A stretch of DNA of 64,000 nucleotides from an uncultured virus (IMG/VR IMGVR_UViG_3300031857_015178) (taxonomy: Duplodnaviria; Heunggongvirae; Uroviricota; Caudoviricetes), in IMG/VR virus record IMGVR_UViG_3300031857_015178. One strand, 5' to 3'. Below are positions 1 to 64,000 of the stretch, piece by piece. Both the position numbers and the translations under genes were made by a program. How positions within the stretch are numbered: position 1 is the first letter of the stretch; every line of letters starts with the position of its first letter. Below the pieces are notes generated by a model. That model saw nothing but the letters and a program-made list of their open reading frames with translations. It did not search any database and was not told the DNA's origin.

Positions 1-37
1 GGAACCGACTAGATGGGTTCAATTCCCATACGGCACC
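1..37 (+). tRNA. 3' part of a tRNA, probably tRNA-His (truncated by window edge)
   Basis: T-arm ATGGG-TTCAATT-CCCAT, acceptor 3' strand ACGGCAC plus a C discriminator typical of His; most of the anticodon lies outside the window. Confidence 0.6.
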
Positions 38-39
38 CC

Positions 40-111
40 GCCCTTATAGCTCAGTGGTAGAGCAACTCACTAGTAATGAGTAGGTCGTTGGTTCAAATCC
101 GACTGAGGGCT
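40..111 (+). tRNA. tRNA-Thr(AGT)
   Basis: Cloverleaf; ACTCA-CTAGTAA-TGAGT anticodon arm; GGTTCAAATCC T-arm. Confidence 0.9.
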
Positions 112-183
112 TCTGAGGTCGCCAAGTGGTAAGGCAGCGGGTTTTGGTCCCGCCATTCGTGGGTTCGAATCCTACCCTCAGAA
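112..183 (+). tRNA. tRNA-Gln(TTG)
   Basis: GCGGG-TTTTGGT-CCCGC anticodon arm; TCTGAGG/CCTCAGA acceptor. Confidence 0.92.
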
Positions 184-186
184 CTT

Positions 187-259
187 GTCCTTTTAGCTCA
201 GTGGAATAGAGCAGTAGGCTACGAACCTATGTGCGGGAGTTCAAATCTCTCAAAGGACG
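187..259 (+). tRNA. tRNA-Arg(ACG)
   Basis: Anticodon loop CTACGAA; GTCCTTT/AAAGGAC acceptor. Confidence 0.92.
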
Positions 260-260
260 C

Positions 261-289
261 TTGACAGATTCGGTTGAATCTGTTACTAT
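261..289 (+). promoter_or_regulatory. sigma70-type promoter overlapped by an inverted repeat
   Basis: TTGACA-17-TACTAT; ACAGATTC/GAATCTGT palindrome across the spacer. Confidence 0.7.
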
Positions 290-296
290 ATAAAAC

Positions 297-451
297 GATA
301 GAGGGTAAGTCCCTGTTATATCCTTATGAGGTATATCACACTTACTCCATCAAACGTAGGAAGTGCAACCCCTCTCTCTGGTCCTAGTATTCTGTGTCTA
401 GATGAAGGGAAAGGTGATTTTGTCCGCACATAGAGATCCCTCCTACCACCA
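297..451 (+). ncRNA. candidate structured ncRNA(s) between tRNAs
   Basis: Long hairpin 297-351; second domain closed by GTAGGA/TCCTAC and ending CACCA; lies right after a promoter. Confidence 0.4.
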
Positions 452-452
452 A

Positions 453-534
453 GTCGATGTGGCGGAATTGGTAGACGCGCTGGGTTTAGGTTCCAGTGAG
501 GCAACTCGTGGGGGTTCAAGTCCTCTCATCGACA
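453..534 (+). tRNA. tRNA-Leu(TAG)
   Basis: Anticodon loop TTTAGGT, long variable arm, GTCGATG/CATCGAC acceptor. Confidence 0.92.
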
Positions 535-535
535 C

Positions 536-564
536 TTGACAAACTATCAAAAGTTTGTTACTAT
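536..564 (+). promoter_or_regulatory. sigma70-type promoter overlapped by an inverted repeat
   Basis: TTGACA-17-TACTAT; ACAAACT/AGTTTGT palindrome. Confidence 0.7.
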
Positions 565-576
565 ATAAAAAACAAA

Positions 577-634
577 TCCTAAAGTCTAAAAGGTAGAAGT
601 TTATAACTTGTAGGTTCGAATCCTACTTTGGGAA
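577..634 (+). ncRNA. miniature tRNA-like element (58 nt)
   Basis: TCCTAAA/TTTGGGA acceptor, canonical GTAGG-TTCGAAT-CCTAC T-arm, shrunken D and anticodon arms. Confidence 0.6.
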
Positions 635-786
635 TTGGCAATTATAGAACCGCCACTTTATAATTGCCAAATAGGTATCTATGGAACGGCCATTCTGTAG
701 ATGCCAAACCTAGCAACTAAAGAACCGCCATTCTGAAGTTGCTATAACTTGGAAAACACAAAACACCGCCACGTTTTGTGTTTTCC
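635..786 (+). repeat. array of four hairpins with a conserved ACCGCCAY-type loop
   Basis: Hairpins 635-670, 674-705, 711-744, 751-786; loops ACCGCCAC, ACGGCCAT, ACCGCCAT, ACCGCCAC; stems unrelated in sequence. Confidence 0.85.
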
Positions 787-790
787 TCCT

Positions 791-862
791 GCGGAGTTAG
801 TTCAGCGGTAGAACGCTATCCTTCCAAGTTAGATGTCGTCGGTTCGATTCCGATACTCCGCT
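791..862 (+). tRNA. tRNA-Gly(TCC)
   Basis: Anticodon loop CTTCCAA; GCGGAGT/ACTCCGC acceptor, U73. Confidence 0.92.
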
Positions 863-863
863 C

Positions 864-970
864 TTGGTAGTCCCTAGCGATTAACTAGGTAGACGCCAAA
901 GGAAGTTAAGTCAAAGAAACGAGACAAGCAGACAATGCCCTTTGAACTGGTGTAAGTCCAGTAACTTCCT
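864..970 (+). ncRNA. hairpin (864-899) plus tRNA-like element (901-970)
   Basis: GGAAGTT/AACTTCC acceptor-like stem stacked on an ACTGG-TGTAAGT-CCAGT T-like arm; internal TCAAAG/CTTTGA stem. Confidence 0.5.
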
Positions 971-974
971 TCAT

Positions 975-1049
975 TCCACAATGGCGCAGCGGTAGCGCAG
1001 ATGACTGTTAATCATTTGGTCCCTGGTTCGAATCCAGGTTGTGGAGCCA
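975..1049 (+). tRNA. tRNA-Asn(GTT)
   Basis: Anticodon loop CTGTTAA; encoded CCA. Confidence 0.93.
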
Positions 1050-1050
1050 C

Positions 1051-1122
1051 GGGCGATTAACTCAGCGGTAGAGTGCCTCCTTTACACGGAGTAGGTCGGC
1101 GGTTCGAATCCGTCATCGCCCA
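1051..1122 (+). tRNA. tRNA-Val(TAC)
   Basis: Anticodon loop TTTACAC; GGGCGAT/ATCGCCC acceptor. Confidence 0.93.
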
Positions 1123-1140
1123 TATATAAAGTAAAAAAAT

Positions 1141-1470
1141 ATGATACACGAAAGACCTTGGGGAACTTATGAAATTCTTCTAGAAGAAGAAAATTATAAA
1201 GTTAAAAGAATCGTAGTTAATCCTTATCAGCAGTTCTCTCTACAGTATCACAATCATAGAGATGAATACTGGACTATTGTTGATGGATCTGGAAAAGTAA
1301 TTATTGATGGAACTGAATACTCAACTTCTTCAAAGACTTCATATTATATACAAAAACAATCCGTTCATAGAGCATCTGCCGACAGTGATGGTCTGACCTT
1401 TATTGAAGTTCAGGTTGGTAATTGTGATGAAGACGACATAGTAAGATTGCAAGATGACTATGGAAGATAG
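1141..1470 (+). CDS. mannose-6-phosphate isomerase type II (cupin) domain protein
   Basis: RPWG-YE...YKVKRIVV-P...SLQYHNHRDEYW...FIEVQ...EDDIVRLQDDYGR motifs. Confidence 0.85.
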   Translation: MIHERPWGTYEILLEEENYKVKRIVVNPYQQFSLQYHNHRDEYWTIVDGSGKVIIDGTEYSTSSKTSYYIQKQSVHRASADSDGLTFIEVQVGNCDEDDIVRLQDDYGR

Positions 1471-1497
1471 TTGCATAAATATTTCAAAAAGAGTATA

Positions 1498-1932
1498 ATG
1501 GAAAAACTTTATAAACTCTTAAGTGATGCTCAGTCATCACTTTTTGTTTTATTCCATAAAACCTGGGCTTTTCATTGGAATGTTGTTGGTGAAGATTTCA
1601 CTCAACTTCATCAACTCTTTGGCGGTCAATATGAGACTATGTTTGAAGAGATTGATCGTCTCTCCGAGCATATGCGTTATTTGAACGTAAAACCTCTTAG
1701 TTCTCTTTCAAGAATGCTTGAGGTAACTCAAATCAAAGAAGCAGCAAGTTCAACAGGAGCAAAAGAAATGCTTCAAGAACTTCTTGATAACAATACCAAG
1801 TTTTGTGAACTGATGCAAGAGATTTCGGAAGAGTCTGAAAATCAAAAGTCATATGCTACTGCCAATCTAGTTCAAGATTTAATGGAGTCTCATGGCAAAT
1901 TTGTTTGGATGTTAAGATCGCACTTACAATGA
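1498..1932 (+). CDS. dps: Dps/ferritin-like DNA protection protein
   Basis: HWNVVG..F..LHQLF..QY...EEIDRLSE..R and C-terminal K..WML motifs; ATG at 1498 preferred. Confidence 0.88.
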   Translation: MEKLYKLLSDAQSSLFVLFHKTWAFHWNVVGEDFTQLHQLFGGQYETMFEEIDRLSEHMRYLNVKPLSSLSRMLEVTQIKEAASSTGAKEMLQELLDNNTKFCELMQEISEESENQKSYATANLVQDLMESHGKFVWMLRSHLQ

Positions 1933-1947
1933 ATAGGATGAAGAACA

Positions 1948-2199
1948 ATGATTTCAATAAGATGTAAAGATTGTAATAAAGAATTAATAGGACACCCATC
2001 AAAAACAGTGACCTGTGGTTGTCCTAATATGGCAACAATTCGTGGAGATAAAGTTTCGGCAGTTGACTTATCTCGCATTGTTATGTTAAACTCATTAAAA
2101 GAAAGTTCAAAAACAAACGTACTCTCTTCTCAAGATATTGCTTGGCAAGAAGCACGTAGACAACGTAAAGTTCGTCGTTTGGATTTTGAAGTCCGTTGA
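1948..2199 (+). CDS. hypothetical protein with Cys-rich Zn ribbon
   Basis: CKDC...CGC motifs. Confidence 0.7.
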   Translation: MISIRCKDCNKELIGHPSKTVTCGCPNMATIRGDKVSAVDLSRIVMLNSLKESSKTNVLSSQDIAWQEARRQRKVRRLDFEVR

Positions 2200-2208
2200 G
2201 GACTTATT

Positions 2209-2295
2209 GGAAGGTCAATCCGATTGGCGACGGAACCGCTCTTGAAAAGCGTTGAGGTGTTAAAGCCCTTGGGAGTTCGACTCTCCCACCTTCCG
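2209..2295 (+). tRNA. tRNA-Ser(TGA)
   Basis: Anticodon loop CTTGAAA, long variable arm, G73. Confidence 0.9.
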
Positions 2296-2423
2296 TTTAG
2301 ATAATTTTTGTTTAGAAAAGTTACAAATTTAACAATTTCTTCAATAGTGTTACGATATGAACACAAAAAGTTGACTGTGAAATACCTGTGATTATTATAT
2401 AGTAGTATCACGGGGACGAACCG

Positions 2424-2573
2424 ATGGATCAACACACCTACGATAATTGGGTGAAGATCAAAGCAACTTTTGAAGCTTCTGGCAACACCAATAATATGTT
2501 TTACTATAGAGCATGTGAAATTGTGAAAACCAAAAGAGATCCTCTCGCAAAGTTTCTTGGAGATGATAAATGA
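2424..2573 (+). CDS. small hypothetical protein (49 aa, MDQHTYDNWVKIK...)
   Basis: Read from sequence; GGGGA RBS; coupled to the next ORF. Confidence 0.65.
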   Translation: MDQHTYDNWVKIKATFEASGNTNNMFYYRACEIVKTKRDPLAKFLGDDK

Positions 2574-2773
2574 TGCACGAACAAGAAGAATTTATTACAC
2601 GTTCTGAAGTTCAGGAGATGATCGATGCAGCAATACGACGACACAACCGTAATGCTTCTATCATTAGTATGTGCGTCGGTTGGGTGGTTCTTGCTTTATT
2701 TGCTGAGGGACTTTTGAGACTCGTTGGAGTTATTCCTCCATTACTACCATGGCTCAAAATCACTCTGAACTAA
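2570..2773 (+). CDS. hypothetical membrane protein
   Basis: ORF with hydrophobic C-terminal half. Confidence 0.65.
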   Translation: MMHEQEEFITRSEVQEMIDAAIRRHNRNASIISMCVGWVVLALFAEGLLRLVGVIPPLLPWLKITLN

Positions 2774-3039
2774 TTTTTCTAGTTCCTTGGTTTGTTCTTG
2801 TGGTGATTGCACTTACAATGTTCGTGCAAGGTTGGATGATTATGAACGCTCATCATGGGTATTCAAAAAGTCCAAAGGTAAAACATCCAGAATTAAACGA
2901 CGTTAAAGCAGGAGACCCTTTACTAGTGGTTAAATTCACCGAAGAAGATATCCAAGAACTATATCAAAGAGTTCTCCAACAAAAAATGGATGAACTCTTT
3001 GAAGAACCATCTACATACGAGGACGAAGAAGATGATTAA
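2749..3039 (+). CDS. hypothetical membrane protein (DUF2973-like)
   Basis: N-terminal TM, HPEL...GDPLLVVKF motif, acidic tail. Confidence 0.6.
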   Translation: MAQNHSELIFLVPWFVLVVIALTMFVQGWMIMNAHHGYSKSPKVKHPELNDVKAGDPLLVVKFTEEDIQELYQRVLQQKMDELFEEPSTYEDEEDD

Positions 3040-3107
3040 AACACTTTTTACACTATCAGTGATATATTTTTCTATGATTGGATTGTGGATTTATTGGGGA
3101 CTTACTC

Positions 3108-3308
3108 ATGCATACCCCCAGTAAACAGAGATATAATTTTGCAATGTCTGCTTTTGTAAGAATATACGGGCATTGCATTGTTAACAATATAGATATTAAA
3201 CAGTTTTGCAAAGAATGGTCTACTTGGGAAGTTACTGCTCCGTTACAGGGCCTTGACGAAGTGGATCAATACATGTATTATGAATACAAGAACTGGAGAG
3301 GAAGATGA
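3108..3308 (+). CDS. hypothetical protein
   Basis: ORF in the co-oriented early cluster; start uncertain. Confidence 0.55.
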   Translation: MHTPSKQRYNFAMSAFVRIYGHCIVNNIDIKQFCKEWSTWEVTAPLQGLDEVDQYMYYEYKNWRGR

Positions 3309-3421
3309 TTTTCCACTTGGTTGAAATGCTAGCGGCAAATCCTTTCTTTCTTTTTCTTTGTGGATGTGGATTGACAATCATACCATTTGCTGGTATTATG
3401 TTTATACACAAAACCAAGTAA

Positions 3422-3495
3422 CGGAATGTAGCTCAGTTTGGTAGAGCACTCGCTTTGGGAGCGAGATGTCGCAGGTTCGAATCCTGTCATTCCGA
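3422..3495 (+). tRNA. tRNA-Pro(TGG)
   Basis: Anticodon loop TTTGGGA; CGGAATG/CATTCCG acceptor. Confidence 0.93.
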
Positions 3496-3513
3496 CTCAT
3501 AAAACTTCACTTT

Positions 3514-3744
3514 ATGAAAATGTATCCAGAACTTTCAGATCTCCAAAAGTTTACAGTCGAAGAGTTTCAAGCAGATTTTGATAATCTAATAGAAAGAGTA
3601 GAAAATGGCGAATCATTTATCATTACTGATGGAGAAAGAAACGCAGTGATAGTTCCATACAACGAAACCATAAACTTTGAGATAGAACCTCGTGTGAATG
3701 ACGAACTAATACGTATTCACACTGATCACGAAGAAGGTAGTTGA
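3514..3744 (+). CDS. Phd/YefM antitoxin-like small protein
   Basis: TVEEFQADFDNLIERVENGESFIIT...AVIVP matches the Phd N-terminal pattern. Confidence 0.55.
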   Translation: MKMYPELSDLQKFTVEEFQADFDNLIERVENGESFIITDGERNAVIVPYNETINFEIEPRVNDELIRIHTDHEEGS

Positions 3745-3769
3745 CAAAGCGTTCCAGATCCGCTATTAT
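3741..3769 (+). promoter_or_regulatory. sigma70-type promoter
   Basis: TTGACA-17-TATTAT; TCCAGATC/GATCTGGA repeat brackets the -10. Confidence 0.6.
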
Positions 3770-3783
3770 AGATCTGGATTTAA

Positions 3784-3871
3784 GCGAGTGAGACTTGGTA
3801 GTCAGAGGAGTCTTATAAACTCTTTCCGCCAGATTAGCGGCTTTGAGGTGGTTCGAATCCACCCACTCGTA
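3784..3871 (+). tRNA. atypical tRNA with TAT anticodon (Ile) and long variable arm
   Basis: GCGAGTG/CACTCGT acceptor, loop CTTATAA, GGTGG-TTCGAAT-CCACC T-arm. Confidence 0.7.
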
Positions 3872-3875
3872 CCTT

Positions 3876-3948
3876 GCTCGTTTAGCAATCTGGTGAATGC
3901 ACCGATCTCATAAATCGGCATAGGTGGGATCGTTCCCCACAACGAGCA
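3876..3948 (+). tRNA. tRNA with CAT anticodon (Met or Ile2)
   Basis: CCGAT-CTCATAA-ATCGG arm; non-canonical T-loop ATCGTTC. Confidence 0.8.
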
Positions 3949-3973
3949 TAGGACAGAAACTCTTCTGTCCACC

Positions 3974-4002
3974 TTGACTTCTTCAAGTCAAACCCTTATA
4001 AT
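3974..4002 (+). promoter_or_regulatory. sigma70-type promoter
   Basis: TTGACT-17-TATAAT; TTGACTT/AAGTCAA palindrome. Confidence 0.75.
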
Positions 4003-4024
4003 ACTAAGGTCAACATTCAATACA

Positions 4025-4240
4025 ATGACTCTCACAGCAAAATTCAAGAAAGACGTTCAAACCCTCCGTGGAGCAGCAAATGGCGATTTCTACCTTGATG
4101 TAAAGAATCCGAAACTCTACAAAAAGGTTCGCCGTTACTATGAAAACGAAGGTGTAGTGTTCTCTGGTGATCCTCTGGACGACTATGAAATGCTTATGGA
4201 ATATGTTCTTGCAGATCTTGAATCCGTTGAGGTTGCATGA
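4025..4240 (+). CDS. hypothetical protein
   Basis: ATG 4025 downstream of the promoter. Confidence 0.7.
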   Translation: MTLTAKFKKDVQTLRGAANGDFYLDVKNPKLYKKVRRYYENEGVVFSGDPLDDYEMLMEYVLADLESVEVA

Positions 4241-4485
4241 CAACACGACTTCCCAAAGTTCTTTTGGAACGTGAAGGATATCGCTTCGTAGAGGTAGGTA
4301 TTCTTGAAATCAACGGTAATCCAGATTACCGTATGCAAAAACAAAACGAATACACCAAACGCTGGAATGACATTTATCTTTTTGATAATGGTCTACAATG
4401 TACTACTGCTATGGAAGACCTTGACTATGCGCGTTGGTTAGACCCCGATAGGGTTCCTTGTTATGTGAGAGACGATGATGAGTAA
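4237..4485 (+). CDS. hypothetical protein
   Basis: ATGA overlap, GAGG RBS. Confidence 0.7.
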   Translation: MTTRLPKVLLEREGYRFVEVGILEINGNPDYRMQKQNEYTKRWNDIYLFDNGLQCTTAMEDLDYARWLDPDRVPCYVRDDDE

Positions 4486-4533
4486 ATAGTCACGGATGGA
4501 CTTTAACAGCACTGGTCGGGAGCAAAACCCCTT

Positions 4534-4767
4534 ATGTCTAAAACCGATTTGCTTAGGTGGATTGGAAATATTCTCCTTATAATTGGTTATCAGACTATGT
4601 TATGGGGAGAATTTAAATATGGTTTAATGATAAAGGTTGTTGGAGGATTACTCACAGTACCCTTTGCTATTAAACTTAAACTTTGGGATGTACTATTCTT
4701 ATGTGCATTCTTTGGTATTACCGAGATATCAAAGTTAGCCCAACTTTTCTTAGTTTCTCAAAACTAA
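4534..4767 (+). CDS. small membrane protein inserted in the modular RNA
   Basis: 77 aa with about three hydrophobic segments. Confidence 0.6.
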   Translation: MSKTDLLRWIGNILLIIGYQTMLWGEFKYGLMIKVVGGLLTVPFAIKLKLWDVLFLCAFFGITEISKLAQLFLVSQN

Positions 4768-4821
4768 GTGGTGGAGTCAAAATGACCCTATTAACACACA
4801 CATACACACTGGAGTAAAATT

Positions 4822-5028
4822 ATGACACCTTATCAACTTCGCTTTGAAGTCTTCAAGCAAGCATATGCTATGCTAAATGATCATTTTAGTATTGAATATG
4901 ATACTGCTCGTGTTTGGAATGATAATCCGTTAAACACAGTGAAAATGGATTATCCAGAGTTTCCAACTTTGTCGGATGTACTCAATCAAGCAGAAGCAAT
5001 TAATTATTTTGTTTCTGCTGCAAAGTAG
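4822..5028 (+). CDS. small hypothetical protein inserted in the modular RNA
   Basis: GGAG RBS; TPYQLRFEVF...FPT...VL..AE.IN.FVS. Confidence 0.7.
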   Translation: MTPYQLRFEVFKQAYAMLNDHFSIEYDTARVWNDNPLNTVKMDYPEFPTLSDVLNQAEAINYFVSAAK

Positions 5029-5130
5029 GTTTCTTGCCATTCCTTAAAAAGGCAAGTGGTGCGGATGGGATAACTCCCGCCTGGTTTCCAATTTCCAGTC
5101 AAAGAATTGGTGGCGAGCCTGAGTTACATA

Positions 5131-5166
5131 AGATGGGTTGCATAAACCCATCTTTTTTTGTATAAT
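5131..5166 (+). terminator. intrinsic terminator overlapping a sigma70 promoter
   Basis: AGATGGGTT/AACCCATCT plus T run; TTGCAT-17-TATAAT. Confidence 0.75.
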
Positions 5167-5192
5167 ATATACTAAGAGTAATTTATTCATCT

Positions 5193-6260
5193 ATGAGTGA
5201 CTATAAGAAAACGGCACTTGTTCTTGGTGCTGGTGGTTTTATTGGAAGCCACATGGTAAAAAGACTGCGGAAAGAAGGTTATTGGGTCCGTGGTGTAGAT
5301 CTTAAATATCCAGAATTTTCAATTTCTGAAGCAAATGAGTTTATTCAGGGAGATCTGAGAGACGCTAATTTTGTGGAAAGAGTGCTTCAGTTTAAAGGAT
5401 ATCTCGGCAATTTCTATCACTTTGTAGCATCTCAATATATTGATACTTTTGATGAAATCTATCAGTTTGCTGCTGATATGGGTGGTGCAGGATTTGTTTT
5501 TTCTGGTGAGAATGATGCTGACATTATGCATAATTCTGCAAGTATTAATTTGAATGTCCTTGAGTCTCAGAGACAGTTGAATGACTTTAAGGGAGTAAAC
5601 AAAACTAAGATTTTTTACTCTAGTTCTGCTTGTATGTATCCAGAACACAATCAATTAGACCCAGATAATCCAGATTGCCGTGAAGATTCAGCATACCCCG
5701 CAAATCCAGATTCTGAATATGGTTGGGAGAAGTTGTTCTCAGAGCGGTTGTTTTTCGCTTATAATCGTAATTATAGGATCCCTGTTCGGGTTGCTAGGTA
5801 TCATAATATCTTTGGACCAGAGGGAACTTGGGAAGGAGGTAGAGAAAAAGCGCCAGCAGCAATCTGCCGTAAAGTTGCCTACCTTCCTGAGGAAGGTGGA
5901 TCCATCGAAGTGTGGGGAGATGGCCTACAAACTCGTTCCTTCCTGTATATTGATGAATGCATTGAAGCAACCTGCAGATTGATGGATAGTGATTTTATGG
6001 GACCAGTTAATATTGGTTCTGAAGAAATGGTAACCATTGATGAACTTGTTAATACTGCATCTAAAGTCTCAGGTAAAAACGTAGAAAAAGAACATATCCT
6101 AGATGCTCCTCTTGGAGTACGTGGTCGTAATTCTAACAATGATCTTATTCGTAAAAAACTTGGATGGGATTATTCTCAGACACTTGAGGAAGGAATTGCT
6201 AAAACTTACTCATGGATTAACAATCAAATTCTAAAAAAAGATTCTGAAACTTCTTCTTGA
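5193..6260 (+). CDS. NAD-dependent epimerase/dehydratase (GDP-mannose 3,5-epimerase-like, WcaG family)
   Basis: GAGGFIG, AADMGG, YGWEK (YxxxK), GGREKAPAA. Confidence 0.92.
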   Translation: MSDYKKTALVLGAGGFIGSHMVKRLRKEGYWVRGVDLKYPEFSISEANEFIQGDLRDANFVERVLQFKGYLGNFYHFVASQYIDTFDEIYQFAADMGGAGFVFSGENDADIMHNSASINLNVLESQRQLNDFKGVNKTKIFYSSSACMYPEHNQLDPDNPDCREDSAYPANPDSEYGWEKLFSERLFFAYNRNYRIPVRVARYHNIFGPEGTWEGGREKAPAAICRKVAYLPEEGGSIEVWGDGLQTRSFLYIDECIEATCRLMDSDFMGPVNIGSEEMVTIDELVNTASKVSGKNVEKEHILDAPLGVRGRNSNNDLIRKKLGWDYSQTLEEGIAKTYSWINNQILKKDSETSS

Positions 6261-6262
6261 TA

Positions 6263-7189
6263 ATGAAAAAAATATATCTTATTAATACCAGTGAGTACCC
6301 AACAAAAGGTACTCACTATTTGATGAGTATGAAATTTGTAAATGGTTTTTCTTTATATGGTCTTGAGGCATATGATTTAAAAAACTTTGAAGAAATTGAA
6401 GACTCTGAAGATCAAATATTCTTGATGTGTGACAATTTTTACGATCAAAGAAGTTCCAATTGGATGGAGTACTTTGATTATCTGGCAAATAAGTTTCAAA
6501 AAACTACTTGGATTTTTTGGACTTTCCATAATGTATTGAATAATCACTATAAAGAAAAAGACTTTCCATTCAAAAAGTATATTTTTACTGGAGAGTATTA
6601 TAGAGATCCTGATTTTTCATATTTTGGAGAGCACTTCAGGGAATATGTAAATCATCCAAATTATGTTTCTCTTCCTTTTGCTGCCAGTATTAATCCAAAT
6701 GATATTGATTATATTCTATCCCAAAGAACTGATGAGTATGATTGTGGATTTTCGGGATGCAACTATAAGGAGGAATGGTCTCGTAAGTTAGAACAAAAAT
6801 ATAATTGCTTTATTCATTATTGGCCTCCATTTCTTGATGAATCTGAACGTGTCCGAAACGCTTTTCTAGGTTCTAAAATTTGTCTAGGGTTTAACTCTGA
6901 CGACAATATTAAAAATGGTCTACCTACAGAAAGAGTATTTGAGGGTATTGCTTACGGTTGTGTAGTTTTAACTGATTGTGAAATGGCTGTAGATGCAACT
7001 GATGGCGTTGCAGTTTATGTTTCGGATTATACTGACTTGGAACAAAAAGTAGAGTACTATCTAAACAATAAAGAAGCACGTTTAGAAAAGCAAAGGCAAG
7101 GAAAGTTATTTGCAAAATCTAAAGGGACATATTATAGTGTTATTGAAAACTTCTTAAAAACGATCAATAAAATTTACAATGAGTCATGA
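6263..7189 (+). CDS. glycosyltransferase (GT-B, CgeB/DUF3880-like)
   Basis: SKICLGFN...TERVFEGIAYGCVVLTD...YYL C-terminal signature. Confidence 0.7.
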   Translation: MKKIYLINTSEYPTKGTHYLMSMKFVNGFSLYGLEAYDLKNFEEIEDSEDQIFLMCDNFYDQRSSNWMEYFDYLANKFQKTTWIFWTFHNVLNNHYKEKDFPFKKYIFTGEYYRDPDFSYFGEHFREYVNHPNYVSLPFAASINPNDIDYILSQRTDEYDCGFSGCNYKEEWSRKLEQKYNCFIHYWPPFLDESERVRNAFLGSKICLGFNSDDNIKNGLPTERVFEGIAYGCVVLTDCEMAVDATDGVAVYVSDYTDLEQKVEYYLNNKEARLEKQRQGKLFAKSKGTYYSVIENFLKTINKIYNES

Positions 7190-7941
7190 ATAGAATTACG
7201 GATTATAATAAGGTAAAGACTGATATTGTTAAGTGGTTGGGTGATTATATTTTGACGTACCCAACCCTCAAGTCTTTTGTCATTGGCGTATCTGGTGGAA
7301 TTGATTCTGCTGTCGTAGCAACTCTTTGTGCGGAAACTGGTATTCCAACTTATGTTCTTTCAATGCCACTGCATTCAAGTGCTAAGAATGATACTTTGTC
7401 GGATGAATATAGTTCTGTACTGGAAGATAAGTATCCTAATGTTACTAAGATCAGAATCGATCTATCAAGCACATACGATCAAATCGTAAATGCAATTGAA
7501 CCAATTGGTTTGCAATTTGTTTCAAATCAATTGGCAAATGCGAATACAAAGTCTCGTATTCGCATGGTTACACTATATCAAGTTGCGGGTTCTGTGAGTG
7601 GTATTGTTGTTGGTACTGGAAACAAAGTTGAAGATTATGGTGTAGGATTTTATACTAAATATGGTGACGGTGGAGTTGATATTGCCCCTATTGCGGATCT
7701 TTATAAGACTGAAGTATGGGAACTGGGAAAATATCTTGGCATAGACCAACGTATTATTGATGCTCCTCCAACCGACGGGCTTTGGGAGGATAGTAGATCT
7801 GATGAAGACCAAATTGGCGCTTCTTACGCAGAACTAGAAGAAGCTATGGAGTATGGTACTGGACCTGCTCTAGAAATTCTTAAGAAATTCAACGCCCAAA
7901 ATAAACATAAAATGGAACCAATACCTACATTTAAACTATGA
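7186..7941 (+). CDS. nadE: NH3-dependent NAD+ synthetase
   Basis: GVSGGIDS, NTKSRIRM, GTGNKVE, FYTKYGDGG, PTDGLW. Confidence 0.93.
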   Translation: MNRITDYNKVKTDIVKWLGDYILTYPTLKSFVIGVSGGIDSAVVATLCAETGIPTYVLSMPLHSSAKNDTLSDEYSSVLEDKYPNVTKIRIDLSSTYDQIVNAIEPIGLQFVSNQLANANTKSRIRMVTLYQVAGSVSGIVVGTGNKVEDYGVGFYTKYGDGGVDIAPIADLYKTEVWELGKYLGIDQRIIDAPPTDGLWEDSRSDEDQIGASYAELEEAMEYGTGPALEILKKFNAQNKHKMEPIPTFKL

Positions 7942-9101
7942 AAATTGGAGTAATCGGTGCGGGAAGACTTGGAATTTGCTTTGCTCTTCTTTGCGAACAA
8001 GCTGGATACGATGTTATTGTCTCTGATATTAGAGAAGATTACGTTCAGAAGCTTAACAATAGAGAAATAGTAACAAATGAACCTGAGGTTCAAAGTCTTT
8101 TAAAGTGTGCTAAAAATTTTAGAGCAACCACTGATAATAAGGAAGTTATTCGAGAGTGTGACTTAATTTATACTTTAGTCGCTACACCATCTCTTGAAGA
8201 TGGTTCTTATGATATTTCATCTGTTTGGAATATTGTAGAAAACTTCAAAGAAGAAAGTATAACCAGTCGAAAATATTTTGTAGTTGGATGTACTGTAAAT
8301 CCAGGTGATTGTGATAATTTTAGAAAACAACTTCCAAATAACATTAAAGTTTTTTACAATCCAGAATTCATAGCACAGGGGTCCATTGTAAATGACCTTC
8401 GCAATGCTGATATGGTTCTTTTGGGAGTTGATTCTTGGGACAATACTGATGAAAAAATCATCTCAGATATTAGAAGTTTGTATCAAAAGATTCAAACTTC
8501 AAGAGCAATCATTTGCACTATGTCTACAACAGCAGCAGAAATAACAAAGATAGCAATCAACTGTTATTTGACTACAAAAATTAGTTATGCAAATATGCTA
8601 GGTGATATTCTTCACTTATCTGGATGTGGTGATGAAGTAATTGGAGTTCTTGCTGCAATTGGAACTGATTCTAGGATTGGTAGAAAGTATTTAAATTATG
8701 GTCTGGGATATGGTGGCCCATGTCTTCCTAGAGACAATAGAGCATTTGCTGCATTTGCAAAAAATGTGGGATTGGAGTATAATCTAGGAACGGTCACGGA
8801 TGAGATTAATAATCAACACGCCAAATTTGTCTGTGATTTTTATGACAAAATAAACAAGAATAAAAATCCATTTTACTTTGATTACATTACGTATAAAAAA
8901 GGAACCGATATTTTAACCGAAAGTCAACAATATAGACTTTGTATTGATTTGTTGGATAGAGGACATAAAGTTTATATCCATAATGATACTCGTATTTTTA
9001 ATGAAGTTTATAGTTACTTGACTGAAAAATATGATGATAGAGTAAAGTTTGTAGATAATAGAGATAACATTACAGAACCAATTTTTATTGTAAATTTATG
9101 A
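7938..9101 (+). CDS. ugd: UDP-glucose/GDP-mannose 6-dehydrogenase
   Basis: GAGRLG, NPEFIAQG, GYGGPCLPRD. Confidence 0.88.
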   Translation: MKIGVIGAGRLGICFALLCEQAGYDVIVSDIREDYVQKLNNREIVTNEPEVQSLLKCAKNFRATTDNKEVIRECDLIYTLVATPSLEDGSYDISSVWNIVENFKEESITSRKYFVVGCTVNPGDCDNFRKQLPNNIKVFYNPEFIAQGSIVNDLRNADMVLLGVDSWDNTDEKIISDIRSLYQKIQTSRAIICTMSTTAAEITKIAINCYLTTKISYANMLGDILHLSGCGDEVIGVLAAIGTDSRIGRKYLNYGLGYGGPCLPRDNRAFAAFAKNVGLEYNLGTVTDEINNQHAKFVCDFYDKINKNKNPFYFDYITYKKGTDILTESQQYRLCIDLLDRGHKVYIHNDTRIFNEVYSYLTEKYDDRVKFVDNRDNITEPIFIVNL

Positions 9102-10009
9102 TCGGATACGATAGACTAGGAACAAACGGTCGATTTGGAAATCAACTTTTTCAATATGCATCTCTTAGGGGGATCGCTGCTAATCGTGGATTTGATTGGT
9201 GCATTCCTCCCGACGAACAGCAGACTCTTGCTAATTATGGAATCCATCACCCATTTAAACTTAAAAACTTAAGTGAAAATAACATTGGATTTATTAATGA
9301 AAGCGTATCAATCAACGATTGCTACAGTTTTGAGAGTCTGTGTGCAAACAATCCTAACACCAAAAATGTAACTGAAAGCACCTTTGCATTTGATGAAGAT
9401 CTATTCAATAACATTGAAGATAATACAAATGTCGATGGATACTTGCAAACAGAAAAGTATTTTCTTAATATTGAAGATGAGATTAGGGAAGATTTTGAGT
9501 TCATTGATGACATTCTAAATCCATGTCAAGAATTTATTTCATCTGTAGGTGATGTTATTTTCCTACATGTGCGAAGAGGTGATAATGTTGGTAGGGAAGA
9601 TTATCATCCCATTCCAAGTTTTGATTATTATAAGAAAGCACTAGAAAACTTTGATTCTGGTGTTAATGTTCTTGTCTGCTCTGATGATATTGAATGGTGC
9701 AGTCAACAAGAATTCTTCTCAGATGATAGATTCTTGATGAATGATAGTGTCGAAAAATACTCTCACAAGTGTCAAGAAGGTGACGGTCAGTATAGAAATT
9801 CTTTGGTTCCATATACTGATCTCTGTTTAATGTCTCTCTGTAACGGCGCAATTCTATCTCCAAGTAGTCTTGGTTGGTGGGGCGCTTGGCTTCAAAAGTC
9901 CAAAGATAAAACAGTTGTAGCACCGACTAATTGGTTTGGTCCTAAGTTATCTTTCAATGATACTTCAGATATTATTCCTGAAAAATGGGTTCGCATAGAT
10001 GAAAATTGA
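9098..10009 (+). CDS. alpha-1,2-fucosyltransferase (GT11)
   Basis: GRFGNQLFQYA, HVRRGD, SDD..WC, SSLGWWGA. Confidence 0.88.
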   Translation: MIGYDRLGTNGRFGNQLFQYASLRGIAANRGFDWCIPPDEQQTLANYGIHHPFKLKNLSENNIGFINESVSINDCYSFESLCANNPNTKNVTESTFAFDEDLFNNIEDNTNVDGYLQTEKYFLNIEDEIREDFEFIDDILNPCQEFISSVGDVIFLHVRRGDNVGREDYHPIPSFDYYKKALENFDSGVNVLVCSDDIEWCSQQEFFSDDRFLMNDSVEKYSHKCQEGDGQYRNSLVPYTDLCLMSLCNGAILSPSSLGWWGAWLQKSKDKTVVAPTNWFGPKLSFNDTSDIIPEKWVRIDEN

Positions 10010-11567
10010 TTTATCCAAATCTACATTCATAATTCCAATCAGACTTGAAACTGATGATAGAGTGAGGAACGTAATTACCTCACTCTGTTTTTTGTTGTCT
10101 AACTTTAAAACAAATATTATAGTAAAGGAAGTTGATTCTTCTTCAGTATTTGTGGAGCAAGTTCTTCCCCAAATTGAAGAGTTTTGTGAAGACATCTCTG
10201 ATTTAAAACACATCTTCGAACAATCGGAGTCTCCAGAATTTCATCGTCAAAGAATTTTGAATGACATGATATTACAATCAACTACAGAAATTGTGGTTAA
10301 CTATGATTGTGATATTCTTCTTCCAGTTCAATCTTATGTGAATGCTTATAATTTGATTCTTGATGGAAGTTCTGATGTAGTTTATCCTTATGGGGATGGA
10401 ATGTATCAGAAGCAAGTTTTTGCTGATGATGAATTGGTTTCTGATTTTTTAAATAGTGATTTTGAATTTAGTATTCTAGAATCAAAGTCTAGGGATTATG
10501 ACGCTAAGTATGGTTTCTGCCAGTTCTTTAATCGAAAAGTATACATTGATGGTGGATTGGAAAATGAAAACTTTGTTTCATATGCGCCAGAAGATGTGGA
10601 GAGATTCTATCGATTTAATATTTTAGGTTATAAACTCTCTAGGATAAACGATAAAGTATATCATTTGGAGCATAAGAGAACTCCAAACTCTTATTTTACT
10701 AACCCACATATGCAAAGCAACAATGCAGAATGGGAAAAAATTAAAACTATGTCAAGGGATGATATAGTTGAGTATTATAAAAATCAGACTTACTATATTA
10801 AAAGGATGAATTCTCAATCAAAAATTACCTACATTAATTACTCTGATGCTAATTATCAGGAACATAGGGAGTTTTTGATTAAGCATGTTACCGATAATGA
10901 AATCTTTGACTCTACTCAAACCTTTACTAGAGAATGGTTGGAAACAACTGACTTCTATACTCAGAATAAATCTATACTGGATAAAGATAGATTATCTGGA
11001 TATGCTCTTTGGAAACCTTTCATTATTCTAAAGGCTTTAGACAATGTTGATTTTGGTGATATTGTTGCTTATATGGATTGTGGTGATATTCCTGTAAAGG
11101 GAATTAAAGAGTGTATACTTGAATATATGAAAGACCACGACCAATACTTTGTTTCCCAAAATCACACTGGAGTTAATAAGTGGTTTACTAAAAGAGACTG
11201 CTTTTACTATATGGGTTGTGATGAAGAAAAGTATTGGAATTCTATTCAACTTGAGGATGGGTTTTTAGCATTTAGAAAAACGCAAAAAAATATTGATTTT
11301 TTAAATGAATGGTTAGAGTATTGTCGTGATGAAAGAGTTGTTACTGATATTCCAAATCAGTGTGGATTGGAAAATTTTGATGGGTTTATAGACCATAGGC
11401 ACGATCAAAGTATCATAACAAATTTGCAACTAAAATATAATCTCCCATGTGTTATGGGGCATACTGGTGTTCGACATTATATTCATTGGAATGTTCTAGA
11501 ACACAAAGATGGTGTAGAATATTCTAATGGTGTTTATAGTTGGGGAGAAAGTGGATGCATAGTATAG
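9999..11567 (+). CDS. two-domain glycosyltransferase (GT2/GT7-like N-terminus plus second GT-A-like domain)
   Basis: YDCD, GGLENENF..Y.PED, YHLEH; C-terminal WKP..I, YMDCG, HRHDQS. Confidence 0.75.
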   Translation: MKIDLSKSTFIIPIRLETDDRVRNVITSLCFLLSNFKTNIIVKEVDSSSVFVEQVLPQIEEFCEDISDLKHIFEQSESPEFHRQRILNDMILQSTTEIVVNYDCDILLPVQSYVNAYNLILDGSSDVVYPYGDGMYQKQVFADDELVSDFLNSDFEFSILESKSRDYDAKYGFCQFFNRKVYIDGGLENENFVSYAPEDVERFYRFNILGYKLSRINDKVYHLEHKRTPNSYFTNPHMQSNNAEWEKIKTMSRDDIVEYYKNQTYYIKRMNSQSKITYINYSDANYQEHREFLIKHVTDNEIFDSTQTFTREWLETTDFYTQNKSILDKDRLSGYALWKPFIILKALDNVDFGDIVAYMDCGDIPVKGIKECILEYMKDHDQYFVSQNHTGVNKWFTKRDCFYYMGCDEEKYWNSIQLEDGFLAFRKTQKNIDFLNEWLEYCRDERVVTDIPNQCGLENFDGFIDHRHDQSIITNLQLKYNLPCVMGHTGVRHYIHWNVLEHKDGVEYSNGVYSWGESGCIV

Positions 11568-12385
11568 TATTAACAGTTCATAATAAAGGATGGTTGTTAC
11601 CCAACGTTCTTAATGGTATAAAAGAAAATACTACTAGCAATTATGAACTAATTGTGGTTCTTGATGGATGTTCTGATGAATCTGAGTCTATATGGCAAAA
11701 TTTTGTTGATTCAAATTCCAATATAAAAACGAAAACAGTATATACTCCAGATGTTTTTGAAACCAAGGCTAATAATGCTGGATTAAAAGAATGTGAAGGT
11801 GATAAAGTAATCATCGTTCAAGATGATATGATTGTTAAAGAATCTGGATGGAACAAGAGACTTGAAAAACCATTTGATGAATTTATTGATGTCTTTGGTG
11901 TCACCTCTCGCTCTGCATTTAATTATAGGATAAATCAAAACAGTATTCATTTAAGAATGAATAAAGAAGATGATTTAAAAATTGATAATTGTTGGAGTGA
12001 TATATTTGGATATGAATCTCATACAAATAGAGATGAAGGTTTAAGTAGAAATATTTTTGCTGTAAGAAATAATGTTTGCAGAGGTCCTTTGATGTTAGAC
12101 CATTCCGATTTAATAAAACTAAATTACTTTGATGAAGTGTTTGCTCCTCAAGACCAAGATGATGCAGATTTATGCTATAGAGCTTTTAAACAACTTGGTA
12201 AAGTTGTGGGTGCTTATTGGATTGATTATGAGTCTGATAATACCTGGGGAAGCACTCGCCCAGATGGAAGAAACCCGGCATCTTGGTTATTGAAAGCACA
12301 TCACAAAAATACTAGAATTGTTTTTGAAAGACATCAAGATATTCTTCTTGGAGAAAATCACGACCAAAATAGAGTATTAAAATGA
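11555..12385 (+). CDS. glycosyltransferase family 2
   Basis: LIVVLDGCSD, QDD, DDADLCYR. Confidence 0.8.
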   Translation: MHSIVLTVHNKGWLLPNVLNGIKENTTSNYELIVVLDGCSDESESIWQNFVDSNSNIKTKTVYTPDVFETKANNAGLKECEGDKVIIVQDDMIVKESGWNKRLEKPFDEFIDVFGVTSRSAFNYRINQNSIHLRMNKEDDLKIDNCWSDIFGYESHTNRDEGLSRNIFAVRNNVCRGPLMLDHSDLIKLNYFDEVFAPQDQDDADLCYRAFKQLGKVVGAYWIDYESDNTWGSTRPDGRNPASWLLKAHHKNTRIVFERHQDILLGENHDQNRVLK

Positions 12386-13176
12386 ATCTAACATATATCT
12401 TTCCAACTAAAATCGAGTCTAATGATAGACTTAAAAATATAATTACATCAGTATCTTATCTGCTTTATAATTTTCCCTCAGCAAAAGTATTGGTGAAAGA
12501 AGTAGATTCCGAATCTATTTTTTCACAACAAGCATTGCCAAAGATTAAAGAAATTGTTTCTACTGATAATCTTATCCATATCTTTGAAAAAAGTGATAAT
12601 CCAATTTTTCATAAAACAAAAATTCTCAATGACATAATTCTTGAAGCAGATACTGATGTAATTTGTAGTCACGATGTTGATGTTGTTTATCCTAAAGAAA
12701 GTCATCAAACTGCATATAATCTAATCATTAATAATGAATCGGACATAGTGTATCCATATGGATGTGGTGCTTTTCAATATCAGGTGGACTATTCTCAGGA
12801 ATTATTTGAAGATTTTACCAAATCTTTTGATATTTCTAAACTATCTAATAATCGTAGATTGCAAGCATCTAGTGTTGGATGGACTCAGTTTTATTCAAAG
12901 AAGGTTGTGATATCTGGTGGATTATGGAATGAGAATTTTCTATCTTGGGGTGAGGAAGACTCTGAATTTTATTTTCGTTTCAGTCTATTTGGGTATAGAA
13001 TACTAAGAGTTTTAAGTTACATCTACCACTTCGAGCACGAAAGAACTCATAACTCTCATTATCATAATCCAAAGTATCGTGATAATCATGACCTTTGGCA
13101 GTGGATTCGAAGGCAAGATAAGGATACCTTAAAAAATTATTATCTAAGTCAAAATTATTTGAGGGAAAGAATGTAA
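12382..13176 (+). CDS. glycosyltransferase (GT2/GT7-like), paralog of the 9999 N-domain
   Basis: HDVD, VYPYG, GGLWNENFLSWGEED, YHFEH. Confidence 0.8.
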   Translation: MNLTYIFPTKIESNDRLKNIITSVSYLLYNFPSAKVLVKEVDSESIFSQQALPKIKEIVSTDNLIHIFEKSDNPIFHKTKILNDIILEADTDVICSHDVDVVYPKESHQTAYNLIINNESDIVYPYGCGAFQYQVDYSQELFEDFTKSFDISKLSNNRRLQASSVGWTQFYSKKVVISGGLWNENFLSWGEEDSEFYFRFSLFGYRILRVLSYIYHFEHERTHNSHYHNPKYRDNHDLWQWIRRQDKDTLKNYYLSQNYLRERM

Positions 13177-13177
13177 A

Positions 13178-13987
13178 ATGCTAGCATTTAATCATCTAGG
13201 CAAGTTGGGACAACTTGGCAATCAAATGTTCCAATATGCAGCTCTAAGAGGAATTGCTGCTAATAAAAAATACGAATGGTGCATACCAAATCATAATGAA
13301 GTTGTTGTAGATTCTTTGGGAAATAAATTGAGGATTGAATTGTTTGATTGCTTTGAACTTTATGGAGTGAATTCAAATAATATTTCTTTACTAGACCAGG
13401 GACATGCTCCTTTAGTAATAGAAAAACAATTTCATTTTGATGAGGATCTATATAATCTTTGTTCCAATGAGGTTTCTTTGTATGGATTTTTTCAATCTGA
13501 GAAGTGGTTTTCTACAATTAAAGAACAAATAAAAGAGGATTTTACTTTTAAGCAAAATATACTTGCACCTTGCAAAGAAATTATGGGTAATATGGAAACA
13601 CCTATATCTCTCCATATTCGAAGAGGTGATTTTCTTATAAATTCTGGAAATCATTATAATCTTCAACTGAATTATTATGAGGAAGCACTAAGTCATTTTG
13701 ATAGTAATTTGGATGTTATTGTATTTTCGGATGACCCGGAATGGTGTAGTTCCCAAGAACTATTTGTTGGTGATCGCTTTTTGATATCCGAAAATAATAG
13801 TAGTTACATCGACATGTGCTTGATGTCTCTTTGCAAATATCATATAATTGCAAATAGCACATTTAGTTGGTGGGGAGCATGGTTAGCGAATAGCGAACAA
13901 GTCATCGCTCCATCTAAATGGTTTGGACCAAATAACGCAAATAAAAATACAAAAGATTTATACCCAGACAAATGGATAATAATATGA
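13178..13987 (+). CDS. alpha-1,2-fucosyltransferase (GT11)
   Basis: GQLGNQMFQYA, HIRRGD, NSTFSWWGA. Confidence 0.9.
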   Translation: MLAFNHLGKLGQLGNQMFQYAALRGIAANKKYEWCIPNHNEVVVDSLGNKLRIELFDCFELYGVNSNNISLLDQGHAPLVIEKQFHFDEDLYNLCSNEVSLYGFFQSEKWFSTIKEQIKEDFTFKQNILAPCKEIMGNMETPISLHIRRGDFLINSGNHYNLQLNYYEEALSHFDSNLDVIVFSDDPEWCSSQELFVGDRFLISENNSSYIDMCLMSLCKYHIIANSTFSWWGAWLANSEQVIAPSKWFGPNNANKNTKDLYPDKWIII

Positions 13988-14604
13988 AGTTCTCTGAAAT
14001 TTTTAAAAATGAATTCTACCAAAAAATGCTATCTCCCGCAGGCAATAATCCTGTACGTAACCGAGCAGATAGTTTTCTAAAAATATTTGAATTGTTAGAA
14101 CAAAAAGATGATAAAACTTTTTATCTTGTAGAAACTGGTACAACAAGATCGGACCACGGGCATCTTGCATTTGGTGATGATGGTGCATCAACATACATTT
14201 TCGATCAGTTTATTAATCATTATGATGGGGAAGTTAATTCTGTTGATATTAATATCAACAATGTCTCTTACTGTCGCAACCTTGTTTCAGAAAAAACAAA
14301 AGTTTTTTGCTCTGATTCTGTGAAGTTTTTGTGGAATCTTCCCAAAGATAGAAAAATTGATTTCTTATATCTGGATTCTTATGATATTGAAAAAGACAAT
14401 CCTCACCCATCACAACTCCATCATGTGAAAGAATTATGCGCCTCTATAGATAAACTCAAGAGTGGTTCTATAGTTGCCGTTGACGATCATGATGCTTTCT
14501 TTACTGAATTTAAAATTGGTAAAGGAAATTATGTAAAAGACTTCATGGATGATATTGGAGCAACTCTTGTTTATGAGGGATATCAAATAGTGTGGGTTTT
14601 ATAA
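13984..14604 (+). CDS. class I SAM-dependent methyltransferase-like protein
   Basis: VETG, SVDI, IDFLYLDS, LKSGSIVAVDD. Confidence 0.7.
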   Translation: MKFSEIFKNEFYQKMLSPAGNNPVRNRADSFLKIFELLEQKDDKTFYLVETGTTRSDHGHLAFGDDGASTYIFDQFINHYDGEVNSVDININNVSYCRNLVSEKTKVFCSDSVKFLWNLPKDRKIDFLYLDSYDIEKDNPHPSQLHHVKELCASIDKLKSGSIVAVDDHDAFFTEFKIGKGNYVKDFMDDIGATLVYEGYQIVWVL

Positions 14605-14648
14605 ATGAAAAAATATAGCAATACTATAAATTTGTAGGAGAAAATTTC

Positions 14649-15437
14649 ATGAATTGTATTCTTTATCTTGTGAGATCATCCGACCAAGACGTAGATGATT
14701 TTAATAAGTCATTAAAATTGATAGAAGAAAATCTCATACCATATACTTCTAATACTGATGTCTTAGTATTTTGTGAAAAATCATTTGATGAATATAAATC
14801 TAAGGTTCAAACAAACTTGCAACTTAGATATGAAACAATTGAATTTAATATTCCAGATTACCCTCAAGAAATATTAGATCAAATTCCTGAGTTTTTTCCT
14901 CATCCAACTCATGGAAATGGCCCAATAGCATGGGGTGATCCTGGATTTTCAATAGGATATCGCCATATGTGTAGATTTTTTTCAGGCGAACTTTATAATA
15001 ACGATATCGTAAAAGAATATGATTATTATTTAAGACTTGATACTGACTCTTTCGTTCATACTCCACTTAACTATGATATTTTTAAATGGGCGGAAGATGT
15101 TGGATGTTATTATGGATTTATTGCCCCAGCAATTCAAAAAGATAATCCAAAAGTAATTGAGGGTCTTTGGGAAAAGGTTAATGAAATGATTCCTGAAAAC
15201 TTTATTGAGGAAGGTATGATGTTTTATACTAATTTTGAACTCGGTAAAGTATCTTGGTTCTTGACAAGTGAGTATATGAGATTCTATAATGAATTAGATA
15301 AAACTGGTGGGTTCTACACTAAACGATGGGGAGATGCTCCAGTTAAATATCTTGCAATAAATCTTCTTATGGAACCAGAGCACATCTTTCCAGTAAAAGG
15401 ATTTACATATCAACATGGTGCTGTTTATACAGTATAA
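14649..15437 (+). CDS. GT15 (Kre2/Mnt1-like) alpha-1,2-mannosyltransferase
   Basis: YRHMCRFFSG, YDYYLRLD, TNFE, GGFY..RWGDAP. Confidence 0.8.
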   Translation: MNCILYLVRSSDQDVDDFNKSLKLIEENLIPYTSNTDVLVFCEKSFDEYKSKVQTNLQLRYETIEFNIPDYPQEILDQIPEFFPHPTHGNGPIAWGDPGFSIGYRHMCRFFSGELYNNDIVKEYDYYLRLDTDSFVHTPLNYDIFKWAEDVGCYYGFIAPAIQKDNPKVIEGLWEKVNEMIPENFIEEGMMFYTNFELGKVSWFLTSEYMRFYNELDKTGGFYTKRWGDAPVKYLAINLLMEPEHIFPVKGFTYQHGAVYTV

Positions 15438-15470
15438 TAGAAAAAGTATTTGTATTGAAAATGGAGATTA

Positions 15471-16172
15471 ATGACTTATAGACAGTTTGCTAAAAACTAC
15501 CATTCTGCTAATGGTGAAGATGGTATTATCAATCAGTTGTTTAAAGATTTAAATATCACTGATGGTGTTGTGTGTGAGTTTGGTGCTTGGGATGGAATTC
15601 TAGATAGCAATACGGCTCATTTGTGGTTGTATCGAGGATTTAAATCTGTCTTAATAGAAGGTATTGTAGAAAGATATAATACTCTAATTCATAATACGAA
15701 AGATTATGATAATGTAATTTGTATTAATGAATATATTTCTGAAGAGGGTGAAAATTCTATCGACAATATTCTTTCAAATTGTTCTTTTAAAATTAACAAA
15801 GACAACTTTGCTTTAATGTCTGTTGATATTGATTCTTTTGATTACTATGTGATTAAAAGTATTGAGAAGTTTTTTCCAAAAGTTTTAATCGTTGAATGTA
15901 ATGGTGGTTATCGCCCACATCAAGATTTTATTTCTCGTGATTCTGGATGTTCTCTAAAATCTGTAATAGAACTTGGTGAGAAAAAAGGTTATAAATGTGT
16001 TGCATATGTTGGTAATGCAATTCTTGTAAGAAATGACCTTGCCAAAAATTTACCAGATTATAATTATAATATTAACGAACTTTATATTACACCAGAAGAA
16101 CTTGATGAGTTAGTAAGAGGTTTGAATCCGAAAAGTACTTGTATAATGTCAACCGAATGGTATCATGGATAA
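15471..16172 (+). CDS. FkbM-like methyltransferase
   Basis: GEDGII, EFGAWDG..SNT, SVDIDSFDY, ECN. Confidence 0.7.
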   Translation: MTYRQFAKNYHSANGEDGIINQLFKDLNITDGVVCEFGAWDGILDSNTAHLWLYRGFKSVLIEGIVERYNTLIHNTKDYDNVICINEYISEEGENSIDNILSNCSFKINKDNFALMSVDIDSFDYYVIKSIEKFFPKVLIVECNGGYRPHQDFISRDSGCSLKSVIELGEKKGYKCVAYVGNAILVRNDLAKNLPDYNYNINELYITPEELDELVRGLNPKSTCIMSTEWYHG

Positions 16173-16953
16173 AAATAAATCAACATATAAATTAAATGGA
16201 ATTGGTCCAATTTATTACTTGAATCTTGATGGCCAACCAGAAAGGCGTCAGTATATGGAAGACCAATTTAAATATTGGGGGATTGAGAATTATACTCGTA
16301 TATCTGCTTATGATGGACGCGAAGATGATTTGAGTGATATTATTAAAGGGCGTTACCCTGAAATGATGTCCTCTGGGGAAATTGGGTGCGTAACTTCTCA
16401 CCTAAAAGCAATCAAGCATTGGTATGAAACATCAGATAGTCCATATGCAGTCATTATGGAAGATGATTGCAATCTAGATCTTGTTAAATTTTGGAATTTT
16501 ACTTGGAATGATTTTTATTGCCGCATTCCATATGATTGGGATGTGATGCAAATAGCAATCATCTGTACGGGAGACGTTCATGTAAAAGTGCATAAAAGGT
16601 TTGTAAACGAATTTTCTACAGCTTGTTATCTCATAACTCGTCACCATGCAGAAAAACTTCTTAAATTTCATGTAAGAGGTGATAAGTATAAACTTGATAA
16701 TGGTGTCAAACCTCGCCCTGTTGCCGATGATTTGATTTATAATTCAGGAAATACTTATTCTCTCCCACTTCTTCTCTATAGAATTGAATTGGGTTCCTCC
16801 ATTCATCCGGATCATATTGATGCTTTTCATAAAGGAAATTATGAAGGTCAATATAATCATTGGAGCCAAAGAGGATCCGATCTTACAATAGATGAACTCA
16901 TGGATTATAATCCATACTTGGGTAGAGTTGTTGAAAATTCTTCCACTCAGTAA
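16165..16953 (+). CDS. glycosyltransferase family 25
   Basis: YLNLD..PERR, ISAYDG, GEIGC..SH, IMEDD. Confidence 0.85.
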   Translation: MDKNKSTYKLNGIGPIYYLNLDGQPERRQYMEDQFKYWGIENYTRISAYDGREDDLSDIIKGRYPEMMSSGEIGCVTSHLKAIKHWYETSDSPYAVIMEDDCNLDLVKFWNFTWNDFYCRIPYDWDVMQIAIICTGDVHVKVHKRFVNEFSTACYLITRHHAEKLLKFHVRGDKYKLDNGVKPRPVADDLIYNSGNTYSLPLLLYRIELGSSIHPDHIDAFHKGNYEGQYNHWSQRGSDLTIDELMDYNPYLGRVVENSSTQ

Positions 16954-16958
16954 AATCC

Positions 16959-16987
16959 TTGACAGAATTTAAAACTCCCTCTATACT
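16959..16987 (+). promoter_or_regulatory. sigma70-type promoter of the porin gene, followed by a TAAGAATT/AATTCTTA inverted repeat
   Basis: TTGACA-17-TATACT. Confidence 0.7.
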
Positions 16988-17051
16988 AAATAAGTACTTA
17001 AGAATTCAGTTGTAATTCTTAACATTTGTCCTATAGTACATAAAAAATTTT

Positions 17052-18521
17052 ATGAAACTCAAACAACTGATGCTTGCACCTGTTGCTCTGGGAATGGTTG
17101 CTCCTGTTGCTGCGAATGCGGCAGACCTTAACATGGCAGCAGTCAACCAATATGCTACCTCCGAGCAGGTTACAAGCGTCTCACAACTTTCTGACGTTCA
17201 ACCCACCGATTGGGCATACCAAGCACTTAGCAACCTTGTAGAGCGTTATGGCTGCGTTGCTGGTTATCCTAACGGAACCTTCGGTGGTGGTCGTGCAATG
17301 ACCCGTTATGAGGCAGCAGCACTTTTGAATGCTTGCCTAGATCGAGTAACTGAAAACACCGATGAACTGAAGCGGCTTGCTGATGAGTTCCGCAATGAAC
17401 TGACTGTAATTCAAGGTAAAGTTGCAGGTCTGGAAGCACAAGTCACTACTCTTGAAGCGCAGCAGTTCTCCACTACTACCAAACTCCGTGGTGAAGCAAA
17501 CTTTGTTCTTGGTGGTGTTGATGACTACCAGACTAAAGGTGGTGATGTAACTCACACCGCATTCAACTATGATCTGCGTCTGAACCTGGATACTTCGTTC
17601 ACTGGTAAGGATCTGCTTCGTACTCGTCTGCGTTCTGCTAACTTCAGTAGTGATCCTTTTGGTTCCAGTTCGTCACTCTTCAAACTTGATAAAGCAGACA
17701 ACACCACTAGTGAAGTTGGTAACAACGTAATTATTGACCGTCTGTTCTATCAGTTCCCTGCTTTCAATAACAAAGCAACTCTGACTGCTGGTGCCGCAGT
17801 TCGTAACACTGAGATTGCTTGGATGCCTTCTGCTTACAAGTCTGGCATTCTTGACTTCTTCGCTGTGGCTGGTACTCCTGGTGTTTATAACAAAGCAACT
17901 GGTGCTGGATTCGGCGCTCAGTATGGTAAGAAAGGTCTGATTGCTGGCGTAAACTATGTCGCCCAAAGTGGTAACAATAGTGAGACTGGGGTATTTGATG
18001 AGACTGGTGCTCTGAATACTCTGGCACAAGTTGGTTATCGTGGTACTAACTGGGGTGCTGCATTTGGTTACCGTTATGGTACTGAAGGCACTCGTGTCCG
18101 CACTTATAACGGTCTGAACGGTGCTTCTGGTACTCTTGTTCCAGGTCAAACCTCTAACGGTTATGCCCTGAACGCTTATTGGGAGCCTGAGAAGTCTGGT
18201 ATTATCCCCGCTATCTCTGCTGGTTATGGTTGGAACACCGTGAGTGGAACTGCTAGCGATGCTACTGATAGTCAGTCCTGGTTTGCTGGACTTCAGTGGG
18301 AGGATGTATTCGTTGGTGGTAACTCTGCTGGTGTTGCTATCGGTCAAGCACCTACTGGTGAAAATCTTGAGAAGGCAACGATGCTTGAGATCTTCTACAA
18401 GTATCAAGTATCTGATAACATCAGCGTCACTCCTGCAATCATCTACGGTAGTGACAACCAACGTCTTGCTAACAACTCCTCTAACTGGGGTGGTGTAATC
18501 CAGACTACCTTCAAGTTCTGA
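17052..18521 (+). CDS. cyanobacterial outer membrane porin (SLH plus OprB-type barrel, Som-like)
   Basis: Signal peptide, SDVQPTDWAYQAL...YGCVAGYP SLH domain, QFSTTTKL, C-terminal TTFKF. Confidence 0.93.
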   Translation: MKLKQLMLAPVALGMVAPVAANAADLNMAAVNQYATSEQVTSVSQLSDVQPTDWAYQALSNLVERYGCVAGYPNGTFGGGRAMTRYEAAALLNACLDRVTENTDELKRLADEFRNELTVIQGKVAGLEAQVTTLEAQQFSTTTKLRGEANFVLGGVDDYQTKGGDVTHTAFNYDLRLNLDTSFTGKDLLRTRLRSANFSSDPFGSSSSLFKLDKADNTTSEVGNNVIIDRLFYQFPAFNNKATLTAGAAVRNTEIAWMPSAYKSGILDFFAVAGTPGVYNKATGAGFGAQYGKKGLIAGVNYVAQSGNNSETGVFDETGALNTLAQVGYRGTNWGAAFGYRYGTEGTRVRTYNGLNGASGTLVPGQTSNGYALNAYWEPEKSGIIPAISAGYGWNTVSGTASDATDSQSWFAGLQWEDVFVGGNSAGVAIGQAPTGENLEKATMLEIFYKYQVSDNISVTPAIIYGSDNQRLANNSSNWGGVIQTTFKF

Positions 18522-18543
18522 TAGACTGTTAGAAAACTGTAAC

Positions 18544-18581
18544 AAGAGGGGCTTGACCCCTCTTTATTTTTCCTATATAAT
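18544..18581 (+). terminator. terminator hairpin overlapping a sigma70 promoter
   Basis: AAGAGGGG/CCCCTCTT; TTGACC-17-TATAAT. Confidence 0.7.
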
Positions 18582-18608
18582 TGTGTAACAATTCGTAATA
18601 AAACGAAA

Positions 18609-18818
18609 ATGACTGTAACTAAAAATGAGTTCGGGCAAATGAATATGTTTGCTAAAGAACCTGCAATGTATATGACAAAGGAAGACCTTGAGCGTTATGG
18701 TATCGAACCTTATGCCGAGAAGGCGGAGAAAATGAATGGACGTTGGGCTATGGTCGGTTTTGTTGCTGGGATCATTTCTTATCTTAGCACTGGCAACTTC
18801 TTCTTCGGCATCTTCTGA
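18609..18818 (+). CDS. hli: high-light inducible protein
   Basis: AEKMNGRWAMVGF chlorophyll-binding motif. Confidence 0.92.
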   Translation: MTVTKNEFGQMNMFAKEPAMYMTKEDLERYGIEPYAEKAEKMNGRWAMVGFVAGIISYLSTGNFFFGIF

Positions 18819-18917
18819 CAATTGATTGACAATGACCTCAGTTATCTTTACAATTACTAGTGTTGCCTTTTTTGTTTTACTGGCACACTCTGTAAATCAA
18901 CTTTCTAAAACTTACGA

Positions 18918-19211
18918 ATGACAACTTATAACATCACCCTCCAAAATCCTGACGGCACTGAGAACGTAATCCAATGTGCTGGTGATCAATATATTCTAGA
19001 AGCAGCAGAAGAAGCGGGTATTGAGATGCTTTATTCTTGCCGTGCTGGTGCTTGTAGTTCCTGTGCTGGTAAACTTGTTAGTGGAACCGTTGATAATGAG
19101 GAGCAATCTTTCCTCGATGATGATCAAATCTCTGATGGTTTTATTCTGACTTGTGTTGCTTATCCCACAAGTGATTGTGTGATCCTCACTGAGCAGGAAG
19201 AGAATCTGTGA
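18918..19211 (+). CDS. petF: plant-type [2Fe-2S] ferredoxin
   Basis: CRAGACSSC...LTC. Confidence 0.95.
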
Positions 19212-19486
19212 GAAGTGCTGACTGGTTGGGACAACTTTCTATTGTTCTTCAAGAATTAAAATGGACTGCTGATGATGACATCTCAGTTGAAATTGGAGGA
19301 GTTGCAGTAACAGGAACTGCAACCCACCCAGATGCAAATCCCAAATGGGCGAAACCATTTGGAACAGTGTCCTACCAAAACGATGCTTTTATCGTTATTA
19401 AAAATAAATCAAGGAACCCAGTTGTTCCTTCACAACCAAATCCTGAACTCAAACAACAACACCTTTATCAAGGAGAAAACAAATGA
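19208..19486 (+). CDS. hypothetical protein
   Basis: Coupled ORF (GTGA overlap). Confidence 0.6.
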
Positions 19487-19602
19487 ACAAAATTTTTACC
19501 GAAAAAGCAGAACGCATTAATGGATGGGCTGCAATGGTTGGATTCGTTGCTGCTGTAGGTGCTTACCTCACCACTGGTCAAATTATTCCCGGCGTATTCT
19601 GA
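19483..19602 (+). CDS. hli: high-light inducible protein (39 aa; absent from the ORF track)
   Basis: [47 protein letters not shown]. Confidence 0.92.
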   Translation: MNKIFTEKAERINGWAAMVGFVAAVGAYLTTGQIIPGVF

Positions 19603-19613
19603 TGGAGGTTAAA

Positions 19614-20141
19614 ATGCGTAAAGAACAATATCAAATTCCTCAAGTTGAATTTGTATTCCGTGAGAACGGTGAATTTGTAAGTCGTACTTCTTCAGAACTC
19701 TTTGATGGAAAGCGTGTGGTCCTGTTTAGTTTGCCTGGTGCTTTCACTCCTACTTGCAGTGCCTATCAGCTACCTGGATTCGAAGAGAAATATGACGACT
19801 TTATTGGTAGTGGCATCGACGCTATTTACTGCATCTCTGTTAATGATGGGTTTGTAATGAATGCCTGGGCTCAAGACCAGAACATCAAGAATGTAAAACT
19901 CATTCCAGACGGTAATGCTTACTTCACACGTTCTATGGGATATCTCGTCAACAAGTCTAACCTTGGTTTCGGTGATCGCTCTTGGCGTTATGCTGCAGTC
20001 GTGGATAACGGAATCATCGAAAAACTATTCGTTGAGGTGGGGCAACGGGACAATGCAGACACCGACCCTTATGAAGCAACTACACCAGAAGTTGTTCTCG
20101 ATTATGTGAAATCTACAGTTCGAGAAACTGTTACTGCTTGA
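19614..20141 (+). CDS. peroxiredoxin (Prx5/type II)
   Basis: PGAFTPTCS, SVND.FVMNAW, RSWRYA; GGAGG RBS before ATG 19614. Confidence 0.92.
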   Translation: MRKEQYQIPQVEFVFRENGEFVSRTSSELFDGKRVVLFSLPGAFTPTCSAYQLPGFEEKYDDFIGSGIDAIYCISVNDGFVMNAWAQDQNIKNVKLIPDGNAYFTRSMGYLVNKSNLGFGDRSWRYAAVVDNGIIEKLFVEVGQRDNADTDPYEATTPEVVLDYVKSTVRETVTA

Positions 20142-20149
20142 AAATAATC

Positions 20150-20182
20150 AAAGCGTCCAAAAGGGCGCTTTTTTTATAAATA
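20150..20182 (+). promoter_or_regulatory. terminator followed by a T4-type late promoter
   Basis: AAAGCGTCC/GGGCGCTTT plus T run, then TATAAATA at 20175-20182. Confidence 0.75.
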
Positions 20183-20206
20183 CGTTAGTGTTTATAGAGA
20201 TAATCC

Positions 20207-20878
20207 ATGACGCTAGATCTTCATAACTTTTTTAAATTTTATGATGATGGTAATGCAAATCACGTAGCAGCAGTACAGTGGTTAGAGGATAACCTACCTG
20301 CTCAATTTTTAGATGACGCAGAGACTGATTGGATCGGGACCTTTAGAACAAAACCACCCACACCAGCAGTTCTTGATGTTCCATACTTCAACCAAGTAGA
20401 CAACTACAGAGACGCACAAAGAACTTGTAACAGTTCATCGTGTGCTATGTGCCTTGCTTTCCTCAAGCCAGGTAGCATTAAAGGTGATGACGAATACGTT
20501 AAGAAAGTATTTGCTATCGGTGATACAACGGATCATGCCGTCCAGACAAAAGTTCTGTCTGGTTATGGTATTAAATCTCATTTTAGTTATAATCTTAGTT
20601 TTAGTGATATTGATAAAAGCCTTGATAGAGGTAAGCCAGTTGTTATTGGTATTCTCCACAGAGGTTCTTTAACTTCACCTACTGGTGGGCACATGTGTGT
20701 TGTAATCGGCAAGACCCCAGATGGTAAAGGATACTATGTCAATGACCCATATGGTTCTCTAAACGATAACTATACTGGTCCAGTTACAAATGGTAAGAAA
20801 ACCATTTACACAAAAGCAGTTCTTAAGCATCGTTGGTGCCCAGGAGGAAACGATGGGTGGGGAAGAATCTTCGATTAA
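20207..20878 (+). CDS. C39-like cysteine peptidase (possible cell-wall hydrolase)
   Basis: VPYFNQ...TCNSSSCAM, GGH..V..G, YVNDPYG. Confidence 0.78.
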   Translation: MTLDLHNFFKFYDDGNANHVAAVQWLEDNLPAQFLDDAETDWIGTFRTKPPTPAVLDVPYFNQVDNYRDAQRTCNSSSCAMCLAFLKPGSIKGDDEYVKKVFAIGDTTDHAVQTKVLSGYGIKSHFSYNLSFSDIDKSLDRGKPVVIGILHRGSLTSPTGGHMCVVIGKTPDGKGYYVNDPYGSLNDNYTGPVTNGKKTIYTKAVLKHRWCPGGNDGWGRIFD

Positions 20879-20976
20879 TTTTAAAAGAAAAATGCTGCAG
20901 GTGATTAAAAATCTCACAAATCATGGTAAGCATGTAGAAGCAAACGAACTTTATCAACGGTATTTCGGAGACAACA

Positions 20977-21648
20977 ATGGCAAGAATCGATCTACATAAC
21001 TTCTTCAAGTTCTATGACGAGAAGAATCCAAACCACGTTAAAGCAGTTCAATGGTTAGAAGATAACCTACCTGTCAAGTATCTAGAAGATAATATTGATT
21101 GGGCGGAGATTTATAGAGGAAAAAAGACTAGTGCTGCACCAGCATCCTCTCCCGCTGCTGCAGCTCCTGTAGCAGGTGGTGATGATGTTCCTATGATGGG
21201 TCTTAAACTCATTAAAGAGTTTGAAGGATGTCATTTAAATGCATATCCCGATCCTCTGACTGGTGGACTTCCAATTACAATTGGTTGGGGATCAACTCGT
21301 AAGAAGGATGGATCACACTTTAAACTTGGTGATACTTTAACTCAAGCAGAAGCAGATGCACTTCTCATCGAGCAGTGTAAGAATGAGTTTCTGCCTGCAT
21401 TGCGTAAAATCCCACATTGGAATGAAATGTCAGATGGAAAAAGAGGCGCTCTGCTCAGCTTTGCTTATAATCTTGGTGCCGGTTTTTACGGTGGCGATAA
21501 CTTTAATACTATTACTAAACGCCTGAAGAACAAAGAGTGGGACCTAGTTCCCGATGCGCTGTATCTCTACAGAAATCCTGGTTCTAACGTAGAAGCAGGA
21601 CTAGCACGTAGAAGAAAAGCAGAAGGTGAAGCTTGGAAAAAAGGTTAA
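20977..21648 (+). CDS. endolysin (GH24 lysozyme)
   Basis: IKEFEG...AYPD...TIGWG, SFAYNLG, GLARRR.AE. Confidence 0.9.
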   Translation: MARIDLHNFFKFYDEKNPNHVKAVQWLEDNLPVKYLEDNIDWAEIYRGKKTSAAPASSPAAAAPVAGGDDVPMMGLKLIKEFEGCHLNAYPDPLTGGLPITIGWGSTRKKDGSHFKLGDTLTQAEADALLIEQCKNEFLPALRKIPHWNEMSDGKRGALLSFAYNLGAGFYGGDNFNTITKRLKNKEWDLVPDALYLYRNPGSNVEAGLARRRKAEGEAWKKG

Positions 21649-21665
21649 CCTCACACTAGGAACAA

Positions 21666-22010
21666 ATGGAAACGCCAAACAAAAAGGAAAAATGTATGAG
21701 TACTGTTATTCGTATTGCCATTTTGGGTTGGAGTGCCGCTCTTCTTACTGCAAGTTATGCGGGTGCTCTTGCTAAGATGGACCCCACTTTTATTGCTACT
21801 GTTTTCACCGCATCTGCTGCTACTTTTGGTATTAATACATTGAAGAACAAGGGTGACGATGAAGATGATAAAAAAGAAGAATCACGTAAAGAAGTGGTTG
21901 TAGAATCACTACCAGAACCACCTGCACCAGAAGTTGTTGTGGATGAACCAACTCTTGAAGAAAGAGTAGAAGTTCTTGAGGGTCAAGTTCAACCACGCAC
22001 AGGAGCATAA
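21666..22010 (+). CDS. membrane protein, holin candidate
   Basis: Two TM segments plus a charged tail, directly after the endolysin. Confidence 0.5.
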   Translation: METPNKKEKCMSTVIRIAILGWSAALLTASYAGALAKMDPTFIATVFTASAATFGINTLKNKGDDEDDKKEESRKEVVVESLPEPPAPEVVVDEPTLEERVEVLEGQVQPRTGA

Positions 22011-22126
22011 TGGCAAAGTCAGCAAACAAATCCAAGAAAGGTGGAGCAGGTTCTGCTAATAATAAAAAGCAGAACTCTGGAAATGCTAATGCTAATAAAG
22101 CAAAGAATGGTGGTAAGAAAAAATGA
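22010..22126 (+). CDS. small Lys/Asn/Gly-rich basic peptide
   Basis: MAKSANKSKKGGAGSANNKKQNSGNANANKAKNGGKKK; AGGAG RBS, TAATG coupling. Confidence 0.6.
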   Translation: MAKSANKSKKGGAGSANNKKQNSGNANANKAKNGGKKK

Positions 22127-22229
22127 TTGATATGATTGCTTTTATGATTGTTGGATATTCTGAAATTTCTTCTGGCAGTTGTCAGTTGGAATACTTTCGT
22201 TACAATGAAGTTCATTCGCTAGTAATACC

Positions 22230-22430
22230 GTGCCAAGAGAATGGAACACTCCAAAAAGGGAGTGTTGGAATGCTCCAATTCACCAAATATTGAAAGCAAT
22301 AGATAATCACACCCGTCTTTTTATGGAGACGGGTGATTTTTGGCATGAAGAACAGGCCCAGATCTTGAGAAAGTATGTAAAAGATTTGAAAGTCTGGATA
22401 CACAAAGAAGAAGGTTGGTGGAACGAATGA
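22230..22430 (+). CDS. hypothetical protein
   Basis: Co-oriented ORF coupled to the next gene. Confidence 0.55.
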   Translation: MPREWNTPKRECWNAPIHQILKAIDNHTRLFMETGDFWHEEQAQILRKYVKDLKVWIHKEEGWWNE

Positions 22431-23173
22431 AAAAGTTATTCACCTCATTTGGTTTAATTTTATCATTATCATTTCCTGCAATAGCATCATCTTTAGCACC
22501 AACGCAACCAACTGTAAAACCATACAGTGCTGCTGCAATGGGTTGTATGATACTTCTAGAATGTACTGAGGGTGTAGAAAAACTCACAGTAGATTCTGAA
22601 TTATTAAAAGATCCAGACTTTGACCCATTCAGAGAAGAACTTAAAAGGATTATTACTGCTCTTAATGCAGTAAATGTTCCTGTATATGTTGCACCAGAAA
22701 GATATTTTACTCCGAGAACAGTGGGATTGTATAAACCAAACTACAATCGTTTCTTTGTGAACGAACAACTACTCAAGGACCCAAGAGAGTTTCTTGGAAC
22801 AATGAGACACGAAGGATGGCATGTAGTTCAAGATTGTATGGGTGGTGGATTGCAAACATCATTTATGGCACAAGTGCATCAAGACAGTGAAATTCCTGCT
22901 TGGATAATGAAGAATACTAGACTGACTTATGAATCCATGATGCAAAGTCGTGCAGTTCCTTGGGAAGCAGATGCTAACTGGGCAGAGGAGCAATCTAATG
23001 TAACTGCAGAAAAGTTAGAGATGTGTTCCAAAGGTCCTCTGTGGGATCAAATTCGTCCAACACCAATGACGATGGATTGGTTGATTGGATGTGGATGGAT
23101 GAAACCACAAGAAGGTAAGTATCCTTATTATCCAAATAAGAAAGTAGAGTATTGTACAGAAGGTAAGTATTGA
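22427..23173 (+). CDS. secreted zincin-like metallopeptidase candidate
   Basis: Signal peptide; HEGWH (HExxH) and a downstream E. Confidence 0.6.
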   Translation: MKKLFTSFGLILSLSFPAIASSLAPTQPTVKPYSAAAMGCMILLECTEGVEKLTVDSELLKDPDFDPFREELKRIITALNAVNVPVYVAPERYFTPRTVGLYKPNYNRFFVNEQLLKDPREFLGTMRHEGWHVVQDCMGGGLQTSFMAQVHQDSEIPAWIMKNTRLTYESMMQSRAVPWEADANWAEEQSNVTAEKLEMCSKGPLWDQIRPTPMTMDWLIGCGWMKPQEGKYPYYPNKKVEYCTEGKY

Positions 23174-23275
23174 TGGAATTGCCTTGGGGAGTGATTACAA
23201 TATTAGGTTGTGGTCTTATTTTTACTTTGTATGTGATTTACTACATATTACGATTAGCCCACGAGGAAATGAAAG

Positions 23276-23488
23276 ATGAAAAATTTAGCAATCATTCTAT
23301 CGACGACAAGCCTTCTCATTAGTGGAGCACTTTGTTATGGTGCTTATGTGACTTATAAAAAAGCAGAAGCAATCCTGAATAATCCAGAAGAGTTTGTTGG
23401 TAAGGTTGTGGAAAACCAAGTCAATAAAGCATTTGAAAAATTACCCATTCCAAAACTAAATAGTGAGAAGTTTAAGTTGCCATTCTAA
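23276..23488 (+). CDS. hypothetical membrane-anchored protein
   Basis: N-terminal TM. Confidence 0.6.
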   Translation: MKNLAIILSTTSLLISGALCYGAYVTYKKAEAILNNPEEFVGKVVENQVNKAFEKLPIPKLNSEKFKLPF

Positions 23489-23925
23489 TGGATAAGGATC
23501 CGTACATTTATAGAATCAAGTCAGTTCTTAAAGTTGTAGATGGTGATACTATTGACGCTGCTATTGATCTTGGTTTTGATATCTCCCTTACTAAGCGAAT
23601 TCGTCTTGCTGGTGTCGATACCCCAGAGAGCAGAACGATTGATCTCAAAGAAAAAACACTTGGTCTTGAAGTTAAAGAATGGCTTAAAAAGAAATTAGAA
23701 GGGCAAACTGACGTTATTGTTAAAACAGAACTCCCAGATTCTACCGAAAAGTATGGTAGAATTCTGGGACATTTGTTTATTGGCGATAAAGAAGTATCTG
23801 CAGTCAATAAAAAGAAATCTGTAAATCAACAAATGATTGATGAAGGATATGCTTGGGAATATGATGGTGGAACAAAGAAAAAAGATTTTGCTTTACTGGA
23901 ATCAAAAAGACAAGCGAGCAGATAA
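23488..23925 (+). CDS. staphylococcal nuclease (SNase)-like endonuclease
   Basis: VVDGDT, RIRLAGVDTPE, KYGRILG, GYAW.Y. Confidence 0.88.
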   Translation: MDKDPYIYRIKSVLKVVDGDTIDAAIDLGFDISLTKRIRLAGVDTPESRTIDLKEKTLGLEVKEWLKKKLEGQTDVIVKTELPDSTEKYGRILGHLFIGDKEVSAVNKKKSVNQQMIDEGYAWEYDGGTKKKDFALLESKRQASR

Positions 23926-24786
23926 TTTCTTCGCAATTTTTTTAGGAGCGGCATAGAGAGATTTAAATCTTTCTTGCCCCTCTTTTGTGAATTTATCCTT
24001 TACTGGTTCGTCAATAATAACTTTATTTTCTATTTCGTATAAAGTATTCTTTTCAATTTCATCACGAATATACTGTTCTACATTGTCTGTTTGTGCTACA
24101 AGTCTTGTTCCGTCAGCAGAATATTCAAATATATCAATGTGACCGTCCTCTGCCATTACATAATGAAGGACGGGTTTGACTTGTTTGATTTTAATTTTAA
24201 ACTTATTCTTAGTTGCTTCTTTGATTAATGGTTCGGCAGCATTCTTCAATACATTAAGAACTGCTGTAGATGCCATAGTTGCTGCAGTTGTGACTACTGC
24301 GACAGCACCAGCCGTAGCAACAAGAGAAGGGTCAGGTAAATTAATATCGACTCCATAAACAGAAAAGGTGGGTTGGGGTTTATCTGCTGGAATTTCTGCA
24401 ATAGGTTCAGGTGTTGGTGTTTGAATAGAGGGGCTTTGAACGACCTGAGGCAGTTGAGGAGGGGGGGTAGTATCTGGTAAGCCTCTTGTTTTTTCCTCTT
24501 TTTCTGCTGCTTGTTTTTCGCGTTCTGCTTTTACTGCAGCATCAAACTCTGCTTGAGTTGGAACATTGATAACAGGATATTTAATCGCAGTATTTGGAAC
24601 ATCAATAATAGGAACTTCCAATCCACGAACAAGAGGTGCTTCTACACCACGAACATTTGGTCCATCTATAGTTGAAATTACAGATGGACCAGATATTCGA
24701 TTTATATTTGAATTATGAACACTAATCGGATTATTTCCGATTATGGGTCTTAGATTCGGATTATCAATTAGTTGTATTGGTTCCAT
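23902..24786 (-). CDS. hypothetical Pro-rich membrane protein
   Basis: Last gene of a 4-gene minus-strand operon; central hydrophobic segment. Confidence 0.65.
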   Translation of the reverse strand: MEPIQLIDNPNLRPIIGNNPISVHNSNINRISGPSVISTIDGPNVRGVEAPLVRGLEVPIIDVPNTAIKYPVINVPTQAEFDAAVKAEREKQAAEKEEKTRGLPDTTPPPQLPQVVQSPSIQTPTPEPIAEIPADKPQPTFSVYGVDINLPDPSLVATAGAVAVVTTAATMASTAVLNVLKNAAEPLIKEATKNKFKIKIKQVKPVLHYVMAEDGHIDIFEYSADGTRLVAQTDNVEQYIRDEIEKNTLYEIENKVIIDEPVKDKFTKEGQERFKSLYAAPKKIAKKLSARLSF

Positions 24787-25348
24787 TGACTGCATCCTCA
24801 ACTCTTGGGTATTTCACAACAACATCAGCACAAACTTTGTAGTAAGGACTATTGGGATGGAACATAACTCCATTCTTATATGCTTCGCCACATTTTAGTA
24901 ATCTTACAAGTTCAAAATCTAATCTTGCTTTATCAGTCTCTGCTTGCTGCCTAGCAATTTCGGTTGCGGCTCTTTTTTTACATAAGTCCATCAAATTTCC
25001 ATCTAATGGAATGTTAAGACCCGCAGAAATACCCCAGTTTCCATTGCGTGAGGCAAAAGATTCTGGGTCATCGCTAGCATTATTACTACTCATAGCAAAT
25101 GGAGATATAGAAAAAGTTGCTCCTTGACAACTTACTCCACCACCATAAGTATTAACTGCATAAGGTCCTTGAAGAACTTGAACCGCTTGGTTGGTTACAT
25201 TTCCTGTAGCACTTGCACTTGGTCCAGCAATGTTTGTATTGCTAGGTGCAGGAGTGCTTTGAGCGAATGCAGTTCCTGTTGAGATTACTGCGTAAAGACA
25301 GAGATTGATGTAGTGGTTGATTGAGTTTCTGTAGTGCGGTCTATCCAT
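24764..25348 (-). CDS. hypothetical exported protein
   Basis: Signal-like segment, Cys pairs; start uncertain. Confidence 0.65.
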   Translation of the reverse strand: MDRPHYRNSINHYINLCLYAVISTGTAFAQSTPAPSNTNIAGPSASATGNVTNQAVQVLQGPYAVNTYGGGVSCQGATFSISPFAMSSNNASDDPESFASRNGNWGISAGLNIPLDGNLMDLCKKRAATEIARQQAETDKARLDFELVRLLKCGEAYKNGVMFHPNSPYYKVCADVVVKYPRVEDAVNGTNTTN

Positions 25349-25650
25349 GTTTCTTTTGCCACTCCAGGGCCAAGATAGGTTTCGCTGAACTGGAATGGAG
25401 CACCTTGAGTCATAATCGAATACGCAGCACCCTTTTGTGGGGAGCCAGGAATGTTAATGTTCGTTCCAGTTACAGTATATGATTCGCCAGTAGTATATTC
25501 AACTTGACGAATGGTTTCTATAATTTTGGTTGCTGATTCTGTTGTTGCGTTGATTGTACCTCTAGTAAAATTAGGCACAACACTCTCAGCATGAACGGGA
25601 GTACAAATGACTCCCGTTGCTAAAAGCAAAACGGGAGTTAAATGTCTCAT
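25285..25650 (-). CDS. hypothetical exported protein
   Basis: Signal peptide (..VHA|E), Thr-rich. Confidence 0.7.
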   Translation of the reverse strand: MRHLTPVLLLATGVICTPVHAESVVPNFTRGTINATTESATKIIETIRQVEYTTGESYTVTGTNINIPGSPQKGAAYSIMTQGAPFQFSETYLGPGVAKETWIDRTTETQSTTTSISVFTQ

Positions 25651-26108
25651 TTGAATACGCTTAACTCAATTGATCTTTGAGCGGTAGCACTTGTTCCTGC
25701 TCCACCAGCAGTAACAGTAGGAACGCCAGTTGGGGAAAGAGTACCTGCAAGAGATCCTTTTTCACCACCAACTTGAGTTACGCTATCTCCGTAGAGATTT
25801 GGTGTTCCAATCACACCATTTGTAACCGTCTGAGTTGTAACTGGAGTATCAGCAGCATTGATAGTTTCTGAGAAACTAAATGCCTGACCTGGAGTATTGA
25901 TATCATAGGTTCCAGCACCACCTACACCACCAAAAGATGTGGATTGGATATTGGTTCCTGACGCTGAATATGAAGCACCGATTCGGGTTGATTGAACTGC
26001 AGCACCATCAACTTTCAATTGTACGGAGTCAGTGATTCTTGATGTGATTTCAGCAGCATTAACTGGGATTGCGAAGAATAACGAAAAGGCTAATAGAAGT
26101 CTTTTCAT
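25647..26108 (-). CDS. hypothetical exported protein
   Basis: MKRLLLAFSLFFAIPVNAA signal peptide; beta-rich. Confidence 0.7.
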   Translation of the reverse strand: MKRLLLAFSLFFAIPVNAAEITSRITDSVQLKVDGAAVQSTRIGASYSASGTNIQSTSFGGVGGAGTYDINTPGQAFSFSETINAADTPVTTQTVTNGVIGTPNLYGDSVTQVGGEKGSLAGTLSPTGVPTVTAGGAGTSATAQRSIELSVFK

Positions 26109-26154
26109 TTTTCTTATTTTGTGGTAAACACTGGAAGTATTTAGCAGAAAGGGC

Positions 26155-26183
26155 TTGACAGGAGTAACAGACCGTAGTATGAT
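26155..26183 (+). promoter_or_regulatory. psbA sigma70-type promoter
   Basis: TTGACA-17-TATGAT. Confidence 0.75.
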
Positions 26184-26231
26184 AAATAGGTAAACAAATG
26201 TTACGAGTTTCTCACAACTCTTAACATTAAC

Positions 26232-26340
26232 AAACACCCGCTAACCGAGACCTATGGGTGTATAAGAACGTCTCTCATATCCTGCCTGAGGGTGGCGGGA
26301 ACATAGTAACTCCACCATTTCCCTGATGGTCTTACTAACA
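26232..26340 (+). ncRNA. PhotoRC-II-like structured leader of psbA
   Basis: GAGAC/GTCTC, TCCTGCC/GGCGGGA and ACCAT/ATGGT stems with TGAGGG/CCCT complementarity; position matches the known cyanophage psbA leader. Confidence 0.7.
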
Positions 26341-26350
26341 GTTTAAAACA

Positions 26351-27645
26351 ATGACTGCTACACTTTCACGTCAACAATCACAATCGAATATTTGGGAACA
26401 GTTCTGCAACTGGGTAACTTCAACCGACAACCGCCTCTATGTGGGTTGGTTCGGCGTTCTGATGATTCCTTGCCTGCTTGCTGCTACAACTTGTTTCATT
26501 ATCGCCTTCATCGGCGCACCACCTGTCGATATCGACGGTATCCGCGAACCAGTAGCTGGTTCTCTAATGTACGGAAACAACATCATCTCTGGTGCTGTTA
26601 TCCCTTCGTCCAACGCAATTGGACTGCACTTCTACCCCATCTGGGAAGCTGCTTCACTTGATGAGTGGCTTTACAACGGTGGTCCTTTCCAACTCGTTGT
26701 TTTCCACTTCCTCATCGGCATCTATGCCTACATGGGTCGTGAATGGGAACTTTCTTACCGTCTAGGTATGCGTCCTTGGATCTGTGTTGCTTACTCTGCA
26801 CCTGTTGCTGCTGCTTCTGCAGTGTTCCTGGTCTATCCTTTCGGTCAAGGTTCTTTCTCTGATGCAATGCCTCTTGGTATCTCTGGTACGTTTAACTACA
26901 TGCTTGTGTTCCAGGCAGAACATAACATTCTGATGCACCCCTTCCATATGCTTGGAGTTGCTGGTGTCTTCGGTGGTTCTTTGTTCAGTGCAATGCACGG
27001 TTCGCTGGTTACTTCCTCGCTGGTTCGTGAAACTACCGAGCAAGAGTCGCAGAACTATGGTTACAAGTTCGGTCAAGAAGAAGAGACTTATAACATCGTT
27101 GCTGCTCATGGTTATTTTGGACGCCTTATTTTCCAATATGCTTCCTTCAATAACTCACGTTCTCTGCACTTCTTCCTTGCTGCCTGGCCTGTTGTCGGTA
27201 TCTGGTTTACTGCCCTTGGTGTTTCTACGATGGCTTTCAATTTGAATGGCTTTAATTTCAATCAGTCAATCGTTGATAGTCAGAACCGTGTAGTTAACAC
27301 CTGGGCTGATGTACTTAACCGTGCTGGTCTCGGAATGGAGGTAATGCACGAGCGTCAAGTTGTGCTTTGCGCTCTTTAAATCGGATGAATTGCTGGAAAC
27401 CCCAAGTGGGCAATCAGCAGCCAAGTCCAGAGTACACTCTGGAAAGGTTCAGAGACTACCTGAGGGATATAGTTCCCTTAATAACAGGAATAAGCGTCCG
27501 ACACCAGAAATGGTGATGATATAGTCCAATCCTGGTAGTAATACCAGATAGTTATGGGAAGTTTAAGAATGCACACAACTTCCCTCTTGACCTTGCAGCA
27601 GCAGAAGCAACACCAGTTGCCTTGACTGCTCCCGCAATCGGTTGA
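26351..27645 (+). CDS. psbA: photosystem II D1 (exons 26351-27355 and 27568-27645; 360 aa after splicing)
   Basis: D1 sequence; splicing restores [15 protein letters not shown]. Confidence 0.97.
27356..27567 (+). mobile_element. group I intron (212 nt) in psbA
   Basis: Follows exon U and ends in G; IGS GTTGTG..GCGCTC pairs with both exons; AATTGCTGGAA, AATCAGCAG, GTTCAGAGACTA and GATATAGTCC core elements. Confidence 0.93.
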
Positions 27646-27654
27646 TATAATGTT

Positions 27655-27688
27655 AAGGAACTCTTCGGAGTTCCTTTTTTTATAAATA
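27655..27688 (+). terminator. psbA terminator followed by a late promoter
   Basis: GGAACTC-TTCG-GAGTTCC plus T run; TATAAATA at 27681-27688. Confidence 0.85.
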
Positions 27689-27712
27689 TTTAAGCACGAA
27701 AGAAAGCACGAA

Positions 27713-28138
27713 ATGACTAAACTATACTCCGACCTGTATAGAACTTGTATGACCTGTGATGTTGAGAAGCACATTACCGAGTTTTATATGCGTGATAAAA
27801 AAACTGGAAGGAGGCACTCTGCCTGCAAAGAGTGTGATAAGGCAAGGGTGAAAGCAAGGCACCAAGCAAACCCACAAAAAACAAGAAATAACGATCTAAA
27901 AAGAAACTATGGCATAACTCTTGAAGAACATACAAAAATGTTTGAAGACCAGAATGGGAGATGTGCTATTTGTAGAAATGAAGGAAATGGTAAGTGGAAG
28001 AAGTTATGTGTAGACCATTGCCATACAACTGGTAAAGTAAGAAAACTTTTATGCCATCACTGCAACACCGCACTAGGACTTGTAGGTGATAACATAGATA
28101 CCTTACATAAAATGATTGCATATCTCAATGTCTCATAA
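27713..28138 (+). CDS. free-standing endonuclease VII-type homing endonuclease (F-CphI-like)
   Basis: CxxC pairs, YGIT.E...Q.G.CAIC...VDHCHTTGKVR.LLC..CN.ALG; directly downstream of the intron-bearing psbA. Confidence 0.82.
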   Translation: MTKLYSDLYRTCMTCDVEKHITEFYMRDKKTGRRHSACKECDKARVKARHQANPQKTRNNDLKRNYGITLEEHTKMFEDQNGRCAICRNEGNGKWKKLCVDHCHTTGKVRKLLCHHCNTALGLVGDNIDTLHKMIAYLNVS

Positions 28139-28250
28139 TAATCAACATCATCCTATGGAACCCTGGATTATCTGGGCTGGTGTGGGTATGATGGTCTTTA
28201 CTGTTCTTGTATTTGTCTTATTCACTCTCGGTCAGATGTATTGGGGATAA
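28128..28250 (+). CDS. small membrane protein (40 aa)
   Basis: MSHNNQHHPMEPWIIWAGVGMMVFTVLVFVLFTLGQMYWG. Confidence 0.5.
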   Translation: MSHNNQHHPMEPWIIWAGVGMMVFTVLVFVLFTLGQMYWG

Positions 28251-28277
28251 AAACTAAATATTTAAAAACTATCATAA

Positions 28278-28508
28278 ATGAAAACTTTCAAACAGTTTAT
28301 TTTGGAATGTTTGTCTGAAGGAATGACAACACAAAGCACTGCTGATAAACCTGGATTTAGTTCAAATGCTGATGATATTGGACCTGTTGCAGGAAGAAGT
28401 CCAAAAATGTTTTTCTTAGGTAGAAAATTTGTTAAAACATATTCTAATGGTAAGTCTAAAGCAGAAAAAATTTGGTTAGATTCTTTTAAAAAATATCAAA
28501 ACTTGTGA
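28278..28508 (+). CDS. putative internal head protein
   Basis: MKTFKQFILE N-terminus resembles the T4 capsid targeting sequence; ACTAAATA upstream. Confidence 0.5.
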   Translation: MKTFKQFILECLSEGMTTQSTADKPGFSSNADDIGPVAGRSPKMFFLGRKFVKTYSNGKSKAEKIWLDSFKKYQNL

Positions 28509-28536
28509 ATAAATTTATTTTAAGCATAAACACTCA

Positions 28537-28565
28537 TTGACCTCTTTATTAAGTAATGTTAAGAT
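28537..28565 (+). promoter_or_regulatory. psbD sigma70-type promoter
   Basis: TTGACC-17-TAAGAT. Confidence 0.6.
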
Positions 28566-28590
28566 AAATATGAGAAATACATAGGAGGTT

Positions 28591-29652
28591 ATGACTTCTT
28601 CTACACTTTCACAACCAATTCAACAACGAGGATGGTTTGATGTCCTGGATGACTGGCTTAAACGAGATCGCTTTGTATTTGTGGGTTGGTCTGGACTATT
28701 ACTTTTTCCCACTGCTTATCTTGCCCTTGGTGGCTGGCTTACTGGCACAACGTTTGTTACAAGCTGGTACACCCACGGGTTGGCGTCTAGTTACCTTGAG
28801 GGGGCTAATTTCCTTACGGCAGCTGTGTCAACGCCTGCAGATTCTATGGGTCATTCTCTTCTTCTACTTTGGGGTCCTGAGGCTCAAGGGGATATCGTCA
28901 GGTGGTTCCAACTTGGGGGACTATGGACTTTTGTGGCACTCCACGGATCTTTCGCTCTGATTGGATTCATGCTTAGGCAGTTTGAGATTGCCCGTCTTGT
29001 AGGCATTCGTCCTTATAATGCTATTGCCTTCTCTGGACCCATCGCAGTCTTCGTGAGCGTGTTCCTGATGTACCCTCTGGGGCAATCCAGTTGGTTCTTC
29101 GCACCTTCATTTGGTGTAGCAGCAATCTTCAGGTTCCTGCTGTTCCTGCAGGGTTTCCACAACTGGACCCTTAACCCCTTCCATATGATGGGAGTTGCTG
29201 GTATACTAGGAGGAGCATTGCTCTGTGCCATTCACGGAGCAACTGTAGAAAATACGCTGTATGAAGATGGAGATGCGTCAAACACATTTAAAGGTTTTGA
29301 ACCTACTCAGGAAGAAGAAACCTATTCAATGGTTACTGCAAACAGATTCTGGTCTCAGATTTTTGGTATTGCTTTCAGTAATAAGCGTTGGTTGCATTTC
29401 TTTATGCTTTTCGTCCCTGTTATGGGTCTTTGGACTTCCAGCATCGGTATCATCGGTCTTGCTCTTAATCTACGTGCTTACGACTTTGTAAGTCAGGAAA
29501 TTAGAGCAGCAGAGGACCCAGAGTTTGAAACGTTCTACACAAAGAACATTCTGTTAAACGAAGGTCTTCGTGCTTGGATGGCACCAGTAGATCAACCTGG
29601 AGCAAATTTCCAGTTTCCCGAAGAGGTCTTGCCAAGAGGCAACGCACTCTAA
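28591..29652 (+). CDS. psbD: photosystem II D2
   Basis: [23 protein letters not shown]...[10 protein letters not shown]. Confidence 0.98.
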
Positions 29653-29663
29653 AAATAAATACA

Positions 29664-29688
29664 AGGAGTTCTCCGAACTCCTTTTTTT
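29664..29688 (+). terminator. intrinsic terminator
   Basis: GGAGTTC/GAACTCC plus T run. Confidence 0.75.
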
Positions 29689-29871
29689 ATGCTTCTCATT
29701 CTCATTCTTTTCCAACTTTTTGGAATCTTAATGTTTATATTATCTGTTATGCAAGACTTATGATATCCTCAACAACTCCATATAAACTAGCAGAGATCAT
29801 TAGAGATACTTGGCCAAACCTTTACAGACCAGCAAAAGAAACCTATAATACAAAAAGTCAGAAGAAAAAGA

Positions 29872-30156
29872 ATGTATGAGTATTGGGTAGTGACAGATAA
29901 AACCACAGGTAGAGTAATCGCACACTGTGGCGAAGAAAAAGATGCTCTAATGTTAATTGGATTTGATAAAGATAAAAGAACTTATCGCAAGCAAAAGTTC
30001 ATCTTAGATCAAGTCATTACCATAACGTCAACGACAGACAAACAACTTCCTGGTCAACAAGGACTACCTGCAGCAAAAGAAGAACTTCCTCCTATGGATC
30101 TTCAGCAGCAAGTATGGTTACCTGAAGGACAAGGAGTTCCAGTTAACGCTAAATAA
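29872..30156 (+). CDS. hypothetical protein
   Basis: Co-oriented ORF. Confidence 0.65.
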   Translation: MYEYWVVTDKTTGRVIAHCGEEKDALMLIGFDKDKRTYRKQKFILDQVITITSTTDKQLPGQQGLPAAKEELPPMDLQQQVWLPEGQGVPVNAK

Positions 30157-30177
30157 CTTTCAGTTTTATAACGAATT

Positions 30178-30414
30178 ATGAAGTTTACAGTTTATTCAAA
30201 AGATGGTTGCCCATATTGCACCAAAGTCCAACAAGTGCTAGAGTTGACGGGGTTGCAACATGTTGTTTATAAATTAAATGAAGATTTTACTAAAGATGAA
30301 TTTTATTCTGAATTTGGATATGGTTCTACTTTCCCCCAAGTAATTTTGAATGATAAACATATTGGGGGATGTTCTGATACAGTACAATACCTTAAGGAGC
30401 AAAATCTAGTTTAA
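30178..30414 (+). CDS. nrdC: glutaredoxin
   Basis: CPYC, TFPQV, IGG. Confidence 0.92.
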   Translation: MKFTVYSKDGCPYCTKVQQVLELTGLQHVVYKLNEDFTKDEFYSEFGYGSTFPQVILNDKHIGGCSDTVQYLKEQNLV

Positions 30415-30773
30415 TGAATAATAATCTTCACGAAGTTTATAATGACGTTGAAAAGGCTATTGATTATGCTTTTAACGGTCAATTTGTCTTAAAATTTTAC
30501 GACTATCTAAAAGTTCGTGGAACAAAGAGAGTTGAGGTTGGAGAATTTATTGAAAGTTCTACAGCTCATGAAATCAATAATCTTGTGATGGACTTGGATG
30601 ATTATCTTGAGGGTGGGTCTGATGAGATTCATAAACAACTTAGGGAGGGGTACGGTCATATTCCAAAACCCCAAGCAAGAAAAATAAGAAATTACCTATA
30701 CGGTATTCTTGAGGATGCCTGGAGATATAATCATGATAAACGACCAGGAAGAAGAAAAAAGGAAACTAAATAA
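30414..30773 (+). CDS. hypothetical protein
   Basis: TAATG coupling; REGYGHIPKPQARK. Confidence 0.7.
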   Translation: MNNNLHEVYNDVEKAIDYAFNGQFVLKFYDYLKVRGTKRVEVGEFIESSTAHEINNLVMDLDDYLEGGSDEIHKQLREGYGHIPKPQARKIRNYLYGILEDAWRYNHDKRPGRRKKETK

Positions 30774-30957
30774 GTCAGGACCTCAAATTAACAGAGGCAT
30801 TGAATTATTACTACGCAATAGGAGGAGGAAATCATTAACGCCAAAGACTTTTCAAGTGAAGTTTGGTAAAATGATTTCTCTCTTTCGAAGAGAGTTTCAT
30901 TTCTTTATAGAATTTCACTTTGATGTTAGAAAAAAATAAACTCTCTGGAGAAGGAAA

Positions 30958-31197
30958 ATGGAAACAGCATATGTAATAACATTTGTTACGATGTTCACAT
31001 TGCTCTTTTTTATGGTAGGAGGTATAATTGGTTGGTTAACTTATAGACATTTACTAGAGTCAAGACCTCCATATTTACATCCAGAGTTCTTTGATGAAAA
31101 TGGCCAGGTGATACCTGACGAAATAGTATCTGTACGATTTGAAAATAGCGATTACGATTATGACTACGACGACGAAATCGAAGAGAACGACGACTGA
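30958..31197 (+). CDS. hypothetical membrane protein
   Basis: TM plus HPEFFDENG; acidic tail. Confidence 0.65.
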   Translation: METAYVITFVTMFTLLFFMVGGIIGWLTYRHLLESRPPYLHPEFFDENGQVIPDEIVSVRFENSDYDYDYDDEIEENDD

Positions 31198-31732
31198 GAA
31201 ACCGATTGAAACTCTTCCAACAAATCCTTTTGTATTTGAAGTATTAGAACTTGCATCTAAACAAAAGTCTAATGCAAAGAAAGTTGAAGTTCTTAAAACA
31301 TACGAACATGATTCACTGAAAGCCATTTTTATTTGGAACTTTGATGAATCCGTAATTTCACTTCTTCCTGAAGGAGAAGTTCCGTATGCTAATGCGGAAG
31401 AACAATCTGTTTACTCAGGAACCCTATCTGAAAATCTGAGGAGAGAATCTCTAGGTGGAGAATCTGCTACAGGTCAAGATCTTGATGGTAGAGGAAAAAC
31501 TTCTCTTCGAAGAGAGTATCAGAATCTTTATCATTATTTAAAGGGTGGTAATGATTCTTTAACTACCATCCGTAGAGAAATGATGTTTATCAATTTACTG
31601 CAAGGTCTTCATCCAAAAGAAGCAGAACTATTGATTCTTACAAAGGATAAGAAACTTACGGATAAATATAAGATATCTTTTGAAAATGTAAAAGAAGCAT
31701 ATCCCGATATTCAGTGGGGTGGGCGTTCATGA
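31160..31732 (+). CDS. conserved T4-like hypothetical protein
   Basis: LLPEGEVPY, RREMMFINLLQGLHPKEA. Confidence 0.7.
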   Translation: MTTTTKSKRTTTEKPIETLPTNPFVFEVLELASKQKSNAKKVEVLKTYEHDSLKAIFIWNFDESVISLLPEGEVPYANAEEQSVYSGTLSENLRRESLGGESATGQDLDGRGKTSLRREYQNLYHYLKGGNDSLTTIRREMMFINLLQGLHPKEAELLILTKDKKLTDKYKISFENVKEAYPDIQWGGRS

Positions 31733-32064
31733 CAGTAGCTGTAGGGGAAAAGAAGGAGATGGCAGAAAACAAAAATAAAATTAGTAAAGTTCTGCCGCAT
31801 GAATATGGGTGCGAAATTCTTTTCGAAAAAACTACTATAGAAAAAGTAAAAGATTCATCACTTCCTAATGATGCATATTTGATTTGGTATAATTTTGAAG
31901 ATAAAGAATATATTGATCTCGTAAGAGGAACAAGAGTACGTATTTTTGATATGTACTATGATAAGTATGGTCCTGATGTAGTTAGAAAAATTGATTTTGG
32001 ATATGGTAGAACTAATCCAAAATTGTGGGGTATTAAGCAACCGGAGAAAAAGAAAAGGAAATGA
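31729..32064 (+). CDS. hypothetical protein
   Basis: ATGA overlap. Confidence 0.65.
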   Translation: MTVAVGEKKEMAENKNKISKVLPHEYGCEILFEKTTIEKVKDSSLPNDAYLIWYNFEDKEYIDLVRGTRVRIFDMYYDKYGPDVVRKIDFGYGRTNPKLWGIKQPEKKKRK

Positions 32065-32285
32065 GTGCAGGATTTGGTGCCGAAAGAGCAAAAAATGGCA
32101 AAGCAGTAGTTATAATCAATGATGATGAAGTAACTAAACTTCTAAAAAAATATAAAAAATTAAAGAAATATAGAAATTCATCATTATATAAAATTAAGAC
32201 AATGGATGGTACTGAGACTATCATAAGTTCATTGTTGGACGAATTAGAAGTGGGACTTGACGATGGGCAAACATTATCTACTTAA
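32061..32285 (+). CDS. hypothetical protein
   Basis: ATGA overlap. Confidence 0.55.
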   Translation: MSAGFGAERAKNGKAVVIINDDEVTKLLKKYKKLKKYRNSSLYKIKTMDGTETIISSLLDELEVGLDDGQTLST

Positions 32286-32589
32286 CTTATACGGATGTTC
32301 GTTTGTCCTTTTAGATGATGAACGTTGTCTTATAGATTTACTAGAAAATGCAGCAATTGCAAGTGGTGCTACTGTGGTTCAGACTATCTCTAAAAAGTTT
32401 GATCCACAAGGTGTCACTGTAATTTGTTTGTTGTCGGAAAGTCACATCAGTATTCATACTTGGCCTGAAGAAGGTAAGGCAGCAGTAGATGTATATACAT
32501 GTGGCGATTGTAATCCAAAAATTGGATGTGATATGATTATTCATCAACTTTACGCGCAAAATCACACCTTAAGTTACATAGAACGGTAA
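32263..32589 (+). CDS. speD: S-adenosylmethionine decarboxylase proenzyme
   Basis: F.PQGVT..LLSESHISIHTWPE...DVYTCG. Confidence 0.93.
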   Translation: MGKHYLLNLYGCSFVLLDDERCLIDLLENAAIASGATVVQTISKKFDPQGVTVICLLSESHISIHTWPEEGKAAVDVYTCGDCNPKIGCDMIIHQLYAQNHTLSYIER

Positions 32590-32636
32590 CAAAAGTTACA
32601 GAAGTTTTTGCATAACTATACTAACAGGTCTATAAT
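32586..32636 (+). promoter_or_regulatory. NtcA box plus sigma70 promoter
   Basis: GTA-ACAAAAGT-TAC (32586-32599); TTGCAT-17-TATAAT. Confidence 0.65.
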
Positions 32637-32643
32637 GACCTTA

Positions 32644-32737
32644 CGTTCATCCCTCTGGGACGGAAGTAAGCCGACGCGGAACGGAACGTTCATTCGCTAT
32701 TCGCAAATAGCGAACGCAAACGCCGACTGAAGGAACG
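32644..32737 (+). ncRNA. tandem glutamine (glnA-type) riboswitch aptamers
   Basis: Two CGTTCA...GGAACG units (32644-32683, 32687-32737) upstream of a DUF4278 gene. Confidence 0.75.
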
Positions 32738-32769
32738 CTCTTTAACCTAAACCATTAAGGAGAACCCTA

Positions 32770-32907
32770 ATGTCTAAAGTAGTATATCGCGGTGTTGAGT
32801 ATGACACCCAAAAGCGTCTTGAGTATCAACAACAAATGATGCAGCAACCCCAACAGTACGACGAAACCTATCGTGGTGTTAAGTTTGTAAAGGAGGGGCA
32901 CAAATGA
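32770..32907 (+). CDS. DUF4278 family small protein (45 aa)
   Basis: MSKVVYRGVEYDT...YRGVKF (two YRG motifs); AGGAG RBS. Confidence 0.8.
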   Translation: MSKVVYRGVEYDTQKRLEYQQQMMQQPQQYDETYRGVKFVKEGHK

Positions 32908-33002
32908 AAAAACTCAATGTACTTCAACTCATTAAAGAGCAGAAGCAAAAAGAACAACGTCGTCATCAAGCACTCCTTGCAAATGCAGGAGCAGGAAAAT
33001 GA
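32904..33002 (+). CDS. small basic helical peptide (32 aa)
   Basis: MKKLNVLQLIKEQKQKEQRRHQALLANAGAGK; GGAGG RBS, ATGA overlap. Confidence 0.6.
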   Translation: MKKLNVLQLIKEQKQKEQRRHQALLANAGAGK

Positions 33003-33085
33003 TTGCTACGATTGCTGCTATTACTGGTGCATCAACAGCATTTATTTTTTTAATCTATTTTGAAATTTTGTTGTTGAGTAAGTAA
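32999..33085 (+). CDS. small membrane peptide (28 aa)
   Basis: MIATIAAITGASTAFIFLIYFEILLLSK; ATGA overlap. Confidence 0.5.
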   Translation: MIATIAAITGASTAFIFLIYFEILLLSK

Positions 33086-33092
33086 ATATTTT

Positions 33093-33132
33093 AAGAGAGG
33101 GACTTGACTCCCTCTCTTTTTTTATGTATAAT
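33093..33132 (+). terminator. terminator overlapping a sigma70 promoter
   Basis: AAGAGAGGGA/TCCCTCTCTT plus T run; TTGACT-17-TATAAT. Confidence 0.8.
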
Positions 33133-33155
33133 TACCTTTGTCGAGGTTGATAAAA

Positions 33156-33329
33156 ATGGATAGAGAAAAACTTAGGTTAATTGTCAGAAACCTTGAGTCT
33201 CTGGTAGAATGTCTAAAGTCAGAGATTGAACCTAAAACTAAAGATCTTCAGTATGAGGAGATTAAGACTTTTTTAAACGATTACGACGAAGTATTTTATG
33301 ACGAGGAAGATGAATACGATGTTCGATGA
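33156..33329 (+). CDS. hypothetical protein
   Basis: MDREKLRLIVRNLE..; acidic tail. Confidence 0.65.
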   Translation: MDREKLRLIVRNLESLVECLKSEIEPKTKDLQYEEIKTFLNDYDEVFYDEEDEYDVR

Positions 33330-34029
33330 TTTTGAGTTTATGAAACCAGAAGTAAAACTAATCAGTGTTACTCCTGACGCAGAAAAGCATATGGCATACT
33401 GTGCTCGCGTAAGTAACCCTGCAAATCAAGAGAATGAAAAGTTCTCTGGACTACTTAAGTATTGCATTCAACATCAGCACTGGAGTATCTTCGAACAAGC
33501 CAGTATGACAGTTGAGATTAATACCACAAGAGGCATTGCGGCTCAAATCCTTCGACACCGTTCGTTTACATTTCAAGAATTTTCACAACGGTATGCTGAT
33601 GCCAATCTTCTGAATAATACTATTCCTCTTCCAGAACTGCGTCGTCAGGATACAAAGAATCGTCAGAACTCAATCGATGATATTCCTGATTATCTCAAAC
33701 TGACTTTGCTTGAGGACATTCGCGTTCATTTTGAGAGTGCTCTACGCCTCTACAACCGCCTTCTGGATAAGGGAGTGGCAAAGGAGTGTGCTAGGTTTGT
33801 ACTGCCCTTAGCGACGCCCACAAGACTCTATATGACTGGCTCTGTAAGGTCATGGATTCATTATATTGATCTTCGTTCATCTCACGGTACACAGAAGGAA
33901 CATATGGAGATTGCAGAACTAGTTCGTTGTATTTTTACTTGTCAGTTCCCTGCAGTATCTGAAGCACTTGGTTGGTCTCGTGATGGGTGTACTGAGTGTA
34001 TTGATCCCCCCTCAGTGATTATTGAATAA
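33319..34029 (+). CDS. thyX: flavin-dependent thymidylate synthase
   Basis: HWSIFE, RHRSFTFQEFSQRY, ARFVLP. Confidence 0.95.
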   Translation: MFDDFEFMKPEVKLISVTPDAEKHMAYCARVSNPANQENEKFSGLLKYCIQHQHWSIFEQASMTVEINTTRGIAAQILRHRSFTFQEFSQRYADANLLNNTIPLPELRRQDTKNRQNSIDDIPDYLKLTLLEDIRVHFESALRLYNRLLDKGVAKECARFVLPLATPTRLYMTGSVRSWIHYIDLRSSHGTQKEHMEIAELVRCIFTCQFPAVSEALGWSRDGCTECIDPPSVIIE

Positions 34030-34058
34030 ATATCCTTACATACAATGGAGGAATAAAT

Positions 34059-34307
34059 TTGGCGACTTATCCTGTTATTAATAAAGACACAGGAGAACAA
34101 AAAGAAGTTGTTCTTAGTGTTTATGATTGGGACAAATGGAAACAAGATAATCCAGAGTGGGAAAGAGATTGGTCTGATCCATCTACTTGTCCCTCATCTG
34201 GAGAAGTGGGTGAGGTTTATGATAGACTTAAAAAATCTCATCCAGGGTGGAATGACGTTCTCCACAAAGCATCAAAAGTCCCAGGTTCAACAGTAAAACC
34301 AATTTAA
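34059..34307 (+). CDS. conserved cyanophage hypothetical protein
   Basis: GGAGG RBS, TTG start; GWNDVL..A...PGS. Confidence 0.65.
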   Translation: MATYPVINKDTGEQKEVVLSVYDWDKWKQDNPEWERDWSDPSTCPSSGEVGEVYDRLKKSHPGWNDVLHKASKVPGSTVKPI

Positions 34308-34314
34308 TTTTTTT

Positions 34315-35070
34315 ATGGCAAGAAGAAAAAGAGTAGACGATCAACCTATTGGTGTTGGAATGACTGCAAAGCAAATGAAGCGCAGGAAGCCAATTAATTC
34401 CGATTTAATGAGGGATATAGAACCTCTCACAGATAATCAAAAACTTTTATATGAAGCATATGAAAAAGGTCAGCATATAGTTGCTTATGGGTGTGCGGGT
34501 ACTGGTAAAACGTTTATTACTCTTTATAATGCACTTCAAGATGTTCTTGATGAAAGAACCCCTTTTGAAAAAATTTATATCGTTAGGTCTCTTGTCGCTA
34601 CCCGTGAAATTGGTTTTCTTCCTGGTGATCATGAGGACAAGTCATCACTTTATCAAATTCCCTATAAGAATATGGTAAAGTACATGTTCCAACTGCCAAC
34701 AGATGCAGATTTTGAAATGCTCTATGGAAACCTCAAAACTCAGGGAACGATTAGTTTTTGGAGCACTTCTTTTATTCGCGGAACTACTCTGGACAATGCA
34801 ATCATTATTGTAGATGAATTTCAAAATCTAAACTATCATGAACTCGATAGTATCATTACTCGTGTTGGTGAGAACTCTAAGATTATGTTCTGTGGAGATG
34901 CTACTCAATCCGATTTGATTAAAACAAACGAAAGGAATGGTATTGTTGATTTTATGAAGGTTCTTCGTCTCATGCCTTCAATTGATATTATTGAGTTTGG
35001 TGTTGATGACATTGTTCGTAGTGGATTCGTTAAAGAATATATTCTCGCAAAAATGGAAGTTGGTGTATGA
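34315..35070 (+). CDS. phoH: PhoH-like ATPase
   Basis: GCAGTGKT, IGFLPG, RGTT, DEFQN, GD..Q.D. Confidence 0.95.
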   Translation: MARRKRVDDQPIGVGMTAKQMKRRKPINSDLMRDIEPLTDNQKLLYEAYEKGQHIVAYGCAGTGKTFITLYNALQDVLDERTPFEKIYIVRSLVATREIGFLPGDHEDKSSLYQIPYKNMVKYMFQLPTDADFEMLYGNLKTQGTISFWSTSFIRGTTLDNAIIIVDEFQNLNYHELDSIITRVGENSKIMFCGDATQSDLIKTNERNGIVDFMKVLRLMPSIDIIEFGVDDIVRSGFVKEYILAKMEVGV

Positions 35071-35747
35071 GTTTTATTCATCATAATTATTTGGGTGACA
35101 TTGAGTTAGAGTGTAAAACAACAGAAAGCATCCGTCTCTATAATTTACCTAATGGAAACTGGGTGCCTTCTATTACTTCTGTTACTTCGTTTTATAATCG
35201 CCAAATTTTTGCAAAGTGGAGACAACGTGTTGGACTTGAAGAAGCAAATCGTATTACTAAAAGAGCCACTGCTAGGGGAACTGATTTTCACCAAGTTTGT
35301 CAGGACTACTTAGAAAATAAAGAACTTGTTTGGGATAATTATCAAGTCCTGACAAAACACATGTTTCATCATGCAAAACCTTATCTAGATAAGATAAATA
35401 ATATTCATGCAATTGAAAGAACTCTTTATTCGGAATATCTTGGACTTGCTGGACGAGTTGATTGTATTGCCGAGTATGAGGGAGAGTTAGCAGTTATTGA
35501 CTTTAAAACGTCAGACAAAATTAAACCAGAGGAGTGGATTGAAAACTACTTCGTACAGGAAACATTCTACGCTGCAGCATATTACGAACTTACTGGAAAA
35601 GTTGTTAAAAAACTTATCACACTCATGGTTACTCCTGGTGGTGAGGTAAAAGTATTTGACAAAAGGAATAAAGACGATTATATTAGACTATTAGTTCGTT
35701 ATATCAAAGAATTTGTACATCACAATATTAGGTCAGATGGAGAATGA
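35067..35747 (+). CDS. PD-(D/E)XK exonuclease
   Basis: PSITSV, RGT.FH, AGRVDC...IDFKTS. Confidence 0.85.
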   Translation: MSFIHHNYLGDIELECKTTESIRLYNLPNGNWVPSITSVTSFYNRQIFAKWRQRVGLEEANRITKRATARGTDFHQVCQDYLENKELVWDNYQVLTKHMFHHAKPYLDKINNIHAIERTLYSEYLGLAGRVDCIAEYEGELAVIDFKTSDKIKPEEWIENYFVQETFYAAAYYELTGKVVKKLITLMVTPGGEVKVFDKRNKDDYIRLLVRYIKEFVHHNIRSDGE

Positions 35748-35994
35748 ATTAGAGAAAGTATTAGAAAGTAAATTCTTTTGTCCGTCACGTTTCGCTCAGG
35801 AGATTGAAAGTCTCGTACAGGTAAACGTCGAGATGAATTACATTGATGCGATTATCTATTTCTGCGAACAAAACAACATTGATTTAGAATCAGTTCCTAA
35901 ACTTATTTCAAAACCTTTGAAGGAAAAGATTAAGTATGAAGCAATGGAACTTAATTTTCTCAAGAAAACATCACGCGCTAAATTAGTTTTTTAA
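35737..35994 (+). CDS. gp33: late transcription coactivator
   Basis: YIDAI...CE...IE.V.KLISKPLKEKI..EA..LNFLK; synteny. Confidence 0.82.
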   Translation: MENELEKVLESKFFCPSRFAQEIESLVQVNVEMNYIDAIIYFCEQNNIDLESVPKLISKPLKEKIKYEAMELNFLKKTSRAKLVF

Positions 35995-36590
35995 TGATGC
36001 CATTTGATTCATATAAATGTTATCTGTCTTTGAAAAATCATTTTACAAAAGACAGTTATGATTACTTTAAGTATTGTGGTAAATCAAGAGCAACTATTCA
36101 ATCTTTTTACAAAAGAAAAGATAGAATGTGGTTTGAGAAAATTGCAAGACAAAAAACAGATCAAGAAGTAGTTGATTTCTTCGTTGCCAATTTTGTATCT
36201 TGTCCTGATCCAGAAACACTTTGGATTGGTGAAATGATTAAAGAAGGAGAAGAAAGATATCAAAACTGGCAAAAGAAAGTTCAATCACTTTCGTATGTCT
36301 TTAAGGAAGAAAGTCAATCTTTATTTGAAGAAAATAAATTCGAGGATGTTTTTAAGTGTTCTAAGGGGCATCCACCTCTTCTAAAAAAGTTCCTGAGCGG
36401 GAAGATTAGCCTGGAAACCATGGTGATCTATGACCGAATATTCCTGTACGGGAATAAGTTTGATAAGAAACTTCAAGACCCAGTGTGGCAAACCGTCAGC
36501 AGGAGGATTAAAAAATATAATCCATTCCTAAATATTGACGTATTTCGTTTTAGGCGAATCTTAAAAGAAATTATCCTGGAGGATCAATGA
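35994..36590 (+). CDS. gp59: helicase loader
   Basis: YLSLKNHF...YDYFKY.G, F.KRKD..FEK; synteny. Confidence 0.85.
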   Translation: MMPFDSYKCYLSLKNHFTKDSYDYFKYCGKSRATIQSFYKRKDRMWFEKIARQKTDQEVVDFFVANFVSCPDPETLWIGEMIKEGEERYQNWQKKVQSLSYVFKEESQSLFEENKFEDVFKCSKGHPPLLKKFLSGKISLETMVIYDRIFLYGNKFDKKLQDPVWQTVSRRIKKYNPFLNIDVFRFRRILKEIILEDQ

Positions 36591-36931
36591 GTTTCTTTAG
36601 TTCCGAAGTTGTCCGCGCAGAGATGACTGAAATTGCAGAACTTCAAGAACAAATTTATAACAACATCTTTAAGTTTCCAACAATGACTAAAAGTGAAAAA
36701 CTAGAGCATGTTGAAGTTCTTGAAACTCTTTTAGATAAACAAAAAGTTCTTTATACAAGAATGAGTTTATCTGATGATCCTGAGGCAAAAGAAATGAAAG
36801 AACGCATTATTAGTTCTGCCATTATGATGGGAATGCCTCCTGGCACAGATATGAATATTATTCTTGGCAACATGTCAAAGATGCTTGAGATAATGAAGCA
36901 GCAGATTGACAAAACGGGTTCAGACCTGTAG
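36587..36931 (+). CDS. DUF1825-like protein
   Basis: MSFFSSEVVRAE, R.SLSDDPEA. Confidence 0.7.
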   Translation: MSFFSSEVVRAEMTEIAELQEQIYNNIFKFPTMTKSEKLEHVEVLETLLDKQKVLYTRMSLSDDPEAKEMKERIISSAIMMGMPPGTDMNIILGNMSKMLEIMKQQIDKTGSDL

Positions 36932-36978
36932 AATAACGAAGTACACAAAGGCCAAATCTCAAACAATACGAGGTACAC

Positions 36979-37929
36979 ATGTCTAATTTCGCAAATCTTA
37001 AAAAGCAATCTTCTCTTGGTTCTCTGACTGAAAAGTTGGTAAAGCAAGTAGAAAAGATGAGTACTACTTCCAGTGGAGCCGATGATCGTCTCTGGAAACC
37101 GGAGATGGATAAGACTGGAGTAGGTTCTGCAGTTATCCGCTTTCTTCCTGCCCCTGATGGTGAGGAACTTCCTTGGATCAAAATGTATTCACATGCATTT
37201 CAAGGTACAGGTGGTTGGTATATTGAAAACTCCCTGACAACTCTAGGTCAAAAAGATCCCGTTTCGGAGTATAATCGTGGTCTTTGGAACAGTGGTAGTG
37301 ACAAAGATAAGGATACTGTCCGTAAGCAAAAGCGTAAACTGTCCTACTACTCTAACATTTACGTAATTAAGGATCCCGCTAATCCTCAAAATGAAGGTAA
37401 GGTATTTCTGTTTAAGTATGGTAAGAAAATCTTTGATAAGATTCTGAATGCAATGCAACCAGAATTTGAAGATGAAGAACCCATCAATCCCTTTGATTTC
37501 TGGGCTGGTGCAAACTTCAAACTGAAGATTGTGAAGAAGGATGGTTATTGGAACTACGACAAGTCTGAGTTTGATCGTGTTGCTCCTCTCCTTGATGATG
37601 ACGATGCACTTGAAGCAATTTGGAAGAAAGAATATTCTCTTTCTGCTATCACTGCTCCCGATCAGTTTAAGACTTATAAAGAACTTGAGACTCGTATGAA
37701 CTATGTTCTCGGTCTGAGCCAGACTAATACTCCAGTTCAGTCTCGTGCTGTAGTCGAACAAGAAGATGAGTTTGAATCTTATTCTTCCACTCCTACTCGT
37801 GAGGATAAAGTTATGGAAGAATTGGAACAGTCTTATGTTCGCTCAAAGTCTCCTTCACTTCCTAAAATTACTCAGGATGATGATGAAGATGATGCTCTCT
37901 CTTACTTCCAGCGTCTTGCTGAAGATTGA
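36979..37929 (+). CDS. gp32: single-stranded DNA-binding protein
   Basis: DDRLWK...G.GSAVIRFLPA, YGKKIFDK, acidic tail. Confidence 0.95.
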   Translation: MSNFANLKKQSSLGSLTEKLVKQVEKMSTTSSGADDRLWKPEMDKTGVGSAVIRFLPAPDGEELPWIKMYSHAFQGTGGWYIENSLTTLGQKDPVSEYNRGLWNSGSDKDKDTVRKQKRKLSYYSNIYVIKDPANPQNEGKVFLFKYGKKIFDKILNAMQPEFEDEEPINPFDFWAGANFKLKIVKKDGYWNYDKSEFDRVAPLLDDDDALEAIWKKEYSLSAITAPDQFKTYKELETRMNYVLGLSQTNTPVQSRAVVEQEDEFESYSSTPTREDKVMEELEQSYVRSKSPSLPKITQDDDEDDALSYFQRLAED

Positions 37930-38943
37930 TTATTCGTAAAGTCTAGAATTATCTCCTCTCTTAAGGGTATCGCTCAAGTACTGAGTGCTACCCTTTTTAT
38001 ATGGCATAATTTCAGCAAGGTCATTAAACATTACATTTAGATATGCTGGTTTTAATATAAAAATATTTCTCTTTTTGTTTTCTACACCTAACTCATATTC
38101 AAAGTTTGTAATTGGATTTAAAATTGTTGATGAGGTTAGAGTTACATAATACCCAAGATTTGAGTCAAAGTATTCATAGTAGTATGAGTTTCCAGATAAA
38201 CCACCAGCAAATAAAACTTCTTCAGCACCACTTGTGCTTAGAACTGGTGAAGCCACAGAAGGAACAGATGGTAAAGCATATGTGAAGGATATTGTTAGAT
38301 TGGATGATGCATCAAGACTAATAGAAGTAACTTCATATCTTCCATTATAGATTGATTCTGATATATTATTAACTAGTACTTCTGAACCTACAGTTAAACC
38401 TTGAAGTCCAGTTTTTAATGTTATTGTTGCCGTATCCGTTGGAGTAATTCCATTTCCAGAAAACACCTGAGAAATTTTTGAATTACTCATTTCAATGAAG
38501 TTTCCATTTGTTCTCCAGGTATTTTTCATTTGAATGCCACCGGGAAGAATAACATTATTCAAAGAGTCTCTTGTCTCTATTGTTTCGTAATGATGCACTC
38601 CATTATAAAAATTATCATATGTTTCATATCTTTCTAACATTACTTTATCAAAAGTATTTTGTGAAAGAGGCCATTCAGTCTGGACGTTTAAGATATTATT
38701 AGAAAGTAGAACAACCCAATCTAAGGTTGAGTCTCCATAGAATTTAAAAGCAACATTATCTGGCCTTTCATCGCCTTGAATTTCATACTTCTCAAAAAAG
38801 GATAAGTTTTGAAAAATATCCTCACGTAATTTTGCTCTTCTGAATATATTTTTTACAGGAACATAATTTGAAATTTCTTGGTTGTTTATGTCCCTGTTTA
38901 TGTACTCAAAATTTGGTACGTTTTTAAAGTAATGATTTGCCAT
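37930..38943 (-). CDS. gp53: baseplate wedge protein
   Basis: YF...P, ERPD.VA..FYGD..LDWVVLL.N, HHYET. Confidence 0.82.
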   Translation of the reverse strand: MANHYFKNVPNFEYINRDINNQEISNYVPVKNIFRRAKLREDIFQNLSFFEKYEIQGDERPDNVAFKFYGDSTLDWVVLLSNNILNVQTEWPLSQNTFDKVMLERYETYDNFYNGVHHYETIETRDSLNNVILPGGIQMKNTWRTNGNFIEMSNSKISQVFSGNGITPTDTATITLKTGLQGLTVGSEVLVNNISESIYNGRYEVTSISLDASSNLTISFTYALPSVPSVASPVLSTSGAEEVLFAGGLSGNSYYYEYFDSNLGYYVTLTSSTILNPITNFEYELGVENKKRNIFILKPAYLNVMFNDLAEIMPYKKGSTQYLSDTLKRGDNSRLYE

Positions 38944-38944
38944 A

Positions 38945-40306
38945 TTAGTAACCTATTGAATGCTTTCCATCATAATCCTTATCATAAATTGGTTCTAGTT
39001 CTTGGAATGATAATGTCATACTATAAGAAACCATAGTTCCATCATCATAAGTCATATAAGTTCCGAGAGGTGTATAATCAACGGAGCAATTAAGAAGAGC
39101 ACACTCTTTGATTTTGTTGATACCTGGATGTTCTGTTTCTTTACCTTTGTACTTATATTCAATAAGAAATGTATTTGGTGCAGTTAAAAATATATTATCT
39201 TTAGTTGTTCTTGGTGCCATATTTTTTTTAAAGAAATTGATAATTCTTTTTATATTTTCCGCTTCCTTTTGTTCTCTTGCAGACATCTGAAATCTGAAAT
39301 CAAAAGGTCTTAATTGTGGACCTGTGAAAAGAAGTTCTAAGTTTGGGTTTAGTACAGAACCAAATCTTCCAAGGAGATTTTGTATACTAACTGCTTCTCC
39401 AGCAAGAGCAACTTTAACCGCATTGGCGTTTTTAATGACATCTCCTGTTGCTTCTCCCAGTTTTGTACCAAGTAATTGTCCTGCAGCATTTGCATCTGCA
39501 GCATTCATCAAACCAGTTGAAAGATTGACGGCTTTTCTTTCTATTGCATTTAAACTTGTACCTTGCCAATCTACAGAATTTGCATCAGTGATTGATGCCT
39601 GAACTGGTAAAAATACATGTCCTAAAGGTTTTTTTCCTTCTAGATTTGATGTTCTATCTCTACTTTGTATAGATGTAGTTGAAAGATTTCCGCTTGCAAT
39701 ATATTCTAGTGCAGTAAATTTAATTCTATCTTGAGCGGTTACCTTATCATCTTTATCCATACCTAGTGGATAAACCGCAATCATACTTGTGTTTTGATTT
39801 TGTGCTACTGTAGGTTTTACTCCTGTACTTACTGGAGTGCTGGATGGTCCATCTGGAGATGGTGTTGACGATGGGCTAGGTGCAGTAGGTGCTGGGTCTG
39901 ATGGTTGTGGTGGTTGAGCTCCTGGAGTTCCTGATGTACTTCTTACTCCTGGAACTGCAAGATTTCTTCCGGTAACAGGTGCATTTTTATTGAATGCATA
40001 TGCTCTTTCATTATTCAATCCAGCGATTGAATTTCCAGTATAAAAATCTTTTAGTAAAGCGTCATCTGAGTTGTAGTCTAACCCTACAGGCAAGTCTTTT
40101 CTTAAATTTGAAATGGAATCGCTTGCTGAAGGCGTCCATCCCCACTTTCCAGAACCACCTGTATCTTTTGATGAACTAAAAGTTGGAAATGATGTACCTA
40201 ATCTAAACCATTCAGCATTACCATTGTTATAATCTATTAATATTCTTCCGGGAAGCATTTTACCACCCAATTTCATACCATAGTTGAAAGATGTTTGGTT
40301 TGCCAT
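38945..40306 (-). CDS. gp48: baseplate tail-tube cap
   Basis: NPNLELLF.GP.LR.F.F.F, VDYTP, L.FQELEP. Confidence 0.8.
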   Translation of the reverse strand: MANQTSFNYGMKLGGKMLPGRILIDYNNGNAEWFRLGTSFPTFSSSKDTGGSGKWGWTPSASDSISNLRKDLPVGLDYNSDDALLKDFYTGNSIAGLNNERAYAFNKNAPVTGRNLAVPGVRSTSGTPGAQPPQPSDPAPTAPSPSSTPSPDGPSSTPVSTGVKPTVAQNQNTSMIAVYPLGMDKDDKVTAQDRIKFTALEYIASGNLSTTSIQSRDRTSNLEGKKPLGHVFLPVQASITDANSVDWQGTSLNAIERKAVNLSTGLMNAADANAAGQLLGTKLGEATGDVIKNANAVKVALAGEAVSIQNLLGRFGSVLNPNLELLFTGPQLRPFDFRFQMSAREQKEAENIKRIINFFKKNMAPRTTKDNIFLTAPNTFLIEYKYKGKETEHPGINKIKECALLNCSVDYTPLGTYMTYDDGTMVSYSMTLSFQELEPIYDKDYDGKHSIGY

Positions 40307-40381
40307 CAGAACTCCTCCTCACTTACAAGAGGATTAGTTATCTCAATTTTTTGTAGAGTATGAGACATTTATAGGAGTTTT

Positions 40382-40768
40382 TTATTTATTTAGACGGAAT
40401 TTTGCATAAGGTATTGATAGCATCTCATCAAGTTCTTCATACTTTACAACGTGAAGTTTTCCTGCAACTTCTTCCCAAGTATATTGCCTACCTTCTCTCC
40501 AATGAAAATTGATTGCTTTGAATCCCCATCTTTCTAGTGAAGTGCAAGCAATCAGTGGATGTTGGTCGTATTCGATATTTGGTGTCTTTGGATTGTATAT
40601 AAAGGTATAAAACTTTCCTGGCTCTGGATATAATACTTCCTCTTTCAAAGTATCCATAATAATCAGCATTAAATCTTCTGGGTCATTGGTTCCAGCATCA
40701 TCAATTTTCTTTTTGAGTTCTCTCATTCTTTGAGGAACATTAGCATATTGACCGAAACCTTTTGCCAT
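40382..40768 (-). CDS. gp2: DNA end protector-like protein
   Basis: PGKFYTF.Y.PKT...YDQHPLI...INFHW. Confidence 0.65.
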   Translation of the reverse strand: MAKGFGQYANVPQRMRELKKKIDDAGTNDPEDLMLIIMDTLKEEVLYPEPGKFYTFIYNPKTPNIEYDQHPLIACTSLERWGFKAINFHWREGRQYTWEEVAGKLHVVKYEELDEMLSIPYAKFRLNK

Positions 40769-41208
40769 TAATTAAATAACTCCTCTTCGGTAATGACTTT
40801 AAACTCTAGCATCCTATCCGCACACCATTCTTTTGCTGCTTTCCATTTTGCTTGATTTACTGCATAGGTTTTGCATTCATACAGATATGATTTCGTTACT
40901 CTAGACCTTTGCTTTGGTGGAATTGTTTGTTTCTTTGGTTTCACTTCAATCACATAAGTTTTAATCTTACCCGAAGACTCTTGAACTTTGATAAGGTAAT
41001 CTGGAAAGTATCGATGCACTCTACCATCCACGGGAGACACATAAGAAATACAAAATTCTTCAGACGCCCAAGAAATTATACTTGGATTGTGGTCGCAGTA
41101 ATAACAAAACTTTCTCTCCCAACTACTTCGACATATAATATTATTTGGGTTTCCTTTATATTTTTCGGGATAGGATGGTTTATAGATGCTTTTAATACTT
41201 TCTGCCAT
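40768..41208 (-). CDS. gp4: head completion nuclease
   Basis: KYKGNP..I..RSSWE, WASEE, HRYFPD, EVKP..QT. Confidence 0.9.
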   Translation of the reverse strand: MAESIKSIYKPSYPEKYKGNPNNIICRSSWERKFCYYCDHNPSIISWASEEFCISYVSPVDGRVHRYFPDYLIKVQESSGKIKTYVIEVKPKKQTIPPKQRSRVTKSYLYECKTYAVNQAKWKAAKEWCADRMLEFKVITEEELFN

Positions 41209-41238
41209 TTGCTATCATACATAATATATCAGTAAAAA

Positions 41239-41260
41239 TATTTATAGATGACTATAAATA
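41239..41260. promoter_or_regulatory. divergent T4-type late promoter motifs
   Basis: TATAAATA on the minus strand at 41239-41246 and on the plus strand at 41253-41260. Confidence 0.55.
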
Positions 41261-42177
41261 GACCCCCTATCTATGATTTTGAGAATGAACAAAATGCGAG
41301 ACCATATAATCCAACACCAGCTTCTGGAGTTCCTGTAATTCCTGCTCCCAGCATTCAAACTTCTGGTACAGGAAAAAGTCCGGGAACAGGTAGTCGTGTC
41401 ACATCTAATCCTGGTGGTGCTCCACCACCAAAGAATTACAAAAGTGCGCTTCAAATAAAATCATTTTTATTGAGACCTTCACTGACTTCACATTTTCAGT
41501 GTTGGTTTAATCCACCAACATCTGTTAGGGCGGTGACAAATTATAATGATGATTTTATTTCAATATCTTGTACCGAAGCATCTCTTCCTGGGTCATCTAT
41601 CATTACAAATGAAATTAATGATGATTATACTGGAGTCACTGAAAGACTAGGATATCGTAGGCAATATGATAATACTGTAGATTTTACTTTTTATGTTGAT
41701 GGTGGAGTATTGAATAGTGGATATAATGTGATTAATTTTTTTGAGGGGTGGATGAGATATGCAATGGGAGAAACTTCTACTGCAGCAGATGGAAATTATA
41801 ATTATAGAGTTGGATATCCTGATGGAGATAATGGATATAGAACTGAAATTTTTATTAATAAGTTTGAAAGGGATTTCAATGGAAATTATTTAAATTATAC
41901 CTTCGTTAAGGCTTATCCAGTAAGCGTTGCCTCAATGCCAGTTTCTTATGATTCATCTCAGTTGCTTAAATGTACCGTCTCTTTCACTTTTAATAGATAT
42001 ATTCTTGCATCACGAGCATATGCACCAGAGTCTGAACCAACTCCATCAACGCCACCAGGGGTTCCAAAAAAACCAGAATATTATGGACCTGGATTGCCGG
42101 GAGAACAGGCAAATGAACTTCGAAGAGGTCTCCTCGAAGACTTTATTGTAAGACAGCAAAATAATCCTCTTTTTTAA
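41248..42177 (+). CDS. tail-tube initiator / tube-fold protein (gp54-like)
   Basis: C.EASLPG, FTFYVD, AYP.SV..M..SYD...L..TVSF.F. Confidence 0.75.
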   Translation: MTINRPPIYDFENEQNARPYNPTPASGVPVIPAPSIQTSGTGKSPGTGSRVTSNPGGAPPPKNYKSALQIKSFLLRPSLTSHFQCWFNPPTSVRAVTNYNDDFISISCTEASLPGSSIITNEINDDYTGVTERLGYRRQYDNTVDFTFYVDGGVLNSGYNVINFFEGWMRYAMGETSTAADGNYNYRVGYPDGDNGYRTEIFINKFERDFNGNYLNYTFVKAYPVSVASMPVSYDSSQLLKCTVSFTFNRYILASRAYAPESEPTPSTPPGVPKKPEYYGPGLPGEQANELRRGLLEDFIVRQQNNPLF

Positions 42178-42227
42178 GTATTTGAGAGAAGCAATAAATA
42201 ATCACACTGAAGTTTCTATAGGACATT

Positions 42228-42947
42228 ATGCCTTTACCTAAGATTTCTACGCCAACTTATGAACTTGAGTTGCCATCCACAAGACAAAAAATTAAGTATA
42301 GACCTTTTCTTGTAAGAGAGGAAAAACTTTTAGTTCTTGCTTTAGAGTCTGAAGATACCAAGCAAATTACTACAGCAATTAAAACTGTTATTAAGAATTG
42401 TATTGAAACAAAAAACGTCAAAGTAGAGTCTCTTCCAACCTTTGACATTGAATATCTTTTCCTTAACATCCGAGGTAAATCTGTCGGGGAAGAGATTGAA
42501 GTAAATGTTATTTGTCCTGATGATGAAGAGACAGTAGTTCCTGTAAAAATTTCTGTAGATGATATTCAAGTTTTAAGAGTTCCCGAACATAATAATAAAA
42601 TAAAACTTGATGACTCTATTATGATGGAAATGAAGTATCCATCACTAGACCAGTTTATTAAGAGTAATTTTGATTTGTCCTCAGACAATACTATGGACCA
42701 GTCTTTTGAATTGATATCTTCTTGTATTGATAAAATTTATACAGAGGATGATGTATGGGTTGCTGCTGATGTTACTAAGAAAGAACTGTTAGAATTTCTA
42801 GACCAAATGAATTCGGTTCAATTTAAAGAAATCGAACAGTTCTTTGAGACGATGCCAAAACTTTCTCATAAGATTAAAGTTACAAATCCAAATACCGAAG
42901 TTGAAAGTGAAGTTGTTCTTGAAGGGTTATCAAGTTTTTTCGCATAG
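42228..42947 (+). CDS. gp26: baseplate hub assembly protein
   Basis: MPLPKI.TP.YEL.LPS...YRPFLVREEK, FD.EYLFL.IR.KSVGE. Confidence 0.88.
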   Translation: MPLPKISTPTYELELPSTRQKIKYRPFLVREEKLLVLALESEDTKQITTAIKTVIKNCIETKNVKVESLPTFDIEYLFLNIRGKSVGEEIEVNVICPDDEETVVPVKISVDDIQVLRVPEHNNKIKLDDSIMMEMKYPSLDQFIKSNFDLSSDNTMDQSFELISSCIDKIYTEDDVWVAADVTKKELLEFLDQMNSVQFKEIEQFFETMPKLSHKIKVTNPNTEVESEVVLEGLSSFFA

Positions 42948-42949
42948 GA

Positions 42950-43120
42950 ATGTCCCATATGGACTTAGAGAATTATTTTAAATTAAATTTTTCTCTCATT
43001 CAGTTCCATAAATATTCATTAACGGAGATTGAAAATATGATTCCTTGGGAAAGGGACGTTTATGTTGGACTATTAAAGAATCATCTCGAAGAAGAAGAAT
43101 TTAAACAAAGACAACGCTAG
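42950..43120 (+). CDS. gp51: baseplate hub assembly catalyst (absent from the ORF track)
   Basis: LENYFKLNFSLIQFHKYSLTEIENMIPWERDVYV. Confidence 0.8.
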   Translation: MSHMDLENYFKLNFSLIQFHKYSLTEIENMIPWERDVYVGLLKNHLEEEEFKQRQR

Positions 43121-43126
43121 CGATAA

Positions 43127-45400
43127 ATGAACTCAGTATCCGAAAAAATCGATGAAAGAATTCTAAGGCTACTGGGTCTTAACTATACATATGACATTGA
43201 TTATGATACCTATTATACTCTCATTAGAGAAGCGATGGTGTCTGGTGCAAAAAGATTGCCACCAGAAGAACTTGCTTTACTTGCAAATGAAAGAAAAAGA
43301 ATAAGAGGTAAGAAGGGTAGATTTAAACCAAAGAGTCAGAAGATAAACGCAAATAAGATAGCGACGACTAAGTTTTTAAAACCAGCAGTACAACCATTAT
43401 CAACTCCTTTAATTGCACCTGCAGGCGGAGTCCAATCTTCACAAATTCAACCTGCAAATTTGGCACCTCTTCAGGGACCTCTAGATTCTATTAAGAAAGT
43501 ATTAGTTTCTTTCTTAGATTTTAAAGAAGATAGTGCCGACCAAGAAAGGAGAGACGCTGAGGCAAATAAAAGGTCAAAAAGAGAGGCTGGACTAGAGACT
43601 GTTAAGAAAGGAATGTCTGCCGTATCTGATGCGGTAAAGAAATTTATTTCTCCATTTCAAGGAATTATTGACCGTGTGTGGAGATTCCTATTCTTCACAT
43701 TACTTGGTAATGCATTTACGCAATTAGTAAAATGGTTTCAAGACCCAAAAAATAAAAATAAAGTAGAAACTTTAAAGAGATTTGTAAAGGATTGGTGGCC
43801 TTCTTTACTTGGTGCTTTTGTTTTATTTTTCACACCATTTGGTAAATTTGTAAGAGGAATACTTGGAATCGTTGGTGGTTTAACTGGCAAACTAGTTGGT
43901 GCAATACCCAAGATTGCTGGGGCAATAAAAGGTCTCAGTAAAGTTTTACTTAATCCTTGGGTTGCTGTTCCTGCCGCAGCAATTGGTTTAGCAGCTGCTG
44001 CTAATGAAGTTACCGGGCAAAGAAAGGCAGCAGGAGTTCAAGCAGAAAATAAAGCACGGGCACAGACTGGAAAAGGTTTAGGTGCTCAGGGGACTGACAC
44101 TATGACCGATAAGGTTCCTAGTGTTGGTAATATGGGTCCAACAACACCTTACGGACTCCTTCAGGGTGCTGCCCGTGGTGGTTCTGTGATGAATGGATAT
44201 TCCGGTATAGACAATAACACGGGTCAAAGAATATCCGGATTTGGTCCTGATACTCAATTGATTGCAGCAATGCCTGGAGAGGTTGTTATTAATAAGAAAA
44301 CTGTAGATGCTGTTGGTGCGGATACATTTTTAAGTCTAAACAGACATTATGGTGGTTCAGGTGCTAACCAACCTAAGTTTGGTAGATTCTTTAATACTGG
44401 GGGAATCGTTGGTGGGTTGATGAGTCTATTCAATAGACCTAGAGGACTCAGTACAAGAGGAGTCCAGGCTGGATTTACTGGTATGGCAAAACAGGGATTT
44501 GAAGCCATTATGGGGGGTGATAAGTTTAGACTTGGAGGATGGAAACCACAAATACTTGGTAGAGGTGCATACTCTGCACCTACGTTAAAAGGAGCTCAAC
44601 GATATGCTGGTTCTGCAGGGTCTCTGGGTGGAACTCAAGTTCCTGGTGGTGTAGTTAAGACAATAGTTCCTGGAGGTGCAAGAGGTATAAACATTATTGA
44701 ACCACAATCTGTTGTAAATCCGTCTACATTTGATAAGGGAAAGGTTTTGGCAGATAGATTACTTTCTGGTAGGTATTCAAATAGTCCTCTTGCAAATAGA
44801 CTTCGTTCTCAGTTAACAAGTGGAGTAGCACAGAGAACTGGCATGGGATTTGGAAGAACGCTTTCCCGTGGCAGTGGATTATTAAATGCTCCTGTCATCA
44901 GTGATATGTTATTTCCGGAAGGAACATCATCATATAGTCAACTTACTGGACCTAATGCATATTATAATGCACCTGGATATAAAGGTCCTAGACCTATGCA
45001 GCGTATGGGTGGTGGATTGATTAAAGAGAATACTGGAATGGATATTCGTGGAGCAACAGCAGATAGACAAGCCATTTTCGCTCAACCTGGAGAGTATGTT
45101 CTTCCTGTTAATACTGTAAATCGTCTTGGAACTTCTCTCATTGATAAATTAGTTGCAATGACTGACAGTGACTCAAATGCAGCTAAACTTGGTTACAGGA
45201 CAAAGAATATTCCACAGATAAAACCATTGACAAGAGATGGTTCTCAAAATGTTGTAACTCTACCACCAATAGTACAATCGTCTGGAATGAAAGGTGGTGG
45301 TAGTGCTGCTGCAGGTTCTAAAGTTCCAACATTCTCAGCAACTTCTTCTAGTGGAAGTTTTGATAGGTCTACTAATGCTAGTATTTACGGGATTGCTTGA
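43127..45400 (+). CDS. tape-measure/baseplate-hub-like protein (gp29-like)
   Basis: Position after gp26/gp51; coiled N-terminus, hydrophobic helices, repeated GG..D...GE.V motifs. Confidence 0.6.
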   Translation: MNSVSEKIDERILRLLGLNYTYDIDYDTYYTLIREAMVSGAKRLPPEELALLANERKRIRGKKGRFKPKSQKINANKIATTKFLKPAVQPLSTPLIAPAGGVQSSQIQPANLAPLQGPLDSIKKVLVSFLDFKEDSADQERRDAEANKRSKREAGLETVKKGMSAVSDAVKKFISPFQGIIDRVWRFLFFTLLGNAFTQLVKWFQDPKNKNKVETLKRFVKDWWPSLLGAFVLFFTPFGKFVRGILGIVGGLTGKLVGAIPKIAGAIKGLSKVLLNPWVAVPAAAIGLAAAANEVTGQRKAAGVQAENKARAQTGKGLGAQGTDTMTDKVPSVGNMGPTTPYGLLQGAARGGSVMNGYSGIDNNTGQRISGFGPDTQLIAAMPGEVVINKKTVDAVGADTFLSLNRHYGGSGANQPKFGRFFNTGGIVGGLMSLFNRPRGLSTRGVQAGFTGMAKQGFEAIMGGDKFRLGGWKPQILGRGAYSAPTLKGAQRYAGSAGSLGGTQVPGGVVKTIVPGGARGINIIEPQSVVNPSTFDKGKVLADRLLSGRYSNSPLANRLRSQLTSGVAQRTGMGFGRTLSRGSGLLNAPVISDMLFPEGTSSYSQLTGPNAYYNAPGYKGPRPMQRMGGGLIKENTGMDIRGATADRQAIFAQPGEYVLPVNTVNRLGTSLIDKLVAMTDSDSNAAKLGYRTKNIPQIKPLTRDGSQNVVTLPPIVQSSGMKGGGSAAAGSKVPTFSATSSSGSFDRSTNASIYGIA

Positions 45401-45402
45401 CG

Positions 45403-48141
45403 ATGGCTATTAACGTTCAGAAGTTATTACCTGCAGCAAAGACATCCGCAATTGCAAAAATTGATGCAAGTAAAATTTCATCATCACTTGTAATCAATAA
45501 GAAGAATATTGATACAAAAAAATTAACTGCCCTATCAATTCGACGTAGTGAAGACAACGTAAGTATTGTAAAAAAATCTTTAATTGATATTGATGGTCTT
45601 TTGAAATCTGTATTAACTGAAGACCAAAAAACAGAAAGAACAAAGAGAATTCGAAAAGAGCAAGAAGAAAACGAACAAAGAGAAACGAAATTAGAAACTC
45701 CTAAAGAATCTAAGAAGTTTAATCTTCCAAAAGTTTCTCTTCCTGGAATGAGTTTCTTGGATAGAATTAAGAGATTCTTATTCTTTACCGCTCTTGGATG
45801 GTTGTTTACAAAATTCCAAGATCAACTCCCCAAATTAACTGGAATTATTAAAATCATTACACCAATAGCAGGTGTTGTTGAAAATGTATTCAAGTTTATT
45901 CTGGAGAGTGTTGTAAACTTTATAGACCGTGGATATCAAACTTACGATAAGATACGTGGTCTTGTAAAAACGGTTGGTGGCGAAAAGGCGCAGGGTGAAT
46001 TTGATAAGATATCTGGAAAGTTAAATGAGTATATTAACTATGTTCTAATTGGGGGAATGGCACTCACAGGTGCTATTAATACCTTTGCAAATAATGCAAG
46101 AAAATATAAACCACCAAAACCAACTCCACAAGGAACTCCTAGAGGACCAGTTCCACAGAGAGGTCCAGTACAAAGAGTAGTTAGACCAGTACAGGCGGCT
46201 TCGATAAAGGCATCTAGAGCAGTCATTGGAAAGCAAGCAACACGTCAACTATTGAGACTTGCAAAAGGTCCTCTATCTAGATTACCTATTGTCGGAGCAC
46301 TAGTTGAGTTTGGTCTTTCTTGGGCTCTTGGAGATAACCCTGGCAAAGCAGCATTCCGAGGAGTTGGAACTCTACTTCTTGGTGCTGTTGGTTCTTTAAT
46401 TATGCCTGGGTTTGGAACTTTTATTGGTGGTTATGCTGGTGCAGAACTTGCTGGAAAATTATACGATGTTCTTTTTGCAAATAAGGCTCCTGGAACCCCA
46501 GTTCAAACTCAACGTCGTGGTGGAAAAGTTATCCGACGTTATGCAAAGGGCGGTCAAGTTTTGGGTGCTAGTGGAAGAACTCTAACAACTAAAAAATCCA
46601 AAAAACCATACATTCCACCTAAAGTAACACAACCCGGAAAAGATGTTGGTGGAAAGAAAAATATAAGAAAACTATTTCCAGACCCCTCGTACAAAATGAG
46701 TGTTGCTGAATGGAATTTAGCTGGAGGTGCTGGAACATATGCAGATTATGAAGAGCAATGGAAAAAACAAAAAGATAAACCAAATCCATATAAGGCATTA
46801 ACTAATATAGCTGCGATCCTAAAGGATATTCCTTATGGTATCGGCACATTAATGGGTTCAGCGGTTGATGTTGCATTGGGACAAAAGACAGATGAAAATA
46901 CTTTCAAGAGTATAAGTTTTGGTCTTGAGAATTTATTTGATACCTTTAGAAGTATTTCGAACAAAACTTCTCAAGGTGTTTTTGCCATTCAAAATCAAGT
47001 TCCTACAATGGCAACTGGGGGGCAAGTTTCTAGAACCTTTACTCCATCATCTCGTGCTGATGGCGATCCAATCAAAATTATTGGTACAAGTATCAAGCAG
47101 AGAGTAAATGAGTCAATTAGAGAAGTTCAAAAACAAATTTCTGTCAGAGGGGGGAAAAATATTCCATCTTCATTGTTTTCTTATGAACCTCCTCCACCCA
47201 AAACAAATTACAGTGGTTCATGGAAACCTGCTTCTCCAGGATATTTCAATGCAATTGAATATATTACTGGCGATAAAAATTATCCATCAAACTATGATTA
47301 TGATGGACATGGAACTCCATTTAATTACCACGATCATATTGCTTTTGCTACTCCAAAGGATAAGGATAATGCAAAAAAGGCTTTATTGGCAGCAGGTATT
47401 CAGACAGGAAGTGAATATCTTGATAGAATTGGTGATCCGGGATATCACGGTTCCAATCAAGCAATTGATGTTCCCGGTCATCAATGGGGAGGAGCACCAG
47501 GTTCTCCTATAACACAAGCACAATATAATGGTTCTGCTCAAGTGAGAAGAGTATTGGGTATCGATAAAGTTCAACCAGTAAAAACAAAACCCGGTCAATT
47601 ACCTTCATTGTTTGATAGACCTGGTGCAAATAAACCAGTTAAGCAAACTGGAATTGCTTCTTGGTATGGCCCAGGTTTTTATGGTAATAAGACTGCAAAT
47701 GGGGAGACATTTCGTAAGGGAGATACTGAATATACTGCAGCTCACCCAACATTACCCTTTGGTACAAAAGTAACTGTTACAAATAAATCAAATGGGAAAA
47801 GTATTCAAGTTAGAATTAATGACCGTGGACCATTTAAAGCGGGTAGAATTATTGACTTGAATAAATCTGCAAGAGATGCTTTGGGGGGTCAAGACCTTAC
47901 TGATGTTGATTTGAGTTATCAAGGTGGTGGTTATATTCCAAAACAAACTCCAAAGAATAAATCAGTGTCTCTCACATCATATCCTTCTTATGCTGATGGT
48001 GGCACAAGAATCATGATTCAACCAATCATTATTAAAGAGTCTGTTCCAATTCCAGTATCAAAACGTTCTGGTGGAGCAACTACCTTTATGGTTGCCGGTG
48101 GTGTAAATAGTAGTAATATGCAAAGTTTAGTCAGAGGATAA
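45403..48141 (+). CDS. tape-measure-like protein with C-terminal RlpA-like DPBB domain
   Basis: GIASWYGPGF...TANGE.F...TAAH.TLPFGT.V...RINDRGPF...IIDL. Confidence 0.7.
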   Translation: MAINVQKLLPAAKTSAIAKIDASKISSSLVINKKNIDTKKLTALSIRRSEDNVSIVKKSLIDIDGLLKSVLTEDQKTERTKRIRKEQEENEQRETKLETPKESKKFNLPKVSLPGMSFLDRIKRFLFFTALGWLFTKFQDQLPKLTGIIKIITPIAGVVENVFKFILESVVNFIDRGYQTYDKIRGLVKTVGGEKAQGEFDKISGKLNEYINYVLIGGMALTGAINTFANNARKYKPPKPTPQGTPRGPVPQRGPVQRVVRPVQAASIKASRAVIGKQATRQLLRLAKGPLSRLPIVGALVEFGLSWALGDNPGKAAFRGVGTLLLGAVGSLIMPGFGTFIGGYAGAELAGKLYDVLFANKAPGTPVQTQRRGGKVIRRYAKGGQVLGASGRTLTTKKSKKPYIPPKVTQPGKDVGGKKNIRKLFPDPSYKMSVAEWNLAGGAGTYADYEEQWKKQKDKPNPYKALTNIAAILKDIPYGIGTLMGSAVDVALGQKTDENTFKSISFGLENLFDTFRSISNKTSQGVFAIQNQVPTMATGGQVSRTFTPSSRADGDPIKIIGTSIKQRVNESIREVQKQISVRGGKNIPSSLFSYEPPPPKTNYSGSWKPASPGYFNAIEYITGDKNYPSNYDYDGHGTPFNYHDHIAFATPKDKDNAKKALLAAGIQTGSEYLDRIGDPGYHGSNQAIDVPGHQWGGAPGSPITQAQYNGSAQVRRVLGIDKVQPVKTKPGQLPSLFDRPGANKPVKQTGIASWYGPGFYGNKTANGETFRKGDTEYTAAHPTLPFGTKVTVTNKSNGKSIQVRINDRGPFKAGRIIDLNKSARDALGGQDLTDVDLSYQGGGYIPKQTPKNKSVSLTSYPSYADGGTRIMIQPIIIKESVPIPVSKRSGGATTFMVAGGVNSSNMQSLVRG

Positions 48142-48142
48142 G

Positions 48143-49468
48143 ATGCCAGCAGCAAACATTGCCGCACAAGCAGGTGAAGCTCAAATTAAATTATTCGAAG
48201 TTCATTCAAACTACAATCAACCTACTGATATCTCTAGTGGATGTATTGAGTTTGAGTACTATGAAAGTATCCTCGATAACAGTGTGAGAGCAACAGCAAT
48301 GATTATTGATACTGGTTTCAGAAAATCTAAAGAGGGAACTGCTTCTGTAGAACAAGATGACTTAAACTTAACTGCTGGCGAAAAAGTTCATCTAAAGATT
48401 ATTGATGGAAATCAATTCACTTTAGATTTAACTGGTACAAAGCAGATGAGAATTAAGGAAGTTAGAAATATTGATGAAAGTACTAACAAAATGATGTATG
48501 TTTTGGATTTATTCTCTAAGGAATCAATTGACAATGAACTTGAGAAATGTAGAGTAAAGAAAAGATATGACGGTAAAATATCAGATTCAGTTCAAAAGAT
48601 TTTAAAAGATGTTCTAAAGACACAAAAAAATCTAGACATTGATACTACTTTAAACAAGTTAAGTTTTATTGGGAATGTAGAAAAACCTTTTTACAAAACT
48701 ACTTGGTTAGCTCCAAGGTCTGCACCAGATGCTCCTGGTGCTAAAGGAGTTCTTGCTGGATTCTTTTTTTATGAAACTTATGATGGGTTCAAATTTAAAT
48801 CTATTGATAAACTCTTCGAACAAAAACCAAAGAAGAAGTTTATATTTAATAACTTAATAGAAAAAACTCCACCTCAAGGATATGATGGAAAGATTTTAGA
48901 TTATGCTTTTGATAGTACTTTAGATTTGAAAACTACTCTTCTCACAGGATCCCAATTAAACTCCAAATTGAAGGCAGTAAATTCTTTTGAAAGTGCGTAT
49001 AGAGAAAACTCTTTTGACTCTAAGAAACAGTTTAATGATAAGAATACTGGTGGAAAGGAACAACCACAACTTGCGAAAGACCTTCAACTTCAACAAGAGA
49101 CTTCTAAGATTTCTTATAAGTGGGATGACCCAGGATTTCTTGTTCCAGGAAAAAATTTAAAGGAACAACTTCCAAAATCAACTTATATTAACTATAGTAA
49201 CGATGAGATTTTGAGACAGTCTTATATGAGATATAATAATCTATTCTCTATAAAACTTTCTATTTCTGTTAAGGGTGATATGAGTTTGAGAGCCGGTGAC
49301 TTAGTTGCGTGTGATTTTCCAGAAATATCATCTAAGAAAAATACAGTTGTTAGTCAGAAGAAAAGTGGCATATATATGATAGTAGATGTATGTCACCATT
49401 TAACCAAAAACGGTTGCTTCACGAGAATGAATTTAGTGAGAGAATCTATAGGAAGAAAACCTTCGTAG
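48143..49468 (+). CDS. baseplate hub protein (gp27-like)
   Basis: YYESI, FFYET.DGF.FKSID.L, GD..L.AG, SG.Y.I..V.H. Confidence 0.65.
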   Translation: MPAANIAAQAGEAQIKLFEVHSNYNQPTDISSGCIEFEYYESILDNSVRATAMIIDTGFRKSKEGTASVEQDDLNLTAGEKVHLKIIDGNQFTLDLTGTKQMRIKEVRNIDESTNKMMYVLDLFSKESIDNELEKCRVKKRYDGKISDSVQKILKDVLKTQKNLDIDTTLNKLSFIGNVEKPFYKTTWLAPRSAPDAPGAKGVLAGFFFYETYDGFKFKSIDKLFEQKPKKKFIFNNLIEKTPPQGYDGKILDYAFDSTLDLKTTLLTGSQLNSKLKAVNSFESAYRENSFDSKKQFNDKNTGGKEQPQLAKDLQLQQETSKISYKWDDPGFLVPGKNLKEQLPKSTYINYSNDEILRQSYMRYNNLFSIKLSISVKGDMSLRAGDLVACDFPEISSKKNTVVSQKKSGIYMIVDVCHHLTKNGCFTRMNLVRESIGRKPS

Positions 49469-49475
49469 TAAAAAA

Positions 49476-49691
49476 ATGGAAAAATCACTTCAACAGCATA
49501 TCAATAATGACAGGGATGAACTAGATAATCCAAACACAAGTAGTCAGCGTCGTCGTCATTTAGAGGGTGAACTTGATGCATTAGAGCAGTATCAAGTTAA
49601 TCATCCAGATGACGACCATGATCCATCGTCTCTAGAACTTTATTGTGACGCCCATCCTGATGCTTTAGAATGTAGAGTTTATGATGACTAA
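49476..49691 (+). CDS. cp12: CP12 Calvin cycle inhibitor
   Basis: LELYCDAHPDALECRVYDD C-terminus. Confidence 0.9.
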   Translation: MEKSLQQHINNDRDELDNPNTSSQRRRHLEGELDALEQYQVNHPDDDHDPSSLELYCDAHPDALECRVYDD

Positions 49692-50107
49692 TGGCAGATC
49701 AATATAGAGATAGTTGCATCGACAGACAGAATGTTAATAGAAAAGGACTTAATGGGAATCCAGTTGACCCCATAAGGTTGTCTTTTTTTGATAAAGACGG
49801 GCAGAAGATCAGTGATGTTACAAGAAGTGAAGCAAATTGTATTGCAGGATTAAATTCTCAACAAAAATTTTATTTCCAAGATGGAAATGGTTATCTAAGA
49901 GAACTCTTAATTTCTGATGTAAATAAACTCTCTTCAAATGATTGTTTAAGATCTCCAACTATTTCAGGACAATTTACTTCTGGTGTCGGTAATGGCGACT
50001 CTGATTCAACATTAAATAGTGCTGTAGAACAAGCAAACGATCCTGCTATAAATCAATTATTAGACAAAGCTAAGATTGATATTCCCGCAGACCTAGGAGA
50101 CTTCTGA
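49691..50107 (+). CDS. hypothetical protein
   Basis: TAATG coupling. Confidence 0.6.
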   Translation: MADQYRDSCIDRQNVNRKGLNGNPVDPIRLSFFDKDGQKISDVTRSEANCIAGLNSQQKFYFQDGNGYLRELLISDVNKLSSNDCLRSPTISGQFTSGVGNGDSDSTLNSAVEQANDPAINQLLDKAKIDIPADLGDF

Positions 50108-50108
50108 T

Positions 50109-50696
50109 ATGAATCAGTACTCGGGTAACTTTGATTTAAACACGGTATCTTCTCTTCCAAGGTGGTTTGGTAGAGTAGTTTCTAGTGTTTCTTGGCAAGA
50201 TAATATCGAGGCAGCGCATTTTGATCCAAAGAATCAGAAAGGATGGGGATATAGATATCGCGTAAGATATTTTGGATTACATTCTGGAAATACTCAAGAT
50301 CTTCCTGACGAACAACTGCCAATGGCTAATGTTGTGATGCCAGTTACTTCTGGTTCTGGTTTGGGCGGATCTTATGATACTCCAGCAATATTAGCAGGAA
50401 CAATAGTAACAGGATTTTTTCTTGATGGAATGGGAGGTCAAGAACCTTATATTGATGGGTTATTGATTAATTCAAATAATACTGTTCCAAAAAAACAACC
50501 TTCTGGTGATGATGGTGGTCTTCAACTTTTTAATGATACATATAAAGGGACAAGTTCACAAACAGGTTCTTTTGTTCCAGACTATTTGCAAACAATTAAA
50601 AAGATTGAAAGACCTTCGGCAGCAAGTAATCAATATAAAGTAACACCACAAAATAATTTAACCATAGCAGAATTGAGAGCAAGAACTAGAACATAA
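50109..50696 (+). CDS. gp5 N-terminal OB-fold-like baseplate protein
   Basis: W.G.V...RYRVR.FG.H...LP.A...G..V.GFFLDG..GQ.P.I.G. Confidence 0.75.
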   Translation: MNQYSGNFDLNTVSSLPRWFGRVVSSVSWQDNIEAAHFDPKNQKGWGYRYRVRYFGLHSGNTQDLPDEQLPMANVVMPVTSGSGLGGSYDTPAILAGTIVTGFFLDGMGGQEPYIDGLLINSNNTVPKKQPSGDDGGLQLFNDTYKGTSSQTGSFVPDYLQTIKKIERPSAASNQYKVTPQNNLTIAELRARTRT

Positions 50697-50701
50697 GAAA
50701 A

Positions 50702-52423
50702 ATGACAGTACTTCCCGCAGGAACTCCTCAAACTAAAGATGTCGATCAGTCGCCAACGACGCATAGACATTCTCAGACTTTTACTGAGATCTCTAAAGTT
50801 GCTTGGCAGCAAGATATTGACCTTAGGAATGTAGTTCATATACAAAGTCCTTGCAAAAGTGACAATAGTTCAATGAAAGGTATTCAGAGAACTATTAAAA
50901 ACTTACAAACAGACTTGGAGAGAATAAAGAGATTTTCAAATGTAAATTCTGCTGTTGATGCACTTACCCGCGAAGATCAAGAACCTGGAAAGTCTATTAA
51001 GAAGTTGGTTAATTTTGCAGCAACTGACATTTCTGGTTATGTTAAGAACATTCTAGGAAATGTTCGTGGTTGGGTGATGAATAAAGTGCAAGATGAGGCA
51101 AAAAAAAGATTACCGTTTTTGTTTCCAGGAGAGATGCCATCCTTTATCGATAAGTTGGATAAAGGTATAAATGGTATTTCTTGTGCTTTCGCTAAAATTG
51201 TAAGAGGTCTTGCTAAAACTGTTGGCAATTTATTACTACAGATGTTAGATAAGTTTCTCAACGGACCAATGTGTTTGATTGAAAATTTTATTTCTAACTT
51301 AGTCAAGAAAATTTTAAAACCAATTGAAAAGGCTATAAAGTCTGCTGTTAAACTTATTGATTCTGGTCTAGGTAAAGCGGCAAATCTTGCAACAAGTCTA
51401 TTCAATGCACTAGATTATGTTACTGGTATTTTAAATTTCTTTAAGTGTGATGATGACAAAGCATGTCCTTCAGTTCAAGAAACAACTTTATCTGGAGCGG
51501 GTCAGAACAACCCTCAAGGTGGAGATCCTGTAGGTAAAAACCCATTCACTAGATTTTTATCTGCATCTGATAGTGCTCCAGCATGTCCGACTAATCCACA
51601 ACTATGCGGTCCACCAAGAATTCAATTTTTTGGTGGGATGGGAATCGGTGCTATGGCTAATGCAATAATTAGTCCCAATTCCAATTCGATTATTGGATTT
51701 GATATTGTGAGTCGCGGTTTCAATTATCTCAATCCACCCTTTGCAAATATTGTAGATGAGTGTGGAACTGGGTCTGGTGGTGCGATAGTCGTTCAGACTA
51801 GGCCATATAGTGGAGGAGATCCTGCAAAAGGTGGTCTTGAAATAAAAAATATTGTTGTAACTGCTCCTGGTGATGGATATCTTCCTGCACCAGATGGGTC
51901 TTTAGGTGGAAATGGATTTGTTTGGAAGGAGTCGAATGAATGCTATGTCAAAAAAGCAAATGGAGACTATTATGTAGTTCCCGATTGTATAGAACCACCT
52001 TTAGCACCAGGTGATACTTTCTTTAGTTCTAAACCACCTGCACCAGCACCAAACTTAACATACTCTGTCGTTACTGCAATTGACGAAATATATGTTGAGG
52101 ATCCTGGTTTTGGTTATCAACCAGGAGATACTTTACAAGTAGTTCCTGATAATGGTGCAGTATTAAAACCAATTATAAATGAAAGAGGAGAGATATCTCA
52201 AATTGAAGTGGTAAAACCTGGAGTTGGATTTGTAGATCTGCCAGAGATTGTCATAAATTCACCTACAGGTTATAATGCAAGATTAATACCAGTTCTTAGG
52301 GCAATTCCTGTAGAACAAATATCAATCCTTGGTGATGTTGCACCAGGAACAGAGGTAATTTCTGTTGTTGATTGTGTTGGTAGAGTGCCACCCAGAGAAA
52401 CATTTGACATAGTACCGAGATAA
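50702..52423 (+). CDS. baseplate/gp5-associated structural protein
   Basis: Cys-rich, G.GY repeats, C-terminal VISVVDCVG. Confidence 0.6.
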   Translation: MTVLPAGTPQTKDVDQSPTTHRHSQTFTEISKVAWQQDIDLRNVVHIQSPCKSDNSSMKGIQRTIKNLQTDLERIKRFSNVNSAVDALTREDQEPGKSIKKLVNFAATDISGYVKNILGNVRGWVMNKVQDEAKKRLPFLFPGEMPSFIDKLDKGINGISCAFAKIVRGLAKTVGNLLLQMLDKFLNGPMCLIENFISNLVKKILKPIEKAIKSAVKLIDSGLGKAANLATSLFNALDYVTGILNFFKCDDDKACPSVQETTLSGAGQNNPQGGDPVGKNPFTRFLSASDSAPACPTNPQLCGPPRIQFFGGMGIGAMANAIISPNSNSIIGFDIVSRGFNYLNPPFANIVDECGTGSGGAIVVQTRPYSGGDPAKGGLEIKNIVVTAPGDGYLPAPDGSLGGNGFVWKESNECYVKKANGDYYVVPDCIEPPLAPGDTFFSSKPPAPAPNLTYSVVTAIDEIYVEDPGFGYQPGDTLQVVPDNGAVLKPIINERGEISQIEVVKPGVGFVDLPEIVINSPTGYNARLIPVLRAIPVEQISILGDVAPGTEVISVVDCVGRVPPRETFDIVPR

Positions 52424-52425
52424 AA

Positions 52426-53001
52426 ATGGCAAAATCCAAAAATTACGAAACAAAGACAACAGGAACAAAGGACGGGCAACTAACCTTTGGAAGTATTCAT
52501 TCCGATCAGGTAAAGTCTTCGGTCATGCTTCAGGGGCAAGAGTCTCTTGAGTATATTACGATAGACCAAACTGCTCCTAGAAAAAGATGGATGACCTCTA
52601 GATGTAGAGGTAGATATCAAGTTAAATGTGGTGATGATATTCCAAAGGATGAACTTGGGATGTGGTTCAATGCTGACAGAAGTGATATTCTAATTCAGAC
52701 AAAAGGTAGATTGAGACTTGAAGCTGAAAATATTGACATAATTGCTCGTGGACCTGATCCAAGTAAGGGGATTGTTAATATTATTTCAAACGAAAGTGTA
52801 AATATTGAGACCAAAAAATTCACAGCAAATGCGAATGAATCCATCAGTATTTTTACTGACGGTAGTATGCAACAATCTGCAATAAATATTATGCGAATTT
52901 ATGGTGGAAGCATTCAGAAGATGACTTCTATGAGTGCAGACAAAACACCATCGTTACCTATACTGGGTAAAATAGTACAACTAACAAAGCCGCAATCATA
53001 A
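52426..53001 (+). CDS. gp5 beta-helix-like protein
   Basis: Repeated beta pattern (L.L.AENI.I, I.SNESV.I). Confidence 0.5.
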   Translation: MAKSKNYETKTTGTKDGQLTFGSIHSDQVKSSVMLQGQESLEYITIDQTAPRKRWMTSRCRGRYQVKCGDDIPKDELGMWFNADRSDILIQTKGRLRLEAENIDIIARGPDPSKGIVNIISNESVNIETKKFTANANESISIFTDGSMQQSAINIMRIYGGSIQKMTSMSADKTPSLPILGKIVQLTKPQS

Positions 53002-53003
53002 CT

Positions 53004-53852
53004 ATGTCAAGTTCAAGTGATTTTGAATTAGTTCACGGACAACTCCACGTAACTAATAGAGCATCAAAACCAGAAGCATTGGGTAGAGGTTCTAAAAGTA
53101 TTCATGGATCTGCATATTTTCAAGCACCAGTTCATATTGGAAAGGATAGTGATTATGGGAATGTTGAAGCATCCTTGATGATTGGTAGAGAAACAAATCC
53201 AGACACTCCATCAAATGCAAAGAGGTCTTTATTTGTAAAAGGTGATACTAAATTTGAAGGTGACGGTCAGACTCAAAACGCAGTCTACATCACAGGACCA
53301 ACAACTGATGTTCTTTATATTGATGGTGATGTATTTGTTACTGGAAAAGTTGACTGTGGTAACAAAGGAAAATTGGCCGCAAGATTTGCAACTGCAGATG
53401 CTCTAGGAAAAACATTTGATATGGTTCATCCATCTAAAGGTAAAGGGTGGAGATTGTCTTATGCATGTGTGGAAGGACCTGAAATTGGTGTATATTTTAG
53501 AGGTAGAGTTACGAATAAAACTGAAATAAATCTTCCAGACTATTGGAAAGATTTGGTTCATGAAGATAGTATATCAGTGCAACTTCAACCAATTGGATCT
53601 CATCAAAACGTTATCGTGAAGAGATGGGATGATTCTAAAATTTATCTTCAATCAAATGGTGGAATGCCTATTGATTGCTTCTATCATGTTTATGCGGAAA
53701 GAAAAGATGTTAACCCACTTCATGTAGAATATGAGGGGAATAGTTGGAAAGACTATCCAGATCCGAATCACTTGAATAAAGATCCTGATGATGAGACTCG
53801 GAATTTGTTAGATCCACAGTACAGAGGCCCTAGAAACACGATTACCCGTTAG
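53004..53852 (+). CDS. structural protein with C-terminal tail-fibre-like domain
   Basis: KTFD..HP...L.Y...EGPE..VY.RG...LPDYW..LV. Confidence 0.55.
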   Translation: MSSSSDFELVHGQLHVTNRASKPEALGRGSKSIHGSAYFQAPVHIGKDSDYGNVEASLMIGRETNPDTPSNAKRSLFVKGDTKFEGDGQTQNAVYITGPTTDVLYIDGDVFVTGKVDCGNKGKLAARFATADALGKTFDMVHPSKGKGWRLSYACVEGPEIGVYFRGRVTNKTEINLPDYWKDLVHEDSISVQLQPIGSHQNVIVKRWDDSKIYLQSNGGMPIDCFYHVYAERKDVNPLHVEYEGNSWKDYPDPNHLNKDPDDETRNLLDPQYRGPRNTITR

Positions 53853-53913
53853 GGGGCTCTTGACGCGAACCCCCCACCGTGCTATGATACATGGGTAATC
53901 AACGGACGACCGA

Positions 53914-54096
53914 ATGCAAGACGAGTACCTCTCACGCTGCGTTGTGGACCCCATCAAGCGTACAGTGTATCTGTACTCTAGCGAAGGGTCAGAGAAGCAA
54001 GTGACCTGTGATACCGTAGATGAGTTTATGAATGTGCTAGAGTTCGTTCGTGCTACAGTGGATGAAGAGACACTCTCATACGCAAGTCCTCTCTGA
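53914..54096 (+). CDS. hypothetical protein
   Basis: Downstream of a TTGACG-17-TATGAT promoter. Confidence 0.6.
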   Translation: MQDEYLSRCVVDPIKRTVYLYSSEGSEKQVTCDTVDEFMNVLEFVRATVDEETLSYASPL

Positions 54097-54177
54097 AACT
54101 AAAATGGACCTTTAATTCCATTTTAGGTCCAAAAAAATTCCCGGTAAAAATTGCCCCCTATTACTTTTTTGAAAAGT

Positions 54178-54381
54178 ATGCCTTACAAAATCTCATACAA
54201 AGACCTTAAAGAGGAATCTGTCAAAACTACTCCAGAGAATGTAAAAGAAGCAAATGAGGCACTTTTCTCTGCAAAGTGGAATCTTCCCAAAGCAGCAAAA
54301 CACTGTGGAATGTCACAAAAAGAAATGAAGTTGACATTCTGGGAGTATATCAAGTATAATCCTAGTACTTACAAAGCGTAA
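54178..54381 (+). CDS. hypothetical protein (possible HTH)
   Basis: WNLPKAAKHCGMS..EMK. Confidence 0.55.
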   Translation: MPYKISYKDLKEESVKTTPENVKEANEALFSAKWNLPKAAKHCGMSQKEMKLTFWEYIKYNPSTYKA

Positions 54382-54389
54382 GTTTTTTT

Positions 54390-54472
54390 GGGAGCGTGGT
54401 GAAATTGGTAAACACACGACACTTAAAATGTCGCGGGCAGCGCCCTTGTCGGTTCAAGTCCGACCGTTCCTA
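54390..54472 (+). tRNA. tRNA-Leu(TAA)
   Basis: CGACA-CTTAAAA-TGTCG arm, long variable arm. Confidence 0.9.
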
Positions 54473-54515
54473 TGAGGTTCTTCCTCTAAATAAACAAAAG
54501 TAAAAAGACTATTCT

Positions 54516-54785
54516 ATGAAATACAGAATAGATGCCAGATACGTTTGGTATAATCGCGGAACTCAAATAGTTCTAATGTATTTCATAAATCAAATTCCTT
54601 TTACTTTTGATGATCTTCCAGACGAATCAATATTCGATTTGGAATTAATCGAATTGGCAGATAACGAAAGAAGATTTGAACCAGAAGACCTTTATCAAGC
54701 ATCATACTACTTAATGCTTGAAGAATGTCATCCTCTCTTATATGAGTTGGAACTGGAAAATCCAGAAATGTTACCTGCCGATTAA
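54516..54785 (+). CDS. hypothetical protein
   Basis: ORF after CTAAATA. Confidence 0.65.
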   Translation: MKYRIDARYVWYNRGTQIVLMYFINQIPFTFDDLPDESIFDLELIELADNERRFEPEDLYQASYYLMLEECHPLLYELELENPEMLPAD

Positions 54786-54786
54786 T

Positions 54787-54858
54787 GCCCTTGTAGCTCA
54801 GTGGTAGAGCAACGGTTTTGTAAACCGTTGGTCGCTGGTTCAAATCCGGTCGGGGGCT
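54787..54858 (+). tRNA. tRNA-Thr(TGT)
   Basis: ACGGT-TTTGTAA-ACCGT arm. Confidence 0.93.
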
Positions 54859-54879
54859 TGAGTTCATAAAACTCCAAAA

Positions 54880-55038
54880 ATGTCACTTATTTCACAAACT
54901 GACCGCGAGATGGTCATTGAAGCACTTGAATATTATGTTCAGAAACTTAAGGAAGATAACTGCACTCCTGCCTCTATCAGTGCATTCCAAACACTCCTTA
55001 ACTGGGTCCAACTGGAGCACTTCAAACATGAAAGTTAA
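54880..55038 (+). CDS. hypothetical protein (52 aa)
   Basis: MSLISQTDREMVIEALEYY...LLNWVQLE read from sequence. Confidence 0.55.
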   Translation: MSLISQTDREMVIEALEYYVQKLKEDNCTPASISAFQTLLNWVQLEHFKHES

Positions 55039-55201
55039 TCTTTGGTATTGTAATGAAATGAAACAGTGGCGTTGGACGCTGACTGATGATTCACGACCTA
55101 TTCTTAAGCAAGAATCTGGCCAGCAACCTCATCTGCGTGATGCAATGAATGATGTTGCAAACACTGTTGAATATATGTTAGAATGCAAACAAAGTGAGTA
55201 A
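55028..55201 (+). CDS. hypothetical protein
   Basis: MKVNLWYC...QWRWTL; GGAG RBS. Confidence 0.6.
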   Translation: MKVNLWYCNEMKQWRWTLTDDSRPILKQESGQQPHLRDAMNDVANTVEYMLECKQSE

Positions 55202-55211
55202 AAATACCTAA

Positions 55212-55829
55212 ATGAAATCTGACTTTTATATAGATAGGGTAGGCAAAGAAGAAATAAAAGAACTTCTTTATACCTATCATTATCTAAAAGACGAATCAAA
55301 AGATTTCAAAAGTGGATATAATTACTCTCTTTACCGCAAATCATTCACAGATGTCCTTAATATTGGCGGGTCTGTTGGTGTTTGTATTTTTACTGGTCTC
55401 CCAGTTCCAGAAATTGCCGTAGGTGCATTTGGTCTAGAAAGAAACGCACAAGAAGGTTTATTTGAACTTTCTCGTTTGTGTATAGACCCAGAAGTTCAAA
55501 AAGAAGAATATAATATTACATCATGGTTTGTCAGTCGTTGTATCAAGAGGTTTAGGAAAGATGCCCGCGTTCGTGCTATTCTTAGTTACGCTGATGCTAA
55601 TCACCACATTGGAACTATATACAGAGCTTGTAATTTTACTTACTACGGTCTAACAGATCCCAAAAAAGACTTTTATTATGCTGACGGAACAAAACATTCT
55701 AGGGGTAGCGTCAAGGGTGCTGATGGTGAGTGGCGTAGTAGGAGTCGTAAACATCGGTATCTTATGGTTTTTGACAAGAAACTCAAAGAAAGGTTGACAT
55801 GGAAAGAACAGTCGTGGTATAATAACTAA
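55212..55829 (+). CDS. Mom-like (GNAT-fold) DNA modification protein
   Basis: HYL, ELSRLC, SWFVSR, SYAD...H.GTIYRA.NF.Y.G. Confidence 0.7.
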   Translation: MKSDFYIDRVGKEEIKELLYTYHYLKDESKDFKSGYNYSLYRKSFTDVLNIGGSVGVCIFTGLPVPEIAVGAFGLERNAQEGLFELSRLCIDPEVQKEEYNITSWFVSRCIKRFRKDARVRAILSYADANHHIGTIYRACNFTYYGLTDPKKDFYYADGTKHSRGSVKGADGEWRSRSRKHRYLMVFDKKLKERLTWKEQSWYNN

Positions 55830-55897
55830 GACGATACTGAATCGTTACAGTGACCCAAAAAGTGTGACTTCAAAACCTCCTTCTGGAGGTTTTGTTG
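55794..55897 (+). ncRNA. candidate small RNA transcription unit
   Basis: TTGACA-18-(TG)TATAAT promoter, 5' hairpin, terminator CAAAACCTCC/GGAGGTTTTG; no ORF. Confidence 0.4.
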
Positions 55898-55938
55898 TAT
55901 GATAAATAATCCATAACGGAACTATAAGCATTAATAAG

Positions 55939-58900
55939 ATGGGTCTTTCACGTCTCGATAATTTTCTGAAATCAGTACGCGGAACGATTATATATGTTGA
56001 TCCAAATAGTATTGACTCAACCGATAGTATTGAAAATCAAGGAAATAGTTTAACTAGACCATTTAAAACTCTTCAACGTGCCTTAATTGAAGTATCGAGA
56101 TTTTCATATCAGGCAGGTTTGGATAATGATAGGTTTGGTAAGACAACTATTCTTCTATATCCAGGAGATCACCTAGTAGATAATAGACCTGGATGGATAC
56201 CAAGTGGCAGTAATAATTATATTCTTCGTAATGGATCCACATCTAATGATTTTCCACCTTTAGATTTGAATTCCAATTTTGATTTAACTTCACCTGAAAA
56301 TCAACTCTACAAAATGAACTCAGTTCATGGTGGAGTTATTGTTCCTAGAGGAACTTCGATTGTTGGTCTTGATTTAAGAAAGACTAGAATTCGTCCTTTA
56401 TATGTTCCAGACCCAGAAAATGCAAATATTGATAGATCTGCTATTTTTAGAGTAACTGGTGCATGTTACCTTTGGCAGTTTACTGTTTTGGATGCAGATC
56501 CAAATGCATTTTCATATAAGGATTATACTACCAATAGTTTCTTACCTAATTTCTCTCACCATAAACTTACAGTATTTGAATATGCTGATGGTGTAAATCC
56601 GGTTAAAATTGATGACGCATTTTTAACTCATTATACGGATAGAACTGATCTTCAAATGTATTATGAGAAGGTTGGTCTTGCTTACGGTCAATCTTCTGGA
56701 CGTGACGTTCAACCAGATTACCCATCAACATCAATTGATATTCAACCAAAAGTAGATGAATACCGTATTGTTGGTTCTCGCGGTGTTGATGTTGGAATTT
56801 CTAGCATTCGTGCTGGAGATGGTGTAATCACAAGCACAACAATTACAGTAGATCTTCAAGAATCAATTCCTGGGTTGGAAGTAGATACTCCAATTAAAAT
56901 CTCTGGAGTTGACGCTGCAGGGTATAACGGACAATATGTTGTAAGTAAAGTTAATACTTCAACCCAAATTGAATATAAAGTTCAAAACTCACCGACAACT
57001 ATTCTTCCTGGTACTGGATCTGCATCATTGGGTATTGTTGTTGATACAGTTACTTCAGCTTCTCCATATATTCTTAATATTACGATTAGATCCGTTTTTG
57101 GAATGTGTAGTTTGCTTGCAGATGGAAGCAAAGCATCTGGATTTAAGAGTATGGTTGTTGCATTATTTACTGGAGTTGGATTACAAAAAGATAGTAAAGC
57201 TTTTGTAAAGTATAATCAAACTTTAGGAATATATGAGGATAATAGTGTCTCAGGAAATGAAAATATTTCTTCAGATAGTCTGGCAGTATTTAAACCAGAT
57301 TATGCAAACTATCATGTAAAATGTATAAATGATGCATATCTCCAATTAGTATCTGTTTTCTCAATTGGATATTACGAACAATTTGTATCGGAAAGTGGTG
57401 GAGATCAGTCTGTTAGTAACTCCAACTGTACTTTTGGAACAAAGGGACTTGTATCAAAAGGATTCAAGTCAAATGCATTTGCAAAAGATGATGTTGGTTA
57501 TATTACTCACATAATACCACCCAAAGTAATAGAATCCGAAGAAGTAAATGTTGACTATCTTGCCATTGATGTCAGCAAAACTGTAAGTGCTGCAAATACT
57601 GGTAGATTGTATCTTTACGGTCAGGCAAATCAATCCGCTTTGCCTGAAGGTGTGATTGAAGGTTATCGCGTAGGTGCAAGAGTAAATGGATTATTGAATG
57701 TTTCAATTGTAAGAAGTGGAATATCTACTGAATATTTCGCAAAGATTGTAATGCCTGGTGGGGCAAATAACTCATCTGAGAAAAAGTATCTTGTTGGTAA
57801 AGATTCTGTAGGAGTTAGTAGTATTGCATCAAACACTATTACTTTTACTACTCCACACGCATTTATAAATGGGGAGACAGTTAGGGTATTATCAAACAAC
57901 GGACATCTTCCAGATGGCATAGAGTCAAATCAGGTTTATTATGCAATTACTTCTGGAGTGGCATCTAATGCTATCAAACTAGCTAAAACTTTGAATGATA
58001 CTGTTAGTCTGACTCCTATCGAAATTAATAATAGAGGTGGAATTTTAAATATTATTAGTAGAGTTTCTGATAAGAAACCAGGAGACATAGGACATCCAAT
58101 TCAATATGATTCTTCAAATAGTAATTGGTATGTAAATGTATCTTCAGCATCAACTGAAAATACAATATATTCGGCAGTTGTTGGACTTGGAACAGTTGTA
58201 CTTGGTTCGGCAACGCCAAGAACTTATATCAAGAGAAAACAAGATACTAGAAATGTCTTTGATACTGTTTATAGAATTCGCTATGTAATACCAGCAGATT
58301 CTCCAGTAACCGCAAGTGCTCCTCTAGATGGATACGTCATTCAAGAATCAAATACTTCAATTGCACCAACAAGCACTGAAGTTGCATATCAATTCAATCC
58401 TTCTGGCGCAACACTTGCAAACTCTACACAATTAAGAAATCAAAAACTAATTGCAAATGCAACCTGGACTGCAGAAACTGCAAAAATTGTAACAGAACTT
58501 CCCCATAACTTAGAAGTAGGTTCCAAAGTTGAAATCTTAAATATAAAGAGTACAAATAACACCAGTGGAATTGCTAATACAGCATTTAATGGAACATTCG
58601 TTGTTGCTGGTATTAGTAGCACCAAGGAGTTTTCAGTAGCTCTAAAAAATAATCCTGGAACATTTGCAAATAATACATCATTAAGGAGTACATCTTCTCC
58701 ATATTTTAAGAAAAAAGAATTTAAGAATACTTACGTAGTTTACAAGAGTGAGGAAGTACAGAAGTATGTTGCTGGCGAAAGAGATGGAATTTACTATCTA
58801 TTGGTTGCCAATGCGTCAAATTCTCCAACACTAGCTCCATTTACTGGAGAGAGATATTTACAACCACTTAAAAACCTTTATCCTCAAAGTAATAGAGATA

Positions 58901-61800
58901 ATCCATTATCGGATCCTAAGGCATCCACTTCATTTGCTTTACCATCTCCATTGGGTCAAGTTGTTGTAGATGATCCTCAAAATAGTATCACTAAAGAAAC
59001 TTTACAGAAAAAATTAACAGATTTAAAAGTTGGAATCGCTATTACTGATATTGTTTCGTCTTCAGTAGGAACAGCACATACTTTATATACAAAAATAGAT
59101 CATGGTCTAAATCAAGTTACAAGCGTAAGTATTGTTGAGAGTGGTAATAACTATGGTTCTGGTAGTGGAAACGTTGAAACCTACTATAACTGTAAATTGG
59201 TTGGATATGGGGATTCTACATGTGGAAAAAATGCAACAGCAAGAGTTACAGTAAGTGCTGCTGGAACTATTTCTAATATTGCCATCATGGATGGTGGTAG
59301 TGCTTATGGTATTGGCAACACAATGACTGTTGTTGGTCTTGCAACCACTGCTGGATTCTCTCCTGCGCGATTAACTGTAAGCAAAATTAATAGCAATATT
59401 GGAGATACCTTAAATCTTTTTGGAATTATTGATAATACTTATGAAAACTATAATTCTTTGTATAGAATTGTAGGAATATCTACTGGAGCATCAAAGGAGA
59501 TAATCGTATCTTCAGCATCAACTATTAGTAATATATCTACAACTGGTGTTGGTGTAACAATTGCAGCAAATTCTAATGTGGTGTTGACAGGCAAGACACT
59601 TAACGTGGATTCAATATCATATAATCCAGTTACTGGTTTGGGAACCGTAACAACAACTTTGGCTCACGGATTAAATGTAAATAGTCCAATTGCTATTGGT
59701 GGAGCATCACAATCTTTCTATAACGGACAGTTTGTTGTCAAGCAAGTTGTAGGACTTTCTACTTTTGTTGCTAATTTTGGTATTAGTACTTCAGCACCAG
59801 CAACTTCTGGTACTATTTTTGCATATAGACCAGGATTTGCTGCAGGTGGTGGAAGTGTCAATAAAGACAATGAAAATCTTGGCGGTAGACTTGTAGTTCC
59901 TTATGCTGGCATTACAACTACTCTTTCTGCAGCAATTACAAGTGAAGTTGCTACAACTATCAGTATTTCTAATGTTACGGATTATAATTTCCAAATTGGA
60001 GATTATCTGCAGATTGATGATGAAATTATGAGAATTAGAAGCACAGTAACAGGTAATCCAATTACTGTGTTCCGTGGAGTTCTTGGTACAAATAAGAGCA
60101 CTCACGTTAATGGTTCTGTTGTAAGAAGAGTTAATCCTCAACCAATTGAATTTCGTAGAAACTCTTTAATTAGGGCTTCAGCACATACTTTTGAATATGT
60201 TGGATATGGTGCAGGTAATTACTCAACTGCTTTACCTGATAAGCAAAATAGAACTCTTAGTGCTAGTGAAGAATCTTTAGCACAAGCAACTAGAAAAGAT
60301 GGTGGTGTTGTTGTATTCTCTGCAATGAATGCCGATGGTACTTTTTATACTAACAATAAGAAAGTAAACCCAACAACAGGACAAGAAGAATATATCGATA
60401 GTCCAATACAGACAACTGTTGGTGAGGACTTTACTTCTGGAGTAAATGGTGGATTTAATGTATTAAGTCCTCTTGAGGTATCTGTTAAGCGTTCTATTCG
60501 TGTTGATGGTGGAGATGATAATACTATCATTTCTAAATTTGATGGTCCTGTTATCTTTAATAACAAAATTTCATCACTTTCTACAAAGGGAATTGAAGCC
60601 AATTCTTTACTCTTACAGGGAGACCAGAGTATACCTAGAAAATATACCGTAGGTATTTCCACTCCAACAGAATCTGCAAACCCAGGTGACGTAACGTATA
60701 ATGCACTTCCGGCAATAAATGATTATATTGGATGGGTTTATACTTCTAACAATAGATGGGAGAAGTTTGGATATATTGGAAGATTTGGTGTAGGTATTTC
60801 CTCTTCTGGTTCTTATGTTGGATTCTCAACCTTACTTAACTTAAGGTCTGGTATTGGAGCAACTATTACAACTCAGCATGATAGTATCAGTGGAATTACC
60901 ACATTAACCTTTGATGCGAGTCCTCTTCGTGTTGGTGTCTCTACAGGATTGGGTCTTACAAAAACTTTTGTTGGAGTTGCTACTGAACTTAACTTTGTTG
61001 GGTATGGTGTCAGTATTCGTGCAGTTCAAAATGCAGGAATTGCTAGCATAACATTTGATGCTACAGGTGGGGGAACTGGATTCCCAGGAGCACCAGTAAA
61101 TTCTATACAGTATAATGATGGTGGATTCTTTAGAGGGTCAAGTGCATTAAGTTTTGATGGAACTAATGTTTTCGTCGGAAACGCAATAGGAATTAATTCA
61201 TCAATACCATCTACAAAATTTGATATCTTCTCTACTTCTGGTGGAGCAGTTCGTATTAGATCCACAAGTCTTACTGGAAATATTCTAAGAATTGATGCTG
61301 GAAGTGTTGATGATCCAACACCTTTTGTTGTTGATTTCAGTGGAAATGTTGGTATACATACAACAACTCCAAATGGAGCTTTAGATGTTACTGGAAATAT
61401 TGTAGTTGCTGGTGGCAGTATTAGAATTTATGAGTCCGATAGAAGTAACTTCATTGGACTTCAAGTTCCCACATTAAATACAAACTATACATTAACGCTT
61501 CCTTCTACTGTTGGAACTGCAAGCAGTGTGTTGAGAACCATTGGTTCTGGAGTTCTTGATTGGATTGCACCAGCAGCAGTTGTTGCTGAAGTCTTAACTA
61601 GTACAGACTTCTTAAATGAGGGAGAAACAAATCTTTACTTTAATGAAGAGAGAGTTCAAGATGCCATTGGTGCAGCAATCAATACTGGAATTCAGACGGG
61701 TATTAGCGTCACTTATGATGATACTAACAATAGAATAAACTTTGATAATAGTTTCTCACTATATCCATACACAACCAAAGGATTCAATATGCCTCTTTGA
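55939..61800 (+). CDS. large virion structural / tail-fibre protein
   Basis: MGLSRLDNFL N-terminus, G/S/T-rich beta repeats, NVGI.TT.P motif. Confidence 0.8.
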   Translation: MGLSRLDNFLKSVRGTIIYVDPNSIDSTDSIENQGNSLTRPFKTLQRALIEVSRFSYQAGLDNDRFGKTTILLYPGDHLVDNRPGWIPSGSNNYILRNGSTSNDFPPLDLNSNFDLTSPENQLYKMNSVHGGVIVPRGTSIVGLDLRKTRIRPLYVPDPENANIDRSAIFRVTGACYLWQFTVLDADPNAFSYKDYTTNSFLPNFSHHKLTVFEYADGVNPVKIDDAFLTHYTDRTDLQMYYEKVGLAYGQSSGRDVQPDYPSTSIDIQPKVDEYRIVGSRGVDVGISSIRAGDGVITSTTITVDLQESIPGLEVDTPIKISGVDAAGYNGQYVVSKVNTSTQIEYKVQNSPTTILPGTGSASLGIVVDTVTSASPYILNITIRSVFGMCSLLADGSKASGFKSMVVALFTGVGLQKDSKAFVKYNQTLGIYEDNSVSGNENISSDSLAVFKPDYANYHVKCINDAYLQLVSVFSIGYYEQFVSESGGDQSVSNSNCTFGTKGLVSKGFKSNAFAKDDVGYITHIIPPKVIESEEVNVDYLAIDVSKTVSAANTGRLYLYGQANQSALPEGVIEGYRVGARVNGLLNVSIVRSGISTEYFAKIVMPGGANNSSEKKYLVGKDSVGVSSIASNTITFTTPHAFINGETVRVLSNNGHLPDGIESNQVYYAITSGVASNAIKLAKTLNDTVSLTPIEINNRGGILNIISRVSDKKPGDIGHPIQYDSSNSNWYVNVSSASTENTIYSAVVGLGTVVLGSATPRTYIKRKQDTRNVFDTVYRIRYVIPADSPVTASAPLDGYVIQESNTSIAPTSTEVAYQFNPSGATLANSTQLRNQKLIANATWTAETAKIVTELPHNLEVGSKVEILNIKSTNNTSGIANTAFNGTFVVAGISSTKEFSVALKNNPGTFANNTSLRSTSSPYFKKKEFKNTYVVYKSEEVQKYVAGERDGIYYLLVANASNSPTLAPFTGERYLQPLKNLYPQSNRDNPLSDPKASTSFALPSPLGQVVVDDPQNSITKETLQKKLTDLKVGIAITDIVSSSVGTAHTLYTKIDHGLNQVTSVSIVESGNNYGSGSGNVETYYNCKLVGYGDSTCGKNATARVTVSAAGTISNIAIMDGGSAYGIGNTMTVVGLATTAGFSPARLTVSKINSNIGDTLNLFGIIDNTYENYNSLYRIVGISTGASKEIIVSSASTISNISTTGVGVTIAANSNVVLTGKTLNVDSISYNPVTGLGTVTTTLAHGLNVNSPIAIGGASQSFYNGQFVVKQVVGLSTFVANFGISTSAPATSGTIFAYRPGFAAGGGSVNKDNENLGGRLVVPYAGITTTLSAAITSEVATTISISNVTDYNFQIGDYLQIDDEIMRIRSTVTGNPITVFRGVLGTNKSTHVNGSVVRRVNPQPIEFRRNSLIRASAHTFEYVGYGAGNYSTALPDKQNRTLSASEESLAQATRKDGGVVVFSAMNADGTFYTNNKKVNPTTGQEEYIDSPIQTTVGEDFTSGVNGGFNVLSPLEVSVKRSIRVDGGDDNTIISKFDGPVIFNNKISSLSTKGIEANSLLLQGDQSIPRKYTVGISTPTESANPGDVTYNALPAINDYIGWVYTSNNRWEKFGYIGRFGVGISSSGSYVGFSTLLNLRSGIGATITTQHDSISGITTLTFDASPLRVGVSTGLGLTKTFVGVATELNFVGYGVSIRAVQNAGIASITFDATGGGTGFPGAPVNSIQYNDGGFFRGSSALSFDGTNVFVGNAIGINSSIPSTKFDIFSTSGGAVRIRSTSLTGNILRIDAGSVDDPTPFVVDFSGNVGIHTTTPNGALDVTGNIVVAGGSIRIYESDRSNFIGLQVPTLNTNYTLTLPSTVGTASSVLRTIGSGVLDWIAPAAVVAEVLTSTDFLNEGETNLYFNEERVQDAIGAAINTGIQTGISVTYDDTNNRINFDNSFSLYPYTTKGFNMPL

Positions 61801-61803
61801 TGC

Positions 61804-62133
61804 TTACCCCAACTCTGGAATTATTACTATATTATACGCAGACACACCAGTTGCAGAAAATGTCTGAGTTGGGGCAAGCATTATTTCTGTGGGTAGTGCA
61901 GCAGCAGTTCCCGTCGATGCTGTAGTGAGTGAATTGTTTGCTGAAGTTGAACTTGCGCTTGTATAAGCAAGATTTCTTCCAATAGCAGATAATCCAGTGC
62001 TGCTTATTGAAATTCCAGCCCAACTCATAGCAATATTGGTTCCTGCCATATAGTTGATAATTACTCTCACATTTTGACCTGTGTTATTTGTATAACCAAC
62101 GTTGCTTGCGCCACTTAATACTTGGGATGCCAT
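61804..62133 (-). CDS. small structural/hypothetical protein
   Basis: ORF with CTAAATA late-like motif upstream; YTN.TGQNVRV, PTE..L. Confidence 0.6.
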   Translation of the reverse strand: MASQVLSGASNVGYTNNTGQNVRVIINYMAGTNIAMSWAGISISSTGLSAIGRNLAYTSASSTSANNSLTTASTGTAAALPTEIMLAPTQTFSATGVSAYNIVIIPELG

Positions 62134-62202
62134 ATTTCCAAAAATACTTTTTATTATTTAGTTTTTATAAATAACTAAAATAGTGCAAGGGGAGAGTGAA
62201 CC

Positions 62203-64000
62203 TTGGGAATAAACAAGAACTTTGTAGTAAAACACGGTTTAGAGGTTAATACAAATCTTGTCCTTGCTAATGCGGATACGGGTAGAGTTGGACTGGGAAC
62301 AACAAATCCAATATCCGAGTTAGACTTATTTTCTGCTAATGAAGCAAAACTTTCTGTAAGAAGTCCTGAAGGACAATCACTTGTAGATATTGATTCGGGA
62401 ATTACATCAACATCTCAGTTAAGATTCAAACAGAATGGGGTTTTGAAGGGAGATATTTCCTTTAACTCTCAAACTTTAGATGTTTTAGAAATAAATTCAT
62501 CTACTGATAAGAGTGTTGTTCTTGCAACCGGTGGGGGTAAGGTTGGAATAGCAACCACAAATCCAACTTCGGAATTGACAGTTTCTGGAGATGTTTTTGT
62601 ATCTAATGATGTTCTTGTAAATGGAATTTCGACTTTCTCTGGTATAACAACTGTTACTGGAGAAACTCTATTTTCAAAACAATTAAATGTTTCTGGAGTT
62701 TCAACATTCAATGCTGATGTTGATCTTATTCAAGATTTAAACGTAAATGGAAATTTAACTTTAACTGGCATTGGAACTTTTGTTGGATTTTCAACTTTTA
62801 ATAACAACGTTTATGTTGCCGGAATATCAACATTTAATGGTCTCATTGATGCAAATGGTGGAGCAACAATCGATAATGTAAGAATCGGTATTGCGGATGA
62901 TAATGAAATTGACACTTCTTCTGGAAATCTAACACTTGATTCAAGTGCAGGTACGGTAATTGTTGACGACCAACTATCGGTAGTTGGAGTATCAACATTT
63001 TCAAATAGAGTTATATTTAACAGTACAAATTCTATCCAAATTCCTGTTGGGACAACAGCACAAAGAGACTCTGTTGGTGTAGCTGTAACGGGACAAATAC
63101 GATATAACACAGAATTCTCAACCTTTGAAGGTTATGGACCAGGTGGTTCTTGGGGTTCTCTTGGTGGCGTCAAGGATGTTGATGGTAACACCTATATTAT
63201 TCCAGAATCATCTCCTGGAGCAAATGAAAATATTCTATATTTTTATAATAATGGAGCGTTGTCTGCCACTATTTCGTCAACTTCAACAAACATTAATACA
63301 AACACAAATATCAGTGGTGTTGTCACTGCATCTACATTTTACGGTCAAGGCGGTGCATTGACTTTAGGAACACCTACAGACTCTAGTATCACTAGCAACG
63401 GAGCACTTAATACTTTTACTGGAAGCACAAAGTTAGTTGATAGTGTTGATGACTTAAATGAACTTGCATTTAATATCATAAGAAATACTGCAGTTACTAA
63501 TGTAGATTTCTCTTCAAGTTCACTAGCTGGTGGTTCTCCATTATCAATTACTCTATCAGTTACAAGTTCTGGAAATGCTAATCGTTATGATGTTGATTGG
63601 GGAGATGGTACATCAACCTCCAATTATACCTCTGCATCTATTCCACATACATATACTCAACCAGCAGGTGGATTATTCTCAATATCTCTAGTTGCTAAGA
63701 ATAATTCTGGAATTGGTGCAGGAAGTAGTTATTCTACAGCAAAGAGCAATTATATTACAGTTTACACCCCAAATCCAGTAGTTTCCTTCGATTTATATAG
63801 AACATCTACTGGAGGTTCTGTTCTTTCAGGTAATGACTTATATGTGGTTGAAGGTCAATCTTTATACCTAGATAATAACACTTCGAATACAAGTGGAGCA
63901 ACTGTTAATTATACGATGAACTGGGGAGATGGTTCATCAAATGATTCTATTGCAAATAATACTGCTTCTGGTGGTGCTGATGTTTCTGCCTCAAGACTAC
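62203..64000 (+). CDS. tail fibre protein, 3' truncated (TTG start; absent from the ORF track)
   Basis: MGINKNFVVKHGLEV, VG.GTTNP repeats, G.STF repeats, IRYN...FEGY, PKD-like WGDG motifs; TATAAATA at 62166. Confidence 0.8.
   Translation, partial: MGINKNFVVKHGLEVNTNLVLANADTGRVGLGTTNPISELDLFSANEAKLSVRSPEGQSLVDIDSGITSTSQLRFKQNGVLKGDISFNSQTLDVLEINSSTDKSVVLATGGGKVGIATTNPTSELTVSGDVFVSNDVLVNGISTFSGITTVTGETLFSKQLNVSGVSTFNADVDLIQDLNVNGNLTLTGIGTFVGFSTFNNNVYVAGISTFNGLIDANGGATIDNVRIGIADDNEIDTSSGNLTLDSSAGTVIVDDQLSVVGVSTFSNRVIFNSTNSIQIPVGTTAQRDSVGVAVTGQIRYNTEFSTFEGYGPGGSWGSLGGVKDVDGNTYIIPESSPGANENILYFYNNGALSATISSTSTNINTNTNISGVVTASTFYGQGGALTLGTPTDSSITSNGALNTFTGSTKLVDSVDDLNELAFNIIRNTAVTNVDFSSSSLAGGSPLSITLSVTSSGNANRYDVDWGDGTSTSNYTSASIPHTYTQPAGGLFSISLVAKNNSGIGAGSSYSTAKSNYITVYTPNPVVSFDLYRTSTGGSVLSGNDLYVVEGQSLYLDNNTSNTSGATVNYTMNWGDGSSNDSIANNTASGGADVSASRL

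What the first reader, a model, noticed from the sequence alone, without database searches (positions are those of the whole stretch)
635..786. Tandem array of four hairpins with variable stems and a conserved ACCGCCAY-type loop
Seen: four adjacent 32-36 nt hairpins with 11-14 bp stems. Their 8-nt loops are ACCGCCAC (649), ACGGCCAT (686), ACCGCCAT (724) and ACCGCCAC (765), at a 37-41 nt period. Stem sequences differ completely yet stay paired, and several G-T pairs work only as + strand RNA, so the array shows covariation internally. It lies under its own promoter between a mini-tRNA and tRNA-Gly. This is the inverse of CRISPR logic and I do not recognise it as a named family. Inference: a multivalent RNA displaying one motif. 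It could be a CsrB-like protein sponge, a mimic of tRNA 3' ends (CCGCCA equals C-C-G73-CCA) decoying tRNA-targeting defence toxins, or a kissing-loop partner.
Basis: partly seen in the sequence, partly recalled or inferred. Interest (0 to 1): 0.85.

Follow-up and report, generated by a model that had tools for sequence, protein, structure and literature searches.

The report
Four promoter-derived hairpins sharing one loop
A freshwater cyanophage carries, in front of its glycine tRNA gene, four back-to-back hairpins that descend from the phage's own palindromic promoters yet all show the same short C-rich loop, which suggests a small RNA that presents four copies of one binding motif, though its partner and its expression are unproven.

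Summary
Window 635-786 has four strong hairpins (12-14 bp; the third has a 2x2 internal loop) with loops ACCGCCAC, ACGGCCAT, ACCGCCAT and ACCGCCAC. These are the only four matches to that motif in 64 kb. Pairing is kept through two-sided changes at 11 of 14 stem positions, and the + strand folds better.

New here: the stems are not unrelated. All four align in register with the palindromic sigma-70 promoter/stem-loop cassettes that precede tRNA genes in this clade, which resemble the PeSL elements of T4-like phages. Close relatives have one 38-nt cassette between tRNA-Leu and tRNA-Gly. This lineage has 255 nt: a promoter, a 58-nt truncated tRNA and four copies. Copy 1 keeps near-consensus hexamers. 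Copies 2-4 lost them but kept pairing and the loop. None of 207 related promoters carries that loop.

Most likely (about 0.4) it is a + strand leader RNA, cut out at the flanking tRNA structures, that displays four identical loops to an unknown partner. Rivals are decayed promoter/terminator copies or DNA protein sites.

No Rfam match. The array occurs only in near-identical contigs, and no RNA evidence covers it. An earlier scan note described the truncated tRNA on other DNA. This is a new variant of a known kind, of moderate interest.

The parts
453..535 (+). tRNA-Leu(TAG), the upstream neighbour. Its nt 7-13 (window 459-465) are complementary to 7 loop letters (CCGCCAC).
   Evidence: ARAGORN; Rfam tRNA; sequence
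536..564 (+). Sigma-70-type promoter P2, TTGACA-17-TACTAT, with a palindromic spacer. It sits where relatives have the tRNA-Gly promoter.
   Evidence: 10 of 12; alignment A3; near-duplicate of the promoter at 261-289
577..634 (+). 58-nt truncated tRNA-like element: a 7-bp acceptor stem (577-583 with 627-633), a T arm at 610-626 and discriminator A634. It has no D arm and a collapsed anticodon arm.
   Evidence: sequence. Not called by ARAGORN or by Rfam tRNA even at E<=10. The fold is weak, z = -1.64. Earlier scan note e1-5403507.
635..670 (+). Hairpin 1: 14 bp, loop ACCGCCAC. It also reads as promoter TTGGCA-18-TATAAT on both strands.
   Evidence: in-register alignment to tRNA promoters in A4
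674..705 (+). Hairpin 2: 12-13 bp with three G-U pairs, loop ACGGCCAT. Promoter hexamers decayed.
   Evidence: (-14.9 on + against -6.7 on -)
711..744 (+). Hairpin 3: 8+4 bp with a 2x2 internal loop, loop ACCGCCAT. Promoter hexamers decayed.
751..786 (+). Hairpin 4: 14 perfect bp, loop ACCGCCAC. Its 3' arm aligns with the 3' arm (-10 region) of the relatives' tRNA-Gly promoter palindrome.
791..863 (+). tRNA-Gly(TCC). Its 5' end would define the 3' end of the array RNA through RNase P (inferred).
   Evidence: ARAGORN; Rfam

Best explanation
The array is a + strand RNA element made from recycled promoter palindromes.

In this clade of freshwater T4-like cyanophages most tRNA genes have their own sigma-70 promoter. 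The -35 tail and the -10 region of that promoter form the two arms of a hairpin, a compact version of the promoter/stem-loop (PeSL) cassettes of T4-like phages.

In this lineage the single cassette between tRNA-Leu and tRNA-Gly has become a 255-nt module: a promoter, a truncated tRNA and four cassette copies. Copy 1 still looks like a promoter. Copies 2-4 have lost the -35 and -10 hexamers but keep their pairing, including G-U pairs that work only on the + strand. All four carry the same C-rich loop, CCGCCA or CGGCCA.

Shown: the structure, the homology to promoters, the indel, the loop-versus-arm conservation and the uniqueness of the loop.

Inferred:
- The module is transcribed from P2 (and perhaps from copy 1) as the leader of tRNA-Gly.
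- tRNA-processing enzymes cut after A634 (RNase Z at the tRNA-like element) and before G791 (RNase P).
- This frees a 156-nt RNA (635-790) whose four identical loops bind several copies of one partner, either a G-rich RNA stretch (UGGCGG-like) or a protein, as a sponge or decoy.

The partner is unknown.
For: Four hairpins, z = -9.96.

Pairing is kept at 92.9% of cells, with 11 of 14 pairs changed on both sides and 0 of 500 shuffles as high.

The loop is conserved at 6 of 8 columns against 4 of 28 in the arms, p = 0.0024. H1 and H4 share 7 of 28 arm letters but 8 of 8 loop letters.

The + strand is favoured. All 4 wobble cells are G-U on +, and the summed hairpin energies are -59.7 on + against -50.5 on -.

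The array runs in the same direction as all 13 tRNAs. It lies between promoter P2 and tRNA-Gly, so any tRNA-Gly transcript from P2 must contain it.

H1 starts one base after the discriminator of the tRNA-like element, and H4 ends 4 nt before tRNA-Gly.

The loop motif is absent from 207 of 207 related promoters and from the rest of the window.

The -35 of H1 reads TTGGCA with a matching TGCCAA in the other arm, where the family has TTGACA with TTGTC. This two-sided change weakens the promoter but keeps the pair.

Precedents: T4 makes two small RNAs of unknown role from its tRNA region (PMC3014915, passage read). A mouse herpesvirus makes tRNA-like + hairpin RNAs cut by tRNase Z (PMC4838037, passage read).
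Against: No transcript evidence exists.

The array is known only from near-identical DNA: two IMG/VR contigs and lake metagenome contigs with 0 and 3 differences over about 310-350 nt. There is therefore no cross-species test of loop or pairing.

The 'covariation' is among paralogous copies. Their ancestors were already palindromic for another reason, so part of it may be inherited rather than selected here.

Close relatives do without the module.

The tRNA-like element is not recognised by ARAGORN or Rfam and folds weakly, so its processing is a guess.

No partner was found. 6-7-nt complements of the loop are common by chance in the GC-rich hosts.
Confidence: 0.4

Rival explanations
1. The hairpins are decayed promoter/terminator cassettes. 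They would be tandem, slipped copies of the PeSL-like palindrome left by recombination. At most they act as generic stem-loops (attenuator, insulator or 3'-end protection) between the truncated tRNA and tRNA-Gly. The shared loop has no partner.
For: All four align in register with the clade's palindromic tRNA promoters. H4's 3' arm aligns with the relatives' promoter arm.

Palindromy is a family trait: 61 of 93 tRNA-proximal promoters fold at -6 kcal/mol or better. Of 207 promoters, 39% do so against 13% of shuffles, p = 4e-12.

The module is an indel relative to L337 and L347. One lake DNA contig joins 532 to 788 (one contig, side 30, a weak hint).

The PeSL papers describe stem-loops that terminate, an association with indels, and clusters of degraded copies with intact stem-loops (PMC2839356 and PMC4122927, passages read).

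The truncated tRNA beside the array also looks like decay.
Against: Neutral decay does not explain why the loop stays fixed (8 of 8 between H1 and H4) while the arms fall to 7 of 28. It also does not explain why pairing survives the loss of both hexamers in H2-H4.

The loops of the other promoter palindromes vary freely, and none of 207 has this motif.

No hairpin is followed by a T run. The terminator scan found none at 635-790.

Four terminators in front of tRNA-Gly, with no good promoter after them, would silence it.
Confidence: 0.3
2. The array acts as DNA sites, not RNA. The conserved 11-bp core GAACSGCCAYT, repeated four times at 37-41 bp, would bind a phage or host protein. Candidates are a regulator of the tRNA-Gly/H1 promoter, or a recombination or nuclease target in hairpin or cruciform DNA.
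For: The conserved block extends 2-3 bp beyond the loop into the stem in H1-H3. In H1 it lies in the promoter spacer. The PeSL authors speculated that their stem-loop might be a target of a DNA-binding recombination protein, and they mapped one crossover inside a loop (PMC2839356, passage read). The module is an indel hotspot.
Against: A double-strand binding site needs no flanking inverted repeat and no compensatory changes. The G-T positions make imperfect palindromes that pair only on one strand. Only H1 has usable promoter hexamers. No candidate binding protein was identified among the 69 window ORFs that were scanned.
Confidence: 0.12
3. This is a specific form of the RNA reading. The loops pair with nt 7-13 (G/A-UGGCGG) of leucine tRNAs of phage and host, and bind tRNA-Leu, its precursors or its 5' fragments.
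For: The loop letters CCGCCAC are the exact complement of nt 7-13 of the adjacent phage tRNA-Leu(TAG) (window 459-465). The same letters sit at the same tRNA positions in host-type Synechococcus tRNA-Leu(CAG) and (TAA). ATGGCGGAATTGGT, which the loop variant ending in T would match, also occurs in 3 of the 5 host-type genomes, but those hits were not checked to be tRNAs.
Against: This was found after the fact among many possible targets. In five host-type genomes the pattern is no more frequent than its reversed control. These nucleotides are buried in the D stem and core of a folded tRNA (established tRNA structure). The ACGGCCAT variant has no matching phage tRNA in the window. Both GTGGCCGA hits that were checked in one host genome were not tRNAs, but the pattern used was not suited to serine tRNAs.
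Confidence: 0.05
4. One reading: the loops mimic tRNA 3' ends (C-C-G73-CCA) and soak up tRNA-targeting defence toxins.
For: The letters GCCA occur in every loop. The setting is a tRNA cluster that also holds a weak Phd/YefM antitoxin-like ORF at 3466-3744 (25.8 bits, below the Pfam cut-off of 29.8).
Against: A closed loop has no free 3' hydroxyl, which the known acceptor-end-modifying toxins act on (recalled knowledge, not tested). No cleavage that would expose a CCA end is predicted. The motif is confined to one narrow lineage.
Confidence: 0.04

Closest known systems
PeSLs (promoter-early stem-loops) of T4-like phages (Arbiol et al. 2010, PMC2839356; Comeau et al. 2014, PMC4122927; passages read)
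   Same: A sigma-70-like early promoter is combined with a stem-loop. The elements are intergenic, lie in plastic regions, occur in many copies per genome and are tied to insertions and deletions. Degraded tandem copies that still form stem-loops are described.
   Different: In PeSLs the stem-loop lies beside the promoter. Here the arms are the -35 tail and the -10 region themselves. PeSL stems are conserved (for example G-run / C-run) and a shared loop is not a feature. In this array the loop is conserved and the stems vary. PeSLs flank ORFs, whereas these flank tRNAs. A cyanophage paper judged PeSLs sparse in S-PM2 (PMC4503421, passage read).
RNAC and RNAD, small RNAs from the phage T4 tRNA region (review PMC3014915, passage read)
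   Same: Small non-tRNA RNAs encoded inside the tRNA cluster of a T4-type phage, with unknown role.
   Different: I recall no tandem identical loops in them (recalled, not checked).
TMERs of murine gammaherpesvirus 68 (PMC4838037, passage read)
   Same: A virus-encoded tRNA-like element directly followed by hairpins on one transcript. tRNase Z separates the two.
   Different: TMERs are eukaryotic Pol III transcripts, their hairpins are Dicer substrates that yield miRNAs, and there are two hairpins without a common loop. Nothing of that machinery exists in cyanobacteria.
CsrB/RsmZ-type protein sponges and the tRNA-spacer sponge 3'ETS-leuZ (recalled; for the latter only search listings were seen)
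   Same: One RNA carries many copies of a short motif in hairpin loops to titrate a partner. In the leuZ case the sponge is cut from a tRNA precursor.
   Different: The CsrB motif is GGA, whereas here it is CCGCCA. No CsrA-type protein or sRNA partner is known or was found here. The resemblance is by analogy only.

Membership tests
PeSL-like promoter/stem-loop cassette | sigma-70-like -35 and -10 hexamers at about 17-nt spacing | tested here: inconclusive
   H1: TTGGCA-18-TATAAT, 11 of 12. In H2-H4 the aligned hexamers match the consensus poorly by my eye, and none is listed by the promoter scans.
PeSL-like promoter/stem-loop cassette | adjacent stable stem-loop | tested here: met
   All four fold at -12.0 to -17.9 kcal/mol. 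The stem overlaps the promoter rather than flanking it.
PeSL-like promoter/stem-loop cassette | stem-loop terminates transcription | not testable with these tools
   No T run after any hairpin, and the terminator scan lists none at 635-790. This needs a reporter assay.
PeSL-like promoter/stem-loop cassette | repeated through plastic regions and sited at indels between close relatives | tested here: met
   207 distinct promoters in 141 related loci are enriched for hairpins. The window has a 255-nt module where L337 and L347 have 38 nt.
Any Rfam family | covariance-model match | tested here: not met
   No match at gathering score. At E<=10 the only hit is mir-290, 17.2 bits, E 9.8, on H4.
CsrB/RsmZ-type sponge | multiple GGA motifs in loops, and a CsrA/RsmA partner | tested here: not met
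   The loops are ACCGCCAC, ACGGCCAT, ACCGCCAT and ACCGCCAC. The presence of a partner was not tested.
CRISPR array | identical direct repeats separated by variable spacers | tested here: not met
   The conserved part is 8-11 nt inside variable inverted repeats.
tRNA (for the 577-634 element) | cloverleaf with D, anticodon and T arms | tested here: not met
   Not called by ARAGORN or by Rfam tRNA at E<=10. Only the acceptor stem and the T arm are present.
Intrinsic terminator | G+C-rich hairpin followed by a T run | tested here: not met
   One search finds two terminator-like sites in 1-4200, and neither is in the array.

The most novel reading that the evidence does not exclude
A phage has turned spare copies of its own promoter palindromes into a tRNA-punctuated small RNA. 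RNase Z and RNase P free a 156-nt molecule with four identical CCGCCA loops. It acts as a multivalent trap, for example for the conserved G/A-UGGCGG segment of leucine tRNAs or their fragments, or for a host RNA-binding protein. That would be a phage-made RNA sponge in a T4-type phage, where a 2010 review says no trans-acting small RNA had been functionally characterised (PMC3014915, passage read).
Probability: 0.12. Interest if true: 0.8.

Novelty: new variant of a known kind. Interest (0 to 1): 0.45.

Why it matters
If the loops have a partner, this would be a clear case of regulatory DNA (promoter palindromes) being reused as a structured RNA. It would also be a rare candidate for a trans-acting small RNA in a T4-type phage, set in the tRNA cluster where T4's own RNAC and RNAD remain unexplained.

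Even if it is only decay, the finding documents something apparently unreported in the papers searched. Freshwater cyanophage tRNA genes carry individual promoters whose -35 and -10 regions pair with each other, and these cassettes mark the points where tRNA clusters gain and lose pieces.

Tried and rejected
**Relatives by loop pattern**
Only 1 of the 121, a near-identical contig, has stems around the motif. The rest look like coding or simple repeats.
- The two-loop pattern with closing bases gave 17 stretches, a complete scan. 2 of the 17 carry the array, and both are near-identical.
0 of the 116 carry it. One unrelated 36-nt tandem repeat turned up. A saturated scan is no proof of absence.

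**Relatives by similarity**
- blastn of 250-1130 and of 536-790 against 50,697 phage records found only tRNA hits and chance hits.

**Relatives by covariance model**
- R1 was built from the 4 hairpins. It found nothing else in the window.
- It found nothing in 27 loci around cupin homologues except the two known contigs.
- It found nothing in 80 cyanophage tRNA loci, 393 kb; the best hit had E = 2.
- It found nothing else in the 122-kb near-identical contig.
- My own scan for clusters of 3 or more perfect hairpins in 148 loci found none with shared loops. That scan also misses the window's own array, because of H3's internal loop.

**Nearest held virus record**
- G001 lacks the region.

**Expression**
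- RNA-library contigs of X15 and X16 gave no cover over 651-770. They are contigs, so this says nothing either way.

**Targets**
- A 7-nt complement in the PhotoRC-II leader of psbA lies in a variable stem of that motif, so it was dropped.
- No complementary loop exists elsewhere.
- In host genomes the complement pattern is as common as its reversed control.

**Other**
- The idea that the whole promoter family shows + strand G-U bias failed. Across 207 promoters the - strand folds slightly better. No ORF of 30 aa or more spans the array.

Full report
**Setting.** The window is a T4-like cyanomyovirus. Rfam finds wcaG RNA, PhotoRC-II and a group I intron in psbA. Pfam finds psbA, psbD, gp32, gp59, PhoH, ThyX and baseplate proteins. 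ARAGORN finds 13 tRNAs, all on the + strand, and 11 of them lie in the first 4 kb.

Public runs that hold the stretch are mostly labelled freshwater or lake water. 14 of the 24 listed runs hold half or more of the sampled words. The closest psbD genes are from Cyanobium and freshwater Synechococcus. No isolate in the phage collection is close; core genes are about 75% identical.

**The observation.**
- As + strand RNA, 626-790 folds into exactly these four stems: -67.1 kcal/mol, z = -9.96, 0 of 200 shuffles as good.
- The motif ACSGCCAY occurs four times in 64 kb on either strand, and all four are the loops.
- Aligned on their loops (A2), 92.9% of 56 stem cells pair. 11 of 14 pairs show changes on both sides. 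No shuffle out of 500 reaches this, and slid registers pair at only 35-46%.
- The four wobble cells are all G-U on the + strand. H2 loses 8 kcal/mol on the - strand.
- The loop is conserved at 6 of 8 columns and the arms at 4 of 28 (p = 0.0024).
- No ORF of 30 aa or more spans the region, and no Rfam family matches.

So the structure is real and non-random.

**Where it comes from.** This is the main new result.
- Two IMG/VR contigs whose flanks are 97-98% identical to the window (L337 and L347) have only 38 nt between tRNA-Leu and tRNA-Gly. That stretch is a sigma-70 promoter: TTGACA, a 17-nt spacer, TATGAT. Its -35 tail pairs with its -10 region (A3).
- The window has 255 nt there. P2 sits where the relatives' -35 is. 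It is followed by a 58-nt truncated tRNA and by H1-H4. H4's 3' arm aligns with the relatives' -10 arm.
- One lake DNA contig joins 532 to 788. This fits such a relative, but it is a weak hint.
- When H1-H4 are aligned with ten promoters (eight from relatives, plus the window's own P1 and P2), H1 matches in register. It reads TTGGCAATTATA ... TATAATTGCC, against TTGACAATTATA ... TATAATTGTC before tRNA-Gly in L264 (A4).
- The promoter scan independently scores H1 at 11 of 12.
- H2-H4 keep the frame but not the hexamers.

**The family behind it.** In 142 sequences (141 related loci and the first 5 kb of the window; 725 tRNAs by ARAGORN) I found 93 distinct promoters within 70 nt upstream of a tRNA. 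61 of them fold at -6 kcal/mol or better. Of 207 distinct TTGACW-N17 promoters in the 141 related loci, 39% fold that well against 13% of shuffles (p = 4e-12). Their stems are conserved or covary, and their loops vary freely.

This is close to the PeSL concept of Arbiol et al. and Comeau et al. PeSLs are sigma-70 promoter plus terminator stem-loop cassettes that sit at indels in T4-like phages, sometimes as clusters of degraded copies (passages read). Here, however, the stem and the promoter overlap.

Across the family the - strand folds slightly better, so a general + strand RNA role is not shown.

**What is special about the array.** None of the 207 family promoters contains CCGCCA or CGGCCA. 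The covariance model built from the four hairpins finds nothing else:
- in the window;
- in 27 loci around cupin homologues, apart from the two known contigs;
- in 80 tRNA-cluster loci;
- in the 122-kb near-identical contig.

Within the array the roles are reversed. The arms have drifted to 7 of 28 shared letters between H1 and H4, while the loop is identical at 8 of 8. The -35 change A to G in H1 is matched by T to C in the partner arm, which hurts the promoter and saves the pair. Neutral decay of duplicated cassettes does not predict this, but selection on a hairpin that shows a fixed loop does.

**Mechanism.** The array lies between the only good upstream promoters and tRNA-Gly, so it must be part of the tRNA-Gly precursor if that gene is expressed from them. 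This is inferred.

The tRNA-like element has a 7-bp acceptor stem, a canonical T arm and discriminator A634. H1 begins at 635, and H4 ends 4 nt before G791 of tRNA-Gly. RNase Z and RNase P would then release a 156-nt RNA. This too is inferred, because neither ARAGORN nor Rfam accepts the element as a tRNA.

Four identical exposed loops suggest multivalent binding. I put about 0.4 on this reading, 0.3 on decayed or merely structural promoter/terminator copies, and 0.12 on DNA-level protein sites. Small shares go to two specific partner ideas.

**Candidate partners.** The loop letters complement nt 7-13 of the neighbouring tRNA-Leu. They also complement host-type tRNA-Leu(CAG) and (TAA) at the same positions. 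This was found after the fact, the pattern is no commoner than its reversed control in host genomes, and those bases are buried in a folded tRNA. A match in the psbA leader falls in a variable stem and was dropped. The tRNA 3'-end mimic idea lacks a free end.

**Limits.**
- The array is known only from near-identical DNA: two IMG/VR contigs and lake contigs with 0 and 3 differences.
- The RNA libraries that were laid are contigs and do not cover the array, so expression is open.
- Literature searches found no description of such an array or of palindromic tRNA promoters in cyanophages. Only listings, abstracts and the cited passages were read.
- An earlier scan note (e1-5403507) described the truncated tRNA on another genome and likewise proposed a processing signal or a relic. 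I reached the same view from the sequence. It is not independent evidence.

**Verdict.** This is a real, unusual hairpin array with a mundane origin and an unexplained conserved loop. It is a new variant of a known kind (PeSL-like cassettes), with interest about 0.45.

Noticed in passing
window 290-452: An unannotated element of about 160 nt under its own promoter (261-289), upstream of tRNA-Leu. Its first 65 nt are conserved upstream of tRNA-Ala in at least three isolates (S-CREM1, S-RIM8, S-RIM32), and also matches S-SRM01 and S-SZBM1. blastn gave 140 hits among the held loci. Contigs from two RNA libraries cover 297-382 and 297-354. No Rfam match. It is a candidate conserved cyanophage ncRNA.
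   Followed up: partly
window 864-974: The 111-nt spacer between tRNA-Gly and tRNA-Asn is conserved at 93-100% in 24 held loci. RNA-library contigs cover 891-976 with 1 difference, and 801-1023. No ORF and no Rfam match.
   Followed up: partly
window 261-289, 536-564, 3741-3769, 3974-4002; loci L264, L291, L301 and others: tRNA genes of this phage clade mostly have individual sigma-70 promoters whose -35 tail and -10 region (or flanks) form a hairpin. C/T in the 5' arm covaries with G/A in the -10 (TATGAT against TATAAT), with T-G intermediates.
   Followed up: yes
window 3466-3744 (+): A 92-aa ORF between tRNA-Pro and the next tRNA has a weak Phd/YefM antitoxin match (E 9e-6, 25.8 bits, below the cut-off of 29.8).
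   Followed up: no
window 3784-3873 (+): A 90-nt tRNA called Ile(TAT) by ARAGORN, with the anticodon at an unusual position. Its best Rfam model is tRNA-Sec at 34 bits, below threshold. Homologues in relatives are 72-90 nt.
   Followed up: no
window 453-535 against L021/L124: tRNA-Leu differs from the near-identical contig only in its variable arm (a block replacement). The 290-452 element also differs there. This suggests mosaic recombination inside the cluster.
   Followed up: no
window 27346-27548 and 27713-28138: A group I intron lies in psbA, followed by an Endonuclease VII-family ORF. I recall this arrangement from other cyanophages.
   Followed up: no
L195 1450-1575: An unrelated metagenome contig has a 36-nt perfect tandem repeat that contains ACGGCCAT with 5-bp flanking stems.
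   Followed up: no

What the first reader, a model, noticed from the sequence alone, without database searches (positions are those of the whole stretch)
4488..5159. Modular manA/wcaG-like RNA with protein genes slotted between its repeats
Seen: the repeated unit is (GG)TTTC, a 6-8 bp stem with a TTCY...AAA loop, then TGGYG, usually followed by a small hairpin. Stems covary (CTTAGTTT/AAACTAAG, CTTGCC/GGCAAG, CCAATT/AATTGG), and the loops can pair upstream (AGG/CCT, CTGG/CCAG) as pseudoknots. ORF 4534-4767 starts right after module 0 and stops inside module 1; ORF 4822-5028 stops at the first bases of module 2. A terminator and new promoter (5131-5166) separate the RNA from the epimerase gene. 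From memory, manA and wcaG motifs are described as contiguous putative 5'-UTR elements of unknown function. Inference: the modules act as independent units, such as cassette boundaries, translation or stability elements, or parts of a trans-acting RNA, rather than a leader for the downstream gene.
Basis: partly seen in the sequence, partly recalled or inferred. Interest (0 to 1): 0.75.

Follow-up and report, generated by a model that had tools for sequence, protein, structure and literature searches.

The report
Modular wcaG RNA with passenger genes
In this cyanobacterial virus the catalogued "wcaG RNA" is the fixed end of a longer chain of small folded RNA blocks, and related viruses slot small protein genes between the front blocks or leave them out; what the blocks do is still unknown.

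Summary
The window is from a T4-like cyanophage. Rfam places the known wcaG RNA at 5025-5124 (96.2 bits); manA is absent. wcaG is only the last two of four RNA blocks between 4488 and 5121. Each block is a left hairpin or pseudoknot, a UGG|Y junction and a G/C hairpin. In 109 distinct related arrays the chain has 2-4 blocks in a mostly fixed order. Of 79 complete chains, 70 end within 60 nt of an intrinsic terminator, whose loop and tail usually hold a promoter-like -35/-10 for the next unit, mostly sugar genes. Small genes are optional inserts: 39 of 79 complete arrays hold a gap of more than 110 nt between blocks (37 with a called ORF), and 40 have none. The slot of ORF 4822-5028 holds another gene family, or nothing, in relatives. 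The wcaG pair itself is never split (61 of 61). Stems and pseudoknots covary strongly. The block overlapping the end of ORF 4534-4767 lacks the pseudoknot, and block 0 has a different left half. The front blocks are therefore separable units with passenger genes. Whether the array also controls the downstream sugar genes is open: no antiterminator pairing was found. Function is inferred only. This scan noted extended wcaG forms before, on other DNA.

The parts
3974..4002 (+). sigma-70-like promoter (TTGACT, 17 nt, TATAAT); probable start of the transcription unit that carries the array
   Evidence: 11 of 12 matches. A consensus match only; read against the sequence.
4237..4485 (+). ORF82, conserved upstream gene (phrog_481); its stop lies 2 nt before block 0
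   Evidence: A homologue lies upstream of the array in many loci.
4488..4531 (+). Block 0 (L1-R1). Hairpin AGUC/GACU with 7-nt loop (4488-4502), A-rich tail ending in CUGG (4512-4515), then G/C hairpin R1 (4516-4531).
   Evidence: Hairpin covariation in relatives: 30 of 43 non-bait sequences have a 4-bp stem with a 7-nt loop, against a shuffle mean of 7.8.
4516..4771 (+). F1 cassette (256 nt): R1 variant, ORF77 and the L2 hairpin. It is bounded on both sides by TGG^T; removing it would leave an L1-R2 block as found in relatives.
   Evidence: Comparison; architectures.
4534..4767 (+). ORF77 (family F1, phrog_2318), a small hydrophobic protein (by eye). Its last codons are the 5' arm and loop of module 1.
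   Evidence: Coding signature: 44, 26 and 67 of 75 codon columns vary at positions 1, 2 and 3. Homologues in 63 phage records.
4745..4789 (+). Block 1 (L2-R2). UUUUC, 8-bp stem 4749-4756/4761-4768, UGG 4769-4771, bulged hairpin R2 4772-4789. No pseudoknot partner.
4794..5026 (+). F3 cassette: CA-rich leader with GGAG, then ORF68 (4822-5028). It sits inside the short linker between R2 and the next pseudoknot strand.
   Evidence: The same slot is empty or holds F2 in relatives. Closest F1 relatives (95% identical) lack it. No match in 50,697 phage records and none in PHROGs or Pfam.
5025..5124 (+). wcaG RNA (Rfam RF01761) = blocks 2 and 3. Block 2: pseudoknot AGG 5027-5029 with CCU 5042-5044, stem 5033-5038/5051-5056, UGG 5057-5059, hairpin R3 5060-5080. 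Block 3: pseudoknot CUGG 5081-5084 with CCAG 5095-5098, stem 5088-5093/5105-5110, UGG 5111-5113, R4 5114-5121.
5130..5166 (+). Intrinsic terminator (10-bp stem, U run 5155-5159) that also holds a promoter-like site: TTGCAT 5138-5143, 17 nt, TATAAT 5161-5166.
   Evidence: The same composite is printed for 69 of 80 loci, many with TTGACA in the loop. Promoter use is inferred.
5193..6260 (+). NAD-dependent epimerase/dehydratase, first gene of about 13 kb with no further strong + strand terminator until 18544

Best explanation
Positions 4488-5166 are the back part of a roughly 1.15-kb early transcription unit of a T4-like cyanophage (promoter-like site 3974-4002, terminator 5130-5159). The stretch carries an ordered chain of four autonomous RNA folding blocks. 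Each block is a left element, a single-stranded UGG|Y junction and a G/C hairpin. The left element is either a small hairpin with an A-rich tail or an H-type pseudoknot built as 5' strand, UUUC, stem, loop strand, AAAGA, stem. The last two blocks are the Rfam wcaG RNA and behave as one indivisible core tied to the terminator. The front blocks are optional and separable. The protein genes between them (ORF77, ORF68) are passengers, inserted at a block junction or in a linker so that every RNA fold stays intact.

Shown: the folds, their covariation, the order and variable number of blocks, the optional genes, and the constant terminator with its promoter-like end.

Inferred: the blocks act at the RNA level, in cis, on the transcript that carries them. 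They would be structured intercistronic or 3'-end elements that set the fate of this early RNA at its end (protection or processing, and what happens at the terminator). They would not act as a classical ligand-switched terminator/antiterminator leader. At the DNA level their repeated conserved cores would give the phage's homologous recombination the footholds that add, drop and swap blocks and cassettes, in the manner described for PeSL motifs of T4-type phages.

The confidence given is for the whole statement. The anatomy and the optional genes I hold at about 0.9; the cis RNA-fate role at about 0.35.
For: wcaG match. Covariation of stems and pseudoknot and of the block-0 type hairpin.

Array grammar: 124 loci gave 109 distinct arrays, 79 of them complete, with 2 blocks (12), 3 (17) or 4 (50). 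40 of the 79 have no gene inside and 39 have a gap of more than 110 nt. R3 to L2-R4 is never split, 61 of 61.

Same slot, different occupants: F2 20, F3 5, F3+HNH 1, empty 50.

Insert borders respect the folds. Close relatives, 95% identical in block 0 + F1 and up to 93% in wcaG, lack ORF68, while their flanking genes are in one case only 69-71% identical.

RNA-library contigs of three runs from two studies join 4780 to 5073 with 66 other letters, i.e. a form without ORF68 in the same samples.

70 of 79 complete arrays have a terminator within 60 nt, and the -35/-10 is embedded in it.

No locus-specific complementarity links the terminator's 5' arm to the array: mean longest match 6.54 against 6.56 in permutations.

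One wcaG above the cut-off per genome in 3 whole phage genomes. Another terminator-promoter composite in the window (18544-18581) has no blocks in front.

PeSL motifs as published: PMC4122927 (passages read) and PMC2839356 (listing and start of abstract only).
Against: No experiment and no usable transcript-end data. The RNA contigs show presence in RNA libraries only, and DNA carry-over is not excluded.

The gene after the terminator is a sugar-nucleotide or glycan gene in 58 of 67 loci, and three arrays lead straight into an ORF without a terminator. Both fit a leader role.

They are therefore related phages with shared gene order, and the frequencies are not population estimates.

My block parser is anchored on the TGG[TC][GC] junction, so the constancy of the junction is partly built in.

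Single-sequence energies are unremarkable. A stability or processing role has no direct support.
Confidence: 0.45

Rival explanations
1. Leader or gate for the glycan island. The array, or at least the wcaG pair, controls read-through of the terminator at 5130-5159 into the roughly 13-kb sugar-gene block. It would do so either as a riboswitch (the 2010 proposal) or as a put/EAR-like RNA that makes the transcribing polymerase resistant to terminators.
For: The last block always lies about 13-29 nt before the terminator. The downstream gene is a sugar-nucleotide or glycan gene in 58 of 67 loci: 40 epimerase, 14 cytidylyltransferase-like, 2 GT11 and 2 mannose-6-P isomerase cupin. There is no further strong + strand terminator until 18544. 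Three arrays lead directly into an ORF. Weinberg 2010 rates wcaG 'y' for cis-regulatory and 'y' for switch (PMC2864571, passages read). The absence of an antiterminator pairing fits a polymerase-modifying RNA. That the epsC motif of the same paper later proved to be such an element is recalled, not checked.
Against: The terminator carries its own conserved -35/-10, so the island need not depend on read-through. No expression-platform pairing was found. The block number varies and genes sit inside the array. Epimerase genes occur with only a single block (Sf-CH5) or with none (P-TIM68). Shared synteny of related phages could explain the gene association.
Confidence: 0.27
2. Trans-acting stable RNA. 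The array is cut out of the early transcript or left as its 3' end. It then works as a sponge or decoy, each block binding one copy of a protein or RNA (in the manner of CsrB/RsmZ), possibly the 3' NCCA end of tRNAs.
For: The blocks are repeated with invariant single-stranded motifs (UGGYG, GUUUC), vary in number and end in a terminator. The array lies in the tRNA gene region: 13 tRNAs in the window, the last ending at 3949. Block 0 starts 0-1 nt after a tRNA in L054, L069/L089 and L090, and a tRNA follows the array by 35-61 nt in 6 loci. UGGYG is complementary to C/G-R-CCA, which is my own reading.
Against: No promoter of its own was found directly before block 0; the upstream ORF stops 2 nt before it. 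Genes lie inside the array in half of the cases. No CsrA gene was found in 3 records searched, one a 21%-complete fragment. No stable RNA species has been shown.
Confidence: 0.17
3. Dedicated cassette system. The blocks are recombination sites, like integron attC sites, or RNA-level excision signals that move the ORFs.
For: The F1 cassette is bounded by the same 4 bases (TGGT) on both sides. ORFs are swapped at the same slots. An HNH endonuclease gene sits in one slot (L076) and in the homologous region of P-TIM68.
Against: No integrase or recombinase is associated. All blocks are in direct orientation and under RNA-level selection: pseudoknot covariation is meaningless for a DNA site. 40 of 79 arrays carry no ORF. 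The joints in RNA-library contigs carry other letters and are relatives' variants, not excision products.
Confidence: 0.04

Closest known systems
wcaG RNA motif (Rfam RF01761; Weinberg et al. 2010, PMC2864571)
   Same: Positions 5025-5124 are a full-length, high-scoring member. The setting is the same: a T4-like cyanophage, upstream of an epimerase (wcaG-type) gene.
   Different: The catalogued motif is 98 nt and is described as a putative 5'-UTR element. Here it is the constant end of a 2-4-block array with other block types (L1, R1, R2). Protein genes lie between the front blocks, and a terminator-promoter composite lies between the motif and the gene. The paper's Additional files 1-3, which hold the detailed description, could not be read here.
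PeSL composite promoter-terminator motifs of T4-type phages (Arbiol et al. 2010, PMC2839356; Comeau et al. 2014, PMC4122927)
   Same: Both have a stem-loop terminator fused to a sigma-70-type promoter with a 17-nt spacer. Both lie in variable regions beside small ORFs that differ between relatives. Both have a proposed role as footholds for modular shuffling.
   Different: PeSLs are DNA or transcription signals without a conserved folded RNA in front. Here a covarying pseudoknot array precedes the composite, and the swaps occur at the RNA blocks as well. The passages I read do not mention cyanophages (0 occurrences).
manA RNA motif (RF01745)
   Same: It is an orphan cyanophage RNA from the same 2010 study and occurs in the same genome region of relatives (P-TIM68 locus L005, 169.6 bits).
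   Different: It is a different, larger multi-stem fold. There is no match in this window.
Multi-unit protein-sponge sRNAs (CsrB/RsmZ type) and tandem structured 3'-UTR elements (recalled from general knowledge)
   Same: Variable numbers of similar small folds in tandem, ending in a terminator.
   Different: No CsrA was found in the phage genomes searched. The blocks here are ordered and of distinct types, lie inside an mRNA, and have genes between them.
T-box antiterminator UGGN / RNase P GGU contacts with the tRNA 3' end (recalled)
   Same: An invariant single-stranded UGGY between two helices, close to tRNA genes and to a terminator.
   Different: There is no Stem I or specifier, no antiterminator alternative and no T-box match in Rfam. 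The resemblance is a lead only.

Membership tests
wcaG RNA (RF01761) | Covariance-model score at or above the gathering score (42 bits) | tested here: met
   96.2 bits, E 4.3e-17, model positions 1-98 of 98, at 5025-5124
wcaG RNA (RF01761) | Two UUUC-stem-UGGYG hairpins joined by a G/C hairpin, with covarying stems | tested here: met
   Alignment of 59 distinct sequences: 99.5% of cells paired, 11 of 19 pairs with compensatory changes
wcaG RNA (RF01761) | Acts as a cis-regulatory 5'-UTR element or riboswitch of the downstream gene | not testable with these tools
   For: the gene association (58 of 67). Against: the terminator-promoter in between and no antiterminator pairing.
wcaG RNA (RF01761), applied to modules 0 and 1 | Gathering score for the upstream modules | tested here: not met
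   Module 1 region 4704-4783 scores 21 bits (E 0.42). Module 0 has no match. They are related building blocks, not wcaG RNAs.
manA RNA (RF01745) | Covariance-model match | tested here: not met
   None at gathering in 64 kb. None at E<=10 in 3900-5700. Positive control in L005, 169.6 bits.
PeSL (promoter-early stem-loop) | Stem-loop terminator combined with -35, N17 and -10 of a sigma-70-type promoter | tested here: met
   Stem 5130-5154, U run, TTGCAT (3 of 6) + 17 nt + TATAAT (6 of 6), read. The same layout is printed for 69 of 80 relatives, many with TTGACA. Promoter activity was not tested.
PeSL (promoter-early stem-loop) | Flanks ORFs that differ between related phages | tested here: met
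   Variable ORFs upstream and variable first gene downstream
T-box riboswitch | Stem I with specifier, plus an antiterminator that competes with the terminator | tested here: not met
   No Rfam T-box match. No terminator-specific complementarity.
Integron-type cassette array | Integrase and attC-type inverted-repeat sites after each cassette | tested here: inconclusive
   The blocks are direct repeats selected as RNA pseudoknots and half of the arrays hold no ORF. No recombinase gene was seen among the ORFs parsed in the loci, but I made no dedicated integrase search.
CsrB/RsmZ-type sponge | A CsrA/RsmA partner is present | tested here: not met
   PF02599 found in 0 of 3 records (2 whole phage genomes and a 21%-complete fragment), while controls were positive. 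Host genomes were not searched.

The most novel reading that the evidence does not exclude
Each block is a docking site for the 3' end of a tRNA. The invariant single-stranded UGG-Y-G/C between two helices is the complement of N72-R73-CCA: UGGUG for CACCA, UGGCG for CGCCA, and UGGUC for GACCA as in the tRNA-Pro encoded 1 kb upstream. This is the contact used by T-box RNAs and RNase P. The array, encoded beside the phage's tRNA genes and sometimes starting 0-1 nt after one, would then sense, hold or shield tRNA ends during infection, and the number and type of blocks would set which tRNAs are bound.
Probability: 0.07. Interest if true: 0.85.

Novelty: new variant of a known kind. Interest (0 to 1): 0.55.

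Why it matters
For sixteen years wcaG has been carried in Rfam and in phage annotations as a 98-nt putative riboswitch or leader of unknown function. Four findings change which experiments make sense:

- It is the constant end of an ordered, variable chain of autonomous pseudoknot and hairpin blocks.
- A terminator with an embedded promoter separates it from the "regulated" gene.
- No antiterminator pairing exists.
- Small genes ride between the front blocks.

The experiments that follow are termination or antitermination assays, RNA-end mapping and RNA-partner searches, rather than ligand screens on the 98-nt piece alone.

The locus also gives a compact natural case in which selection keeps RNA folds intact while genes are inserted and lost at their borders. 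That bears on how variable regions of T4-like phages acquire new small genes.

Tried and rejected
- **manA likeness:** rejected.
- **Own genome:** the search is not possible because the assembly is not held. The nearest record, G001, is a 21%-complete fragment with no wcaG match.
- **Bacterial genomes:** None has the hairpin in front (0 of 119). These are chance matches, so the scan says nothing about hosts.
- **RNA runs:** only Logan contigs of metatranscriptomes were on offer. They cover 4379-4770 and 4929-5115 without differences and show a variant lacking ORF68. They cannot give ends, strand or level, and DNA carry-over is possible. Parts without cover are not interpreted. The sample labels (freshwater, riverine) are not used as a habitat claim.
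- **Excision or circularisation:** no joint fits it.
- **Antiterminator pairing:** none beyond permutation.
- **Long-range pairing across the array:** RNAalifold on 12 gene-free arrays gave only local hairpins plus a 2-bp long-range artefact.
- **Pairing of the junction GG with CC after R1/R3** (predicted): set aside, because it is invariant and clashes with the covarying pseudoknot.
- **CsrA partner:** not found.
- **Fixed-column test of the first pseudoknot:** not possible on the MAFFT alignments (A1, A3), because its loop strand sits at shifting columns. It was tested by the permutation script instead.
- **Literature:** searches for wcaG, manA and cyanophage (8 papers), for 'wcaG RNA', 'wcaG motif' and RF01761 (5 papers) and for cyanophage transcription start sites and noncoding RNA (7 papers) found no description of a modular array or of genes inside it. 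Subscription journals and the unreadable supplements of PMC2864571 are not covered.

Full report
**What the window is.** Rfam finds wcaG, a group I intron, PhotoRC-II and ten tRNAs in the window. The region matches 300 cyanophage records, best Synechococcus phages Bellamy, S-SM2 and SynMITS9220M01 at about 72% identity. This is a T4-like cyanomyovirus.

**Checking the observation.**
- Module 1 (4745-4789) is a further UUUC-stem-UGGUG hairpin followed by a small bulged hairpin. It is only a sub-threshold wcaG match (21 bits).
- Module 0 (4488-4531) is not of that type. It is a 4-bp hairpin with a 7-nt loop, an A-rich tail ending in CUGG, and then a G/C hairpin.
- What all four share is the layout: left fold, UGG|Y junction, G/C hairpin.
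- manA is not involved (a true manA).
- Clustering is far beyond chance. Four typed blocks lie in 4488-5113, with one other, probably chance, hit on the + strand (at 2203) and none on the - strand; shuffles gave 0.43 per window.

**Are the folds real?**
- On 59 distinct wcaG-type sequences 99.5% of cells pair, against 82.9% in shuffles and 37-55% when slid. 11 of 19 pairs show compensatory changes, including two pairs of the second pseudoknot.
- A permutation test that did not use the pseudoknot for detection was run on 133 distinct units. 103 have at least 3 Watson-Crick pairs between the 5' flank and the loop, against a permuted mean of 37.7 and a maximum of 51. There are many pair types: AGG/CCU, GAG/CUC, CUGG/CCAG, CCUG/CAGG, CAGG/CCUG and others.
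- The block-0 type hairpin also covaries: 30 of 43 non-bait sequences against 7.8 in shuffles, with arms AGUC/GACU, AGAC/GUCU, CAUG/CAUG and CGUG/CACG.
- Against this, the unit that overlaps the end of ORF77 has no pseudoknot in the window, nor in 12 of the 18 homologous ORF-embedded units (my split of the list). Single-sequence energies are ordinary.

**The wider picture.** I parsed 124 loci, including the window, which gave 109 distinct arrays, 79 of them complete.
- The chain has 2, 3 or 4 blocks (12, 17 and 50 arrays).
- The right-hand hairpins come in four types in a mostly fixed order, R1, R2, R3, R4. A few arrays show R2 before R1, and one type shows R3 before R2.
- The last block is always a pseudoknot with R4 (CGWGCMUG).
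- 70 of the 79 complete arrays have an intrinsic terminator within 60 nt.
- In the loci printed the terminator's stem or loop holds TTGACA or TTGCAT, and 17 nt later, after the U run, comes TATAAT. This is the composite described as PeSL in T4-type phages (PMC4122927, passages read).
- Rfam sees only part of this. In 20 loci of varied architecture it called wcaG in 12 and missed 8 minimal arrays.
- There is one wcaG above the cut-off per genome in three whole phage genomes.
- Another terminator-promoter composite in the window (18544-18581) has no blocks in front.

**Genes between the blocks.** 39 of the 79 complete arrays have a gap of more than 110 nt between blocks, 37 of them with a called ORF. 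The other 40 have none. Counts below are over all 109 distinct arrays.
- After R1: F1 (= ORF77, phrog_2318) 29 times, a 2OG-oxygenase-like ORF 3 times, a gap with no ATG-ORF of at least 40 aa 6 times, nothing 50 times. Some of the six gaps are F1-like reading frames with ATA in place of ATG, as in L012.
- After R2: F2 (phrog_35121) 20 times, F3 (= ORF68) 5 times, F3 plus an HNH endonuclease gene once, a gap with no called ORF once, nothing 50 times.
- After R3: nothing, 61 of 61.
- F1 and F3 look coding: third positions vary most.
- The inserts respect the folds. The F1 cassette (4516-4771) brings its own R1 variant and an L2 hairpin and sits exactly at a UGG|U junction, so deleting it would restore the L1-R2 block seen in Bellamy-type phages. 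The F3 cassette sits inside the short linker between R2 and the pseudoknot strand of the next block.
- Turnover is recent. The relatives closest in block 0 + F1 (95%) lack F3. One of them, L038, is only 69-71% identical in the flanking genes.
- Contigs from RNA libraries of three runs (two studies) carry the form without ORF68.

**What does it do?** Nothing here is experimental.
- Against the classical riboswitch-terminator model: the terminator's 5' arm shows no locus-specific complementarity to the array (6.54 against 6.56). The terminator also carries a conserved promoter-like site for the next unit.
- For some link with the downstream genes: the first gene after the terminator is a sugar-nucleotide or glycan gene in 58 of 67 loci. 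The window has no strong + strand terminator for about 13 kb after 5166. Three arrays run directly into an ORF.
- The loci are related phages, however, so shared gene order may explain much of this. Epimerase genes also occur with a single block (Sf-CH5) or none (P-TIM68).
- The array lies in the tRNA region, sometimes abutting tRNAs.

My reading is that the blocks are autonomous cis-acting RNA folds of an early transcript. The wcaG pair is an indivisible core tied to the terminator, the front blocks are accessory, and the genes are passengers shuffled by recombination at the repeated cores. A gate or antitermination role and a trans-acting role remain live rivals.

**Novelty.** The motif itself is known (PMC2864571, passages read). 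Later phage papers only list it as cis-regulatory (PMC9964418, PMC12197685 and PMC9602691, passages read). My three literature searches found no account of the array, of its terminator-promoter end or of genes inside it. The supplements of the 2010 paper could not be read. Earlier notes of this scan had already seen "wcaG plus an extra module", the promoter-like site in the terminator, and pseudoknot trailers behind tRNAs, all on other DNA. New here are the optional genes, the second block type, the block order and the never-split core.

Noticed in passing
window 27346-27548 and 26222-26314: Rfam group I intron (91.8 bits) and, about 1 kb upstream of it, a PhotoRC-II RNA (76 bits). This is presumably the psbA region of the phage.
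   Followed up: no
window 3784-3873: ARAGORN calls a 90-nt tRNA-Ile (anticodon tat) directly before tRNA-Met at 3875-3949. Rfam's tRNA model did not list either at gathering. The extra length may be an intron or a long insertion.
   Followed up: no
window 3974-4240: The listed TTG start at 3974 is probably wrong. A promoter-like site (3974-4002) overlaps it, the phrog_552 match begins at residue 18, and an ATG lies at 4025.
   Followed up: partly
window 18544-18581: A second terminator with an embedded promoter-like site (TTGACC, 17 nt, TATAAT). It closes the roughly 13-kb sugar-gene block and has no RNA blocks in front.
   Followed up: partly
L128 (S-SRM01) 880-1140; L129 (ACG-2014f) 901-1131: Homologues of ORF77 lie in these records with no annotated feature under them. 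In S-SRM01 and in L012 the position of the ATG holds ATA. In ACG-2014f the gene ends in a covarying L2 hairpin followed directly by the terminator-promoter.
   Followed up: partly
L076 185-616 (- strand of the locus): An HNH endonuclease gene (PF01844, 22.4 bits against a cut-off of 21.4) sits in the array slot next to an ORF68 homologue. P-TIM68 also has an HNH gene in the homologous region.
   Followed up: partly
L002 (S-SM2, NC_015279): The feature table given for this locus is shifted by about 55 nt against the sequence (tRNAs by Rfam against the table). With the shift, the annotated hypothetical gene SSM2_190 overlaps the wcaG RNA.
   Followed up: no
L004 (Sf-CH5) 2010-2090; L019; L127 (S-CAM7): A third kind of left element: a 5-bp stem (GUCGG/CCGAC type) enclosing a 16-17-nt loop and ending in UGG. 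In Sf-CH5 it is the only block before R4 and the terminator-promoter.
   Followed up: no
L038 versus window 4237-5700: Mosaic identity. Block 0 + ORF77 is 95% identical and wcaG + terminator 93%, but the upstream ORF82 is 69% and the epimerase 71%.
   Followed up: partly
L023/L083, downstream of the array: In these loci the gene after the terminator is a CpeT/CpcT-family (phycobilin lyase) gene, not a sugar gene. A tRNA follows the array by 40 nt.
   Followed up: no
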